From the NCBI GenBank assembly GCA_963767925.1, contig CAVYGB010000010.1, forward strand, positions 1 to 64,000: DNA of 64,000 bases, in the 5' to 3' direction. Positions 1 to 64,000 of the stretch are shown one piece after another. The DNA comes from an uncultured delta proteobacterium (GTDB lineage: Bacteria; Myxococcota_A; Polyangia; Fen-1088). The stretch's first letter is position 1. Every line of letters begins with the position of its first letter. The notes under the pieces were generated by a model. That model was not told the DNA's origin. It made no database searches and saw only the letters and a program-made list of their open reading frames with translations. The position numbers and the translations under genes are program-made.

Positions 1-2
1 TG

Positions 3-77
<75 letters not shown>

Positions 78-114
78 AGAACCCGCGTTGGCCGGGGCCG
101 CAGCGGGGAGGGTG

Positions 115-143
115 GATTTACCTCCCGCGGCGGCGGGTGTCAA
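115..143 (-). promoter_or_regulatory. sigma70-type promoter for tRNA-Asp
   Basis: TTGACA-17 nt-TAAATC on the minus strand, ~38 nt upstream of the tRNA. Confidence 0.65.
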
Positions 144-206
144 CACCGAGACGCGTGAGGAGCTCATCTGCGGTCTCGCGGTCGGGGATCTTCTCGGGGA
201 CCTCGG

Positions 207-1919
207 TCAGGGCGGGGCGGCTGGCGGGGCCCTCCGGGCGGCCGGGGCCTCCCGGGGCGCCGGTACCGGGGCGCGCCTGTGACGCGGGGTAGCCGGGGGC
301 GGTGGTCTCCCGGGCGGCCGGGTTGCGACCGGCCCCACCGGGGTAGCCGGCCCCGGATCCGACTCCGGCCCCGCTGGGTAGCCGGCCCCAGCGCCACCAC
401 GGGCCCCACCCGCGGCGGTGGGGCGGCTGGCGCTGCCGCCATTGCGCGCGTCGGCCTCCTCGCGGATCCCCGCGCCCTCGTCAGCCGACGAGAACACCAC
501 TTCACCCGCGCTGGCCTCGTCGTGGCTGGCGCCCTGGCGTTCGCCCTCGGTGGCCTGCAGCTCGCGCTCGAGCACCTCGAACCGGTAGACCATCTCGCCG
601 TTTTCGGCCACGTCGACCTCGCCGCCGGCGGCGCGGACGGCGTCGCGGAGCTCGGTCTCGGTGGGGGGTTTGTCGCCGGAGGCGGCGACCCAGGCGCGGG
701 ACAGCTCCTCGGTGGTCAGGTCGATGCGGCCGCGGCGGCCGGTGAGGACGACGCGGAGGACGCCGCGCCAGCCGTTTTCCTGGGCGACCTTCTTGCGGGC
801 AGCCGGGCGGCGGAGGGAGCGGATGAGGGGGAGGATGAACAAGGCGGCGGAGAAGGCGAAGGGGATGGCGCCGAGGACCAGGGGGGTGCCGTCGGCGACG
901 GGGATGGCCTGGGGGAACTTCTCGCCCATCTGGGCGATCATGTGGGTCAGGCGCTCGATGGTGAGGTCGTTGGCCAGGACGTAGCTGCTGGCGGCGAGGT
1001 TGAAGCCGTTGATCAGCATGAACAGGAAGTTGCTGCCTCCCGTGTTGCCGGTCAGAGGGGGCAGGTTCACCCGCGAGCCCCAGACGGGGGCGGGGGCCTG
1101 GGTGGTGCGGTCGGCGGTGGCGGCGGCGGTGGTCCGCAGGTCCTTGAAGCGGTAGACGACTACGCCCTCTTCGCTGGCCTCGATGTCGCCCTGGTAGTCC
1201 ACCACCAGACGCAGGAGCAGGCGTTCGGCCTCCTCCCGGGTCAGGCCGGTGACGCGCATGACGTCGGCGGGGGCGACGCGGCCCTTCTGGCGGCGCAGCT
1301 CGGCCAGGACCTGGCGCTCCTGCTCGAGCGGGTCGGCCTCCACCTTGGCGGGGCCGAAGACGAAGCGGTTCACCTTCTCGTAGAACGGGATCTTGGGCTG
1401 GCGCTGGCGGCGGCCGCCGCCGTGCTGCAGCCAGCTCGGCTCGTGTCGCAGGTACACCGGCGAGAAGGGGTGAAACGTCCAGAACAGGGCTTCGGCGATG
1501 ACCCGCAGGACCATGCCGATGGCCTCGCCGGGACCCTCGTCCCGGTCGCCCTTGGCGGACAGGGCGATCAGCAGGGCCAAGAACGCCAGGGCGTAGCCGA
1601 CCAGCACGACGGAGACCCAGGCTCGCACGATGAAGCGGCCCACTCCCGCCACCACCTTCACCAGACCGCGGCCCAGCCGCCGCAGCAGACGCGTCTCGGG
1701 CGGGCGGACCAGGCCGCCGGGGAACGAATACAGCAACTCGCCCTTGCTGGTGGCGGCCAGGTGGCCGCCGAACTCGGCGGCGAGATAACGCAGGCCTTCC
1801 TCGGCGTCGCGCAGGGGCAAGCCAGCTCGCGCGGCGGCGTCGGCCACGGTCAGCTCCCCGCGCTCGCGGGCCAGGGCTTTTTCCAGGACCTGTGCGGATT
1901 TAGGGGCTTGTGCTCTCAC
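207..1919 (-). CDS. membrane protein with three internal repeats, resembling the uncharacterised At5g03900/cyanobacterial family
   Basis: 570 aa from GTG; LTVADAAARAGL...GELLYSFP, FVFGP, GDIEASEEGVVVYRF, GEVDVAENGEMVYRF; several TM segments; Pro-rich tail. Confidence 0.7.
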   Translation of the reverse strand: MRAQAPKSAQVLEKALARERGELTVADAAARAGLPLRDAEEGLRYLAAEFGGHLAATSKGELLYSFPGGLVRPPETRLLRRLGRGLVKVVAGVGRFIVRAWVSVVLVGYALAFLALLIALSAKGDRDEGPGEAIGMVLRVIAEALFWTFHPFSPVYLRHEPSWLQHGGGRRQRQPKIPFYEKVNRFVFGPAKVEADPLEQERQVLAELRRQKGRVAPADVMRVTGLTREEAERLLLRLVVDYQGDIEASEEGVVVYRFKDLRTTAAATADRTTQAPAPVWGSRVNLPPLTGNTGGSNFLFMLINGFNLAASSYVLANDLTIERLTHMIAQMGEKFPQAIPVADGTPLVLGAIPFAFSAALFILPLIRSLRRPAARKKVAQENGWRGVLRVVLTGRRGRIDLTTEELSRAWVAASGDKPPTETELRDAVRAAGGEVDVAENGEMVYRFEVLERELQATEGERQGASHDEASAGEVVFSSADEGAGIREEADARNGGSASRPTAAGGARGGAGAGYPAGPESDPGPATPVGPVATRPPGRPPPPATPRHRRAPVPAPREAPAARRAPPAAPP

Positions 1920-2023
1920 GGTCGCCTCTAAGCCTATCGGGATCGCAAGAGGACGCCACCCACATTAGCGGACCTGCCGGACCGGGGCCCGCCGGACCCC
2001 CGCCGCGGCCGCCCCGCCCCCGG

Positions 2024-2830
2024 TCACGCGCTGGCCTTGCGCGCTCCGGCGCCGCCTTCACCCGCGCCGCCCTCCCCCTCCTCGACCTCATCCTCATCCC
2101 GCTCCGACGACGCGTCCCCCTCCTCCGCTTCCTCCCCCTCTTGCGCCGCCGCGCTCCTGCGCACGGGAGCCGCGCTCTCCGGCTCCTTCGTCCCCAGCAG
2201 CCAGTCCATCAGCGGAAACGTCACGTTGAAGTTCACGTGGGCCATCCGGTCGAGACGGTGGTGGTGGCGGTGGTGCCGCTGCATCCGCGAAAACAGGCTC
2301 CCGCCCAGCCCCACGCGCTGCAGGAAGGCCGGCGGCATGTGGTAAAGCGCGTGCAGGGTCTCGTAGGTCAGGAAGTACAGCGCCGCGGCGAGGTAAAAGA
2401 TCCCGGCCGCCCCCGGGCCCCGCCACAGGGCGGCGAGCCACCCGACCGGCGAGGCCAGGACGAACAGCCCCAGCATCGTGTACCAGGGCATCATCACCAA
2501 CCCCAGTTCCCGCGTGTCCCCGATAGGCATGCTGTCGTGGAGGAACGCACGGTGGTGAATCAGGGCGTGGTTCTTGTACATGATCCGGGGCGGCATGGGA
2601 CGGTGCATCGGATTCCGGTGCACCATCCACTCGATGCCGTTGGCCACCACGAAGAAGGCTGGCAAGAGCAGCCAGTCCACCGCGCTGGCGCGGCTGGCCA
2701 ACCAGATCGCCATGAAACCGATCCCCGACGCCAGGATGGCGGTACGAAACATGTGGCTACCTGCCGAATACCCTGCAGGCAGCAGCGCGGCCCGCGACTG
2801 GCGGCTGTCCTGTCTGGTTGCTTCCCCCAT
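2024..2830 (-). CDS. fatty acid hydroxylase / sterol desaturase superfamily protein
   Basis: His boxes EWMVHRNPMH, HALIHH, YETLHALYH, HHRHHH and NFNVT..LMDWLLGT; start set at ATG 2830. Confidence 0.85.
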   Translation of the reverse strand: MGEATRQDSRQSRAALLPAGYSAGSHMFRTAILASGIGFMAIWLASRASAVDWLLLPAFFVVANGIEWMVHRNPMHRPMPPRIMYKNHALIHHRAFLHDSMPIGDTRELGLVMMPWYTMLGLFVLASPVGWLAALWRGPGAAGIFYLAAALYFLTYETLHALYHMPPAFLQRVGLGGSLFSRMQRHHRHHHRLDRMAHVNFNVTFPLMDWLLGTKEPESAAPVRRSAAAQEGEEAEEGDASSERDEDEVEEGEGGAGEGGAGARKASA

Positions 2831-2854
2831 GCTTCTCTCTAATATGGCGTAGTT

Positions 2855-3598
2855 TTGACCTCGCTGACAGGCAACGCCCGCCGCTACGGGTACTCGCGCC
2901 GGCACCGGCTGCTCGAGACTCTGGGGATACTCCTGTACCTGGGGACGCTCGGCTATCTGCTGGCCCGCATCTCGCTCACGGTGAAGGGCCCTGACTGGTG
3001 GATGGTGGGTCTATGTGCGGGCGTGGGGTTGGTGCTCGCCGACTTCGTGTCCGGCCTCGTGCACTGGGCTGGCGACACCATCGGAGATGTCGACATGCCG
3101 GTGTTCGGCAAGCACTTCATCAAGCCGTTCCGGGAGCACCACGTCGACGCCAAGGCCATCACCCGACACGACTTCGTCGAGACCAACGGCAACAACTGCA
3201 TCGCCTCGCTGCCCATGGTCGGATCGGTGGCGCCCATCCTGCCGTCCGAGTCGGGGGTGGGCTTCTATTGCTGCACGGTGGTGGTCTTCACCTCGGGCTT
3301 TCTCATCCTCGCCAACCAGTTCCACAAGTGGGCGCACGCCGATCAGCCGCCCCGCTTCGCCCGCTTCCTGCAGCGCTGGCACCTCATCCTCCCGCCCACC
3401 CACCACGACGTGCACCATGCGACGCCGCACGACAAGTACTACTGCATCACCGTCGGCTGGCTGAATCCGGTGCTGAGCTGGACCCGCTTCTTCCGGGTGC
3501 TCGAATGGATGGTGGCCATCGTCCGGCCCAAGCTGCTCCACCTCACGGAGCGGACCGAGTCGGTGCCGGCCGCTCACTCGCCGACCTTGCCCGGCTGA
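2855..3598 (+). CDS. carF: CarF / TMEM189 plasmanylethanolamine desaturase (plasmalogen synthesis)
   Basis: DFVSGLVHWAGDT, FREHH, HDFVETNGNNC, NQFHKWAH, HHDVHH, YYCITVGWLN motifs; TTG start. Confidence 0.9.
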   Translation: MTSLTGNARRYGYSRRHRLLETLGILLYLGTLGYLLARISLTVKGPDWWMVGLCAGVGLVLADFVSGLVHWAGDTIGDVDMPVFGKHFIKPFREHHVDAKAITRHDFVETNGNNCIASLPMVGSVAPILPSESGVGFYCCTVVVFTSGFLILANQFHKWAHADQPPRFARFLQRWHLILPPTHHDVHHATPHDKYYCITVGWLNPVLSWTRFFRVLEWMVAIVRPKLLHLTERTESVPAAHSPTLPG

Positions 3599-3633
3599 TC
3601 CAGCCGGCTGCTCATCAGGGAGGAGGGACGGAC

Positions 3634-4119
3634 ATGCCCTCGTTCGACGTCGTCTCGAAGGTCGATCTCCAGGAGATCGACAACGCCATCAACACGGCGC
3701 AAAAAGAGCTCGCCCAGCGCTACGACTTCCGGGGCACCAGCACCACGCTCGAGCGCCAGCCCGAGGGGATCATCCTGCGCACCAGCGACGAGCCCCACGC
3801 CACCTCGGCGCTTTCAGTCCTGCGCGAGCGCATGGCCAAGCGCAACGTGTCGCAACGTTGCCTCGACATCGGGGACCCCGAGGCGGCCGCCGGCCGGACG
3901 GTCCGGATCCTCGTCAAGATCAAGCAGGGCATCGAGACCGAGACCGGCAAGAAGATCACGAAGGCCATCAAAGACAGCAAGCTGAAGCTTCAGGCCTCCA
4001 TCCAGGGTGACGAAGTACGGGTGGCGGGGAAGAACAAAGATGACCTTCAGGCTGGGATCGCGCTGCTTCGGCGCGAGGACTTCGGGATCGACTTGCAGTT
4101 CATCAATTTCCGGGACTGA
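3634..4119 (+). CDS. yajQ: YajQ family nucleotide/c-di-GMP-binding protein
   Basis: MPSFDVVSKVDLQEIDNA...RYDFRG...IQGDEVRVAGK..DDLQ...QFINFRD; GGAGG SD upstream. Confidence 0.95.
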   Translation: MPSFDVVSKVDLQEIDNAINTAQKELAQRYDFRGTSTTLERQPEGIILRTSDEPHATSALSVLRERMAKRNVSQRCLDIGDPEAAAGRTVRILVKIKQGIETETGKKITKAIKDSKLKLQASIQGDEVRVAGKNKDDLQAGIALLRREDFGIDLQFINFRD

Positions 4120-4120
4120 T

Positions 4121-4858
4121 CGGAGGACCGGCCAGCGCGCGCTGCTGGCCGCCGGTCTGGCGCTGCTGACCGCCGGCTGCGGGGTCGCCGTGAAGCGCGA
4201 CCTCTCCGAGGTCCCGCCCAGCGAGGTTGTGTTCGACGACCTGTGTGGCTTGCAGGAGTACTTCGACGCCCTCAAGGACGAGTCGCTGGCGCCGCCCACC
4301 GAGACCTTCGCCAACGACATCGGCGACGAGAAGTCGGCGGCCCGGGGCGGGCGCAAGCGCTTCCGCTTCGAGAACGACTTCCAGCTTCACTACCTGCGCC
4401 GCCTGCTCGACAGCAACTGGAAGGCGGTGCCGATGGAGGTGGCCAAGGCTTCGATCGTCGAGGTCGAGGTGGCCTGGTCCCAGAAGGCCGGGGTGGCCCG
4501 GGTGGCCACCACCGAGGAGGCGTTCCTCACCGTCGGCCCCAAGACCTGGGCGCTGCCCTACCACGTCTGCCTGTCGGACTTCCTCTTCGGCGAGACGCTC
4601 TACGACACGCGGCGGGCGATGTTGCAGCTCCCCGGCCCCGACCGCAACCGCTTCTCCAGCAACCAGCGGGTGCTCGGCCGCATCCCCGTGCAGCACGTCC
4701 CGACCCCCGCGGGGCCAGCGGGGGCGCCCGAGCCGATGGCCCTGCCCATCCCCACCTCATCCGGCACGTCCGAGGAAGCCGACCGCTCCGACACCAGCTC
4801 CGGGCCCGCCGCCCCGGCGCCCGCCAGGCCGGCGAGCGGCGACTCGAACGACGACTGA
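4121..4858 (+). CDS. hypothetical lipoprotein (start codon uncertain)
   Basis: Signal peptide RRTGQRALLAAGLALLTAG-C; coding-like GC3; no in-frame start just upstream. Confidence 0.6.
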   Translation, partial: RRTGQRALLAAGLALLTAGCGVAVKRDLSEVPPSEVVFDDLCGLQEYFDALKDESLAPPTETFANDIGDEKSAARGGRKRFRFENDFQLHYLRRLLDSNWKAVPMEVAKASIVEVEVAWSQKAGVARVATTEEAFLTVGPKTWALPYHVCLSDFLFGETLYDTRRAMLQLPGPDRNRFSSNQRVLGRIPVQHVPTPAGPAGAPEPMALPIPTSSGTSEEADRSDTSSGPAAPAPARPASGDSNDD

Positions 4859-4879
4859 CCCGCCCGCCCCGTCCCGGTT

Positions 4880-4907
4880 TTGACCGGCCCCCGATCGACG
4901 TTATGGT
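4880..4907 (+). promoter_or_regulatory. sigma70-type promoter, probably leaderless
   Basis: TTGACC-16 nt-TATGGT with ATG 6 nt downstream and no SD. Confidence 0.5.
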
Positions 4908-4913
4908 CGGGGC

Positions 4914-6230
4914 ATGATCATCCGCCGGCTCTCCGCCGTGCGGCCGGAGGAAGCGCGGGGGGTCGCCTGGTCCTTCCTCTATTTCTTCTTCCTGCTGTGT
5001 AGCTATTACCTGCTGCGCCCGCTGCGTGAGGCGCGCGGGATCGGCGTCGGCGTCCAGTACCTGCCGCTGCTCTACGGCGCCACCTTCACCCTGATGCTGG
5101 TGGTGGCGCCGTCCTGGGCGGCCCTGGTCTCGCGGATATCGCTGCGGCGGCTGCTGCCGTTGGCTCACCGGTTCTTCGCCCTCAACCTGCTGATCTTTTA
5201 CCTGCTGTCGCGGGCCTACCCGGAGCACTGGCTGGTCTCGGCGGCCTTCTACGTGTGGCTCAGCGTCTTCAACCTGACCGTCGTGGCGGTGTTCTGGAGC
5301 TTCATGGCCGACGTCTGGCGCACCGACCAGGGCAAGCGCCTGTTCGGGCTGATCACGGTCGGCGGCAGCGTCGGCGCCGTGGTGGGACCGGCCCTCACCT
5401 CCTCGGTGGTGGGCCTGCTTGGCCCCGCGCACCTGCTCCTGCTGTCCGCTGTGCTGCTCGAAGCGGCCACCCTGGCGCTGCTGCGGGTGGCGGCCTGGCA
5501 CCGGCGGCTACCCCCGGCCGAGCCCGCCGCCGCCGAGGCCGCGCCGCCGGCCCCGGCCGATGTCGACGCGCCGGTGGGGGGCGGCGTCTGGTCGGGGTTG
5601 CGGCCGATCGTCCGCTCGCCGTTCCTGGCCGCCGCGGCTGGCTTCATGTTGCTGTCGACGTTCAGCGGGACCTTCAACTATTACCTGCAGGCCCGGCTGG
5701 CGGCCGCCACCGGCGGCGGCCAGGTGGCGCTAACCCAGCTCTTCGCCCGGCTCGACCTGGCTACGAACCTGGTGACCGGCGCCCTGCAGGGGCTGCTCGC
5801 CGGACGGCTGCTGACCCGCTGGGGCGTCACGCCGGGCCTGATCCTGCTCCCCCTGGTCTCGGCGCTGGGGTTCTCCACGGCCACGTTCGTGCCCACCGTG
5901 GCGACGGTCGGGGCCATGTCGGTGATGCGGCGGGCGACCTCCTACGGCCTCGCCATCCCGGCTTACGGCGTGCTGTTCACCGGGGTCAGCCGGGAGGAAA
6001 AGTACAAGGTCCGCCCCTTCATCGACCTGGTCGTGTACCGGGGCGGCGACCTGGCGGGCGGCCTCGTCTTCACCCTGCTCATCGCGCTCGGCGCCGGGCT
6101 GGCCGGGACGGCCGCCTTCGGGGCGGCGGTGGCCCTGCCCTGGCTGCTGCTGGCTCGATATCTGGGCCGAAAACACCGGCAGATCGTCCCCTGGCCGGCC
6201 CGGCCTACCCCGGCGGCGGTGGTAGACTGA
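4914..6230 (+). CDS. MFS transporter, NTP/NDP exchange (AAA/TLC-like) family
   Basis: ~12 TM segments; [50 protein letters not shown]. Confidence 0.8.
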
Positions 6231-6238
6231 ACGGTTCC

Positions 6239-8761
<2,523 letters not shown>

Positions 8762-8779
8762 TTGGTGACCTCGCCGCCC

Positions 8780-9364
8780 ATGTCTACGGGAGCGTTTCCG
8801 CCGCGTTACGATGAGTTGCTAGCCCTGCCTGACGACGTGATCGGCGAGATCATGGAGGGCGAGCTGGTGGTCACCCCGCGCCCCGCGCACCTGGCCACCT
8901 CGACCACGCTCGCGCTCGGCGCCGAGCTCAGCAAGGCCACCGCCGAGTCGGCAGGCCGCCACGGCTGGTGGATCTTCGACGACGCCAAGCTGCGCCTGGG
9001 CAGCAACCTCCTGGTGCCCGACCTGGCAGGCTGGCGCCGGCAGCGGATGCCGAAGAAGTCCGACAAGAAGTTCTTCGATCTCGCGCCCGACTGGGCCTGC
9101 GAGGTGCTGTCTCCCTCCACGGCGGTCATCGACCGCACGCGCAAGGTGCGCCTCTACGCCAGCCTCGGGCTGTGCTGGCTGTGGGTGGTCGACCCGCCCC
9201 ACCGCACGGTGGAAGTGTTGTGGCTGGAGGGCGACGAGTGGGTGGTGGTCGGCGCCTTCGGCGGCGACACCAAGGCCCACATCGCCCCCTTCGACAGCAT
9301 CGAGATCCAGCTCTCGTCGCTGTGGCGCGCGTCCGAACAGGCGCTCTCGCCCGCGGCGCCCTGA
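8780..9364 (+). CDS. Uma2 family (PD-(D/E)XK) endonuclease-like protein
   Basis: GEIMEGELVVTPRP, VPDLAGW, PDWACEVLSPST..IDR..K..LY, WVVDP. Confidence 0.88.
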   Translation: MSTGAFPPRYDELLALPDDVIGEIMEGELVVTPRPAHLATSTTLALGAELSKATAESAGRHGWWIFDDAKLRLGSNLLVPDLAGWRRQRMPKKSDKKFFDLAPDWACEVLSPSTAVIDRTRKVRLYASLGLCWLWVVDPPHRTVEVLWLEGDEWVVVGAFGGDTKAHIAPFDSIEIQLSSLWRASEQALSPAAP

Positions 9365-9374
9365 GCGCCGGCGA

Positions 9375-10659
9375 TCAGGGCGGCGGGCGCAGGCCCTCGA
9401 GCTTGCGGTAGCGGTCGCGCAGCTCGGTCTGCCGGGAGCGCAAGGGGATCTCCCGGCCGGCGATGAACACCCGGCGCGGGCGGGTGAGCGGCTCGAAGGG
9501 ATCGCCCGACCAGAGGACGAGATCGGCGCTGGCGCCCACCGCCAGCGAGCCGGCCTGGCGCCCGAGGTCGAAGATCTCGGCCGGCGCGCGGGTGACCGCG
9601 CCGAGGGCCACCTCCCAGGGCAGGCCGTTGGCCACGGCGTTGCCCGCCTCCAGCCGCAGCGTCCGCCCGAAGTGGTCGGCGCGCGAGCGCGGCGACAGGG
9701 CGATCTTCACCCCCGCCGCCGCCAGCAGCGCGGGGTTGTCCAGGCGCGCCCCGAGCGCCTCGAACGAGCGCGGCAGGTTGGGCAGCGCGCTCACGATCAC
9801 CGGCACCTTGGCGGCGGCGATCTCGGCGGCCACCTGCCAGCCCTCCTCGCAGCCGGTGAGCACGAGGTCGATCCGCTCCTCGCGGGCCAGCCGCAACATC
9901 GCCTCGATGTCGGAGGCGCGATGGACCTCGACGACAAGGGGCAGCCGCCGCTCGACAACCGGGATCAGCGCCTCCAGGTCCAGCCGGCTGGCCGCCACCT
10001 TGCGCATCTGGTTCCGCTCGAAGTCGGCGCGCCGGCGGGCGTACTGGCGGACGTCGTCGAACAGCTCGCGCAGGCGCAGCGTCCAGCCCCCGCGCGCGCC
10101 GTAGGCGGCGGCCCGCCCCGGCTCGGCCACGTTGGCGTACACCCCCACCGGCGCGCGGATCGCCATGGCCGGGACGTTGGCCCCGTCCAGCCGCACCGCC
10201 GCCCCCTGCCCCTCGATCAGCCCACCCAGCGGGCGCGAGCACCACGCTGGTGACCCCTTCTATACGGGTCACCGGGATGGTCACCGCCCGCGGGTTGAGG
10301 CCGTCGAGCACGGAGAAGGCCGCCCGCACGACGTCGTACTTCTCGTCGAGGCCGACCTCCACCGACGAGCGCTCGAGGAACACGTCGGCCAGCCCGGCCG
10401 ACGACTCGGCGTCGACCAGCCCGGGGGTCAGCCAGAAGCTTCGGCCGTCGATCCGCCGGGCCTCCGGCGGCACGGTGACGGTGGCGGCCGGCCCGATCGC
10501 GGCGACGGTGGCGCCGCGCAGGACCACGGTCGTGTCGTCCAGCCGCCGGCCATCGCCGGGGTGAACCCGGGCGTGCTCGATGGCCACCACCTCGTCGGCC
10601 GCCCGGGCCGCCGCCGGCCCGGCCAGCAGCGCCAGCACCACCAGGCTGCCCCGCCTCAT
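9375..10659 (-). CDS. secreted amidohydrolase-family protein lacking the HxH motif; one apparent frameshift near 10225
   Basis: Signal peptide MRRGSLVVLALLAG; TPGLVDAESS; C-terminal GSLAVGASADLVLWSGDPF; ATGA overlap with upstream gene. Confidence 0.8.
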
Positions 10660-12062
10660 CGCGGCTCCGTCCCGGGCGCCGAGGGGGTGCCCAGCTCGAA
10701 GTCGGTGGGGCGCAGCCCCCGCTCCCGGTCGAAGGCGAGATCGCCGTCGACGAACACCTTCTCGGCCCGGGCGTAGACCGACAGGGGCATGTGCGACCAC
10801 ACGACGACGTCGGCCATCTTGCCGGCCTCCAGCGTGCCCGTCCGGGCCTCGACCCCCAGCACCCAGGCCGGGTTGGCGGTGATCCAGCGGAGGGCGTCCT
10901 GCTCGCCCATCGTGAGCCCCAGCTCCCTCCCGGCGGCCAGCCCCTGGGCGGCGGCCTGGTTGAGGTGCTGGATGCCGATCGCCGAGTCGGAGTGGACGAC
11001 CGAGCGGGCCCCGGCCGCGTGCACCAGGGCCAGGTTCTCGGGGATGCCGTCGAAGGCCTCCAGCTTGAACCCCCACCAGTCGGACCAGGTGGCGGCGCCC
11101 ACCCCCTGGCGGGCCAGCACGTCCGCGATCTTGTAGGCCTCCAGGGCGTGGTGAAACGCCCGGATGCGGAAGCCGAATTCCCGGGCCAGGTCGAGCATCA
11201 GCAACATCTCGTCGGCCCGGTAGCAGTGGTTCTGGACCAGGATGCGGCCGGCCAGCACCTCGGCCAGGGTCTCGAGCTCGAGATCGCGCGGCGGCGGCGG
11301 CTCGCCCTTGGGCTGGGCCTTCTTGCGCCAGGTGTCCCACTTGCGCTCGTAGTCCGCCGCCTGCACGAAGGCAGTCCGCATCTGGGCGACGTTGCCCATG
11401 CGGGTCGAGGGGCCCGCCTTCTTGCCGTACACCCGCTTGGGGTTCTCGCCGCAGGCCATCTTCAGGACGTAAGGCGCGCCCGGGAACCGGAGCACCGCCG
11501 CCGAGCGCCCCGGCCGGTTCTTGACCGAAAAACCGCGCCCACCGATCAGGTTCGCGGATCCCGGCAGGATCAACATCGAGGTGACCCCGCCGGCCAGGGC
11601 CCGCGGCAAGCCCGGGTCCTGGGGCCAGAAGCTGTGCTCGGCGTTGACCTCCGCGGTGACCGGGCTTGTCGCCTCGTTGCCGTCCGAGTGGGCGTCCACC
11701 CCCGGGCTGGCGTACACGCCGAGGTGCGAGTGGGCATCGATCAGCCCCGGCGTCACCCAGCGCCCGCTGACGTCGACGGTGGCCACCCCCGCCGGGATCG
11801 GCGTCGAGGCGTCGCCGACCGCCACGATCTTTCCCTCGCGCAGCACCACCACCCCGCGCTCGTGCACCGTCCCCTGGCCGTCCGCCGTCCAGACCGTCCC
11901 CCCCACCAGGGCCATCGGCGGCGCCGGCGGGGCCGCCGCGACCGGAGGAGCCGCCGCGGTGGCGGGTGGCGGCGGGACCTTTGCTGCGCAGGACAACGCC
12001 GCGAGCGCGACCGCGACCGGCAGGAGGAGGAGGCGGATCACGGGCGGTACGGCTATCGCCAT
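10656..12062 (-). CDS. amidohydrolase family lipoprotein
   Basis: ALS-C lipobox; TPGLIDAHSHLG, KMACGENPKRVYG, HCYRADE, FHHA, HSDS, GTLEAGKMADVVVW. Confidence 0.9.
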   Translation of the reverse strand: MAIAVPPVIRLLLLPVAVALAALSCAAKVPPPPATAAAPPVAAAPPAPPMALVGGTVWTADGQGTVHERGVVVLREGKIVAVGDASTPIPAGVATVDVSGRWVTPGLIDAHSHLGVYASPGVDAHSDGNEATSPVTAEVNAEHSFWPQDPGLPRALAGGVTSMLILPGSANLIGGRGFSVKNRPGRSAAVLRFPGAPYVLKMACGENPKRVYGKKAGPSTRMGNVAQMRTAFVQAADYERKWDTWRKKAQPKGEPPPPRDLELETLAEVLAGRILVQNHCYRADEMLLMLDLAREFGFRIRAFHHALEAYKIADVLARQGVGAATWSDWWGFKLEAFDGIPENLALVHAAGARSVVHSDSAIGIQHLNQAAAQGLAAGRELGLTMGEQDALRWITANPAWVLGVEARTGTLEAGKMADVVVWSHMPLSVYARAEKVFVDGDLAFDRERGLRPTDFELGTPSAPGTEPR

Positions 12063-12069
12063 GCTTGCG

Positions 12070-12141
<72 letters not shown>

Positions 12142-12149
12142 GAGCGCCC

Positions 12150-12179
12150 TGTATGCCGCGCGTGGCCGGTCCGAGTCAA
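12150..12179 (-). promoter_or_regulatory. sigma70-type promoter for tRNA-Thr
   Basis: TTGACT-18 nt-CATACA just upstream of the tRNA 5' end. Confidence 0.5.
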
Positions 12180-12377
12180 GGCGAGTCGGGGGAAAGCGGA
12201 GTGCCACCCGCCTCCATCCCGGCGAAATCACGTGAAAGCTCGGGGCCGGTCCCCCCTGGCTCGCGCCACCAGGCCCCGATCGCACGCGGCCCCCGAAAAC
12301 CGGGCCGCTGAAGAACTTGGCCGCTACCGGGAGGTAAGTTACGATGCAGCGGCCCGTGTCGGGTCGACCCTGACGCA

Positions 12378-13904
12378 ATGCCGTCCTTGCTACAACGAGC
12401 GCAGCCGCGGGTGAAGTATCCGGTCGAGGTGCGCCTGTCGAGCCCCGGGCTCGATCACGTGGTGCTGGCCCACGCCATGAACCTCAGCAGCAACGGCATC
12501 CTCGTGCAGGCCCACGAGGCGCTGGAGGTGGGCACGCCGTTGACCTGCGAGATCCCGCTGCCCGGGGGCGCCCAGCGCATCGCCGGTTTGGTGGCGCGGG
12601 TGCAGCCGCTGCCGCTCATCCCGTCCGGCTGCGGCCTCGGCATCCGGTTCATGGAGCTCGACCCGGCGGTCGAGCAGATCCTGCGCGACCTGGTGCAGGC
12701 CGAAGAGCCGGTCTCCCGCCTGGCCCGGGTGCGGTTCGAGGGGGTCAAGGACCTGCTCCGCAGCCAGGCCTTCCCCACCGCCGACGGGATCCGGCTGGCG
12801 ACCGTCTTGCCCTTCCTGCGCACCGGATCCGAGGTGAGCGTCTCCTTCGTGTCGGGGTCCTCCCGGGTGCTCAGCCGGGGGCTGGTCCGGGACGTGACCT
12901 TCGAGCCCCGCCAGAGCGACGGCATCCCCCGCCTGGCGATCAACGTCCAGTTCCCGCGCGAGCGCGAGCCGGACTACGTCCCCATCGACGAGGGGGAGGA
13001 GGTCACGGCGGTGGACCGTCCCAAGGCCCTCGCCCGGGCCGCTGCCACCGCTGCCCCTGCCCGTGTGCGCGTCGATGCCGCGCCCGCGCCCGCCCGCCCG
13101 ACCCTCGACACCCGGGCCATCAACCCGCCCCGCTCGCGCCGGCCGCTGCGCCTGCGCGGACGCCCCCGGGGATCCGCCCCCGCCGCCCGGATCGCCGGCC
13201 GGAAGCTCCGCCCGGGCGCCCGTTCACCATCCCGGCTGGCGCGCCTGGGCCTGGTCGCCGTGGCCGGCCTGGGCCTTGTCGCCGCCGGCTCCCTCTTCGC
13301 CCACTGGACGGCCCGGCCCGGGAACGCCGCCCGCCCCACCTCCGCCGACACCCCCGCGCCTCCCACTCCCGCGGCCCCCCCCCTCCCCCCGCCCCCGGCG
13401 CCCGCGCCAGCCACCCCGGCGGCGTCCGCATCGCCGCCACCATCCCCCGCCCCGGCTGCCGCCCGGCCCGCGCCGGCCGAGACCGCATCTGCCCCTCCCG
13501 CCGACCCGGCTGCGCCCGCGCCCCCGGCCTTCCCCCACGATCCCACCACCGGGTTGCCGCCCCTGCCGCCCGGCACACCCGGCCCCACCATCACCGCCCC
13601 CGCTCCCGGCGAGATGAACGTCGAGGTCCCTTTCGCCGGGTCGGCCCAGGGCGCCGTCCATTACGCACTGGCACAACCGCGCGGCCTCGCCGTCACCTTG
13701 CCCAACGCCCGCTCGCTGCTCCCGATCGGGCGCCACGTCGTGGGCAACGCGGGGTTCCGGTACGTTTGGATCCGCCAGCCCGAGCAGGGCGGTATACAAG
13801 TGCGGTTCATGTTCGCCGAGCGCACCCCTGTGCTGCGCGCGCTCGAGGTGGCCGAGGGGGTCGTGCGGGTGCGCGTGGCGCCTCTTTCCGCGGAGTCACA
13901 ATAG
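12378..13904 (+). CDS. PilZ-domain bitopic membrane protein with Pro-rich linker and AMIN-like C-terminus
   Basis: RAQPR (RxxxR) and NLSSNG ([DN]xSxxG); [21 protein letters not shown]-terminal [14 protein letters not shown]. Confidence 0.75.
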
Positions 13905-13908
13905 ATCC

Positions 13909-15561
<1,653 letters not shown>

Positions 15562-15565
15562 GCGC

Positions 15566-15582
15566 GGGGGGGTCGCCCCCCC
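15566..15582. terminator. hairpin between convergent genes
   Basis: G7-TCG-C7 perfect stem between the fumarase stop and the opposite gene's stop; no U tract. Confidence 0.45.
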
Positions 15583-16224
15583 TCAGAACTCGCGGCCCAG
15601 CACGAAGGCCAGGGACCAGATGCGCGACAGGCCCGCGCGCGAGTCGTCCTGGGTGGCGGCCAGGTAGCGCAGGTCGATCGACAGCGGCTCGACCGAGGCG
15701 AACCAGCTCCGCCACTCGGCGTTGAGGGCGAGGGCGAACCCGCTCTGCAACCGGAAGAGGGCCTGGCTGGGCCCCGAGTCCTCCGACACGAACAGCACCT
15801 CGGCCCGCACCACCCGCAAGATCGGCTCGACCGCCAGGCGCAGCTCCTCGCCGAGGATCTGGATGGGGAAGCCCAGGGCCAGCAGGTCGAGGCGGAAGCC
15901 CCGCCGCGACACGTTCCCCTCCTGCTCCCAGTGGTGGGCGAAGGTGACGTGCTGGCGGATGGCCCGCGCCTCCCGGAACACGAAGCGCAGCCCGGCCGCG
16001 CTGGCCGACTGGCCAGGGTGGGCGAGCTGGCCGTCCTCGTCGAGCACGTGCATCGCCTCGAACCCCATCTGGAAAGAGGGGACCGGCGGTGGCACCTTCA
16101 CGCGGATCACCCGCTCGGGCGGCAGACCGCCCAGCCCGCCCGGCCCCTGCGCCCAGGCGGCGCTGCCCTGGGTGATCAGCCAGGCCAGCACCACGGCGGG
16201 CATCCACGCGCGCGCGACCCACAT
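15583..16224 (-). CDS. hypothetical secreted protein, possibly a small outer-membrane beta-barrel
   Basis: Signal peptide ending AWA-Q; alternating beta-strand pattern; C-terminal Phe (AFVLGREF). Confidence 0.6.
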   Translation of the reverse strand: MWVARAWMPAVVLAWLITQGSAAWAQGPGGLGGLPPERVIRVKVPPPVPSFQMGFEAMHVLDEDGQLAHPGQSASAAGLRFVFREARAIRQHVTFAHHWEQEGNVSRRGFRLDLLALGFPIQILGEELRLAVEPILRVVRAEVLFVSEDSGPSQALFRLQSGFALALNAEWRSWFASVEPLSIDLRYLAATQDDSRAGLSRIWSLAFVLGREF

Positions 16225-16344
16225 GTCGTGCACTATATACACGGCCTCGGGCCGCCGCGATTTCCCGGGCATCGCCGTCCGGGCCGCCGAGGCCTTGCAG
16301 GGGCCCCCGGCCACCTCCATACTGCCCCGCCAGAGGCAGGACCC

Positions 16345-16584
16345 ATGAACAAGGATCGGCAAGAGTACAACTTCGAGGTCGAGCTGGCGGGGCTGTACGC
16401 CGGAGGCGCACTCGGCGGCCTGTTCTTCGGGGCCCTGGGCGATCTCGTCAAATCCGAGATCAGCAGCATGGCCTGGTACGCCGGTGGCCTCCTGCTCGGC
16501 GCCGCGGCCGGCACCGTCGCTGCGGCGGTGTTCCGCCGGGTGGTGCCGCAAGACGACCCGCCCAGCGAAGGCGAGCTGGTCTAG
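16345..16584 (+). CDS. small two-TM membrane protein (79 aa)
   Basis: ATG after GAGGCAGGA; two Gly-rich hydrophobic helices. Confidence 0.6.
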   Translation: MNKDRQEYNFEVELAGLYAGGALGGLFFGALGDLVKSEISSMAWYAGGLLLGAAAGTVAAAVFRRVVPQDDPPSEGELV

Positions 16585-16614
16585 CCTCCGCTACCGCAGC
16601 TTCGGCGGTCGCGG

Positions 16615-18087
<1,473 letters not shown>

Positions 18088-18296
18088 ACCGCTTCATCGC
18101 CCGCGTGACTTCTGGACGTTACACCATGGCCTCGTCTCAGGCGACTGGAGGTCGGGGCCCAGGGGTCCCCGGCCCGTCCGGTCGCGCGCCGGGGTTGCCG
18201 CTGGGGCCAGACGCCGCATGATAGAAGGCGCGGCAGTCGGCTCCCTGCGCTATTTGCAGGGACGGTGCTATCCTTGAGCGTCACCAGGAGGAGACC

Positions 18297-18488
18297 ATGA
18301 CGAGCCTAATGGCCCGCGATCGAGAAGAGGCTAAGAAGAAGGGCTTGTTTGCCCTGGCATCCGCCGGTGGGGCTGGACTTCTGCTCACGCTGGGGTTTCC
18401 CATCCTCGGCACCGGCGCCGCCGCCGGCGCTGCCTACCTCACGTACAAGTGGTTCATGTTCCGCGCCAAGCGCGGCATGCGCTTCTGA
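18297..18488 (+). CDS. small membrane protein (63 aa)
   Basis: Strong AGGAGGA SD; hydrophobic core; basic C-terminus WFMFRAKRGMRF. Confidence 0.7.
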   Translation: MTSLMARDREEAKKKGLFALASAGGAGLLLTLGFPILGTGAAAGAAYLTYKWFMFRAKRGMRF

Positions 18489-18494
18489 GACCGC

Positions 18495-19100
18495 TCACGG
18501 ATTCATGAACAGGGGCGCCGGGGCGGCCGGTTCTGGCGCCGCCGCCGGAGCACCCGGGCTGGCCGCTGCCGCGGGTTTCGCCCGGATGGGCGCACGGATC
18601 GACAGGGGGAAGTGAACCGGGACCGACGCGCCCGCGAAGCTCGGTAGCCGCAGGCCTGCCGCCACGCCCGACACGCACTTCTCGGCGCCGGCCCCCCCGC
18701 CCGAGACCTTCAGGTTGGTCGCCTTGCCGCCCGGATCGGCGTCGAACGACACCGCCACGCTGATCGATCCCTCGCTGCCCTCGAAGCAGCCGGCGAGGGC
18801 GGGCATGGCCCCGTCCATCACCTTCTGCAAATCCTCGCGCTTGAGTCCGTTGGGATCGCCGTTGAGGGTCTCGACGGCCGGACGGGTGTCGGGGGCCGAT
18901 CGCCGCGCCGGCGCGACCCGGTCGGGGGCGAACGGGGTCGAGCTGGGCCAGGGGGTGTTGCGGGGGCGGGCCGGCTTGGCCGGCGCCGAGGCAATCGGCT
19001 GCGCCATGACCTGCCGGGGCAGCTCGGGCTGCTCCTGGACCTTGGTGCAGGCGCCCCCCGCGCACGCGAGCCAGAGCGCTGCCACCGCCGGACGTACCAT
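18495..19100 (-). CDS. lipoprotein with AgmX/PglI-type (TonB_C-like) C-terminal domain
   Basis: Lipobox-like GGA-C; C-terminal GL..EDLQKVM..AM.ALAGCFE..VAVSF..GG..EKCV..LRLP..VPVHFP matches the GltG C-terminus in this window. Confidence 0.65.
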   Translation of the reverse strand: MVRPAVAALWLACAGGACTKVQEQPELPRQVMAQPIASAPAKPARPRNTPWPSSTPFAPDRVAPARRSAPDTRPAVETLNGDPNGLKREDLQKVMDGAMPALAGCFEGSEGSISVAVSFDADPGGKATNLKVSGGGAGAEKCVSGVAAGLRLPSFAGASVPVHFPLSIRAPIRAKPAAAASPGAPAAAPEPAAPAPLFMNP

Positions 19101-19159
19101 GGGCCTCTCATCGGCGCCTTCCCCGCCGAACGTGAGGGCGGCCGTGGTACGGTTGCGCG

Positions 19160-20083
19160 ATGCGCATTGGCATCGATCTGGGCGGCACCAAGATCGAGGG
19201 GATCGCGCTGGCGGAAGACGGGACCGAGCGGGCGCGCTTCCGCATCCCCACGCCCCAGCACGACTACCCCGCCACCGTCGAGGCCCTGGCCGGGCTGGTC
19301 GAGCGGCTCGAGGAGACGACCGGCGAGCGGGGCACCGTCGGCGTGGGGATCCCCGGCGTCGTCTCGCCCGTCACCGGCCTGGTGAAGAACGCCAACAGCG
19401 TCTGGCTGATCGGCCACCCGCTCGATCGCGACCTCGGGCAGCGGCTGGGGCGAGACGTGCGCATCGCCAACGACGCCAACTGCTTCGCCCTGTCCGAGGC
19501 GGTGGACGGCGCGGGCGCCCGCGAGCGCCCGGGCCCCGGACCCCACGTCGTGTTCGGGGTCATCATCGGCACCGGGGTGGGCGGCGGCCTGGTCGTCGAC
19601 GGCAAGGTGCTGGTCGGCCCCAACGCCATCGCCGGCGAGTGGGGGCACAACCCCCTGCCCTGGCCCCGACCCGAGGAGTACCCGGGCCCGTCTTGTTACT
19701 GCGGCCGGGCCGGGTGCATCGAGACCTTCCTGTCGGGTCCCGGGCTGGCCCGCGATCACCAGGCCCAGGGGGGTGACCCGATCGACGCCTCGGCCATCGT
19801 GACCCGGGCCGCCGCCGGGGACGGACCGGCCAGCGCCGCCCTCTCGCGCTACGAGGACCGGATGTCGCGCGCTCTGGCCTCGATCCTCAACGTCGTCGAC
19901 CCCGACGTCGTGGTGCTGGGGGGCGGCCTCTCGAAGATCGATCGCCTGTACCGCAACGTCCCCGAGCTGTGGGTGCGCCACGCCTTCTCCGATGCCGTGC
20001 GCACGCCCTTGCGGCCGCCGCGCCACGGAGACTCGAGCGGCGTGCGGGGGGCGGCCTGGCTCTGGTCCCCGGACGCCCCATGA
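19160..20083 (+). CDS. mak: ROK family sugar kinase (manno/fructokinase)
   Basis: IGIDLGGTKIE, ANDANCFALSE, GTGVGGG, AGEWGH, CYCGRAGCIE, HGDSSGVRGAAWL. Confidence 0.88.
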   Translation: MRIGIDLGGTKIEGIALAEDGTERARFRIPTPQHDYPATVEALAGLVERLEETTGERGTVGVGIPGVVSPVTGLVKNANSVWLIGHPLDRDLGQRLGRDVRIANDANCFALSEAVDGAGARERPGPGPHVVFGVIIGTGVGGGLVVDGKVLVGPNAIAGEWGHNPLPWPRPEEYPGPSCYCGRAGCIETFLSGPGLARDHQAQGGDPIDASAIVTRAAAGDGPASAALSRYEDRMSRALASILNVVDPDVVVLGGGLSKIDRLYRNVPELWVRHAFSDAVRTPLRPPRHGDSSGVRGAAWLWSPDAP

Positions 20084-21117
20084 TCCAGGTCGACAACCTG
20101 TCGAAGACCTACCGGGTGCACAAGCGGCCACCCGGGCTGTGGCCGGCGGTGCGCTCGCTGTTCCGCCGCAACTTCGAGCCGGTGCACGCCCTCGTCGACG
20201 TGAGCTTCGCGATCGCCCGCGGCGAGCGGGTCGGTTTTCTCGGCCCCAACGGGGCGGGCAAGACCACCACGTTGAAGATCCTCTCGGGCCTGCTCTACCC
20301 CACGAGCGGCGAAGCCCGGGTGGCCGGCTTCGTCCCGCGCGAGCGCTCCCCCGACTTCCTGCGCACCATCACCCTCGTGATGGGGCAAAAGCAGCAGCTC
20401 CTGTGGGACCTGCCCCCTGCCGAGACCTTCGCCATGAACCGGGCCCTGTTCGACATCCCCCGGGCCGAGGCCGACGCCACCTTGAGCGAGCTGGTCGAGC
20501 TGCTCGAGATCGCCCCCCTCATCGGCAAGCCGACCCGCCAGCTCTCGCTGGGCGAACGCATGAAGTGCGAGCTGGCCGCCGCCCTGCTGCACCGGCCCCG
20601 GGTGCTGTTCCTCGACGAGCCCACCATCGGGCTCGACGTCTCGATGCAGGCCCGCATGCGCCAGTTCATCCGGGACTACAACCAGCGCCACGGCGCCACC
20701 GTCATCCTGACGAGCCACTACATGGAGGACGTGGCCGCCCTCTGCCCGCGCATCATCGTCATCGACAAGGGGCACCTGGTCTACGACGGTGACCTGCGCG
20801 AGCTGGCCCGGCGCATCCGCCCGGAGAAGCGGATCACCGTGCGATTGCTGGCCCCCGCCAGCCCCGAGGTGCTGGCCCGGGTGGGCAAGGTGGTCAAGAG
20901 CTCGGACACCGAGGCCGTGCTGGCGGTGCCCACCGCCCGGCTCAACGAGGCCCTGCGCGACCTGCTGGCCGCCCTGCCCTCCACCGACCTGTCGGTCGAA
21001 GATCCCCCGCTGGAGGAGGTCATGCGCGAGGTCTTCCAGCAGGGCCGCCAGCTCGGCGGCCCGGCCGCCAAACCCGAGGAGCCCCCGGCCGAGGCCCGGC
21101 CCTCCGGCGCGCCATGA
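20080..21117 (+). CDS. ABC transporter ATP-binding protein (ABC-2 type)
   Basis: GPNGAGKTT, LSLGERMK, LFLDEPTIGLD, TSH; ATGA overlap with ROK gene. Confidence 0.93.
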   Translation: MIQVDNLSKTYRVHKRPPGLWPAVRSLFRRNFEPVHALVDVSFAIARGERVGFLGPNGAGKTTTLKILSGLLYPTSGEARVAGFVPRERSPDFLRTITLVMGQKQQLLWDLPPAETFAMNRALFDIPRAEADATLSELVELLEIAPLIGKPTRQLSLGERMKCELAAALLHRPRVLFLDEPTIGLDVSMQARMRQFIRDYNQRHGATVILTSHYMEDVAALCPRIIVIDKGHLVYDGDLRELARRIRPEKRITVRLLAPASPEVLARVGKVVKSSDTEAVLAVPTARLNEALRDLLAALPSTDLSVEDPPLEEVMREVFQQGRQLGGPAAKPEEPPAEARPSGAP

Positions 21118-21917
21118 GCCTGCGACACGCGCTGCGCGCCTACCCGACCCTCATGCGGATCGGGTTCGCCGAGATGGTGGCCTACCGGGCGGAGTTCCTG
21201 GTCTGGATCCTCACCACCAACATGCCCCTGGTCATGATGGCCCTCTGGAACGCGGTGGCCTCCGAGGGGCCGGTGGGGCGCTTCGGGCAGCAGGAGCTCA
21301 ACACCTATTACCTGGCCACCCTGGTGGTCCGGATCATGACGAGCTCCTGGATGGTCTGGGAGCTGACCATGGACATCCGCCAGGGGCGGCTGGCCACCCG
21401 CCTGCTGCGCCCCCTGCACCCCCTGCTGGCCTACAGCGCCCAGCACCTGGCGGCGGTCCCCCTGCGCGCCCTGGTTGTCTCGCCGCTCATCGTGCTGGTC
21501 TTCGTGGTCAGCAAGGGGAACCTGGCCCTCACCGATCCGGTGATGCTGGGCATTTTTCTCGCCTCGCTGGCCGGGGCCTGGCTGCTGCTGTTCCTGACCA
21601 TGGTCCTGATCGGCAGCCTGGCCATGTTCGTCGACAGCGCCCTGTCGGTGTTCGAGCTGTGGCTGGGCATCCACTTCATCCTCTCGGGCTACCTCGTCCC
21701 GGTCGAGCTGCTGCCCGACTGGGCCAACCGGCTGGCCCACGTCCTGCCCTTCTGGTACATGCTCGGCTTCCCCATCGAGACCGCCGTCGGGCTGCTCGAC
21801 CGCGGCTCCGCCCTGGCCGCCCTGGGGGTGCAGTGGCTGTACGCCGCGCTGCTGCTGGTGCTGGCCCTGGGGGTGTGGCGGGCGGGCATGCGCCGCTTCG
21901 TGGCCTTCGGGGGCTGA
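21114..21917 (+). CDS. ABC-2 family permease (DUF990-like)
   Basis: ~6 TM segments; YRAEF, DIRQGRL..RLLRP, LSGYLVP. Confidence 0.88.
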   Translation: MSLRHALRAYPTLMRIGFAEMVAYRAEFLVWILTTNMPLVMMALWNAVASEGPVGRFGQQELNTYYLATLVVRIMTSSWMVWELTMDIRQGRLATRLLRPLHPLLAYSAQHLAAVPLRALVVSPLIVLVFVVSKGNLALTDPVMLGIFLASLAGAWLLLFLTMVLIGSLAMFVDSALSVFELWLGIHFILSGYLVPVELLPDWANRLAHVLPFWYMLGFPIETAVGLLDRGSALAALGVQWLYAALLLVLALGVWRAGMRRFVAFGG

Positions 21918-21919
21918 CC

Positions 21920-22729
21920 ATGAAGACGGCGCGGCGATACCTCCGGCTGCTGGCCCTGCAGGTGCGGATCTCGGCCTCCCTGGCCATGCAGTACCGCCTC
22001 GACTTCTTCTTCAAGGGGGCGATGGCGGTCTTCTGGCTGGGGGTCACCCTGGTCCCGCTGCTTGTCGTCTTCTCCAAGCGCCAGGCGGTGGCCGGCTGGA
22101 CCTGGCCCGAGGCGCTGGTGGTGCTGGGCTGGTTCTCGCTGCTGAAGGCGGTGCTCGAGGGGGGCGTCACCCCCAGCCTGACCGCGGTCGTCGAGGGGGT
22201 GCGCACCGGATCGCTCGACTTCGTCCTGCTCAAGCCGGCCGACGCCCAGTTCCTCGTCTCGACCGCCCGCTTCGAGCCCTGGCGGCTGATCGACCTGCTC
22301 GGCTCCCTGGGGCTGCTGACCTTCGCCTTTCACCGCCTGGGGCGCTGGCCCGACCTGGCCCACCTGGGGATGGCGGCGATCTTGCTCGTGGTGGCGGTGC
22401 TGCTGCTCTACTCGATCTGGATCCTGGTGGTCAGCGCCTCGTTCTGGGTGGTGCGGGTCGACAACCTCTCGTACCTGTTCCAGTCGCTCTTCGACGCCGG
22501 CCGCTGGCCCATCGACGTGTTCCGCGACGTGTTCCGCGGTGTGCTGCGCTTCGTCTTCACCGTGATCTTCCCGCTGGCCCTGCTGACCACCTACCCGGCC
22601 AAGGCCCTGCTCGGCAAGCTCACCGTACCGAACGCCGGCCTCGTCCTCCTCGGCGGCGTCGCCTTCGCCGGGGTGGCGCGCGCCGTCTGGAAGAAGGCCA
22701 TCGGCTATTACACCTCGGCCAGCAGCTAG
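21920..22729 (+). CDS. ABC-2 family permease (DUF990-like)
   Basis: MQYRLDF, VRTGSLDFVLLKPAD, GRWP, YTSASS end. Confidence 0.88.
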   Translation: MKTARRYLRLLALQVRISASLAMQYRLDFFFKGAMAVFWLGVTLVPLLVVFSKRQAVAGWTWPEALVVLGWFSLLKAVLEGGVTPSLTAVVEGVRTGSLDFVLLKPADAQFLVSTARFEPWRLIDLLGSLGLLTFAFHRLGRWPDLAHLGMAAILLVVAVLLLYSIWILVVSASFWVVRVDNLSYLFQSLFDAGRWPIDVFRDVFRGVLRFVFTVIFPLALLTTYPAKALLGKLTVPNAGLVLLGGVAFAGVARAVWKKAIGYYTSASS

Positions 22730-22748
22730 GAAGCGGCCGGTCGAGCGG

Positions 22749-23042
22749 CTAGCCCGACTTGATGGCGGTCGAGACGACCAGGAACAGCCCCAGCCCCACC
22801 CAGAGGATCCCGAAGGTCAGGTGGCGCTTGTAGCCGCCCCCCGACGATCGGGACCAGCCCCCGCCGGTGGACCCCGACCCGGCCTCCTGCTCGTCCAGCC
22901 CCTCCCCGTCCGTCTCCTCCGTCATTTCCGGCCGTGGCTTCTGCCGCCAGCCGAGGAACACCGCCCGCAGCGCGCCGAACACGATGAGGACGATCCCCAC
23001 CCCATAAAACAGCGCCGGCGGCAGCACGATGTCCATGCCCAT
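22749..23042 (-). CDS. small two-TM membrane protein
   Basis: Two hydrophobic helices flanking an acidic/Gly loop; coding-like GC3. Confidence 0.6.
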   Translation of the reverse strand: MGMDIVLPPALFYGVGIVLIVFGALRAVFLGWRQKPRPEMTEETDGEGLDEQEAGSGSTGGGWSRSSGGGYKRHLTFGILWVGLGLFLVVSTAIKSG

Positions 23043-23200
23043 TTACCTACCGCGATTTCTCCGCCCCGCAAATCCCCCCGGCCCGATCCGGCCAGGCCGC
23101 ACACCTTCGACCCCGAGAGCCCGCCCCCCCGAACGCTCCACTTTCTGCGTTCGGAGGCGGGCTCCGCCTGCCGGAGAGACATGTCACTTGCAGGTGCATG

Positions 23201-23238
23201 TCTCCTCTTCCCCCTGGGGAGAGGGCTCGGGCGAGGGG
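23201..23238. repeat. degenerate REP-like palindromic element
   Basis: TCTCCTCTTCCCCCTGGGGAGAGGGCTCGGGCGAGGGG resembles the CCCTCTCCC..GGGAGAGGG..GGGTGAGGG intergenic repeat class; single copy here. Confidence 0.45.
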
Positions 23239-23266
23239 TCGCGGTCCGCCGCGACCTCTTCCCCGC

Positions 23267-25996
23267 TCAGTACCGGTAGTTCATCCCGAGGCGGACGCGG
23301 AAGGGGCCCTGGCGGCCGCTGCCCCGGCCGAAGGTCGGGCCGTCGTTCTGGGTCACCGCGGTCACCGTGCGGGTGGCCAGCACGTTGATCACGTCGGTGA
23401 ACAGCTCGAGCCGGTGACCGATGAAGGGCAGCAGGTTCACCCGGGCCTGCAGGTTGAAGCTCATCAGGTCGGGCAGCCGCAGGTCCCGGTCGTCGGTCGG
23501 GTCGTTGATGTTGGTGCCGGGGTTGATGCCCAGCCGGGCCCGGTAGTCCTCGAAGTCGCCGGTGACCGGGTTGCGGAACAGGCGGTTGTAGGGCGTCCCC
23601 GAGCGGTAGCTGTAGCGGATGCCGGTGGTCAGCCAGTTGGTGAACCGGAAGGTCGACAGGGCCTTGACCTCGTGGCGGCGGTCGTCGCCGAGGTAGCCCC
23701 ACAGGTAGATGTCCTGACCGGGGTTGTCGCCGTAGTCGCCCGCGGCCCCCTCGAGGCGGCTCCAGGTGTAAGAGGCCTGCACCCGGAAGCGGCCCTCGCG
23801 CTTGCGCACGCCGAAGGTGGTGCCGAGGTAGTTGCGCTTGGCCCAGTCCGGGGTGCCGAGGTCGCTGACGTCCTGGTTGCGGCCGTTGCGGAAGGCCCCC
23901 CCGACGTCCAGCGCGGTCCCTGATTGGTTCCAGCGGCGGTTGGTCTCCCGGGTGTCGAACTGGTTGCGGAAGGCCCGGTAGATGCCGTCGAGCGCCAGGG
24001 CGAGGCCGGGCAAGACCTCCCGCTCGACGCCGAGGGTGAGCTCGTGGGTGCGGGGGATCTTCAGCTTCTCCCGACAGCTATTGCCGTTGGCGTCGAAGCC
24101 GGTCGATCCGCAGGGCAGGCCGATCGTGCTCCGGCTGGACCCGCCGGCGTAGGTGCAGTTGCGGTCGAACTCCTGGCTGGTGGCGTTCCACTCGCAGTCC
24201 TGGCTCACCCGGCTGCCGATGCTGTGCTGGGCGAAGCGCTTGATGTCGACGTCGGCGTAGGAGCTGTAGCTCGAGCGGAGCACGGTGCGCCCGTCGTGGG
24301 TGGCGTCCCAGGCCGCCGAGAGGGCGGGCACGAAGGCCCCGGTGCGGAAGCCCTCCAGGCCGTTGCTGTTGAGCGACTTGCCCCAGATGTGCGACAGCGC
24401 CGGGCTCACCGTCAGGTAACGGGTCACCCGGTAGGCGTCGCTGATGGTCCCCACGTGGCGCATCCAGTTGACCTCCCGGATGTACCAGCCGTAGCGGGCC
24501 TCCGAGACGCGGGGATCGTTGGAGTAGTAGGTGATCTTGGCCTGGGGCGCGCTGGTGCCGTCGTATTCGATGATCGAATCGTTGGGGGTGGAGGTCATCT
24601 CGACGTCGCGCTCGCTGAACACCGTGCTCTGCAGCTTGATGTTGTGCTCACCGAGCCGCTTGCTGTCGAGGAACCAGTCCAGTCGGTTGACGAACTGGAC
24701 GTGGAAGGCGTCGTTGCGGGTGTGCTCCTCGTTGTTGCCCCACTCTTGCGCTCGGGGGAACGACTGGCGGATCGGCTGGATGTAGTCGCAGGAGACCGGC
24801 TGGTCGATGCAGCTCTCGGGGAAGATGTGCTCGCCGAAGTAGGTGATGCCACCCTGGCTGCGGATGACCACGCTGTCGCTCAGCAGCGACTCCCAGATGA
24901 GGCCGGTGAACAGACGGCGTCCCAGCCGCCGCTCCTGGGCCTCCGGCTCGACGCCGGCGCCCCCCTTGCGGTTGTACTCCCGGGCGGCGTCGAAGTTCGA
25001 CAGGCTGGTCAGCTTGTTCCGGCGGCTGATCTGCCAGGTCAGCTTGAAGGTGCCCTTGGGGATCAACTTGGTGAAGGGCTCGCGCTGATTGAAGATCCCC
25101 TCCGAGTCCCAGGCCCGGTTCTCCCGGATGATGTGCCCCTCGGCGTTGAAGAAGAACCAGAGCTTGTCCTTGACGATGGGCCCGGCCACCGTGGGGTTGA
25201 GGGCGTAATAATATTCGGCCGTCGCGGGGTCACCCTCGTCCCGGAAGAACTGCAGCCGGTTGCTGTCCATGGTGGCGTTGAACTCGAACTCGTATTTGTT
25301 CGAGCCCGACTTGGTCACCAGGTTGACCGAGGCGCCCGGCGAGGCGGGGGCGTCGGCGCCGTGCCCGCCGGTCATGATCTCGTAGGCCGCCGACGTCTTG
25401 GTGGTCGGCTGCTGATCGCGCATGTCGAACCCGTCCTGGGTGAACGTGGTCTGCGCGCTCGTCCCACCGCGCACGCTGCGTCCGTTGGCCCCCGCCACCA
25501 TGCCGATGAGCTGGTTGTGCGGCTGGTCCCGGTTGTCGAGGGGCATCGACTCGATCATGTCGAGGTCGATGGTCTCCTTGAGGGCGGTCGAGCGGGTGTT
25601 GACGATGGGCGCCCGCTCCACGACCGCGATCTCCTCGGTCGCGGTCTCGACCTCCATGATGACGTTGACGTCGGTGGGGGCCGACACGCCAACGTTGATC
25701 CCCTTGACCACCACCTGCCGCAGCTTGGGCGCGCTGGCCCGCAGCTCGAACTGGCCGGGGTGCAGGGCGGGGAAGCGGAAGCCTCCCTCGTCGTTGCTGT
25801 AGGCGTTCTTGGCGCCGCCGATCTGGGTATCCGAGCTGACGGTGACCTTGATCCCTTTCAGGGGCATCCCCGCTTGGTCGAGGACCATCCCGACGATGGA
25901 TCCACTTTGCCCCGCTTGGGCCAGGACCGGTTTCGAGTTGGTAACGGCCAGAAGTCCAACAATCGAGATCGCGAACGCTAAGCGCTGCATTTGCAT
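23267..25996 (-). CDS. Oar-like TonB-dependent receptor with N-terminal carboxypeptidase-regulatory-like domain
   Basis: Signal peptide; GSIVGMVLD..G.PL.G..VTV; NLVTKSGSN; GPIVKDKLWFF; C-terminal RLGMNYRY. Confidence 0.88.
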   Translation of the reverse strand: MQMQRLAFAISIVGLLAVTNSKPVLAQAGQSGSIVGMVLDQAGMPLKGIKVTVSSDTQIGGAKNAYSNDEGGFRFPALHPGQFELRASAPKLRQVVVKGINVGVSAPTDVNVIMEVETATEEIAVVERAPIVNTRSTALKETIDLDMIESMPLDNRDQPHNQLIGMVAGANGRSVRGGTSAQTTFTQDGFDMRDQQPTTKTSAAYEIMTGGHGADAPASPGASVNLVTKSGSNKYEFEFNATMDSNRLQFFRDEGDPATAEYYYALNPTVAGPIVKDKLWFFFNAEGHIIRENRAWDSEGIFNQREPFTKLIPKGTFKLTWQISRRNKLTSLSNFDAAREYNRKGGAGVEPEAQERRLGRRLFTGLIWESLLSDSVVIRSQGGITYFGEHIFPESCIDQPVSCDYIQPIRQSFPRAQEWGNNEEHTRNDAFHVQFVNRLDWFLDSKRLGEHNIKLQSTVFSERDVEMTSTPNDSIIEYDGTSAPQAKITYYSNDPRVSEARYGWYIREVNWMRHVGTISDAYRVTRYLTVSPALSHIWGKSLNSNGLEGFRTGAFVPALSAAWDATHDGRTVLRSSYSSYADVDIKRFAQHSIGSRVSQDCEWNATSQEFDRNCTYAGGSSRSTIGLPCGSTGFDANGNSCREKLKIPRTHELTLGVEREVLPGLALALDGIYRAFRNQFDTRETNRRWNQSGTALDVGGAFRNGRNQDVSDLGTPDWAKRNYLGTTFGVRKREGRFRVQASYTWSRLEGAAGDYGDNPGQDIYLWGYLGDDRRHEVKALSTFRFTNWLTTGIRYSYRSGTPYNRLFRNPVTGDFEDYRARLGINPGTNINDPTDDRDLRLPDLMSFNLQARVNLLPFIGHRLELFTDVINVLATRTVTAVTQNDGPTFGRGSGRQGPFRVRLGMNYRY

Positions 25997-26174
25997 AGGC
26001 ACCCCCTATTCGCCGGACGCAGTTTTACAACTTTTCGACATAAAAACGAATAGCTGTCTTACACAACGAAACACACAATGCGTAAACTCGCTGTGGCGAC
26101 TCGCGAAAAAGTTAGGTCAAAAAGAACGTTCTCACTATTGAACGCTCTACAAATACGAGGGTTCTCGCCGGCCG

Positions 26175-27748
26175 CTATGCGCCGGTGCGAGCGACGGCGC
26201 GCAGCTCGCGGATGACTGTGACGCGGATCTGCCCGGGGAAAGTCAGGCGCTTGGATATGGCCTGCGCGATCGCCGTTGACAGATCCACCGTCGCTCTATC
26301 GTCCAGCTCGTCGTCGCGCACGAGCACCCGAACCTCGCGGCCGCCGTGCAGCGCGAAGGCCTCGGCCACCCCGGGAAACTCCCGGCTGATCCGCTCGAGG
26401 TCCGCGATCCGGTGCAGGTAGTTCTCCTCGCTGTGGCGGCGGGCACCGGGCCGCGCCCCCGACAGGGCGTCGGCCGCCGCGCACAGGTGCGCGTAGGGGC
26501 TGGCGCAGGGCTCGTCGGCGTGGTGGGCGCCGATGGCGTTGGCCACCAGCTCGGCCTCGCCCAGCCGGCGCGCGCGATCGGCGCCGATGACGGCATGCCC
26601 GCCGTCGAGCTCGTGGGTGAGCGCCTTGCCGATGTCGTGCAGGAGCGCCGCCCGCCGGGCCAGGCCCCGGTCGAGGTTCAGCTCCTCGGCCATCATGCCG
26701 CACAGGAAGGCCGCCTCGACCGCGTGTTTCCACTGGTTCTGGGTGAAGCTGGTGCGCCAGTTGAGGCGGCCGACAAGCCGCACGATCTCCGGGTGGGCGG
26801 GCTCGAGCTCCAGCCGGGCGAAGGCCCGCTGGCCCAGCTCGAGGACCTCCTGCTCCAGCTCGGCCGCCACCTCGGCCGCCGCCCGCGCCACCGCGGTGCC
26901 GCCGCCCCCGACGGCCCCCGCCAGCAGCCGCGTCAGGGTCCGCCGGGCGACCTCCCGCGCCACCCCGTCGAGCCCCTCGACGCGGACGGCGTCGCCCGCC
27001 TCGGCGAGCAGCAGCTTCACCCCCGCGGCGGCCTCGAGGGCCTGCAGCTCCCCGGGCGTGACCGCCGGGTGGCCGTCGCTCGGCGGGCCCAGCGGCACCA
27101 GGGACTGCCCGCGCTCGGTCAGATCGTGCGTCGACAGCCGGCCAGCCGCGATCCCCAGGAGCCGGCCCGCCCGGCGGCCCACCTCGGGCAGACCGTCGCC
27201 CTCGCCCGGCCGGGACGTCCGGGCCGCCTCGGCCTGCGCGCGCTCCACCTCCAGCGCGGCCAGCGCCGACCGGAGGCTCGCGGCCCGCGCGCCGCCCACC
27301 CGCTCGAGCCGGGACCGGGCCTCGGCCACCGCCTCCGCCTCCATCTGCGCGTGACGCCCCCGCTCGGCCTCCCGTCCGGACAGCGCCCCCTCCCGCTCGC
27401 GCAGCCGCTGTCGGGCCGCCGCCAGCTCGACGGCGCCCGCCCGCAGCTGGATCTGCCGCGCCGACAGCTCACCCGCCCGCCGGGCCAGCTGCGCCTGGGC
27501 GGCCGCGGCCTCCCGCTCGATCTCCGCCTGCCGGGCCAGCGCCTGCTCCCGGGCCACCAGCTCGGCCGCGCCCTGCCGCGCCTGGGCCGACAGACGCCCC
27601 TGCTGCAGCACGCGCCCGGCCCGCCGGGCCAGCGCGGCCAGGCCGACCCGGACGGCGGCCCGCCGCCACGCCCGGCCGACCAGCGCGCCGACCAGGCCCC
27701 CCAGCGCCGCGCCGAGCACGCCGAGGACCAGCGCGGCGGAGGCAGACA

Positions 27749-27749
<1 letters not shown>
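26175..27749 (-). CDS. RNase Y-like HD-domain protein with degenerate KH domain
   Basis: N-terminal TM plus coiled coil; GRLNWRTSFTQN..KH, RAALLHDIGKA, IGAHH, ADALSGARPGARR, GREVRV, FPGQIRVTVIRE; no GRIIGREG loop. Confidence 0.82.
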
Positions 27750-38194
<10,445 letters not shown>

Positions 38195-38339
38195 TTGTTC
38201 CTCCGGGCTGTCTGCGTCGTCGCGGGCCGATTCTCCGACCTCCTGGCGTGACCCCGTTCGTCCGGCAAGGAGCCGGGCGGCGCAGACTTCCGTGGGGCGG
38301 CCAGTAAGTAGGCGAAAAGCGTCGAGAAAAAGGTGAAAT

Positions 38340-38369
38340 TTTATACCACGTGCGGGTCTTCACCCTCAA
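38340..38369 (-). promoter_or_regulatory. sigma70-type promoter for gltI
   Basis: TTGAGG-18 nt-TATAAA with extended -10 TG. Confidence 0.55.
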
Positions 38370-38463
38370 CCGCCACAGCGCGTACAGAAGGGCTCATCGG
38401 ACCATCAATCGACGGATTCAGCCCGTCTCCGGAGAGGAAACCGGAGGACAGACGGCCAGCACG

Positions 38464-38500
38464 AAAAAAAGCCGAGACCCCACCTCCGGGTGTCTCGGCT
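38464..38500 (-). terminator. Rho-independent terminator ending the gltC-G/TPR operon
   Basis: AGCCGAGAC-loop-GTCTCGGCT followed by a T run on the minus strand. Confidence 0.85.
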
Positions 38501-38554
38501 CTTCCGGCGGGATCGCCGGCCTGTATCCGCTGTGGGTGTGTCGACCAGAGAGGC

Positions 38555-39442
38555 CTACGAACCGCTCAGGGCGTACAGCTTGTCGTTGGCCGCCTTGACG
38601 TAGCCGAAGCCGCCTTCCTTGGCGCCGGCGTTGCTGACGTATTTCTGCAGGTACTCGCGGGCCCGCTCCTTGTGGTCGTTGGCCCGGCTCTGCTCGTACC
38701 AGTCGGCATAGGTCATGCCAGCGTTGTAGACGGCGGTGGTCAGCCCCGGCTCGAGCTCGAGGGCCCGCTTGAACTGGGTCGTCGCCTGGTCGAACTGGCG
38801 GAGATCCTTGAGGGCCAGGCCCCAGCCGTTGAAGCACTCCGAGCTGTGCTCGTTGGCCCGCACGCACTCGGAGAACACCTGGGATGCCTCCTTGGCGGCG
38901 TCGTAGTCCAGGTAGAGGTGCCCGAGGTCGACGAAGGGCTTGTCCAGGCGGGCGTTGGCCTCGATGGCCTTCCGCAGGGCGACGTCCGCCTCCTTGGGCC
39001 GCTCGAGGCGGATGTAGACCTGGCCCAGGCGCCAGTTGGCCTTGAACAGCTTGCTGTCGAGCTCGACCGCCTTGCGGAGCGCCCCCTCGGCCTTGTCGAG
39101 CTGGCGGGCCTCGAAATAGGCCTCTCCCAGGTCATAGAAGTAGCTGGCGTTGCTGGGCGCCCGCTGGGTGGCCGACTCGAAGGCCTCGATGGCTTTGTCC
39201 CACTTGCGCTGCTTCTGGTACACCTTGCCGAGGTTGAAGTGGGCGATGTCGTAGGCGGGGTCGGTCTGGATGGCGAGCTTGAGCTGTTGCTCGGCCGTGT
39301 CGTAGAGGCCCGTGTTGGCCGCCTCGGTCCCCTTGTTGGAAAAGTTCATCGCCTTGATCCGCTCCTGACTGCAGACGAAGGCGTCGCAGGCGGACATCGA
39401 CAGGGCGATCGCGAGGAGAGTCCTCAGGCTGTTTGCGGTCAT
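38555..39442 (-). CDS. TPR lipoprotein in the glt cluster
   Basis: LAIALSMSA-C lipobox; ~6 TPRs (AHFNLGKVY, YFYDLGEAY, AVYNAGMTY); GGAGG SD. Confidence 0.82.
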   Translation of the reverse strand: MTANSLRTLLAIALSMSACDAFVCSQERIKAMNFSNKGTEAANTGLYDTAEQQLKLAIQTDPAYDIAHFNLGKVYQKQRKWDKAIEAFESATQRAPSNASYFYDLGEAYFEARQLDKAEGALRKAVELDSKLFKANWRLGQVYIRLERPKEADVALRKAIEANARLDKPFVDLGHLYLDYDAAKEASQVFSECVRANEHSSECFNGWGLALKDLRQFDQATTQFKRALELEPGLTTAVYNAGMTYADWYEQSRANDHKERAREYLQKYVSNAGAKEGGFGYVKAANDKLYALSGS

Positions 39443-39468
39443 GCTTGCGCCTCCAGGTACCTCGCCGC

Positions 39469-41703
39469 TCACTCGCCAGCGCCGCCGGCGGGCGTGAAGT
39501 TGAACGGATAGGTGACGATGACGATACCGCCGCCGAGGGGCTTGGGGAACTCCCAACGACGCACGGCCTGCACCACGCAGTTCTCGACCCGGGCGTTGCC
39601 CATGGTGGAGTTCTGCAGCACCGACGCCACCACCTGACCGGTCGCGGCGATGGTGAACTGGACCGCGACCCGTCCGCCGAGCTCCGGCTTGCGGGTGAGC
39701 TCCTGCTCGTAGCAGTACTTCACCTCGTTGATGTGCCGCCGGATGATGCGGCGGATGATCTCCTTGTCGAGCGAGCCGCGCACGTTGGCCTGCCCGGGCA
39801 TGACCTCGGGCGCCCGCGCCCGACGCCCACCCAGCCCGCCGGCGCCCCGGCCGTAGCCCGAGCCGCTGCCGCCGCCGCCCCCCTTGCCGATGGTGCCGAG
39901 GTTGCCGAGGCCGATGGTGCCCTCGCCGGTGCCGCCGCCGCCGGCGCCGGTGCCGACCAGGCCCAGGCCGCCGATGCCGTAGGCCTCGCCGATCTGGTTG
40001 CCGATCAGGCCGCCGAGGACGTTCTCCGGGTCGCTGCCCAGGGCGGTGTCACGCCCGAAGATCGAGGCGATGTGCGACCCCTCGGCCATCTTGAGGACGC
40101 CCAGGATGCCGGCGTTCTTGACCTCTTCCTCGGCCAGCTTCTTGGCCAGGTGGGGATCGATGTTGTCCTTGGGACCCTGGAGACCGTAAAGACCCTTCTT
40201 CTTGTCGGAGGTCTTCTTCCCCATCTTCCCTTCGTCGTCCTTGTGACGCTTGCCCTTGCCCCCCTGCTCGTCGGCCCCGCTCTTCTTGAGCCACTCCGGG
40301 ATCTCCTCTTCCTTCTCCTCGGGCGGCTTGATGAGGAAGTTCACGAAGCGGTTGTCGGAGTTGAAGAGATCGAGCGAGAGGGACTTGGGGTCGGGCGGGA
40401 CGGAGAAGATCATCAGCAGGAACAGGAGGATCGCGATGGCCGATCCCACGGTGTAGACCTGCTCGTTCCACTTCCAGATGAGGAAGGGGGTGGCCAGCGT
40501 GCGCGGCCGCGGGGTCGAGGAGATGTTGAAGGTCGTCTCCCCGGCGTCGATGCGCGCGCGTCCACCCTGGGGCAGCGAGAAGCTGGGGCCTCGCTGCTGC
40601 ACGAACTGGGCGAGTGGAATCGCCCGTCCGTCGGCGTTCACCTCGCCGGTCATGGCCGGGGTGACGTTGACCACCAGCTCGCGCCCCGAGCCCTTGACGA
40701 GGGTGTGGGCGGCACCGCCGGTGAACTCGTTCGCCACCGGGGCGTCGGCGCTGGGATCGGCCCCGATGATGTAGTCGTGGTGCTTCTCGTGCCGGCGCTT
40801 GAGCCCCATGTACACGAGGCTCAGGCCCAGGGCCCAGCCCAGGAACACGACGACGTCGACGGCCGGGCTGCGTGGCTTCCAGTTGAAGGCCCGCGCCTCC
40901 TTGTTGGCGGCGAGGTGGGCGTCGTAGGCGATCCTCTCGCCGCCCACGTCCTGAACGGTGTAAACGAAGGCTCCGAGGGCCACGAGGATGGCGAGGATGC
41001 CCGCCGCGAGCATGCCGCGGGCCTGGCCGGACAGGGCCTTGGCCCCGGCGTCGTAGAGGTGCCTCGTGTTGACCACCACGCCGCGGAACATGGCCTGAAC
41101 CTCGAGCGCGCTCGAGCCGTCGAGCTCCTCAACCTCGGCCGCCATGGCCGAGGGGGCGCTGGGGGGCGGCGAGGACCAGGAGCCCGCCGTGGCCGAGGGG
41201 GGAGACGGCGGGGGGATCGGGGGAGGCGCGGCCGCGTAGCTGGGGATCTGCCCGGTGGACGGCGGCGGCTGGTAGCCCGGGATGGGGGCGGTTCCGGTGA
41301 AGGAGACCGGCGGAGGGGCGGCGCTGGGCCGGGCCGCCGGCTGGGCGGCGGCGGCAGCCGACACGTGGGGCGCCACGACGGTGGACTCTTCCTCCTCGAG
41401 GAAGGTCACGAGCACCCGGATGTCTCCGAAGTTGATCTCGTCGCCCGAGCGCAGGCGGACCTTCGTGATCCGCTCCCCGTTGACCAGCGTGCCCCGGGTC
41501 GACCCGAGATCGATGAGCTGGACGTCGTCGCCGCCATTGACCTCGACCACCGCGTGCATGCGCGAGACGGAGTCGTCGTCGATGCGCAGGTGGGAGGAGG
41601 CCAGCTTGCCGACCTTGATGACCGGCTCGTTGATCACTTCCTCTTTGAGGAGCTCGTCCCCTTTCCAGAGCTCGAACTTGAGGGGTAGGTTCGCGTTCGC
41701 CAT
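39469..41703 (-). CDS. gltG: gliding motility protein GltG/PglI (FHA-TM-TonB_C-like)
   Basis: FHA VSRMHA..DLGSTRGT.VNG; TM segments; Gly-rich linker; GSLDKEIIRRIIRRH..VKYCYE..WEFPKP.GGG.V.VTYPF. Confidence 0.9.
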   Translation of the reverse strand: MANANLPLKFELWKGDELLKEEVINEPVIKVGKLASSHLRIDDDSVSRMHAVVEVNGGDDVQLIDLGSTRGTLVNGERITKVRLRSGDEINFGDIRVLVTFLEEEESTVVAPHVSAAAAAQPAARPSAAPPPVSFTGTAPIPGYQPPPSTGQIPSYAAAPPPIPPPSPPSATAGSWSSPPPSAPSAMAAEVEELDGSSALEVQAMFRGVVVNTRHLYDAGAKALSGQARGMLAAGILAILVALGAFVYTVQDVGGERIAYDAHLAANKEARAFNWKPRSPAVDVVVFLGWALGLSLVYMGLKRRHEKHHDYIIGADPSADAPVANEFTGGAAHTLVKGSGRELVVNVTPAMTGEVNADGRAIPLAQFVQQRGPSFSLPQGGRARIDAGETTFNISSTPRPRTLATPFLIWKWNEQVYTVGSAIAILLFLLMIFSVPPDPKSLSLDLFNSDNRFVNFLIKPPEEKEEEIPEWLKKSGADEQGGKGKRHKDDEGKMGKKTSDKKKGLYGLQGPKDNIDPHLAKKLAEEEVKNAGILGVLKMAEGSHIASIFGRDTALGSDPENVLGGLIGNQIGEAYGIGGLGLVGTGAGGGGTGEGTIGLGNLGTIGKGGGGGSGSGYGRGAGGLGGRRARAPEVMPGQANVRGSLDKEIIRRIIRRHINEVKYCYEQELTRKPELGGRVAVQFTIAATGQVVASVLQNSTMGNARVENCVVQAVRRWEFPKPLGGGIVIVTYPFNFTPAGGAGE

Positions 41704-41790
41704 GGTCTGTCTCCCGGGTAGGGCTCCGCCGAGGCTGCGGAGGCCCTGCTACGTCACGCGGCCAGAGTGGGGTAGTTAGAGGTCTGTCGT

Positions 41791-42111
41791 CTAGAGATCT
41801 TCGAGGGACTTGAGCATCTCGGGGATGAAGTCCTTCCGGATCTCGATGAGGCTGGAGTGCTTCACGGTCCTGACCGAATCGATGAGCTCACCGTCGGGGC
41901 GCTGCAGATCGCCCTCCACCATGTCGTCCTCGAAGTCGTAGACGGTCTTGGCCTTGTAGGTGGTGTTGTCCTCACCGGCCGCCGGGGCGGTGGCCCGGGG
42001 TGCGCTGGCCGCCGAGCCTGCGGGAGCGGGCTTGGCTGGCTCCTGCGCCAGGACGGCCCCCCCGAAGAGCAGGGACAACGCGACCGCGGTCAGGGACTTC
42101 GAGAGCTTCAT
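41791..42111 (-). CDS. gltF: gliding motility protein GltF/CglF
   Basis: Signal peptide; KTVYDFEDDMVEGDLQRPDG...SLIEIRKDFIPEMLKS. Confidence 0.9.
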   Translation of the reverse strand: MKLSKSLTAVALSLLFGGAVLAQEPAKPAPAGSAASAPRATAPAAGEDNTTYKAKTVYDFEDDMVEGDLQRPDGELIDSVRTVKHSSLIEIRKDFIPEMLKSLEDL

Positions 42112-42217
42112 CGTGGCCTCCTCGCCGGCGATTCAGGACATGGATCCAGACAACCGGGGAACAACAAAGTTCCCCGGCCTCGCTGATAACTCGACGCGCT
42201 AACGGGCCGGGGCCCGC

Positions 42218-43975
42218 TCACTTGCTGGATTTGGACGCCGCCGGACCGCCGGCAGCGGGAGGGGGGGCGGTCGGTGGCGGCTGGACCGCAGGAGGCTGGG
42301 TGGCGGCAGCCGGGGTAGCCCCGGCCTCGGCGGGGGCCTTACCCTCGGCGCCAGGAGCCTGGGTGGTTGGCTGGGGAGGCTGCTGCTGCTGCTTCTCCTG
42401 CTCCTGCATCTTGCGGAGCTCCTCTTCCATCTGCTTCTGCTGCTGCTCCATCTTGCGCTGCAGCTCCTCGGCCTCCTTCTGCAGCTTGGCAGCCTCTTCC
42501 AGGGCGGAGATGGTGTCGTCGATGTCCTTGATGCGCTTCTCCGCATCACGCCGCTTGGTGGTAGAGCGTCCCCGTCCGAGGAAGTCGCGGTAATACTGCT
42601 GCGCCTTGAGCAGGTTGGGCCGGTCGATCCCCTTGTACTCCTGGTAGAGCAGGCCGAGGTTGAAGTAGCTGTCGCCGCTCTGGGGGTCGATCTTCTGGGC
42701 CGCCAGGTACTGCTGCTCGGCCTCGTCGAACTTCCGGTTCCCGCGCAGGGCCACGCCGAGGCCGATCATGGCGTCGTAGTTCTTCGGCAGGGCAGTCAGC
42801 ACCGCCCGGAAGTTCTCCTCGGCGGTGGGATAGTCGCGGTAGTTGAGCGACAGGGCGGCCAGGTTCAACCGAGCCTCGTGCAGCTCGGAGTCCATATCCA
42901 CCGCCTTGCGGAAGTAGGCGATGGCGTCGGAGACCTCTTTCCGCTTCAGGGAGACCAGGCCCATGGTGTTGAACACCATGCCGAGGGCCTTCTTCATCTC
43001 GGGGGTGTAGCCGGTGCCCCGCACCGCCAGCTCGCGGCCGCGGGCGGCCGGCCCCTCCTCCTCGGCGCCCGGACCGCGGCGGCCCCGGGCTGGACGGCGG
43101 CCGGCGCCGGGCCGGGTGCGCTCGTCCTCGACCAGGGCGTCGCGCCCACCGGCGTATTTGCCGGTCGCGATCTCCTCGGCCCGCCAGATCGCCTGGGTCC
43201 CCACCAGCCGGGCCATCTCGTACAGCGGCGGCTCGCGGTCGTAATAGAAGTAACAGAGGCTGGCGTAGGCCTGCAGGTTGTTGCCGTCGACGGCGAGCAC
43301 CGTGCGCAGGTGGTCCACCGCCTCACGGTAGTAGCGCCCCTTCTCCTCGGCGCTGGTCGTCCGCCGGGCCTTGTCCCGCAGGATCTGGGCGAGGTTGAGC
43401 CGGGCCGACACCGAGCCGAGCTGCTTGTCCGCCTCGACCGAGCGCATGAACATGGCCTCGGCCCGGGCCTCGTCGCCTTTTTGCCAGGCCACGAACCCGA
43501 GCTGGGCGAGGGCCGCGGCGTAGGGCTTGGGCCCCGTCGCGAGCTGCTCCCAGATCGGCATGGCCTCGGCCTCCTGGCCACACTCGAACAGCACCGCCGC
43601 CTGGTTGTGGCGGGCCTCGATGAGGGCCGGGTACTGGCGGGCCAGCCCCCCGAAGTCCGAAGCGAGCGTGGCGCAGGTCTTCTTGAAGGAGCCCTCGCGG
43701 CGGGCCTGCTCCCAGCGGATGACGACCTCGTCGAACTCCTTCTGCTGGGCCTCGGAGATGTCCCGCTTGGAGGTGGGGGCGGCGGCCGCCACCGCCTTGG
43801 TGCCGGCCAGGGGGTCGCTGGTCTTCTGGGGCCGGGCAATGGCCTCGTCCTCCAGCTCTTTCCCCGACGTCTGGCCCATCTGCTGGCCGGCGCAGCCGGC
43901 CGCGCCGGCCAGGACCGCGCCGAGCAGCAGCGGCAGCCCCGGTCGACGGCCGCGGTGTGACCTCATGATCTGCAT
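42218..43975 (-). CDS. gltE: gliding motility TPR lipoprotein GltE/AglT
   Basis: AAG-C lipobox; TPRs (EARLNLAALSL.YRDY..AE, GLGVALRG, YFNLGLLY); Q/E coiled-coil tail; lies between gltD and gltF. Confidence 0.85.
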   Translation of the reverse strand: MQIMRSHRGRRPGLPLLLGAVLAGAAGCAGQQMGQTSGKELEDEAIARPQKTSDPLAGTKAVAAAAPTSKRDISEAQQKEFDEVVIRWEQARREGSFKKTCATLASDFGGLARQYPALIEARHNQAAVLFECGQEAEAMPIWEQLATGPKPYAAALAQLGFVAWQKGDEARAEAMFMRSVEADKQLGSVSARLNLAQILRDKARRTTSAEEKGRYYREAVDHLRTVLAVDGNNLQAYASLCYFYYDREPPLYEMARLVGTQAIWRAEEIATGKYAGGRDALVEDERTRPGAGRRPARGRRGPGAEEEGPAARGRELAVRGTGYTPEMKKALGMVFNTMGLVSLKRKEVSDAIAYFRKAVDMDSELHEARLNLAALSLNYRDYPTAEENFRAVLTALPKNYDAMIGLGVALRGNRKFDEAEQQYLAAQKIDPQSGDSYFNLGLLYQEYKGIDRPNLLKAQQYYRDFLGRGRSTTKRRDAEKRIKDIDDTISALEEAAKLQKEAEELQRKMEQQQKQMEEELRKMQEQEKQQQQPPQPTTQAPGAEGKAPAEAGATPAAATQPPAVQPPPTAPPPAAGGPAASKSSK

Positions 43976-43985
43976 GGAACTCTCC

Positions 43986-46900
43986 TCAGTTGCCGGACTG
44001 GGCCTGGGTCTGACCCTGCGTCGCCGCGGCCATGGTGGCCGGCGAGGTGGCCAGCTCGGGGATGACCTTGGCGGGGGTGATGAGGGTCGAGGCGTAACCG
44101 GCTTCGGGACGAGCCTCGACCGCCAGCGGGTACTCCGAGGGCTGCATCTGGTTCATCTCGACCTCACACATCGCCGACCACTCGTTGAACCAGGACTCCT
44201 TGGTGGCGGCCTTGAGGCAGATCTCGTAGCCCTGGACCGCCTTGGCCTCGATCGGCTCGGCGCGGTCGACGAGCTCGTCGCAGAACAGCTCCCGCTCGTT
44301 CATGCCCCACTCGTTCTTGGACTTGAGCTCCTTGGGGATGGGGGCGGTGTAGAGCTGGTCGACGAAGTTGGCCCAGACCTGGCCGATGCGGGCCGACCCG
44401 GCGATGGTCCAGTGGGCGACCTTGTAGTCGAGGACCTTGTCGTAGATCCCCTTCCGGTCGGCGCTGGGACCGGCCAGCTTGACGGCGAGCAGACCCTTCT
44501 CGGTGATGTATCTGGTGAGCTTCTTGGCGTCTTCCTCGAAGCGCTTCTTCTTGGCCGCCGCCTTGCGGGGGGTGTCGAAGTTGTTGGGCCGCTGGAGCTG
44601 CAGGCCGTCGGGGAACTTCAGGCGCAGGAAGTCCTCGTAGGTCTTCTCGCCCTGGTAAAAGAGCGCGCCGGCCGCGGCGTGGGTGGCCAGCGCCACCCGG
44701 GGCTGCCGCTCGGGGCCGGCGGGCAGCTTGCCGAGGGCCCGGCCGTTGTCGAACAGCCGGAGGGCGTCGGAGAAGTGCTTCTGGGCGGTGGCCGAGAAGT
44801 TGCGGGTCCGGTCGAGGACGGTGATCTTGGACTTGGTGGGCGGACCACACTGGGTCCGCTCCTTCTCCTTGATCTTCATCTTCTTGTCGGTGATCCGCTT
44901 GTTGATCTCGTAAAAGGCCCGCTGGCGGCCGGTGGCGCTCACCCGCTCGATGCGGATGCAGGCGCCGTTGACCCCCTCCTGGGTGCAGGACTTCTTCCAG
45001 TAGTATTCGCCGAGCTTGAAGTGGGCCAGGAGCTGCTTCTCGATGGAGCCCTTGCTGCCCCACTGCCGGAGATAGGTCTCGAGGTGGCGGATGTGGTCGT
45101 TGACCCGGTTCTCCTTCTCGTAGACCTCGCCCATCTGGAAGAAGACGTCGGCCGCCTCGCGCGGCTTCTGCCCGCCGTACAGCCGGATGTAGTCGTTCAG
45201 GTCCTTGATGGCCTGATCGTATTCGCGCATGCCCACCCGGAACTTGTAGGCGTTGTTGAGGGCGTCGGCCGCCTCCCGCTCACCGGGGAACTTGGTGGCG
45301 AACTGCTCGTAGCGCTGGGCGGCCTCGCTGTAAAAGGCGATCTGGTGGTAGCCGGAGGCCACCTTGAACAGCGCCTTCTGGGCCAGGGGATCCTGGGGAT
45401 GGGTGCGGATGAGCTCGTTCCGAACCGCCACCGCCCGACCCACCAGGCGGGCGTTCTGGAAACAGACCGCCGAGTCGTAGAGCCGCTCGGCGTGTTTGGG
45501 GTGATCGGGCATCGACTCGGCGGCGGCCAGCATGGAACGGCCGCACTCCTTGTAGTTGCCGCGCTCCTCGTATTGCTTGGCCTCGATCACCAGGCCGTCG
45601 ACCTTCAAGTTCACCACGTTCTTGGCGAACTCCGCGTTCTTCATGAGCGCGGGGGTGTCCATGAACTTGTCGACCCAGCGAAGCGCCTCGCGGGTCTTGC
45701 CCGGCTGCTTGAGCCGCTCGCCCTGGATGTTGAGCGAGTCGAGCATCAGGTTGGCCGAATACTCTGCCAGCTCGTGGTCGGAGTGCTGGTCGACGACGTT
45801 CTGGAACAGCGCCACCGCGTCGTCGAAGTGGTTGTAGTCGTAGTAGATGCGGGCTTTGCGGTACTTGATCGTTACCAGCTCGGGCGCATCGGGCACGTAT
45901 TTGATGTACGTGTCGAAGGCCGCGATCATCTTCTTCTGGTACTCGGGGATGGGCTGGGGCTTGAAGTCCTTGGTGTTGTCGCCCTGCTTGTCGGGACCCT
46001 GGCCCTGGTCGTCGATGTTGAGGGCGTTCTTCCAGGCCAGCACGGCGGCGTAGGCCGAGTCCTTGACCCACTTGCCCTTGGGATCGAGCTCGACCACCCG
46101 GCCGTATTGCTCGGCCGCCTCTCGCCACATCTGCGTCGTCCACAGCACCTCGGCATAGTAGAAGGCCATGTCGAGCGCGCCCTTCTCCTTGGCGAAGCGA
46201 TCCAGGTAGTCCTTGTAGACGTAGCGGACGAGGACGTAGGTGTCCGGGTTCTTCGTGCGCTGGGCCTCCTTGTGCCAGACCAGCGCCAGCTCCTTGGAGA
46301 TGTCGTGGAAGGCGTTCCGGCACTCGGCGACGAGATCCTTCTTGGCGGCCGGCAAGGCCTTGACCCGGTCGTAGGCGATGCCGAGGCGGTTGACCTCCTG
46401 GACCTGATCCCGCTTGGTGCCCGCCGAGAGGGTGTTGCGAACCACCTTGTTCTGCCACTCGCACAGGCGGGGCGACTCGGGGTTGAGCACCATCATCTTG
46501 TGATAGACCTTGGTCGAGTCGGCGAACATGCCCTGCTCCCAGTAGAGCTCGGACAGGCCTTCCATCATGCGGGGGGCGAAGTCGCCGCCCACCCGGTTGA
46601 AGAACTCCCAGGCCTTGTCGGGACCGGCCCCGGGCGTGCGAGCGTAGGCCTTGACGACGTCCTTCTTGGCCTCGCGCTCGAGCGCCTGGTTGGCCAGCTT
46701 GCTTCCGCCCGCCTTGCCCGATTGGGCCAGGCGGATGACGTCGACGAAGGTCTGCAGGGCGGCGCGAAAGTCGCCCAGATTGATGTAGCACCAACCCTTC
46801 TTGTAGACGGCGTAGCCATAGACCGACGACTTGGGGAACTGCTCGACCTTCTCGTAGAACTTCTTCGCCGCGTCCATCTCCCCCTTGTCGAAGAAGAACT

Positions 46901-47615
46901 GGGCGAACGAGAGGTAGGCGTCGGGGACGTACTTCGAGTTGGGGTAGTCCTTGATCAGGCGCAGGAAGAACTCGCGGGCCTGCTCCTCCTTCTTGATGGT
47001 CTGCAGGAGGTAGGCGAGCCGGAAGAGGACCTCGTCCATCTTCTCGTACTTGCGAAACTGGGAGGCGGCTACGTAGGACTCGACCGCCCGGAGCAGCCAG
47101 CGGCGCTCCTCTTCCTCGAAGCGCTTCTGCTGCTGCTCGAGACGGGCCTTGTCCCCGCCCTTGGCCTGGAAGATCTTCTCGTCGAGGCTACGAGCCTGGA
47201 AGTTCGTGTAGCGCTGCTGCTCGTAGTAGAGCTCGGCGATGCGGAAGTGGAACTCCGCCTTCTGAGGATCGTCGTCCTCGGTCACGCGCAGCAGGCGCTG
47301 GTATTTCTCGATGGTGACCCGGTTGATCTTGACGATCTTCTCCTGCCTGACACCGCGGAACTCCTCGACCGTCATCAGGGGGCCGGTGGCCTGCTTGACG
47401 TCCTTGACCGGGCCCTGCGGCTTGGTCAGCGCGGTCTGGGGCACGCCGACGACGTCGACCTCTTTCTTGGTGTAGCGGGCCTTGCCCTGAGCCGACGGGT
47501 CGCCGGCAGCGGGGGCCTGGGCCTCGCCGGCCGCCGGGGTCAGGAGCATCACCGTTGCCGCCAGCACGGCCGACCGCTGGGCTGCCACTTTCAAACCGTT
47601 TCCTGCTGCCTTCAT
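43986..47615 (-). CDS. gltD: gliding motility TPR protein GltD/AgmU
   Basis: 1209 aa; signal peptide; KAEFHFRIAELY, LIKDYPNSKYVPDAYL, YAVYKKGWC..NLG, C-terminal FNEWS. Confidence 0.87.
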   Translation of the reverse strand: MKAAGNGLKVAAQRSAVLAATVMLLTPAAGEAQAPAAGDPSAQGKARYTKKEVDVVGVPQTALTKPQGPVKDVKQATGPLMTVEEFRGVRQEKIVKINRVTIEKYQRLLRVTEDDDPQKAEFHFRIAELYYEQQRYTNFQARSLDEKIFQAKGGDKARLEQQQKRFEEEERRWLLRAVESYVAASQFRKYEKMDEVLFRLAYLLQTIKKEEQAREFFLRLIKDYPNSKYVPDAYLSFAQFFFDKGEMDAAKKFYEKVEQFPKSSVYGYAVYKKGWCYINLGDFRAALQTFVDVIRLAQSGKAGGSKLANQALEREAKKDVVKAYARTPGAGPDKAWEFFNRVGGDFAPRMMEGLSELYWEQGMFADSTKVYHKMMVLNPESPRLCEWQNKVVRNTLSAGTKRDQVQEVNRLGIAYDRVKALPAAKKDLVAECRNAFHDISKELALVWHKEAQRTKNPDTYVLVRYVYKDYLDRFAKEKGALDMAFYYAEVLWTTQMWREAAEQYGRVVELDPKGKWVKDSAYAAVLAWKNALNIDDQGQGPDKQGDNTKDFKPQPIPEYQKKMIAAFDTYIKYVPDAPELVTIKYRKARIYYDYNHFDDAVALFQNVVDQHSDHELAEYSANLMLDSLNIQGERLKQPGKTREALRWVDKFMDTPALMKNAEFAKNVVNLKVDGLVIEAKQYEERGNYKECGRSMLAAAESMPDHPKHAERLYDSAVCFQNARLVGRAVAVRNELIRTHPQDPLAQKALFKVASGYHQIAFYSEAAQRYEQFATKFPGEREAADALNNAYKFRVGMREYDQAIKDLNDYIRLYGGQKPREAADVFFQMGEVYEKENRVNDHIRHLETYLRQWGSKGSIEKQLLAHFKLGEYYWKKSCTQEGVNGACIRIERVSATGRQRAFYEINKRITDKKMKIKEKERTQCGPPTKSKITVLDRTRNFSATAQKHFSDALRLFDNGRALGKLPAGPERQPRVALATHAAAGALFYQGEKTYEDFLRLKFPDGLQLQRPNNFDTPRKAAAKKKRFEEDAKKLTRYITEKGLLAVKLAGPSADRKGIYDKVLDYKVAHWTIAGSARIGQVWANFVDQLYTAPIPKELKSKNEWGMNERELFCDELVDRAEPIEAKAVQGYEICLKAATKESWFNEWSAMCEVEMNQMQPSEYPLAVEARPEAGYASTLITPAKVIPELATSPATMAAATQGQTQAQSGN

Positions 47616-47675
47616 GATGTCCTCACTTCATCGAAGATCGAGTGTGTCAACATCGGGTCGACGCGGGTTGATCCA

Positions 47676-49304
47676 CTACTGCGTGGGGCTCGAAGGCGCG
47701 CCTTCCGGCGCACTTTTTTCGCATCGGTTGAGCAGGCGCACGCGGTAGTAGCCTAGCTCATCACGCCAGTACTCGCCCTTGAAGGGCCAGTAATGATGTT
47801 CGTCGTCAACCACGATGCGGGAGATGTCGGTGACCCGATCGGCCGCGTTGTTCTGCTGCTCCTGAACGATCTCCTGTTCGAGGGCGCCCTTCTCCCCCTG
47901 CAGGATCTCGATTTCGATCTTGAGCACCCGCTTGATGAGGCCGGCCAGCTCGGCCACCAGGCGGCTCACCCGCTGACGCGCCAGCTCGCCCGCCTCGTTC
48001 ACCGTCAGTGAGCGCTGCAACGTGATGTCGGTGACGACGGCGTTGGCCACCGCCGTCGACTTCCAGGCCGGGTCGGCCCGCTCGTGCTCGGCCAGCTCGC
48101 GGTCGAGCTCCTTCACGTAGTCGAAGCGCCGGGCGAGCATCCGGTCCGAGAGCACCGCCCGGGCGGCCAGCTCGGTCTTCTCGGGCAACCGGGCATCCCC
48201 TGAGCGGATCTTCTCGGCCAGGTCGAAGAACTGGTCGTTCGCGGTGGTGGCGTCCACGATCTTCTTCAGATCGAGGGCCAGCGGCTCGAACGACTCGCGG
48301 AACTCGTCGATGGCGTCGGCGGCCCGATCGTACTGGCAGTTGTAAAAGTAGATGGTCGCCTTGACCGTGAGGGCCTCGGCGATCGACTCCGGCTTGATGA
48401 AGTTGTCGAAGTAAGGGGCCTGCAAGGTCTGGATGTTGCCGAGGGCCTTGGAGTAGCCGGCCTGCCGGAGCATGAAGTTGGCCCAGGAGGCCTCGAACAA
48501 GCTGTTGGGCCAGTCGTACGAGGCGGTCGAGACCCGGTCGTAATATTTGGCGGCGAGGTCGTACTGCCCGGTCGAGTAATACACCCGGGCCAGCGACAGG
48601 TTGGCGAGGTCCTCGTAAGGCTTCACCTTGGGGTCGTCGCTCTCGGCACCGATGCGCAGCACCTCGATGAAGGCGTCGCGGGCGGGCTTGGCGTTGTACT
48701 CGCGCACGTGGGTGGCGCCCTCGAACAGCTTGGCCTGCACGTAATACTGGCTGGCGGCGGGCACCATGTTGAAGAGGGAGACCGCCTCTTTGAACTTGCC
48801 CTTGTTGTAGTGGTACTTGCCGAGCAGGAAGTAGAGCTCGTCGCGCACGCTCTCGAGGGCGGGCTGCTCGAGCTCCTTGCGGTCGTATTTGCCGATCTTC
48901 TCGAGGATGCCGGCCGAGTCGGCGACCTCGCGCGAGAGGGAGGCCAGCCACTTGAGGGTCTCGTTGTAGTGGGCGTGGCCGGGACCCTTCTGCACGATGC
49001 GGTCGAAGTAGCTCAGCGCCGCCGAGTAGTAGGTGAGCTTGTAGAGCGTCTTGCCCATCCAGAACTCGGCCTTCTGGCGGTTGGCTTCGCTGTCCCCGCT
49101 CTCCCCCTCGACGACCTTGTAGAGCTCGATCGACGCCGAATAGAGCTCGTTCGAGTCGTACAGCTTGATCGCGCGCTCGAGCACCTGCGAGGGCGCGTCG
49201 GTGCGCGGGCGCCGCCGCTGCTGCTGGGCCTCCACCTGCGGAGCGGCCGTCGTGATCAGGAGGCTCGAGAAGACGACGATGACGGTGCCGCGAAAAGAGC
49301 TCAT
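47676..49304 (-). CDS. gltC: gliding motility TPR protein GltC
   Basis: Signal peptide; LSLARVYY, SLFEASWANF, ALGNIQTL.APYF, C-terminal VDDEHHYWPFKGEYWRDELGYY. Confidence 0.85.
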   Translation of the reverse strand: MSSFRGTVIVVFSSLLITTAAPQVEAQQQRRRPRTDAPSQVLERAIKLYDSNELYSASIELYKVVEGESGDSEANRQKAEFWMGKTLYKLTYYSAALSYFDRIVQKGPGHAHYNETLKWLASLSREVADSAGILEKIGKYDRKELEQPALESVRDELYFLLGKYHYNKGKFKEAVSLFNMVPAASQYYVQAKLFEGATHVREYNAKPARDAFIEVLRIGAESDDPKVKPYEDLANLSLARVYYSTGQYDLAAKYYDRVSTASYDWPNSLFEASWANFMLRQAGYSKALGNIQTLQAPYFDNFIKPESIAEALTVKATIYFYNCQYDRAADAIDEFRESFEPLALDLKKIVDATTANDQFFDLAEKIRSGDARLPEKTELAARAVLSDRMLARRFDYVKELDRELAEHERADPAWKSTAVANAVVTDITLQRSLTVNEAGELARQRVSRLVAELAGLIKRVLKIEIEILQGEKGALEQEIVQEQQNNAADRVTDISRIVVDDEHHYWPFKGEYWRDELGYYRVRLLNRCEKSAPEGAPSSPTQ

Positions 49305-49527
49305 GGCTTCAACCTCTCAGGTGAAGCTCTGTTCCACCCGAGCAGAGCGAGCTGCTCGGACCCCCGCGAGGGGGCAGGACAGAGCGGGAACGCACACGCA
49401 CGATTCGGTCGCTGAACGCAAAGGGGGCGCTTTGCACGAACCCAGCCGGACGAAACTCGAATGAGATCGCTACCTTAGTACGAAAGAGCCCAGGCCGCCC
49501 GTCGCAGACACCAGCAAAATCGCGTGC

Positions 49528-49557
49528 ATCGTAGGCAGGCGCTGAGATCGAAGTCAA
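49528..49557 (-). promoter_or_regulatory. sigma70-type promoter for the gltC operon (~215-nt leader)
   Basis: TTGACT-18 nt-TACGAT. Confidence 0.55.
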
Positions 49558-49820
49558 GCCGGAAGCGGCCAGTCACAGAAGCCCGGTCTCGCGTCTAACT
49601 GCCGGTAATGCCAGATTAAAAGCGACCCGCCCCGATCCGGCAACCGCCGCCCGGCCAGAGCTCCTTCGGGCGCCGGCGGAGGTCCGGACCAGCCCTCCCC
49701 TCCCACGCCCGCTCCACGGGAAAGTTCCCGGCTCCAGTCGCCCCGCAGATTCCCGCGTCCGCGGCTCGAACCGTCGGTGCTCCGGACAGAGACCGGCGGG
49801 GGGCGCGGCGGAGTTGGATG

Positions 49821-49848
49821 TTGACACCCGAGGACCCGTCGTTAAGAT
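49821..49848 (+). promoter_or_regulatory. sigma70-type promoter for cglC-yraN
   Basis: TTGACA-16 nt-TAAGAT. Confidence 0.55.
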
Positions 49849-49943
49849 GGCCGCCGCTTGCGCCCACCCCGCTTTCTCAGTTGTGTCGGGGGTTTGGGCG
49901 CGCGGCGTGAGCGGCCCCCAAGCCACACCCCGAGGAAACGTAC

Positions 49944-50471
49944 ATGAGCGCGCACCCCCCGATCTCTCGCCTGCGAAACCGTTTCTTCGCGATCGCCTTC
50001 CGCCCGGGGATGCTCTCCCTGGCGCAGGTCCTCACCGTCGCGGCGCTCGCGCTGACGGCGGGCTGCGAGGACAAGGCCATCGGCCGGGTCTGCGAGGTCC
50101 AGTCCGACGCCGGCGCCGAGCAGGCGGTCCTCAACGGCCAGGCGCTCGAATGCCCCAGCCGGCTCTGCCTGCGCCCGGCGCCCGACGGCACCCTGGGCCA
50201 GACCGTCGACACGACCGCCCTGTGCACCGCCGAGTGCTCCAAGGACAGCGACTGCGACGGCGCCGAGACCCGCACCTCGAACAACACCCGGGACAAGCGC
50301 TGCCGCACCGGCTTCGTCTGCGGGGTGGCCACCGCCACCGGCAGCGTGGCCTGTTGCAAGAAGCTCTGCCTGTGCAAGGACTTCCTCGTCATTCCTCAGA
50401 GTGGCCTGGAGGTCCCGGTGGTCTGCGACCGTAGCAAGAACCCCGGGGTCTGCCCGCTCGCCGGGCGGTGA
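49944..50471 (+). CDS. cglC: Cys-rich gliding lipoprotein CglC/GltK/AgmO-like
   Basis: LTAG-C lipobox; C..K.IG..C, ECPSRLCLR, LCTAEC pattern; next to gltC. Confidence 0.7.
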   Translation: MSAHPPISRLRNRFFAIAFRPGMLSLAQVLTVAALALTAGCEDKAIGRVCEVQSDAGAEQAVLNGQALECPSRLCLRPAPDGTLGQTVDTTALCTAECSKDSDCDGAETRTSNNTRDKRCRTGFVCGVATATGSVACCKKLCLCKDFLVIPQSGLEVPVVCDRSKNPGVCPLAGR

Positions 50472-50854
50472 CCCCGCGGGAGGCCGGCCGGCGGGCCGAG
50501 GCCCTGGCCGCCGCCCTGCTGGAGCGCCAGGGCATGCGCATCCTGGCGCGCAACTGGCGCCAGCCCGAGGGCGAGCAGGCCGAGCTGGACCTGGTCGCCG
50601 ACCACGGAGGCGTCTGCGTCTTCGTCGAGGTGCGGGCCCGGACCGGCGAGACCTACGGCCACCCGCTCGAGGCCATCGGCCCCCGCAAGCAGGCCCAGGT
50701 CATCCGGGCGGCCCGGCTGTACCTGGCCTCCGGGGACCGGGCCGGAGCACCGGGCGGCTACCGCTTCGACGTCGTCGGCGTGCTCTTCCCCGAAGACGGC
50801 AGCGAGCCGCAGCTCCACCACGTCCCCGACGCCTTCCGGGCCGACGGCTGGTGA
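50468..50854 (+). CDS. yraN: YraN family (UPF0102) putative endonuclease
   Basis: GRRAE.LA, ILARNWR, ELDLV, FVEVRAR, RFDV; GTGA overlap with cglC. Confidence 0.88.
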   Translation: MTPREAGRRAEALAAALLERQGMRILARNWRQPEGEQAELDLVADHGGVCVFVEVRARTGETYGHPLEAIGPRKQAQVIRAARLYLASGDRAGAPGGYRFDVVGVLFPEDGSEPQLHHVPDAFRADGW

Positions 50855-50882
50855 GGAGCGAGCGTCGCTGCGGGCGCGAAGG

Positions 50883-51290
50883 CTAGGAGGCGGCCGCGGC
50901 CGGCCGGGGGACGGCCGCTTTCTTCGCGGGCTCGGTCACGCGCAGCTCACCCTTGATCCGGGCGGCCTTGCCTTCCAGCGCGCGCAGGTAGTTGAGGCGG
51001 GCGCGGCGAACGCGGCCCTTGGCCACCACCTCGACCTTGTCGATGCGGGTGCTGTGCAGCGGGAAGATCCTCTCGACGCCGACGCCGTAGGAGATCTTGC
51101 GCACGGTGAAGGAGGCGCGGGAGCCGCCGACGCGGCGGTCGATCACCACGCCCTCGAACACCTGGACGCGCTCCTTGTCGCCTTCCTTGATGAGCGTGTG
51201 AACCTTCACAGTGTCTCCCGGCCGGAAGCCGGGCAGATCTTTGCGGAGGAAAGTGGCTTCGATTTCGCGAATCAGGGGGTGCTGGCTCAT
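50883..51290 (-). CDS. rplS: 50S ribosomal protein L19
   Basis: [52 protein letters not shown]. Confidence 0.97.
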
Positions 51291-51384
51291 GGCGACAGGC
51301 TCCGGTACGGAGGGTCGTATTAACTACGCGTAACTGGCGGCGGAGTCAATGGTTCTCCCGCGACCCGGGCTCTTGACGCCGCCC

Positions 51385-52227
51385 CTAGCGGTCAGGTCCG
51401 TCCCCGTGGTTCTTATCGTGGACTTGCCCTTCGTCTTGCCCGTCCTCTTGCCCGTCCTCTTGCCCGGCCTCCCGCGGCTCGGGGGTGGGGACCTCCCGGC
51501 CGAGGAGCTTCGTCTCCTGGGGATCGGGGGGATGGGCGGCCAGCAGGTCGGGGCGGCGGTCGCGGGTCCGGCGCAGCGACTGCTGCCGGCGCCAGGCGGC
51601 GATGGCGGCGTGATCGCCCGAGAGCAGGACCTCGGGGACGACCTGCCCCCGGAACTCGGGCGGGCGGGTGTAGTGGGGGTATTCGAGGCGGCCCCGGGCC
51701 GAGAAGGACTCCTCCTCGGTGGAGGCGCACTTGCCCAGCACCCCGGGCAGCAGGCGGGCCACCGCCTCGATGATCACCGCGGCGGCCAGCTCCCCGCCGG
51801 CCAGGACGTAGTCGCCGATGCTGACCACGTCGTGGGCAAACAGGGTCGCGATCCGTTCGTCGATCCCCTCGTAGCGGCCGCAGATCAGGAGCAGGCGGGG
51901 CCGGGTCACCATCTCGGCGGCCAGCGCCTGCGAGAACAGGCGGCCCTGCGGCGACAGCAGCACCCGGTGGGTGGGCCCGCGCGCCGCCTCGATCTGCTCG
52001 ATGGTCGCCGCCAGGGGCTCGGGCCGCAGCACCATCCCCGGCCCGCCGCCGTAGGGCGCGTCGTCGACCGAGCGGTGGCGGCCCAGGCCGTTGTCGCGGG
52101 GGTTGCTCCGGGTGACGGCGATCAGCCCCCCCTCGACGGCCTTGCCGAGCAGGCTGGCCGACAGGAACGAGTCGAACAGCTCGGGAAACAGGGTGACCAG
52201 CTCGAAGTGCAGCCGGGCTTCACTCAT
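51385..52227 (-). CDS. trmD: tRNA (guanine37-N1)-methyltransferase
   Basis: VTLFPE, VDDAPYGGGPGMV, CGRYEGIDER, SIGDYVLAGGE, YPHYTRP, VPEVLLSGDH. Confidence 0.96.
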   Translation of the reverse strand: MSEARLHFELVTLFPELFDSFLSASLLGKAVEGGLIAVTRSNPRDNGLGRHRSVDDAPYGGGPGMVLRPEPLAATIEQIEAARGPTHRVLLSPQGRLFSQALAAEMVTRPRLLLICGRYEGIDERIATLFAHDVVSIGDYVLAGGELAAAVIIEAVARLLPGVLGKCASTEEESFSARGRLEYPHYTRPPEFRGQVVPEVLLSGDHAAIAAWRRQQSLRRTRDRRPDLLAAHPPDPQETKLLGREVPTPEPREAGQEDGQEDGQDEGQVHDKNHGDGPDR

Positions 52228-52735
52228 GGGGGTCGATCACGATCCGGCGCCCCACCAGATCGACGCTGGTCAGGAACTCGGGCACCGCCGGGATCAGCAA
52301 CTCCTTGCCGGCGTCGTCGAGCACCGAGAGGACGTCGTGGCCACCGTTCCAGAACAGGGCGGCCACCCGGCCCCGGCTCTGACCGGCGAGATCGAACACG
52401 GCGCACCCGACCAGGTCGTCCACGTAGTGTTCGCCCTCCTCCAGGGGAGGCAATTCGGCGCGGGCCACCGAGACCTCGAAGCCCGTCAGACCGGCGGCGG
52501 CGTCGCGGTCGGCGATCCCCTCCATGCGGACCAGGGCCCCATCCTGGAAGGGACGCGCGCTGGCCACCGTGGATGCGCGGCGTTCGTTGCCCCGGCGCAG
52601 CTCGACAACCAGGGGGAGCTCCAGCTCGGGGAGCTGGACGCCGTCGGGGTTGAAGGCGCGAAAGACCAGCTCGCCCCGCACGCCGTGTGGCCGCCCGAGC
52701 ACGCCGAGCACCACCCTGTCCCGCTCTTCGGCCAC
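52220..52735 (-). CDS. rimM: 16S rRNA processing protein RimM
   Basis: GRPHGVRGE, LPPLEEGEHYVDDLVG, LLIP; between khpA and trmD. Confidence 0.93.
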   Translation of the reverse strand: MAEERDRVVLGVLGRPHGVRGELVFRAFNPDGVQLPELELPLVVELRRGNERRASTVASARPFQDGALVRMEGIADRDAAAGLTGFEVSVARAELPPLEEGEHYVDDLVGCAVFDLAGQSRGRVAALFWNGGHDVLSVLDDAGKELLIPAVPEFLTSVDLVGRRIVIDPHE

Positions 52736-52832
52736 GGTCCGGTTCGTCGTCGCGGCGGGGGCCGTCAGAGCGGCCCCGGGCGCTCCCGCGACGGGCTCGG
52801 GCGAGGCAGGCTCGCCTTCGCCAGGGCGGTCA

Positions 52833-53129
52833 TTACTCGATGATCTCGAGGATGGCGCGGCGGCGCATCTTCGCCGAGGCAGCGGACAGCACGGTCCGCA
52901 GCGCCTTGGCGGTCCGGCCCTGGCGGCCGATCACGCGGCCCAGATCGGACTCGGCGACCTTCAGCTCGTAGACCAGCGCGTCCGGCTCCTCGATCTCCTG
53001 GACCTCCACCTGATCCGGATGCTCCACGAGCGATCGGGCGAGGTAGAGCACCAGCTCCCGCAGGGGCGGTGCTTTCCCTTCGCTGGTACCCGCCTGGGAC
53101 GGAGGAGAACCCTCGGTCAAGGGGTTCAC
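52833..53129 (-). CDS. khpA: KH-domain RNA-binding protein KhpA
   Basis: [21 protein letters not shown] start overlapping the rpsP stop (GTGA). Confidence 0.9.
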
Positions 53130-53386
53130 GCGGGAGTTGACGGAGTCGCGCGGCGGAGTCGGTGAATCAGCTCGCTCACGGTCTGGCTGGGCTGGGCACC
53201 GACGGAGATCCAATGATCGACGCGCGCCGTATTGAGCTTGACCTCCGCGGGATTGCGCAGAGGGTCATAGATGCCGAGCTGCTCGATGAAGCGGCCATCG
53301 CGCGGACTGCGGCTGTCGGCGGCCACGACGCGGTAGAAGGGAGACTTCTTGCCGCCAGCGCGAGTGAGACGGAGGGTTACGGCCAT
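53126..53386 (-). CDS. rpsP: 30S ribosomal protein S16
   Basis: [32 protein letters not shown]...W..GAQPS.TV. Confidence 0.97.
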
Positions 53387-53416
53387 ACGGGGAATCCTGG
53401 GAATAAGAGCCGAAGA

Positions 53417-53445
53417 ATCCTACAGATGTTTCAGGCTCGTGTCAA
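53417..53445 (-). promoter_or_regulatory. sigma70-type promoter of the rpsP operon
   Basis: TTGACA-17 nt-TAGGAT. Confidence 0.7.
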
Positions 53446-53787
53446 CGTGAGTCGGAACGCCGAGGTTCCACTAGGTACCACTTGATTGCCGGCTGGTTGC
53501 CAGCCGGTTGCGTGAGGGTCGGAGAAGATGAGAGCAGGGTGATTCTAGCGCACGGACGCGCCGCGTGCCTACAGGTTTGGCGGCGGAGGGCGGCGGGCCG
53601 TTACGAAGGAGTTACTTCTGCTTTCGGCCGAGTTTTTAGCACGCTCGACTCGACCCGCCTAGATGGATTCCGGGGGGTTATCTCGGTTCGGTGACAGCTC
53701 AGGGCTCACCAGGACCAGGGGAGGTCGTCTGGCCCCGTGAGGTGGGCATTGGACGCGGGCCCCGGGCGAGGTTAGTCCAGAGCTGCG

Positions 53788-55479
53788 ATGCCTGCCCTGC
53801 CCTGTCCCCGGTCGTCGTTGCTCGTCACCTTGCTGGTGCCGGCGCTGCTGCTGTCGGCGCGGGCCGCGGCCGCCGAGCCGGCTGCGGCGGCGCCCAAGGA
53901 GCGGCGGGCCACCATCTTTTACACGGGGTCGGTGCGGGCGGCGCTGGAGCCGTGTGGGTGCACGAGTGACCCGCTCGGGGACTTCGCGCGCATGACTGGC
54001 GTGGTCCGCGGGGCCGGGCCCGCCTCCGCCGTCCTGCTCGTCGACGCGGGCGACCTGACCTACCCGGGGCCGGAGGTGCCGGAGCGGCTGGCCGAGGGGG
54101 CCGATCTGCGGGCGGCCTTTCTGGCGCGCGAGCTGGCTCGCCTGCCGCTCGCCGGATCCGCGCTCGGGGAGGCCGACCTGGCCCGGGGCGCGGACAAGGT
54201 GGTGCCCCCGCGCCTGGCGGCGAACGTGAGCGGGGCGCCCTCCGTCCAGGGGTCGCAGCTCCGGGAGGTCGGTGGGATCCGGGTCGGCATCCTGGGGGTG
54301 GCCGATCCCGCGCTGGCCCGCCGCTTCGGCTGGCGCGCCGAGGATCCCGCGGAGGCCGCCCGGCGGGAGGCGGCCGACCTGCGCCGGCGGGGGGCGGAGC
54401 TGATTGTCGCGGTCGCCGCGCTCGACCGCAGCCAGGCCCGCCGCCTGGTGCGGGGGGCGGCCATCGATTTCCTCGTCGTCGGGCAGAACCTGGGTGACGG
54501 GCTGGCCCGGGCGGATGCCCTGGAGGGGACCTTCGTGGTGGCCCCCGCCGAAGACCTGCAGAAGATCGGTCGCCTCGACCTCGTCGTGCGCGGGTCGCCC
54601 CCGGTGGGTGGCCGCCTGACCCTCGTCGACGCGGGCGGGCCCGAGGGGCGGCAGGTGGACCGGGCCGACCTGCAGCGCCGGCTGGCCCTGCTCGACGGTG
54701 AGCTCGCGCGCTGGACCGGCGACCCCTCGGCCGATCCGGGCTTCGTGGCCGCCCGGCGCAAGGAGCGCGAGGAGCTGCGGCAAAAGGGCGCCGCCCTCGA
54801 GGCCCCCTGGACGCCGCCGGCCAGCGGATCGTATTTCACGAACCGGCTGCTGCCCCTGCGGCGGGCCTTGCCCCGCGATCCCAAGCTGGCCTCGGCGATG
54901 CGCCGGCTGGATCAGCGGGTCGGTGCGGCCAACCTGGGGCGGGCCCAGCCGCCACCGCCCGCACCGCCCGGGCGGGCGGCCTTCGCCGGCGACGCCACCT
55001 GCACGAAGTGCCACCAGGAGGCGAAGACCTTCTGGAAGACCACCGTCCACGCCCGGGCCTGGAAGACCATCGTCGTCGGGGGCAAGACCGGCTTTCCCGA
55101 CTGCGTGAGCTGTCACGTCACCGGCTACGGTGAGGTGGGCGGTACCAGCCTGGGCCACCTCGGCAAGCTCAAGGACGTGCAGTGCGAGACCTGCCACGGG
55201 CCGGGCTCGCTGCACGTCGCCGCCCAGGGGCTGGAGGAGCCGCCCGCCGTCCGGCTCGAGACGCCGCAGTCGACCTGCGAGCGCTGCCACAACGAGAAGC
55301 ACTCGGACACCTTCGCCTACCTCCCTTACCTGCGCGACATCCTCGGCCCGGGACACGGAGCCGCCGCCCGGAAGAAGCTGGGCCCGGGCCCCACCGGCCA
55401 CCAGCTCCGCAGCGCCGCCCTCGCGAAGGCCCGGGCCGCCGGCCAGGCCATGCTGGAGGGCAAGGCCGGCAAGCCCTGA
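53788..55479 (+). CDS. secreted UshA/5'-nucleotidase-like domain fused to a tetraheme c554-like cytochrome
   Basis: Signal peptide; LEPCGC..PLG, VDAGD; four CxxCH motifs (CTKCH, CVSCH, CETCH, CERCH). Confidence 0.85.
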   Translation: MPALPCPRSSLLVTLLVPALLLSARAAAAEPAAAAPKERRATIFYTGSVRAALEPCGCTSDPLGDFARMTGVVRGAGPASAVLLVDAGDLTYPGPEVPERLAEGADLRAAFLARELARLPLAGSALGEADLARGADKVVPPRLAANVSGAPSVQGSQLREVGGIRVGILGVADPALARRFGWRAEDPAEAARREAADLRRRGAELIVAVAALDRSQARRLVRGAAIDFLVVGQNLGDGLARADALEGTFVVAPAEDLQKIGRLDLVVRGSPPVGGRLTLVDAGGPEGRQVDRADLQRRLALLDGELARWTGDPSADPGFVAARRKEREELRQKGAALEAPWTPPASGSYFTNRLLPLRRALPRDPKLASAMRRLDQRVGAANLGRAQPPPPAPPGRAAFAGDATCTKCHQEAKTFWKTTVHARAWKTIVVGGKTGFPDCVSCHVTGYGEVGGTSLGHLGKLKDVQCETCHGPGSLHVAAQGLEEPPAVRLETPQSTCERCHNEKHSDTFAYLPYLRDILGPGHGAAARKKLGPGPTGHQLRSAALAKARAAGQAMLEGKAGKP

Positions 55480-55522
55480 CGGCGGCCAGCGCGATCGGGT
55501 CGCGTCGCGGCCCGGCTGCGCC

Positions 55523-56524
55523 TCAGACGCCGACCGGGGCGGAGCCCGAGAGGAGCTGGTCGAGCAGGTCGGGCTCGATGTTGCTGCCGGTGATGATGAG
55601 GACCACCCGGCGGCTCGGCAGGGAGAAGACCCCCTCGAGCAGCGCCGCCACCGTGACAGCGGACGAGGCCTCGCACACGAGGCCCAGGGTGCGGTAGGCG
55701 AAGGCGATGGCGTGGCGGATCGCCACCTCGCTCACCTCCCCGATCTCGGGGCAATAGTCCTGGGCCATCCGGAAGGTGCGCTCGCTGACCCCGCCCTCAA
55801 GCCCCTCGGCCAGGGTGGGGCCGCCCTCGAACTGGATGAGCGCCTGGCCTCCTTCGAGCGAACGCTTCATGGCGCAGTTGGCGGAGGGGGAGGCGCCCAG
55901 CAGGCGGATCCCCCGGGGCACCAGCTCAACCCCCAGGCCCCCGATCAGGCCCCCGCCGCCCACCGGGGCGATGGCGACCTCGAGGTCGGGGAGCTGGGCC
56001 AGCAGCTCGCGCGCGAGCAGCCCCCCGTTGCCGGCGATGACGTGGTCGTCGTCGAAGGGTGAGACGAACACCGGGCCGTCCGGGCGGCCCTCGCTCTGCC
56101 CGGCGCGGCGCCGGGCCTCGGCCTCGGCCTCGTCGTAAGAGGCGCCGAAGACCTCGAGGGTGGCGCCGAGGGCCCGGATGCCGGCGCGCTTGACCTCGAC
56201 CGTCTGGTGGGAGACCAGCACGGTGGCCTCCAGGTCGAAGGCCCGGGCGGCGTAGGCCACCCCCAGGCCATGGTTGCCGGCCGAGGCGGTGATGATGCGG
56301 CGGCGCCCCTCGCGGGCCAGGGCGGCGAGCCGGGCGGCGGCCCCCCGCAGCTTGAACGAGCCGGTCCGCTGCAGCGACTCCAGCTTGAGCCAGACGTCGG
56401 CGCCGGTGCGGCGGCTGAGGGCCGGGGCCTGCACCAGCGGCGTCACACGGGTCAACTTGCGGACACGTTCGGCGACGTCACCGCCGGTCACGTCGCGCCA
56501 GATATCGACATCGAACTGCCGCAT
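55523..56524 (-). CDS. PLP-dependent threonine/serine dehydratase family protein
   Basis: LKLESLQRTGSFKLRGA, ASAGNHG, PVGGGGL, TGSNI; no ACT domain. Confidence 0.88.
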   Translation of the reverse strand: MRQFDVDIWRDVTGGDVAERVRKLTRVTPLVQAPALSRRTGADVWLKLESLQRTGSFKLRGAAARLAALAREGRRRIITASAGNHGLGVAYAARAFDLEATVLVSHQTVEVKRAGIRALGATLEVFGASYDEAEAEARRRAGQSEGRPDGPVFVSPFDDDHVIAGNGGLLARELLAQLPDLEVAIAPVGGGGLIGGLGVELVPRGIRLLGASPSANCAMKRSLEGGQALIQFEGGPTLAEGLEGGVSERTFRMAQDYCPEIGEVSEVAIRHAIAFAYRTLGLVCEASSAVTVAALLEGVFSLPSRRVVLIITGSNIEPDLLDQLLSGSAPVGV

Positions 56525-56698
56525 GCGGGGCCGCAAAGGGTACCAGGGCTGCCCCGGCCTGGCCATAGTCGGACGGATCGCGGCCGCGCAAAGCGCGCGC
56601 GCGGCGAGATTCTGCCGCTCGCGCCGGCGCATCTGGGCGCGCGCGCGGACGGGTCGATCTGGGCGCCAACCGCCCCGGTTTGTGACAAGTTTCCGGGG

Positions 56699-57785
56699 AT
56701 GTCGTTCGTCACCGTCGACCAGCTCGTGCGCAAGGGACACGTCGCGCCGCCGGCCGCCAGCCGGGTGGAATGGCTGTGGGAGGAGATCCGCCGGCTCAAG
56801 CGGGAGAAGAACGCCTTCATCCCCGCCCACAACTACCAGGTCCCCGAGATCCAGGCGGTGGCCGACACGGTGGGCGACTCGTTCGAGCTGGCGGTGCGGG
56901 CCCGCGACATGGCCGCCGACCTGATCGTCTTCTGCGGGGTGCGGTTCATGGCCGAGGGCTGTTACACCCTCAACCCCAGGGTCCCGGTGTACCTGCCCAG
57001 CCTGCGCGCGCTCTGCTCGCTGGCCGAGGTCGACGCCGACGAGGTGGCCGAGCGGCAGGAGTTCCTGCGCGGGCTGGGCCGGCGCTTCGTCACGATGACC
57101 TACGTCAACACTTACGCCGACGTGAAGGCGCTGTCGGACACCTGCTGCACGAGCTCCAACGCCGCCCGGATCGCCGAGCGGCTGGGGGCGCCCGACATCC
57201 TCTTCGTGCCCGACCAGAACCTGGCCTACCAGGTGGCCATCCGCACCAACCGGATGTACCTGCCGCCGCCCGATCCCCACGCCTTCCACCCCAAGGAGTA
57301 CCTCGAGCAGATCGAGCCGCTGATGCGCGAGGGGGAGCGGCAGGGGCTGGTGGGCAACGTCTTCGCCTGGGAGGGGGCCTGCCACGTGCACCACCAGATG
57401 ACGGTGGAGGACATGGCCCGCATCCGGCAGCAGGACCCCGAGGCGGTGGTGATCGTCCACGGCGAGGTCAGGCCGGAGCTGCAGCGGGTGGCCGACGAGG
57501 TGCTGTCGACGTCGCAGATGGCGAAATACGTCGCCGCCCACCCGGAGAAGAACAAGCTCGCCATCCTCACCGAGTGCGGGCTGGTGGTGCGCCTCGAGCT
57601 CGAGCACCCCGAGAAGCAGTTCTACAAGCCCTGCCGCATCTGCCAGTACATGAAGGCCAACGACCTCGAGCTGGTCTACGAGACCCTGCGCGACGAGCCC
57701 CCCGACCGCAAGCATCACCGTCCCGGAGGACGTCCGGGTCGGCGCCGCCCGGGCCATGCTGAAGATGATCGAGCTGGCCGCCTGA
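56699..57785 (+). CDS. nadA: quinolinate synthase, apparent +1 indel near 57710
   Basis: AHNYQ, GDS, FCGVRFMAE, CSLA, YVNT.A.VKA, CTSSNA, PDQNL, C.VH, C.YMK; tail ITVPEDVRVGAARAMLKM in a shifted frame. Confidence 0.9.
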
Positions 57786-57848
57786 GCTCGGGACTGTTTT
57801 CGAAGTAGTCGGGTTCCCTCGTTTCGCTCGGGCCCGACCAGGCCTCGA

Positions 57849-59249
<1,401 letters not shown>

Positions 59250-59358
59250 CGAGGACCGCGAAAGATAACAGATCGAGGCCCTCGGCGCCTCCGGTCTCTG
59301 CTTGACAGGGCGCGCGGCAAGCTCATCTTGCTGCTTCATTCGTGGGGTCCCGTGGGTC

Positions 59359-60447
59359 ATGAAACTCTTCGCTTGCCAGCATTGTGAGCAGATCCTCTTC
59401 TTCGAAAACGTCGTCTGCACCCGCTGTGGCCACAAGCTGGCCTACCTGCCCGATCGAGACGTCCTGAGCGCGCTCGAGCCGGCGGAGGCGAGCGAGGACG
59501 AGCGCTGGGAGGCCCTCTCCGAACGCAAGGAGAAGCGGCCGACCCTGTACAAGCTGTGCAGCAACTACCGGGAGCACGGGGTGTGCAACTGGGCGCTGGC
59601 GGCCGACGACAGCGACACGTTGTGCCGGGCCTGCCGCCTCAACGGCGTCATCCCCAACCTCGGCGAGCCGGACGCCCAGGAGATCTGGTCGCGGCTCGAG
59701 GTGGCCAAGCACCGGCTGGTCTACAGCCTGCTGGCCCTGGGCCTGCCGGTCGAGCCCCGCAGCGAGGCCAGCCCGCGCGGCCTGATCTTCGAGTTCAAGC
59801 GGGAGCAGGACGGCGAGAAAGTGCTGACCGGGCACCACGACGGCATCATCACCCTCAACGTCGCCGAGGCCGACGACCCCTTCCGGGAGAAGATGCGGGT
59901 GCAGCTCGGCGAGGCCTACCGCACCCTGCTGGGTCACTTCCGCCACGAGGTCGGTCACTACTACTGGCAGCGCCTGGTCGGCGATGGCGCGTGGCTGGAA
60001 CCCTTTCGCGAGCGGTTCGGCGACGAGACCGCGGACTACGCCGAGGCGGTGAAGCAGCACTACGACGCCGGCCCGCCGGCCGACTGGCGCGACCGGCACG
60101 TCAGCGCCTACGCCTCCATGCACCCCTGGGAGGACTGGGCCGAGAGCTTCGCCCACTACCTGCACATGGTGGACACCCTGGACACGGCCCGGGCCTACGG
60201 GCTGGTCCTGCGCCCGGAGGCGGGGTCGTCCCGGGCGGCGGCCCGGTCGGGCAAGCTGACCGCCCGCCGGCTCGACCTGCAGGAGTTCAACGACCTGCTG
60301 GCGGGCTGGGTGCCCCTCACCCTGGCGCTCAACAGCCTCAACCGGAGCATGGGCCTGGCCGACCTGTACCCGTTCGTCCTGTCGAAGACGGCCACCGACA
60401 AGATGCGCTTCGTCCACGACCTGGTGCTGGAAGCCGGCGAGGCCTGA
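59359..60447 (+). CDS. zinc-ribbon plus putative zinc-binding metallopeptidase (DUF2248-like)
   Basis: F.CQHC...FFEN..C..C; YRTLLGHFRHEVGHYYW (HExxH); YASMHPWEDWAE. Confidence 0.87.
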   Translation: MKLFACQHCEQILFFENVVCTRCGHKLAYLPDRDVLSALEPAEASEDERWEALSERKEKRPTLYKLCSNYREHGVCNWALAADDSDTLCRACRLNGVIPNLGEPDAQEIWSRLEVAKHRLVYSLLALGLPVEPRSEASPRGLIFEFKREQDGEKVLTGHHDGIITLNVAEADDPFREKMRVQLGEAYRTLLGHFRHEVGHYYWQRLVGDGAWLEPFRERFGDETADYAEAVKQHYDAGPPADWRDRHVSAYASMHPWEDWAESFAHYLHMVDTLDTARAYGLVLRPEAGSSRAAARSGKLTARRLDLQEFNDLLAGWVPLTLALNSLNRSMGLADLYPFVLSKTATDKMRFVHDLVLEAGEA

Positions 60448-60555
60448 TCCGGAAAAAACGTTCTCTGCGGGATCCTCGGAGGCTCGCGGCGCCGGCGGCC
60501 TGCGGCAGGGTGAATCCCTCCCCGGGGGGCGAGCTTCGTGATTTGATGCCGGGGC

Positions 60556-61257
60556 GTGCGAGGAAGCCTCTCCATCCCGCTCCTGCTGGCCGCGCTCCTG
60601 CCGCTCCCGGCGTCTGGCCAGGGCCCGGGGCTCCCGGCGCTCACGGTGGACTTCAAGCGGGCGCCGGTGGGCTCCTGGGCGGAGTACGCCATCCAGGTCG
60701 GCGAGGCGGGCGGCGCGACCCTGAAGGCGCGCTGGGCGCTGCTGGCCCGCGATGCCACCGGCAACACGCTCGAGCTGACCCTGTCCGGGCCGGGCGCAGG
60801 CGCCGCGCAGATCGGGGGCAAGGTTGTGACGCGCATGGTGCTGCTTCCCGATCCCATCGGTTCGGGCAAGCCGATCCGGCAGCTCGTGGTGCAGCTCGGT
60901 GATCGCGAGCCGGTCGAGGTGCCGCTCGATACCCCTGGCCTGCCCGGGCAGAAGTTCCAGAACGCCGATCCCAAGAAGCTCCTCGATCGCCCGTCGATCG
61001 CGGTGCCCGCCGGGTCGTTCGCCACCGGGCACTACCGGGATCTGCTCCCCGACAGCACGGTCGAGTCCTGGCTCAGCACCGACGTGCCCCCGCTGGGGGT
61101 GGTCAAGATCTACTCGGAGCCGCGCCCGGGCGCGCTGGGTCCGGGCGGCAAGCCGCTGCCGCCGGTGACCATGGAGCTCGTCGCCCACGGCAAGGACGCG
61201 CGGCCGGCCATCACCCGGCCCGCCCGCCCGCTGGCCGCGGGCCCCGAGCGGAGGTGA
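60556..61257 (+). CDS. hypothetical secreted protein
   Basis: Signal peptide; VGSWAEY, VPAGSF, W.S.DVPPLGVVK beta-rich pattern. Confidence 0.65.
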   Translation: MRGSLSIPLLLAALLPLPASGQGPGLPALTVDFKRAPVGSWAEYAIQVGEAGGATLKARWALLARDATGNTLELTLSGPGAGAAQIGGKVVTRMVLLPDPIGSGKPIRQLVVQLGDREPVEVPLDTPGLPGQKFQNADPKKLLDRPSIAVPAGSFATGHYRDLLPDSTVESWLSTDVPPLGVVKIYSEPRPGALGPGGKPLPPVTMELVAHGKDARPAITRPARPLAAGPERR

Positions 61258-61265
61258 TCCCCGCA

Positions 61266-64000
61266 ATGGCGCGACCCGGATCTCGACCGCTCCTCCCGCT
61301 GGCCCTGCTGGCGGCGCTCCTGAGCGCGGGCCCGCGGCTGGCGCGGGCCGCCGATCCGGCCGGAGCCCGGCTGGAGCGGCAATACCAGGAGGAGGTGCGC
61401 CCCTTCCTGCAGGGCTTTTGCCTGGGGTGCCACGGGCGGGACAAGCCGAAAGGCCAGCTCGATCTCAGCGCCTTTCCCGACGCAGCGTCGGTTGTGGGGG
61501 GCATCGCGAGCTGGCGCGCGGTGGCCGACGCCCTCACCGCCCGGGAGATGCCACCGGAGAAGGCCCGCCAGCAACCGGCCGAGGCGGCGCGCGCCCAGGT
61601 CGTCGCCTGGATCCATGCCCTCGAGCAGCACGAGGCGGAGCGAAACGCGGGCGACCCGGGCCGCGTGCTGGCCCGCCGGCTGAGCAACGCCGAATACGAC
61701 TACACCGTCCGCGATCTGACCGGCGTCGACCTCCGCCCCACCCGGGAGTTCCCGGTCGATCCCGCCAACGAGGCCGGCTTCGACAACTCGGGCGAGTCGC
61801 TCGTCATGTCGCCGGCCCTGCTGAAGAAGTACCTCGACGCCGCCCGCACGGTGGCCGAACACGCGGTGCTGGCCCCCCGGGGGCTGGTCTTCGCCCCCTA
61901 CCCTGCCGTCACCGACACCGATCGCGACCGCTACGCCGTCGCGCGCATCGTCGACTTTTACCAGCGGCAGCCCACCGACCTGGCCCGCTACTTCCTGGCC
62001 GCCTGGCGGTTCCAGCACCGGGCCGCGCTCGGTCAGCCGCAGGCCACCCTGGCGGCCGTCGCCGCCGAGGAGCGGGTGGACGCCGACTACCTCGGCACGG
62101 TCTGGCAGGCACTGGCCGGCGAGCGCGAGGAGATCGGCCCGCTGGCCCGCCTGCAGGCCATGTTCCGGGCCCTGCCCCCGCCCCCCGCGGCCGAGGCGGC
62201 GCGGGCCGGCTGCGGCGAGATGCGCGACTTCGTCTCCGAGCTGCGCCCGAAGCTGTCCCCCGACTTCCCGAATCTCGAGCTCAAGGGCGTGTCGGCGGGC
62301 AGCCAGCCGCTGGTGAAATGGAAGAACACCCAGCGCGCCCGCCACCGCTGGGCCTTCGATCCGGCCGCCCTGTACGTGCCAGCGCCGCGGCCCCCCGGCG
62401 AGGTGGGCCCCGGGACGGAGAAGGCGGTGGCCGGGCTGGCCATGGCGGTGGCCCACTTCTCCTTCCGGAACATCGTCCACGACTCGGCCCTGCCGATCCC
62501 CTACGGCGTGCACGAGCTGGCGGCCACCTTCGATCCGCCCGACCCGGCCCTGGCCATCCCCGACGAGGCCTCCCGGCCCCGCTACCAGGCGGCGTTTGCC
62601 CGCTTCTGCGCGGTCTTCCCCGATGCCTTTTACGTCCTGCAACGGGGGCGCGCGCACCTCGACCCGCCCAAGGACCGCAAGCAGAACGAGGAACAAGGCC
62701 GCCTGCTCAGCGCCGGGTACCACAACATGTTCGGCTTTTTCCGCGACGACCTGCCGCTCTACCAGCGCATCCTCGACGCCGAGGGCCGGCGCGAGCTCGA
62801 TCGGTTGTGGGGGGAGCTGGACTTCATCACCCAGGCGCCCCGGCGGCAACACGCGGACTACATCTTCTACGAGCGGGCGGAGTCGGGCAGCATCAAGGGG
62901 CCGGCCTTCGACTTTCTCCGCTCGGAGGACAAGAGCGCCACCTCGGAGGCGACAATCCGCCGCCTCGCCACCGCCTACCTGGCCAACGCCCGGACCAGCC
63001 TGCGCAGCGGCGGCGGCGACGGGCGGGTCATCCCCATCCTCGAGCGCTTCTTCCGGGACGTCTCGGCGAACCTCCGGCGGGTCGAGCGGGAGCAGCGGGC
63101 GGCCGAGCCCCGCCACCTGGCCGCGCTGCTGACCTTCGCCAGCCGGGCCTACCGGCGGCCGCTGACCCCGGCCGAGCGCGCTGGCCTGCTGGGGTTTTAT
63201 CGCTCGCTGCGCCGGGAGGGCCTGGATCACGAGGCCGCCGTCCGCGACTCGATCGCCCGCGTCCTCATGTCCCCCAACTTCCTCTACCTCAACACGAAGC
63301 CGGCGCTGGCCACCGCGCCGCCCGCCGCGGGGACCGGGGTGGGGCGGCTCGACGACCTCGCCCTGGCCAGCCGGCTGAGCTACTTCCTCTGGTCGAGCGC
63401 GCCCGACGGGCCGCTGCTGGCCGCCGCCCGGGCCAGCCGCCTGGGCCGTCCCGGGGGGCTGGCGGCCCAGGCCCGGCGCATGTTGAAGGACGATCGGGCG
63501 CGGGCCCTGGCGGTGGAGTTCGGCGGGCAGTGGCTCGACTTCCGGCGCTTCGAGGAGCACAACGCCGTCGACCGCGGGCATTTCCCCGGCTTCGACGGGG
63601 CCCTCCGCCAGGCCATGTTCGAGGAGCCGGTCCGCTTCTTCCTCGACCTCGTCCAGCAGGATCGTTCGGTGCTGGACTTTCTCGACGCCGACCACACCTT
63701 CGTCAACGCCCCGCTGGCCCGCCACTACGGCATGCCGGTCCCGGCGGGCGAGGCCTGGGTCCGGGTCGAGCAGGCCGGCCGGTACCAGCGGGGCGGCATC
63801 TTGCCGATGGCGGTCTTCCTGACCAAAAACGCGCCCGGGCTGCGCACCAGCCCGGTCAAGCGCGGCTACTGGGTGGTCCGGCGCGTCCTCGGTGAGCACA
63901 TCCCCCCGCCCCCCGCCCAGGTGCCGGAGCTGCCGGCCGACGAGCGCAAGATGGGCGAGCTGACCCTGCGCGAGATGCTGGCCCGCCACCGGGAGAACGC
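61266..64000 (+). CDS. DUF1592/DUF1588 family protein with N-terminal cytochrome c motif (truncated by window edge)
   Basis: Read in frame by hand (absent from the ORF track): signal peptide, CLGCH, RRLSNAEYDYTVRDL, RAYRRPL, LASRLSYFLWSSAPD, RTSPVKRGYWV. Confidence 0.88.
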   Translation, partial: MARPGSRPLLPLALLAALLSAGPRLARAADPAGARLERQYQEEVRPFLQGFCLGCHGRDKPKGQLDLSAFPDAASVVGGIASWRAVADALTAREMPPEKARQQPAEAARAQVVAWIHALEQHEAERNAGDPGRVLARRLSNAEYDYTVRDLTGVDLRPTREFPVDPANEAGFDNSGESLVMSPALLKKYLDAARTVAEHAVLAPRGLVFAPYPAVTDTDRDRYAVARIVDFYQRQPTDLARYFLAAWRFQHRAALGQPQATLAAVAAEERVDADYLGTVWQALAGEREEIGPLARLQAMFRALPPPPAAEAARAGCGEMRDFVSELRPKLSPDFPNLELKGVSAGSQPLVKWKNTQRARHRWAFDPAALYVPAPRPPGEVGPGTEKAVAGLAMAVAHFSFRNIVHDSALPIPYGVHELAATFDPPDPALAIPDEASRPRYQAAFARFCAVFPDAFYVLQRGRAHLDPPKDRKQNEEQGRLLSAGYHNMFGFFRDDLPLYQRILDAEGRRELDRLWGELDFITQAPRRQHADYIFYERAESGSIKGPAFDFLRSEDKSATSEATIRRLATAYLANARTSLRSGGGDGRVIPILERFFRDVSANLRRVEREQRAAEPRHLAALLTFASRAYRRPLTPAERAGLLGFYRSLRREGLDHEAAVRDSIARVLMSPNFLYLNTKPALATAPPAAGTGVGRLDDLALASRLSYFLWSSAPDGPLLAAARASRLGRPGGLAAQARRMLKDDRARALAVEFGGQWLDFRRFEEHNAVDRGHFPGFDGALRQAMFEEPVRFFLDLVQQDRSVLDFLDADHTFVNAPLARHYGMPVPAGEAWVRVEQAGRYQRGGILPMAVFLTKNAPGLRTSPVKRGYWVVRRVLGEHIPPPPAQVPELPADERKMGELTLREMLARHREN

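Follow-up and report, generated by a model that had tools for sequence, protein, structure and literature searches.

The gene that we call rnyL, located on the reverse strand of the 64,000-nucleotide stretch of uncultured Polyangia DNA analysed here (hereafter the window), encodes a paralogue of RNase Y that has lost the GxxG loop of its KH domain while keeping the rest of the RNase Y architecture. On balance we think it probable that rnyL represents an old clade of RNase Y paralogues in Myxococcota, acting as HD phosphodiesterases or nucleases, and that its linkage to gliding (glt) genes is specific to one lineage. RNase Y (Rny/CvfA) has been studied in Bacillus subtilis and Staphylococcus aureus and is regarded as a single-copy, KH-dependent initiator of mRNA decay, with the nucleic-acid-binding GxxG loop of the KH domain lying between helices alpha1 and alpha2.

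Architecture of rnyL and its KH-like domain

The features of the window to which the analysis refers are the following.

27749..38194 (-): giant gltI-like gene for a 3481-aa TPR protein whose C-terminal domain is conserved and not made of TPRs (Pfam TPR families)
27747..27751 (-): TGATG stop/start overlap leading from the gltI-like gene into rnyL (open reading frames)
26175..27749 (-): rnyL, which codes for P0001, the KH-degenerate RNase Y paralogue of 524 aa (open reading frame and translation; TIGR03319)
27666..27749 (-): N-terminal hydrophobic membrane anchor, residues 1-28 (hydrophobic sequence and AlphaFold helix)
27126..27665 (-): long helical or coiled-coil region, residues 29-208 (Pfam RNase_Y_N and AlphaFold)
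26910..27110 (-): KH-like domain lacking the GxxG loop, residues 214-280 (AlphaFold and VIA-align)
27054..27092 (-): Pro-rich loop, residues 220-232, PPSDGHPAVTPGE, where canonical copies have helix alpha1 and the GxxG turn (alignments)
26430..26795 (-): HD (HDIG) metal-dependent phosphohydrolase domain, residues 319-440 (Pfam HD, TIGR00277)
26190..26429 (-): RNase Y C-terminal alpha/beta domain, residues 441-520, ending GQIRVTVIRE (TIGR03319 alignment)
26119..26148 (-): terminator-like hairpin with a stem of 9 bp and a U run behind it, some 30 nt past the rnyL stop (RNA fold)
22749..23042 (-): small two-transmembrane (2-TM) protein gene, 97 aa (tblastn)

From its ATG at 27749-27747, the earliest start codon of the open frame, rnyL keeps the RNase Y anchor, helical region, KH-shaped domain, HD domain and C-terminal domain in the same order as RNase Y; a sequence-only reading of this DNA had described all of these parts but the KH-shaped domain. 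The NCBIfam model TIGR03319 (RNase_Y) aligns from end to end, with residues 16-520 covering model positions 6-511 of 514 at 367 bits, and this score (366.5-367 bits) falls short of the curated NCBI equivalog cut-off of 454.35 bits. Identity to the canonical RNase Y of the same genome (P0002) is 39%, and the HD residues are common to both. At the N terminus, residues 3-25 are hydrophobic and begin, at residue 3, a single unbroken helix in the AlphaFold model (pLDDT 84.5), a position that agrees with the RNase Y anchor as given in the available text of PMC11261784. The helical region matches Pfam RNase_Y_N over residues 12-204 (33 bits against a cut-off of 32) and is modelled as helices 3-152, 156-178 and 186-208; its mean pairwise identity among same-family paralogues is 0.32, and only the membrane anchor is less conserved. 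Pfam HD covers residues 341-430 at 65 bits, with TIGR00277 (HDIG) scoring 66.8 bits.

Searching solved structures with the rnyL sequence gave no match at E<=0.001, nor did Foldseek with the whole model against the PDB at the same threshold, and the structural likenesses given here are domain-level matches from VIA-align. The HD domain superposed on HD domains 8ie2_H, 2pq7_A and 9h3f_A with Z of 11-12, and the C-terminal domain on the ferredoxin-like C-terminal domain of MamM (5hsp_A; Z 10.9, rmsd 1.7, 73 aligned). Downstream of the gene, the RNA fold of 26095-26180 (-) reached -29.4 kcal/mol (z -3.6), which none of 200 shuffles equalled; a scan of 25800-28800 for consensus promoters and terminators returned 0 sites and did not list the hairpin.

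The KH domain is where rnyL departs from RNase Y. Replacement of the KH loop, also proposed in the sequence-only reading, is borne out by the alignment, in which the canonical stretch SDDMKGRIIGREGRNIR of P0002 pairs with PPSDGHPAVTPGE-LQ of rnyL across a 4-residue gap, and a Pfam scan of rnyL found no KH family at E<=0.01. Modelling indicates that the fold itself is retained minus helix alpha1 and the GxxG turn: AlphaFold places strand 217-219, loop 220-231, helix 232-242, strands 245-248 and 254-258 and helix 262-276 in rnyL, compared with strand 213-217, helices 222-228 and 230-242, strands 245-247 and 254-258 and helix 262-278 in a canonical RNase Y control, so that helix alpha1 (222-228 of the control) is missing from the rnyL model. 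VIA-align pairs residues 213-299 with KH domains of Rrp4-type exosome proteins (2z0s_A; Z 9.6, rmsd 3.0, 84 aligned). In the second half of the domain, R-L-E-G-L-D-G-V-G-R-E is almost invariant among 100 close relatives.

These changes are shared well beyond the window. In the Myxococcota set that we collected, GxxG is absent from 43/43 paralogue-type sequences and retained in 39/39 canonical ones, all 39 of which keep KGR[IL]IG[RK]EGRNIR. Mean pairwise identity of the KH domain within the family is 0.50-0.63 for paralogues versus 0.88-0.94 for canonical copies. Positions that are at least 90% conserved in canonical copies yet not kept in paralogues number 23 in the KH domain, 8 in the KH-HD linker, 2 in the HD domain and 1 in the C-terminal domain; the losses thus gather in the KH domain and linker, where 31 canonical positions are not kept.

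The suspicion that KH loss is an artefact of a compensating double frameshift, raised in the same reading, can be set aside. GC3 in the annotated frame is 0.80-1.00 over the whole length of rnyL and 0.90-1.00 through the KH region, the two alternative frames of that region contain no KH-like motif, and the 43 paralogues share the loss.

A separate clade beside canonical RNase Y

TIGR03319 matched the genome in two places only, the rnyL frame (366.5 bits) and a canonical rny above the cut-off at 603 bits on a different contig (G000 C13:1373-2941), so rnyL is not the only rny of its genome; a sole copy would have counted against the sequence-only reading. Two copies are the usual state in the family, with RNase Y matches in 22/24 same-family genomes, mostly one at 50-62% identity and one at 37-39%. 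Across a phylum sample of 301 genomes, 24 carried a sub-cut-off copy, full length in 23 and partial in 1, spread over several families and at least 2 classes, and 23 of these 24 also held a canonical copy, G316 having the sub-cut-off copy alone; 183 of the 301 had no RNase Y match at E<=1e-30. Besides the family of the window, the KH-degenerate clade takes in three or more others of its class as well as families of other classes, and metagenomes added more than 100 paralogue-type proteins, none with a precomputed KH Pfam match. Three genomes have the paralogue type only (G032, 91% complete; G035, 74%; G316, 87%), and here either the assembly missed a canonical copy or the paralogue is able to serve alone. 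Annotation of these proteins disagrees, with JGI using 'ribonuclease Y' and NCBI 'HDIG domain-containing' or 'Rnase Y domain-containing'.

Phylogeny across Myxococcota separated the two kinds. A single branch with SH-aLRT support of 99 split paralogue and canonical sets whether outgroups were left out (81 rows) or included (87 rows). The tree came from a quick search that used a single-matrix model, and its deep branches are short. The subtree of paralogues tracks family groupings. Together with its coexistence with a canonical copy and its score below the cut-off, this sets rnyL apart from RNase Y proper. In the openly searchable full-text literature we found no KH-less RNase Y paralogue and no RNase Y in Glt clusters; judging from these sequences, the KH-degenerate paralogue would be an old clade in Myxococcota that we could not find described.

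The catalytic part of the protein shows the opposite trend to the KH domain. H342, H371, D372, K375, H385, H409, H410 and D427 are invariant in 43/43 paralogues, as is the S-G-x-R-P-G-A-R motif, and mean pairwise identity of the HD domain is 0.87 among same-family paralogues versus 0.74 among same-family canonical copies. Paralogues and canonical copies have 39 conserved HD positions and 13 conserved C-terminal domain positions in common, and only 2 conserved HD positions are specific to paralogues.

A decaying rny duplicate, or an assembly or frameshift artefact, might be expected to give a score under the curated cut-off and a shorter, Pro-rich KH region, and rnyL has both. Such an origin is nevertheless extremely improbable given an intact frame with GC3 of 0.9-1.0, same-architecture orthologues in dozens of genomes with a subtree that follows family groupings, an HD domain more conserved than that of canonical copies, and a separate canonical rny in the same genome.

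Linkage to gltI within one Polyangia family

Upstream of rnyL lies a giant gene that itself sits downstream of gltC-, gltD-, gltE-, cglF/gltF- and gltG-like genes, of which the gltC-like (297 bits), cglF-like (86.8 bits), gltG-like (418 bits) and gltE-like ones score below equivalog cut-offs. TPR families reach approximately residue 2990 of its 3481-aa product, and its C-terminal 490 aa make up a conserved domain (mean column identity 82% over 28 orthologues), for which a search among proteins of 859-2450 aa gave only the name 'tetratricopeptide repeat protein'. GltI of Myxococcus xanthus is described, in the text available from PMC3169522 and PMC11761067, as a cytoplasmic TPR protein of 3822-4132 aa with a helical C-terminal domain. 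The gene for GltI (AgmK) belongs to the G1 glt cluster and comes after gltG/gltH. We call the upstream gene gltI-like (gltI below) on the grounds of its size, TPR content, C-terminal domain and gene position.

Within the family of the window, the two genes are tightly linked. The TGA of gltI (27751-27749) and the ATG of rnyL overlap by one base, which upholds the stop/start overlap read from the sequence. Co-translation from a gltI promoter, which the same reading took as probable, is putative, and no promoter-like site turned up in 25800-28800. The paralogue has gltI directly upstream in 13/13 same-family loci and in 29/32 species-representative loci, the 3 misses having at most 104 nt of upstream DNA (29/29 given enough of it), and these counts are not independent events because the two sets overlap through shared contigs and the relatives are kin. 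The distance from the gltI stop to the likely rnyL start is 0-60 nt in 12/13 same-family loci and 179 nt in one. On the other side, a small 2-TM gene that matches no Pfam family lies directly after rnyL in relatives, and in the window an OMP gene (23267-26002) stands between them. A tblastn with the small ORFs that follow gltI in two same-family genera (G006 and G013, 100% and 97% complete) matched just after rnyL in 37/45 same-family loci, at 22770-23036 in the window, and in 0/13 other-family loci, the last being weak evidence for so short a protein. In G006 and G013 gltI is followed directly by this 2-TM gene, and neither genome has an RNase Y of either kind at E<=1e-10. The small ORF of these two genomes is not a remnant of rnyL; it is a separate 2-TM gene that also follows rnyL in relatives.

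Outside the family the arrangement differs. gltI was near the paralogue in 0/7 and 0/20 other-family loci (27 fetched around the paralogue) and in a further 0/5, and the genomes of these loci do carry a giant gltI-like gene elsewhere. G036, a genome of another family, has its paralogue on the gltI strand, 2.6 kb downstream of that gene. Several other-family paralogue loci fall within or beside isc or pdxST operons, with IscS, NifU, IscA, HscB and HscA as neighbours in L029, L030, L031, L032, L073, L074, L077 and L078, and PdxS/PdxT beside the paralogue in L031. Across Glt-bearing Myxococcota the paralogue is thus not a regular member of glt clusters, and it adjoins gltI only in the family of the window. 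Proximity to gltI does not define the paralogue; it reflects an operon arrangement peculiar to one lineage. As for the synteny on which the sequence-only reading let its claim depend, it is kept within the family and absent from the 27 loci of other families.

In M. xanthus the slot after gltI belongs to gltJ (agmX), according to the available text of PMC3169522. rnyL holds the same slot, and GltJ too is an inner-membrane protein with one membrane helix and a cytoplasmic part (PMC11761067 and PMC11135422, as far as their available text goes), but GltJ has no sequence relation to rnyL. We set aside the idea that rnyL replaces GltJ: contig 8 has GltJ-like ORFs that carry a zinc ribbon and an AgmX/PglI tail and score 102 and 67 bits, the cut-off being 450, and what is called after gltI varies among 11 other-family loci.

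The same reading had gone further and taken rnyL for an RNase Y paralogue dedicated to gliding. A paralogue it is, but 'dedicated' exceeds the evidence because the clade predates and is wider than the linkage, 27 loci of other families have no gltI nearby, and G006 and G013 have no RNase Y. More specifically, rnyL could be a dedicated component of the Agl-Glt machinery, either as a membrane anchor or docking partner of GltI, with the degenerate KH domain re-used for protein binding, or as a nuclease that cleaves glt or motility transcripts locally, at the machinery. Such a role would fit the stop/start overlap, the adjacency in every locus with enough upstream DNA, the position between gltI and a conserved 2-TM gene, the nearly invariant R-L-E-G-L-D-G-V-G-R-E motif, the highly conserved C-terminal domain of the neighbouring GltI and the arrangement in G036. 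It would sit poorly with a clade older than the linkage, with 27/27 other-family loci away from gltI despite a gltI-like gene in the genome, with isc or pdx operons as the setting of the paralogue in other families, and with two genomes that have gltI and the 2-TM gene and no RNase Y. The Glt papers searched make no mention of RNase Y, the terms 'RNase' and 'ribonuclease' being absent from the available text of PMC3169522 and PMC11761067. A pure scaffold, which had also been suggested, is unlikely because the HD active site is invariant in 43/43 paralogues. We therefore regard a dedicated Agl-Glt component as unlikely. A family-specific role related to Glt is possible because of the tight linkage within the family, the flanking gltI and 2-TM gene and the arrangement in G036.

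Likely activity and meaning of the paralogue

Conservation of the HD domain suggests that rnyL would still be a membrane-tethered, metal-dependent HD phosphodiesterase. Judging by that conservation, an endoribonuclease is the likeliest form of it, one that would choose substrates independently of a canonical KH groove, and the outcome may be narrower or different RNA targets, or RNA brought by a partner protein. Loss of GxxG could also abolish RNA binding altogether, in which case a small nucleotide might be the substrate.

This last prospect corresponds to an account in which rnyL is an ex-ribonuclease that now serves as a membrane hydrolase of a cyclic di-nucleotide, pApA/nanoRNA, (p)ppGpp or Np4A. 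The clade-wide loss of GxxG and alpha1, coupled with an HD domain more constrained than in canonical RNase Y, is in keeping with it, and the HD domain superposes on HD enzymes of small nucleotides to much the same degree as on others: YqeK (8wmy_B, Z 9.4), PgpH (4s1b_A, Z 9.2), PPX/GppA (6pc0_A, Z 9.0) and HD-GYP (4mcw_A, Z 7.8). YqeK and PgpH act on Np4A and c-di-AMP, respectively, and are membrane-associated HD hydrolases like rnyL. Likeness of the HD fold is, however, uninformative on substrate. Further, rnyL is without the 7-TM sensor domain, has no sequence match to the PgpH and YqeK families beyond generic HD/HDIG, and is RNase Y-like in its whole architecture and sequence. The HD residues, S-G-x-R-P-G-A-R and the C-terminal domain are common to canonical RNase Y, the active site, with its 2 paralogue-specific HD positions, gives no sign of a substrate change, and a KH-shaped domain has been kept rather than deleted. 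A change to small nucleotides appears quite doubtful to us, and a paralogue that is probably still an HD phosphodiesterase or nuclease is the reading that we favour.

In the one uncultured Polyangia family, rnyL stands near the end of the glt operon, with gltI before it and the small 2-TM gene after it, and there it would be produced along with the gliding machinery, often through stop/start coupling. A bolder proposal has rnyL recruited into the gliding apparatus itself, as a membrane-tethered HD nuclease or phosphodiesterase docking through its remodelled KH domain on the conserved GltI C-terminal domain or the 2-TM protein and acting locally at focal adhesion complexes. We hold this to be speculative and rather improbable; if true, it would be the first RNA- or nucleotide-metabolism enzyme within a bacterial surface-motility machine. 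That one family has rnyL at a fixed position among its glt genes is a lead, open to test, towards a connection of gliding with the turnover of RNA or nucleotides, to be taken with caution as sister families have the same gene in Fe-S cluster operons.

What the paralogue brings to the biology of Myxococcota is a second RNase Y lineage, long kept, in which the RNA-binding loop has been discarded and the catalytic centre is more tightly constrained. The clade is a natural experiment on the contribution of the KH domain to RNase Y, and it suggests that this phylum has either an enzyme specialised in RNA processing or a new hydrolase of nucleotides.

An RNase Y-like gene behind a gltI-like giant

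The gene rnyL (protein P0001) lies at the downstream end of a run of glt-like genes, together with the following features.

27749..38194, minus strand: gltI-like TPR giant, an ORF of 3481 residues
26175..27749, minus strand: rnyL, an ORF of 524 residues
27749-27747, minus strand: rnyL start ATG, with one base in common with the upstream ORF's TGA (27751-27749)
26119-26148, minus strand: terminator-like 9-bp hairpin with U run, some 30 nt beyond the rnyL stop, AT-rich spacer (z -3.6)
23267-26002, minus strand: outer-membrane beta-barrel protein gene, 911 aa, with CarboxypepD_reg and OMP_b-brl_4
22749-23042, minus strand: small protein gene with two membrane helices (counterparts at L159:3221-3463, minus, and L160:2468-2803, plus, in fetched loci)

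The sequence-only reading had the gltI stop and the rnyL start overlapping, which was confirmed at that single base common to TGA and ATG. The giant ORF lies downstream of GltC-like (297 bits), GltE-like (103 bits) and GltG-like (418 bits) genes, all below their equivalog cut-offs, and of a CglF/GltF-like gene (86.8 bits, cut-off 90), matches that point to a Glt-type gliding cluster in the window; a 1209-aa TPR protein gene occupies the GltD position. The label gltI for the giant is thus a reasonable one, judged by gene context. According to a table in PMC3169522, and in line with the sequence-only reading, gltI (MXAN_4863) is followed in M. xanthus by gltJ (MXAN_4862); in the window rnyL follows the gltI-like gene.

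Two further observations concern the cluster's layout. Between the gltG-like and gltI-like genes (38194-39469), where M. xanthus has the beta-barrel gene gltH, there is a 333-aa TPR ORF (38555-39556, minus); the GC3-based gene caller picked neither of the overlapping ORFs there, so that the gene content of this stretch is provisional. The upstream border of the cluster is a ribosomal operon (50883-53213, minus) with a KH-domain protein, rimM, trmD and rplS.

Pfam matched P0001 to RNase_Y_N (33 bits) and HD (65 bits) and found no KH family in it at E<=0.01, while the NCBIfam RNase Y equivalog TIGR03319 aligned to residues 16-520 across model positions 6-511 of 514, scoring 367 bits where the curated cut-off is 454. 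The proposed RNase Y architecture therefore holds over nearly the full length; the RNase Y domain order and GxxG loop are described in passages of PMC11261784 and PMC11321564. The hairpin, which a consensus terminator scan did not pick up, would end the glt transcript ahead of the beta-barrel gene.

Loss of the KH loop and retention of the HD domain

A separate canonical RNase Y gene, whose presence had been posed as a check, was found in the same genome (9.3 Mb, 13 contigs, 84% complete): a TIGR03319 search returned two places, C13:1430-2938, which clears the cut-off with 603 bits, and rnyL itself at 366.5 bits. P0002, the canonical protein of 522 aa, shares 39% identity with P0001, and in their pairwise alignment its S-D-D-M-K-G-R-I-I-G-R-E-G-R-N-I-R stands opposite P-P-S-D-G-H-P-A-V-T-P-G-E and a four-residue gap, bearing out the loop replacement. 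A compensating double frameshift, which would make the replacement an artefact, was excluded because GC3 over this stretch is 0.90-1.00 in the annotated frame and the remaining two frames encode nothing KH-like; the loss is genuine.

Structure prediction places the change within an otherwise KH-like fold. In the AlphaFold2 model of P0001 (100-sequence alignment, mean pLDDT 84.5) the KH position holds a strand (217-219), a loop (220-231), a helix (232-242), strands 245-248 and 254-258 and a helix (262-276), compared with a strand (213-217), a helix (222-228), a break, a helix (230-242), strands 245-247 and 254-258 and a helix (262-278) in a canonical control (39 sequences, pLDDT 83.2), such that the paralogue is modelled without helix alpha1 and the GxxG-bearing turn. 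The rest is still KH-shaped, with residues 213-299 matching exosome Rrp4-type KH domains by VIA-align (2z0s_A, Z 9.6, rmsd 3.0, 84 aligned; 8xie_G, Z 9.2; 2ba0_A, Z 9.1). By the same method the HD domain matches the HD hydrolases 8ie2_H and 2pq7_A and RNase YhaM 9h3f_A (Z 11-12), and the C-terminal domain superposes on ferredoxin-like domains, among them the MamM CTD (Z 10.9, rmsd 1.7, 73 aligned).

We then compared conservation by region across the eight genomes of the window's family that contributed both copies.

Mean pairwise identity (paralogues first, canonical copies second)
KH first half: 0.50 against 0.88
KH second half: 0.63 against 0.94
HD domain: 0.87 against 0.74
C-terminal domain: 0.70 against 0.80

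Positions conserved in at least 90% of canonical copies and kept by at most 30% of paralogues fall mainly in KH (23) and the KH-HD linker (8), with 2 in HD and 1 each in the C-terminal domain and coil; HD has 39 conserved positions common to both sets, and the C-terminal domain has 13. None of the 43 paralogues deviates at H342, H371, D372, K375, H385, H409, H410 or D427, or in the S-G-x-R-P-G-A-R motif. This pattern fits an enzyme that would have kept its chemistry while its KH-mediated grip on substrate was changed or lost. With losses concentrated in KH and linker and the HD residues invariant, it does not fit a decaying gene, and the same invariance speaks against the suggestion that rnyL encodes a mere scaffold.

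An old paralogue family in Myxococcota

Copies were gathered from a search of relatives, a 301-genome phylum sample and a species-representative genome collection. RNase Y matched in 38 of 41 relatives; of the 24 genomes from the same family, 22 had a match, and two copies were usual. Its distribution in Myxococcota is patchy, since 183 of the 301 sampled genomes had no match at E<=1e-30 (118 did); the genomes lacking a match include whole families. Sub-cut-off copies occurred in 24 sampled genomes (23 full length, 1 partial), spread over several families in the window's class and at least one further class, and were accompanied by a canonical copy in all except G316.

Across an 82-sequence alignment, GxxG was absent from 43/43 sub-cut-off copies, and K-G-R-[IL]-I-G-[RK]-E-G-R-N-I-R was kept in the other 39/39. 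Degeneration varies within the family, some members retaining I-G-R-D at the loop position and the window's subgroup having a shorter, Pro-rich version. Quick maximum-likelihood searches (LG+G4) separated paralogue from canonical copies by a single branch (SH-aLRT 99) both without outgroups (81 rows) and after the addition of six sequences from Planctomycetota, Nitrospiria and others as outgroups (87 rows). With outgroups, the 42 paralogues formed one clade nested inside the Myxococcota RNase Y radiation; the deep branches are short and place the duplication only roughly. Grouping within the clade matches family codes, the window's family forming one group of 13 (support 98-99).

Metagenomes hold more than 100 close relatives of the protein, none with a precomputed KH Pfam domain, which JGI names 'ribonuclease Y' and NCBI 'HDIG domain-containing protein' or 'Rnase Y domain-containing protein' (Polyangia or Deltaproteobacteria MAGs); the genome loci nearest to it all come from MAGs of uncultured Polyangia or Myxococcales. 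The best-supported reading is that rnyL belongs to an old, KH-degenerate family of RNase Y paralogues, a finding that is solid and tidy. In the full-text literature searched we found no description of a KH-less RNase Y paralogue or of RNase Y in Glt clusters, and the terms 'RNase' and 'ribonuclease' are absent there from the Glt papers PMC3169522 and PMC11761067.

Genomic context within and beyond the window's family

The proposed gltI-rnyL synteny across Myxococcota stood within the window's family and failed in others. Searched by tblastn with the C-terminal 900 residues of the gltI-like protein, 13/13 same-family loci had a gltI orthologue (56-73% identical) directly upstream of the paralogue, with 0-60 nt from gltI stop to likely rnyL start in 12 and 179 nt in one. 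The GltI C-terminus likewise preceded rnyL in 29 of 32 species-representative loci of the close clade, a count that overlaps the first in that several loci are the same contigs; in the other three, the sequence upstream is no longer than 104 nt. The small two-helix gene comes after rnyL in 37/45 loci of the family, and its product (about 80-110 aa, no Pfam family matched), conserved at the gltI operon end in the window's family, may be an unrecognised Glt-cluster accessory. Only in the window's genome does the beta-barrel gene part the two; a tblastn match in 0/20 related loci suggests that it was inserted into the tail of the operon.

In other families gltI was near the paralogue in 0/7 loci (families of the class, tblastn) and in 0/20 loci. 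The one exception is G036, from another family: its paralogue, a divergent one, is on the gltI strand and 2.6 kb downstream of that gene. A model built on the GltI C-terminal conserved domain (A3) matched in 41/41 relatives; the gltI-like frames it picked out are 3300-4100 aa long and occur in families throughout the class, and also in 5/5 genomes of the other class, all five with gltI and paralogue on different contigs. Two window-family genera, represented by G006 (100% complete) and G013 (97% complete), have the small two-helix gene directly after gltI and no RNase Y match of either type at E<=1e-10. Linkage to gltI does not define the paralogue protein.

The position of rnyL behind gltI might suggest a simple stand-in for GltJ, a reading that we rejected because GltJ-like ORFs exist elsewhere in the genome, at C8:2307928-2311113 (L055:88-1854, minus; 102 bits) and C8:1062343-1065489 (L058:1501-3147, plus; 67 bits), against a GltJ cut-off of 450. 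Each starts with a zinc ribbon of the MJ0042 type, ends in an AgmX/PglI tail and is far from the window's glt cluster.

Outside the family a different neighbourhood recurs, with genes for cysteine desulfurase, NifU, IscA, HscB and HscA after the paralogue in L029, L030, L032 and four of five loci of family f19. At L031 the paralogue overlaps the pdxT end by 4 nt and precedes iscA, and at L032 it overlaps an upstream FAD-linked oxidase gene by 4 nt. In all, the loci from other families of the class with the paralogue just upstream of Fe-S assembly genes (IscS, NifU, IscA, HscB, HscA) are L029, L030, L031, L032, L073, L074, L077 and L078.

Taken together, the rnyL product is predicted to be an HD phosphodiesterase still, tethered to the membrane and most likely acting as a ribonuclease whose recognition of substrates has changed; its gene would have been captured into the glt operon tail in one uncultured Polyangia family, and this capture would bring co-expression with the gliding machinery. 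For the idea of an RNase Y paralogue dedicated to gliding, the paralogue and its family-level linkage stand, and the linkage does not extend to the loci of other families apart from G036; we consider a gliding-specific role unlikely. The recurring Fe-S assembly context might tell more of the paralogue's function than gltI does.
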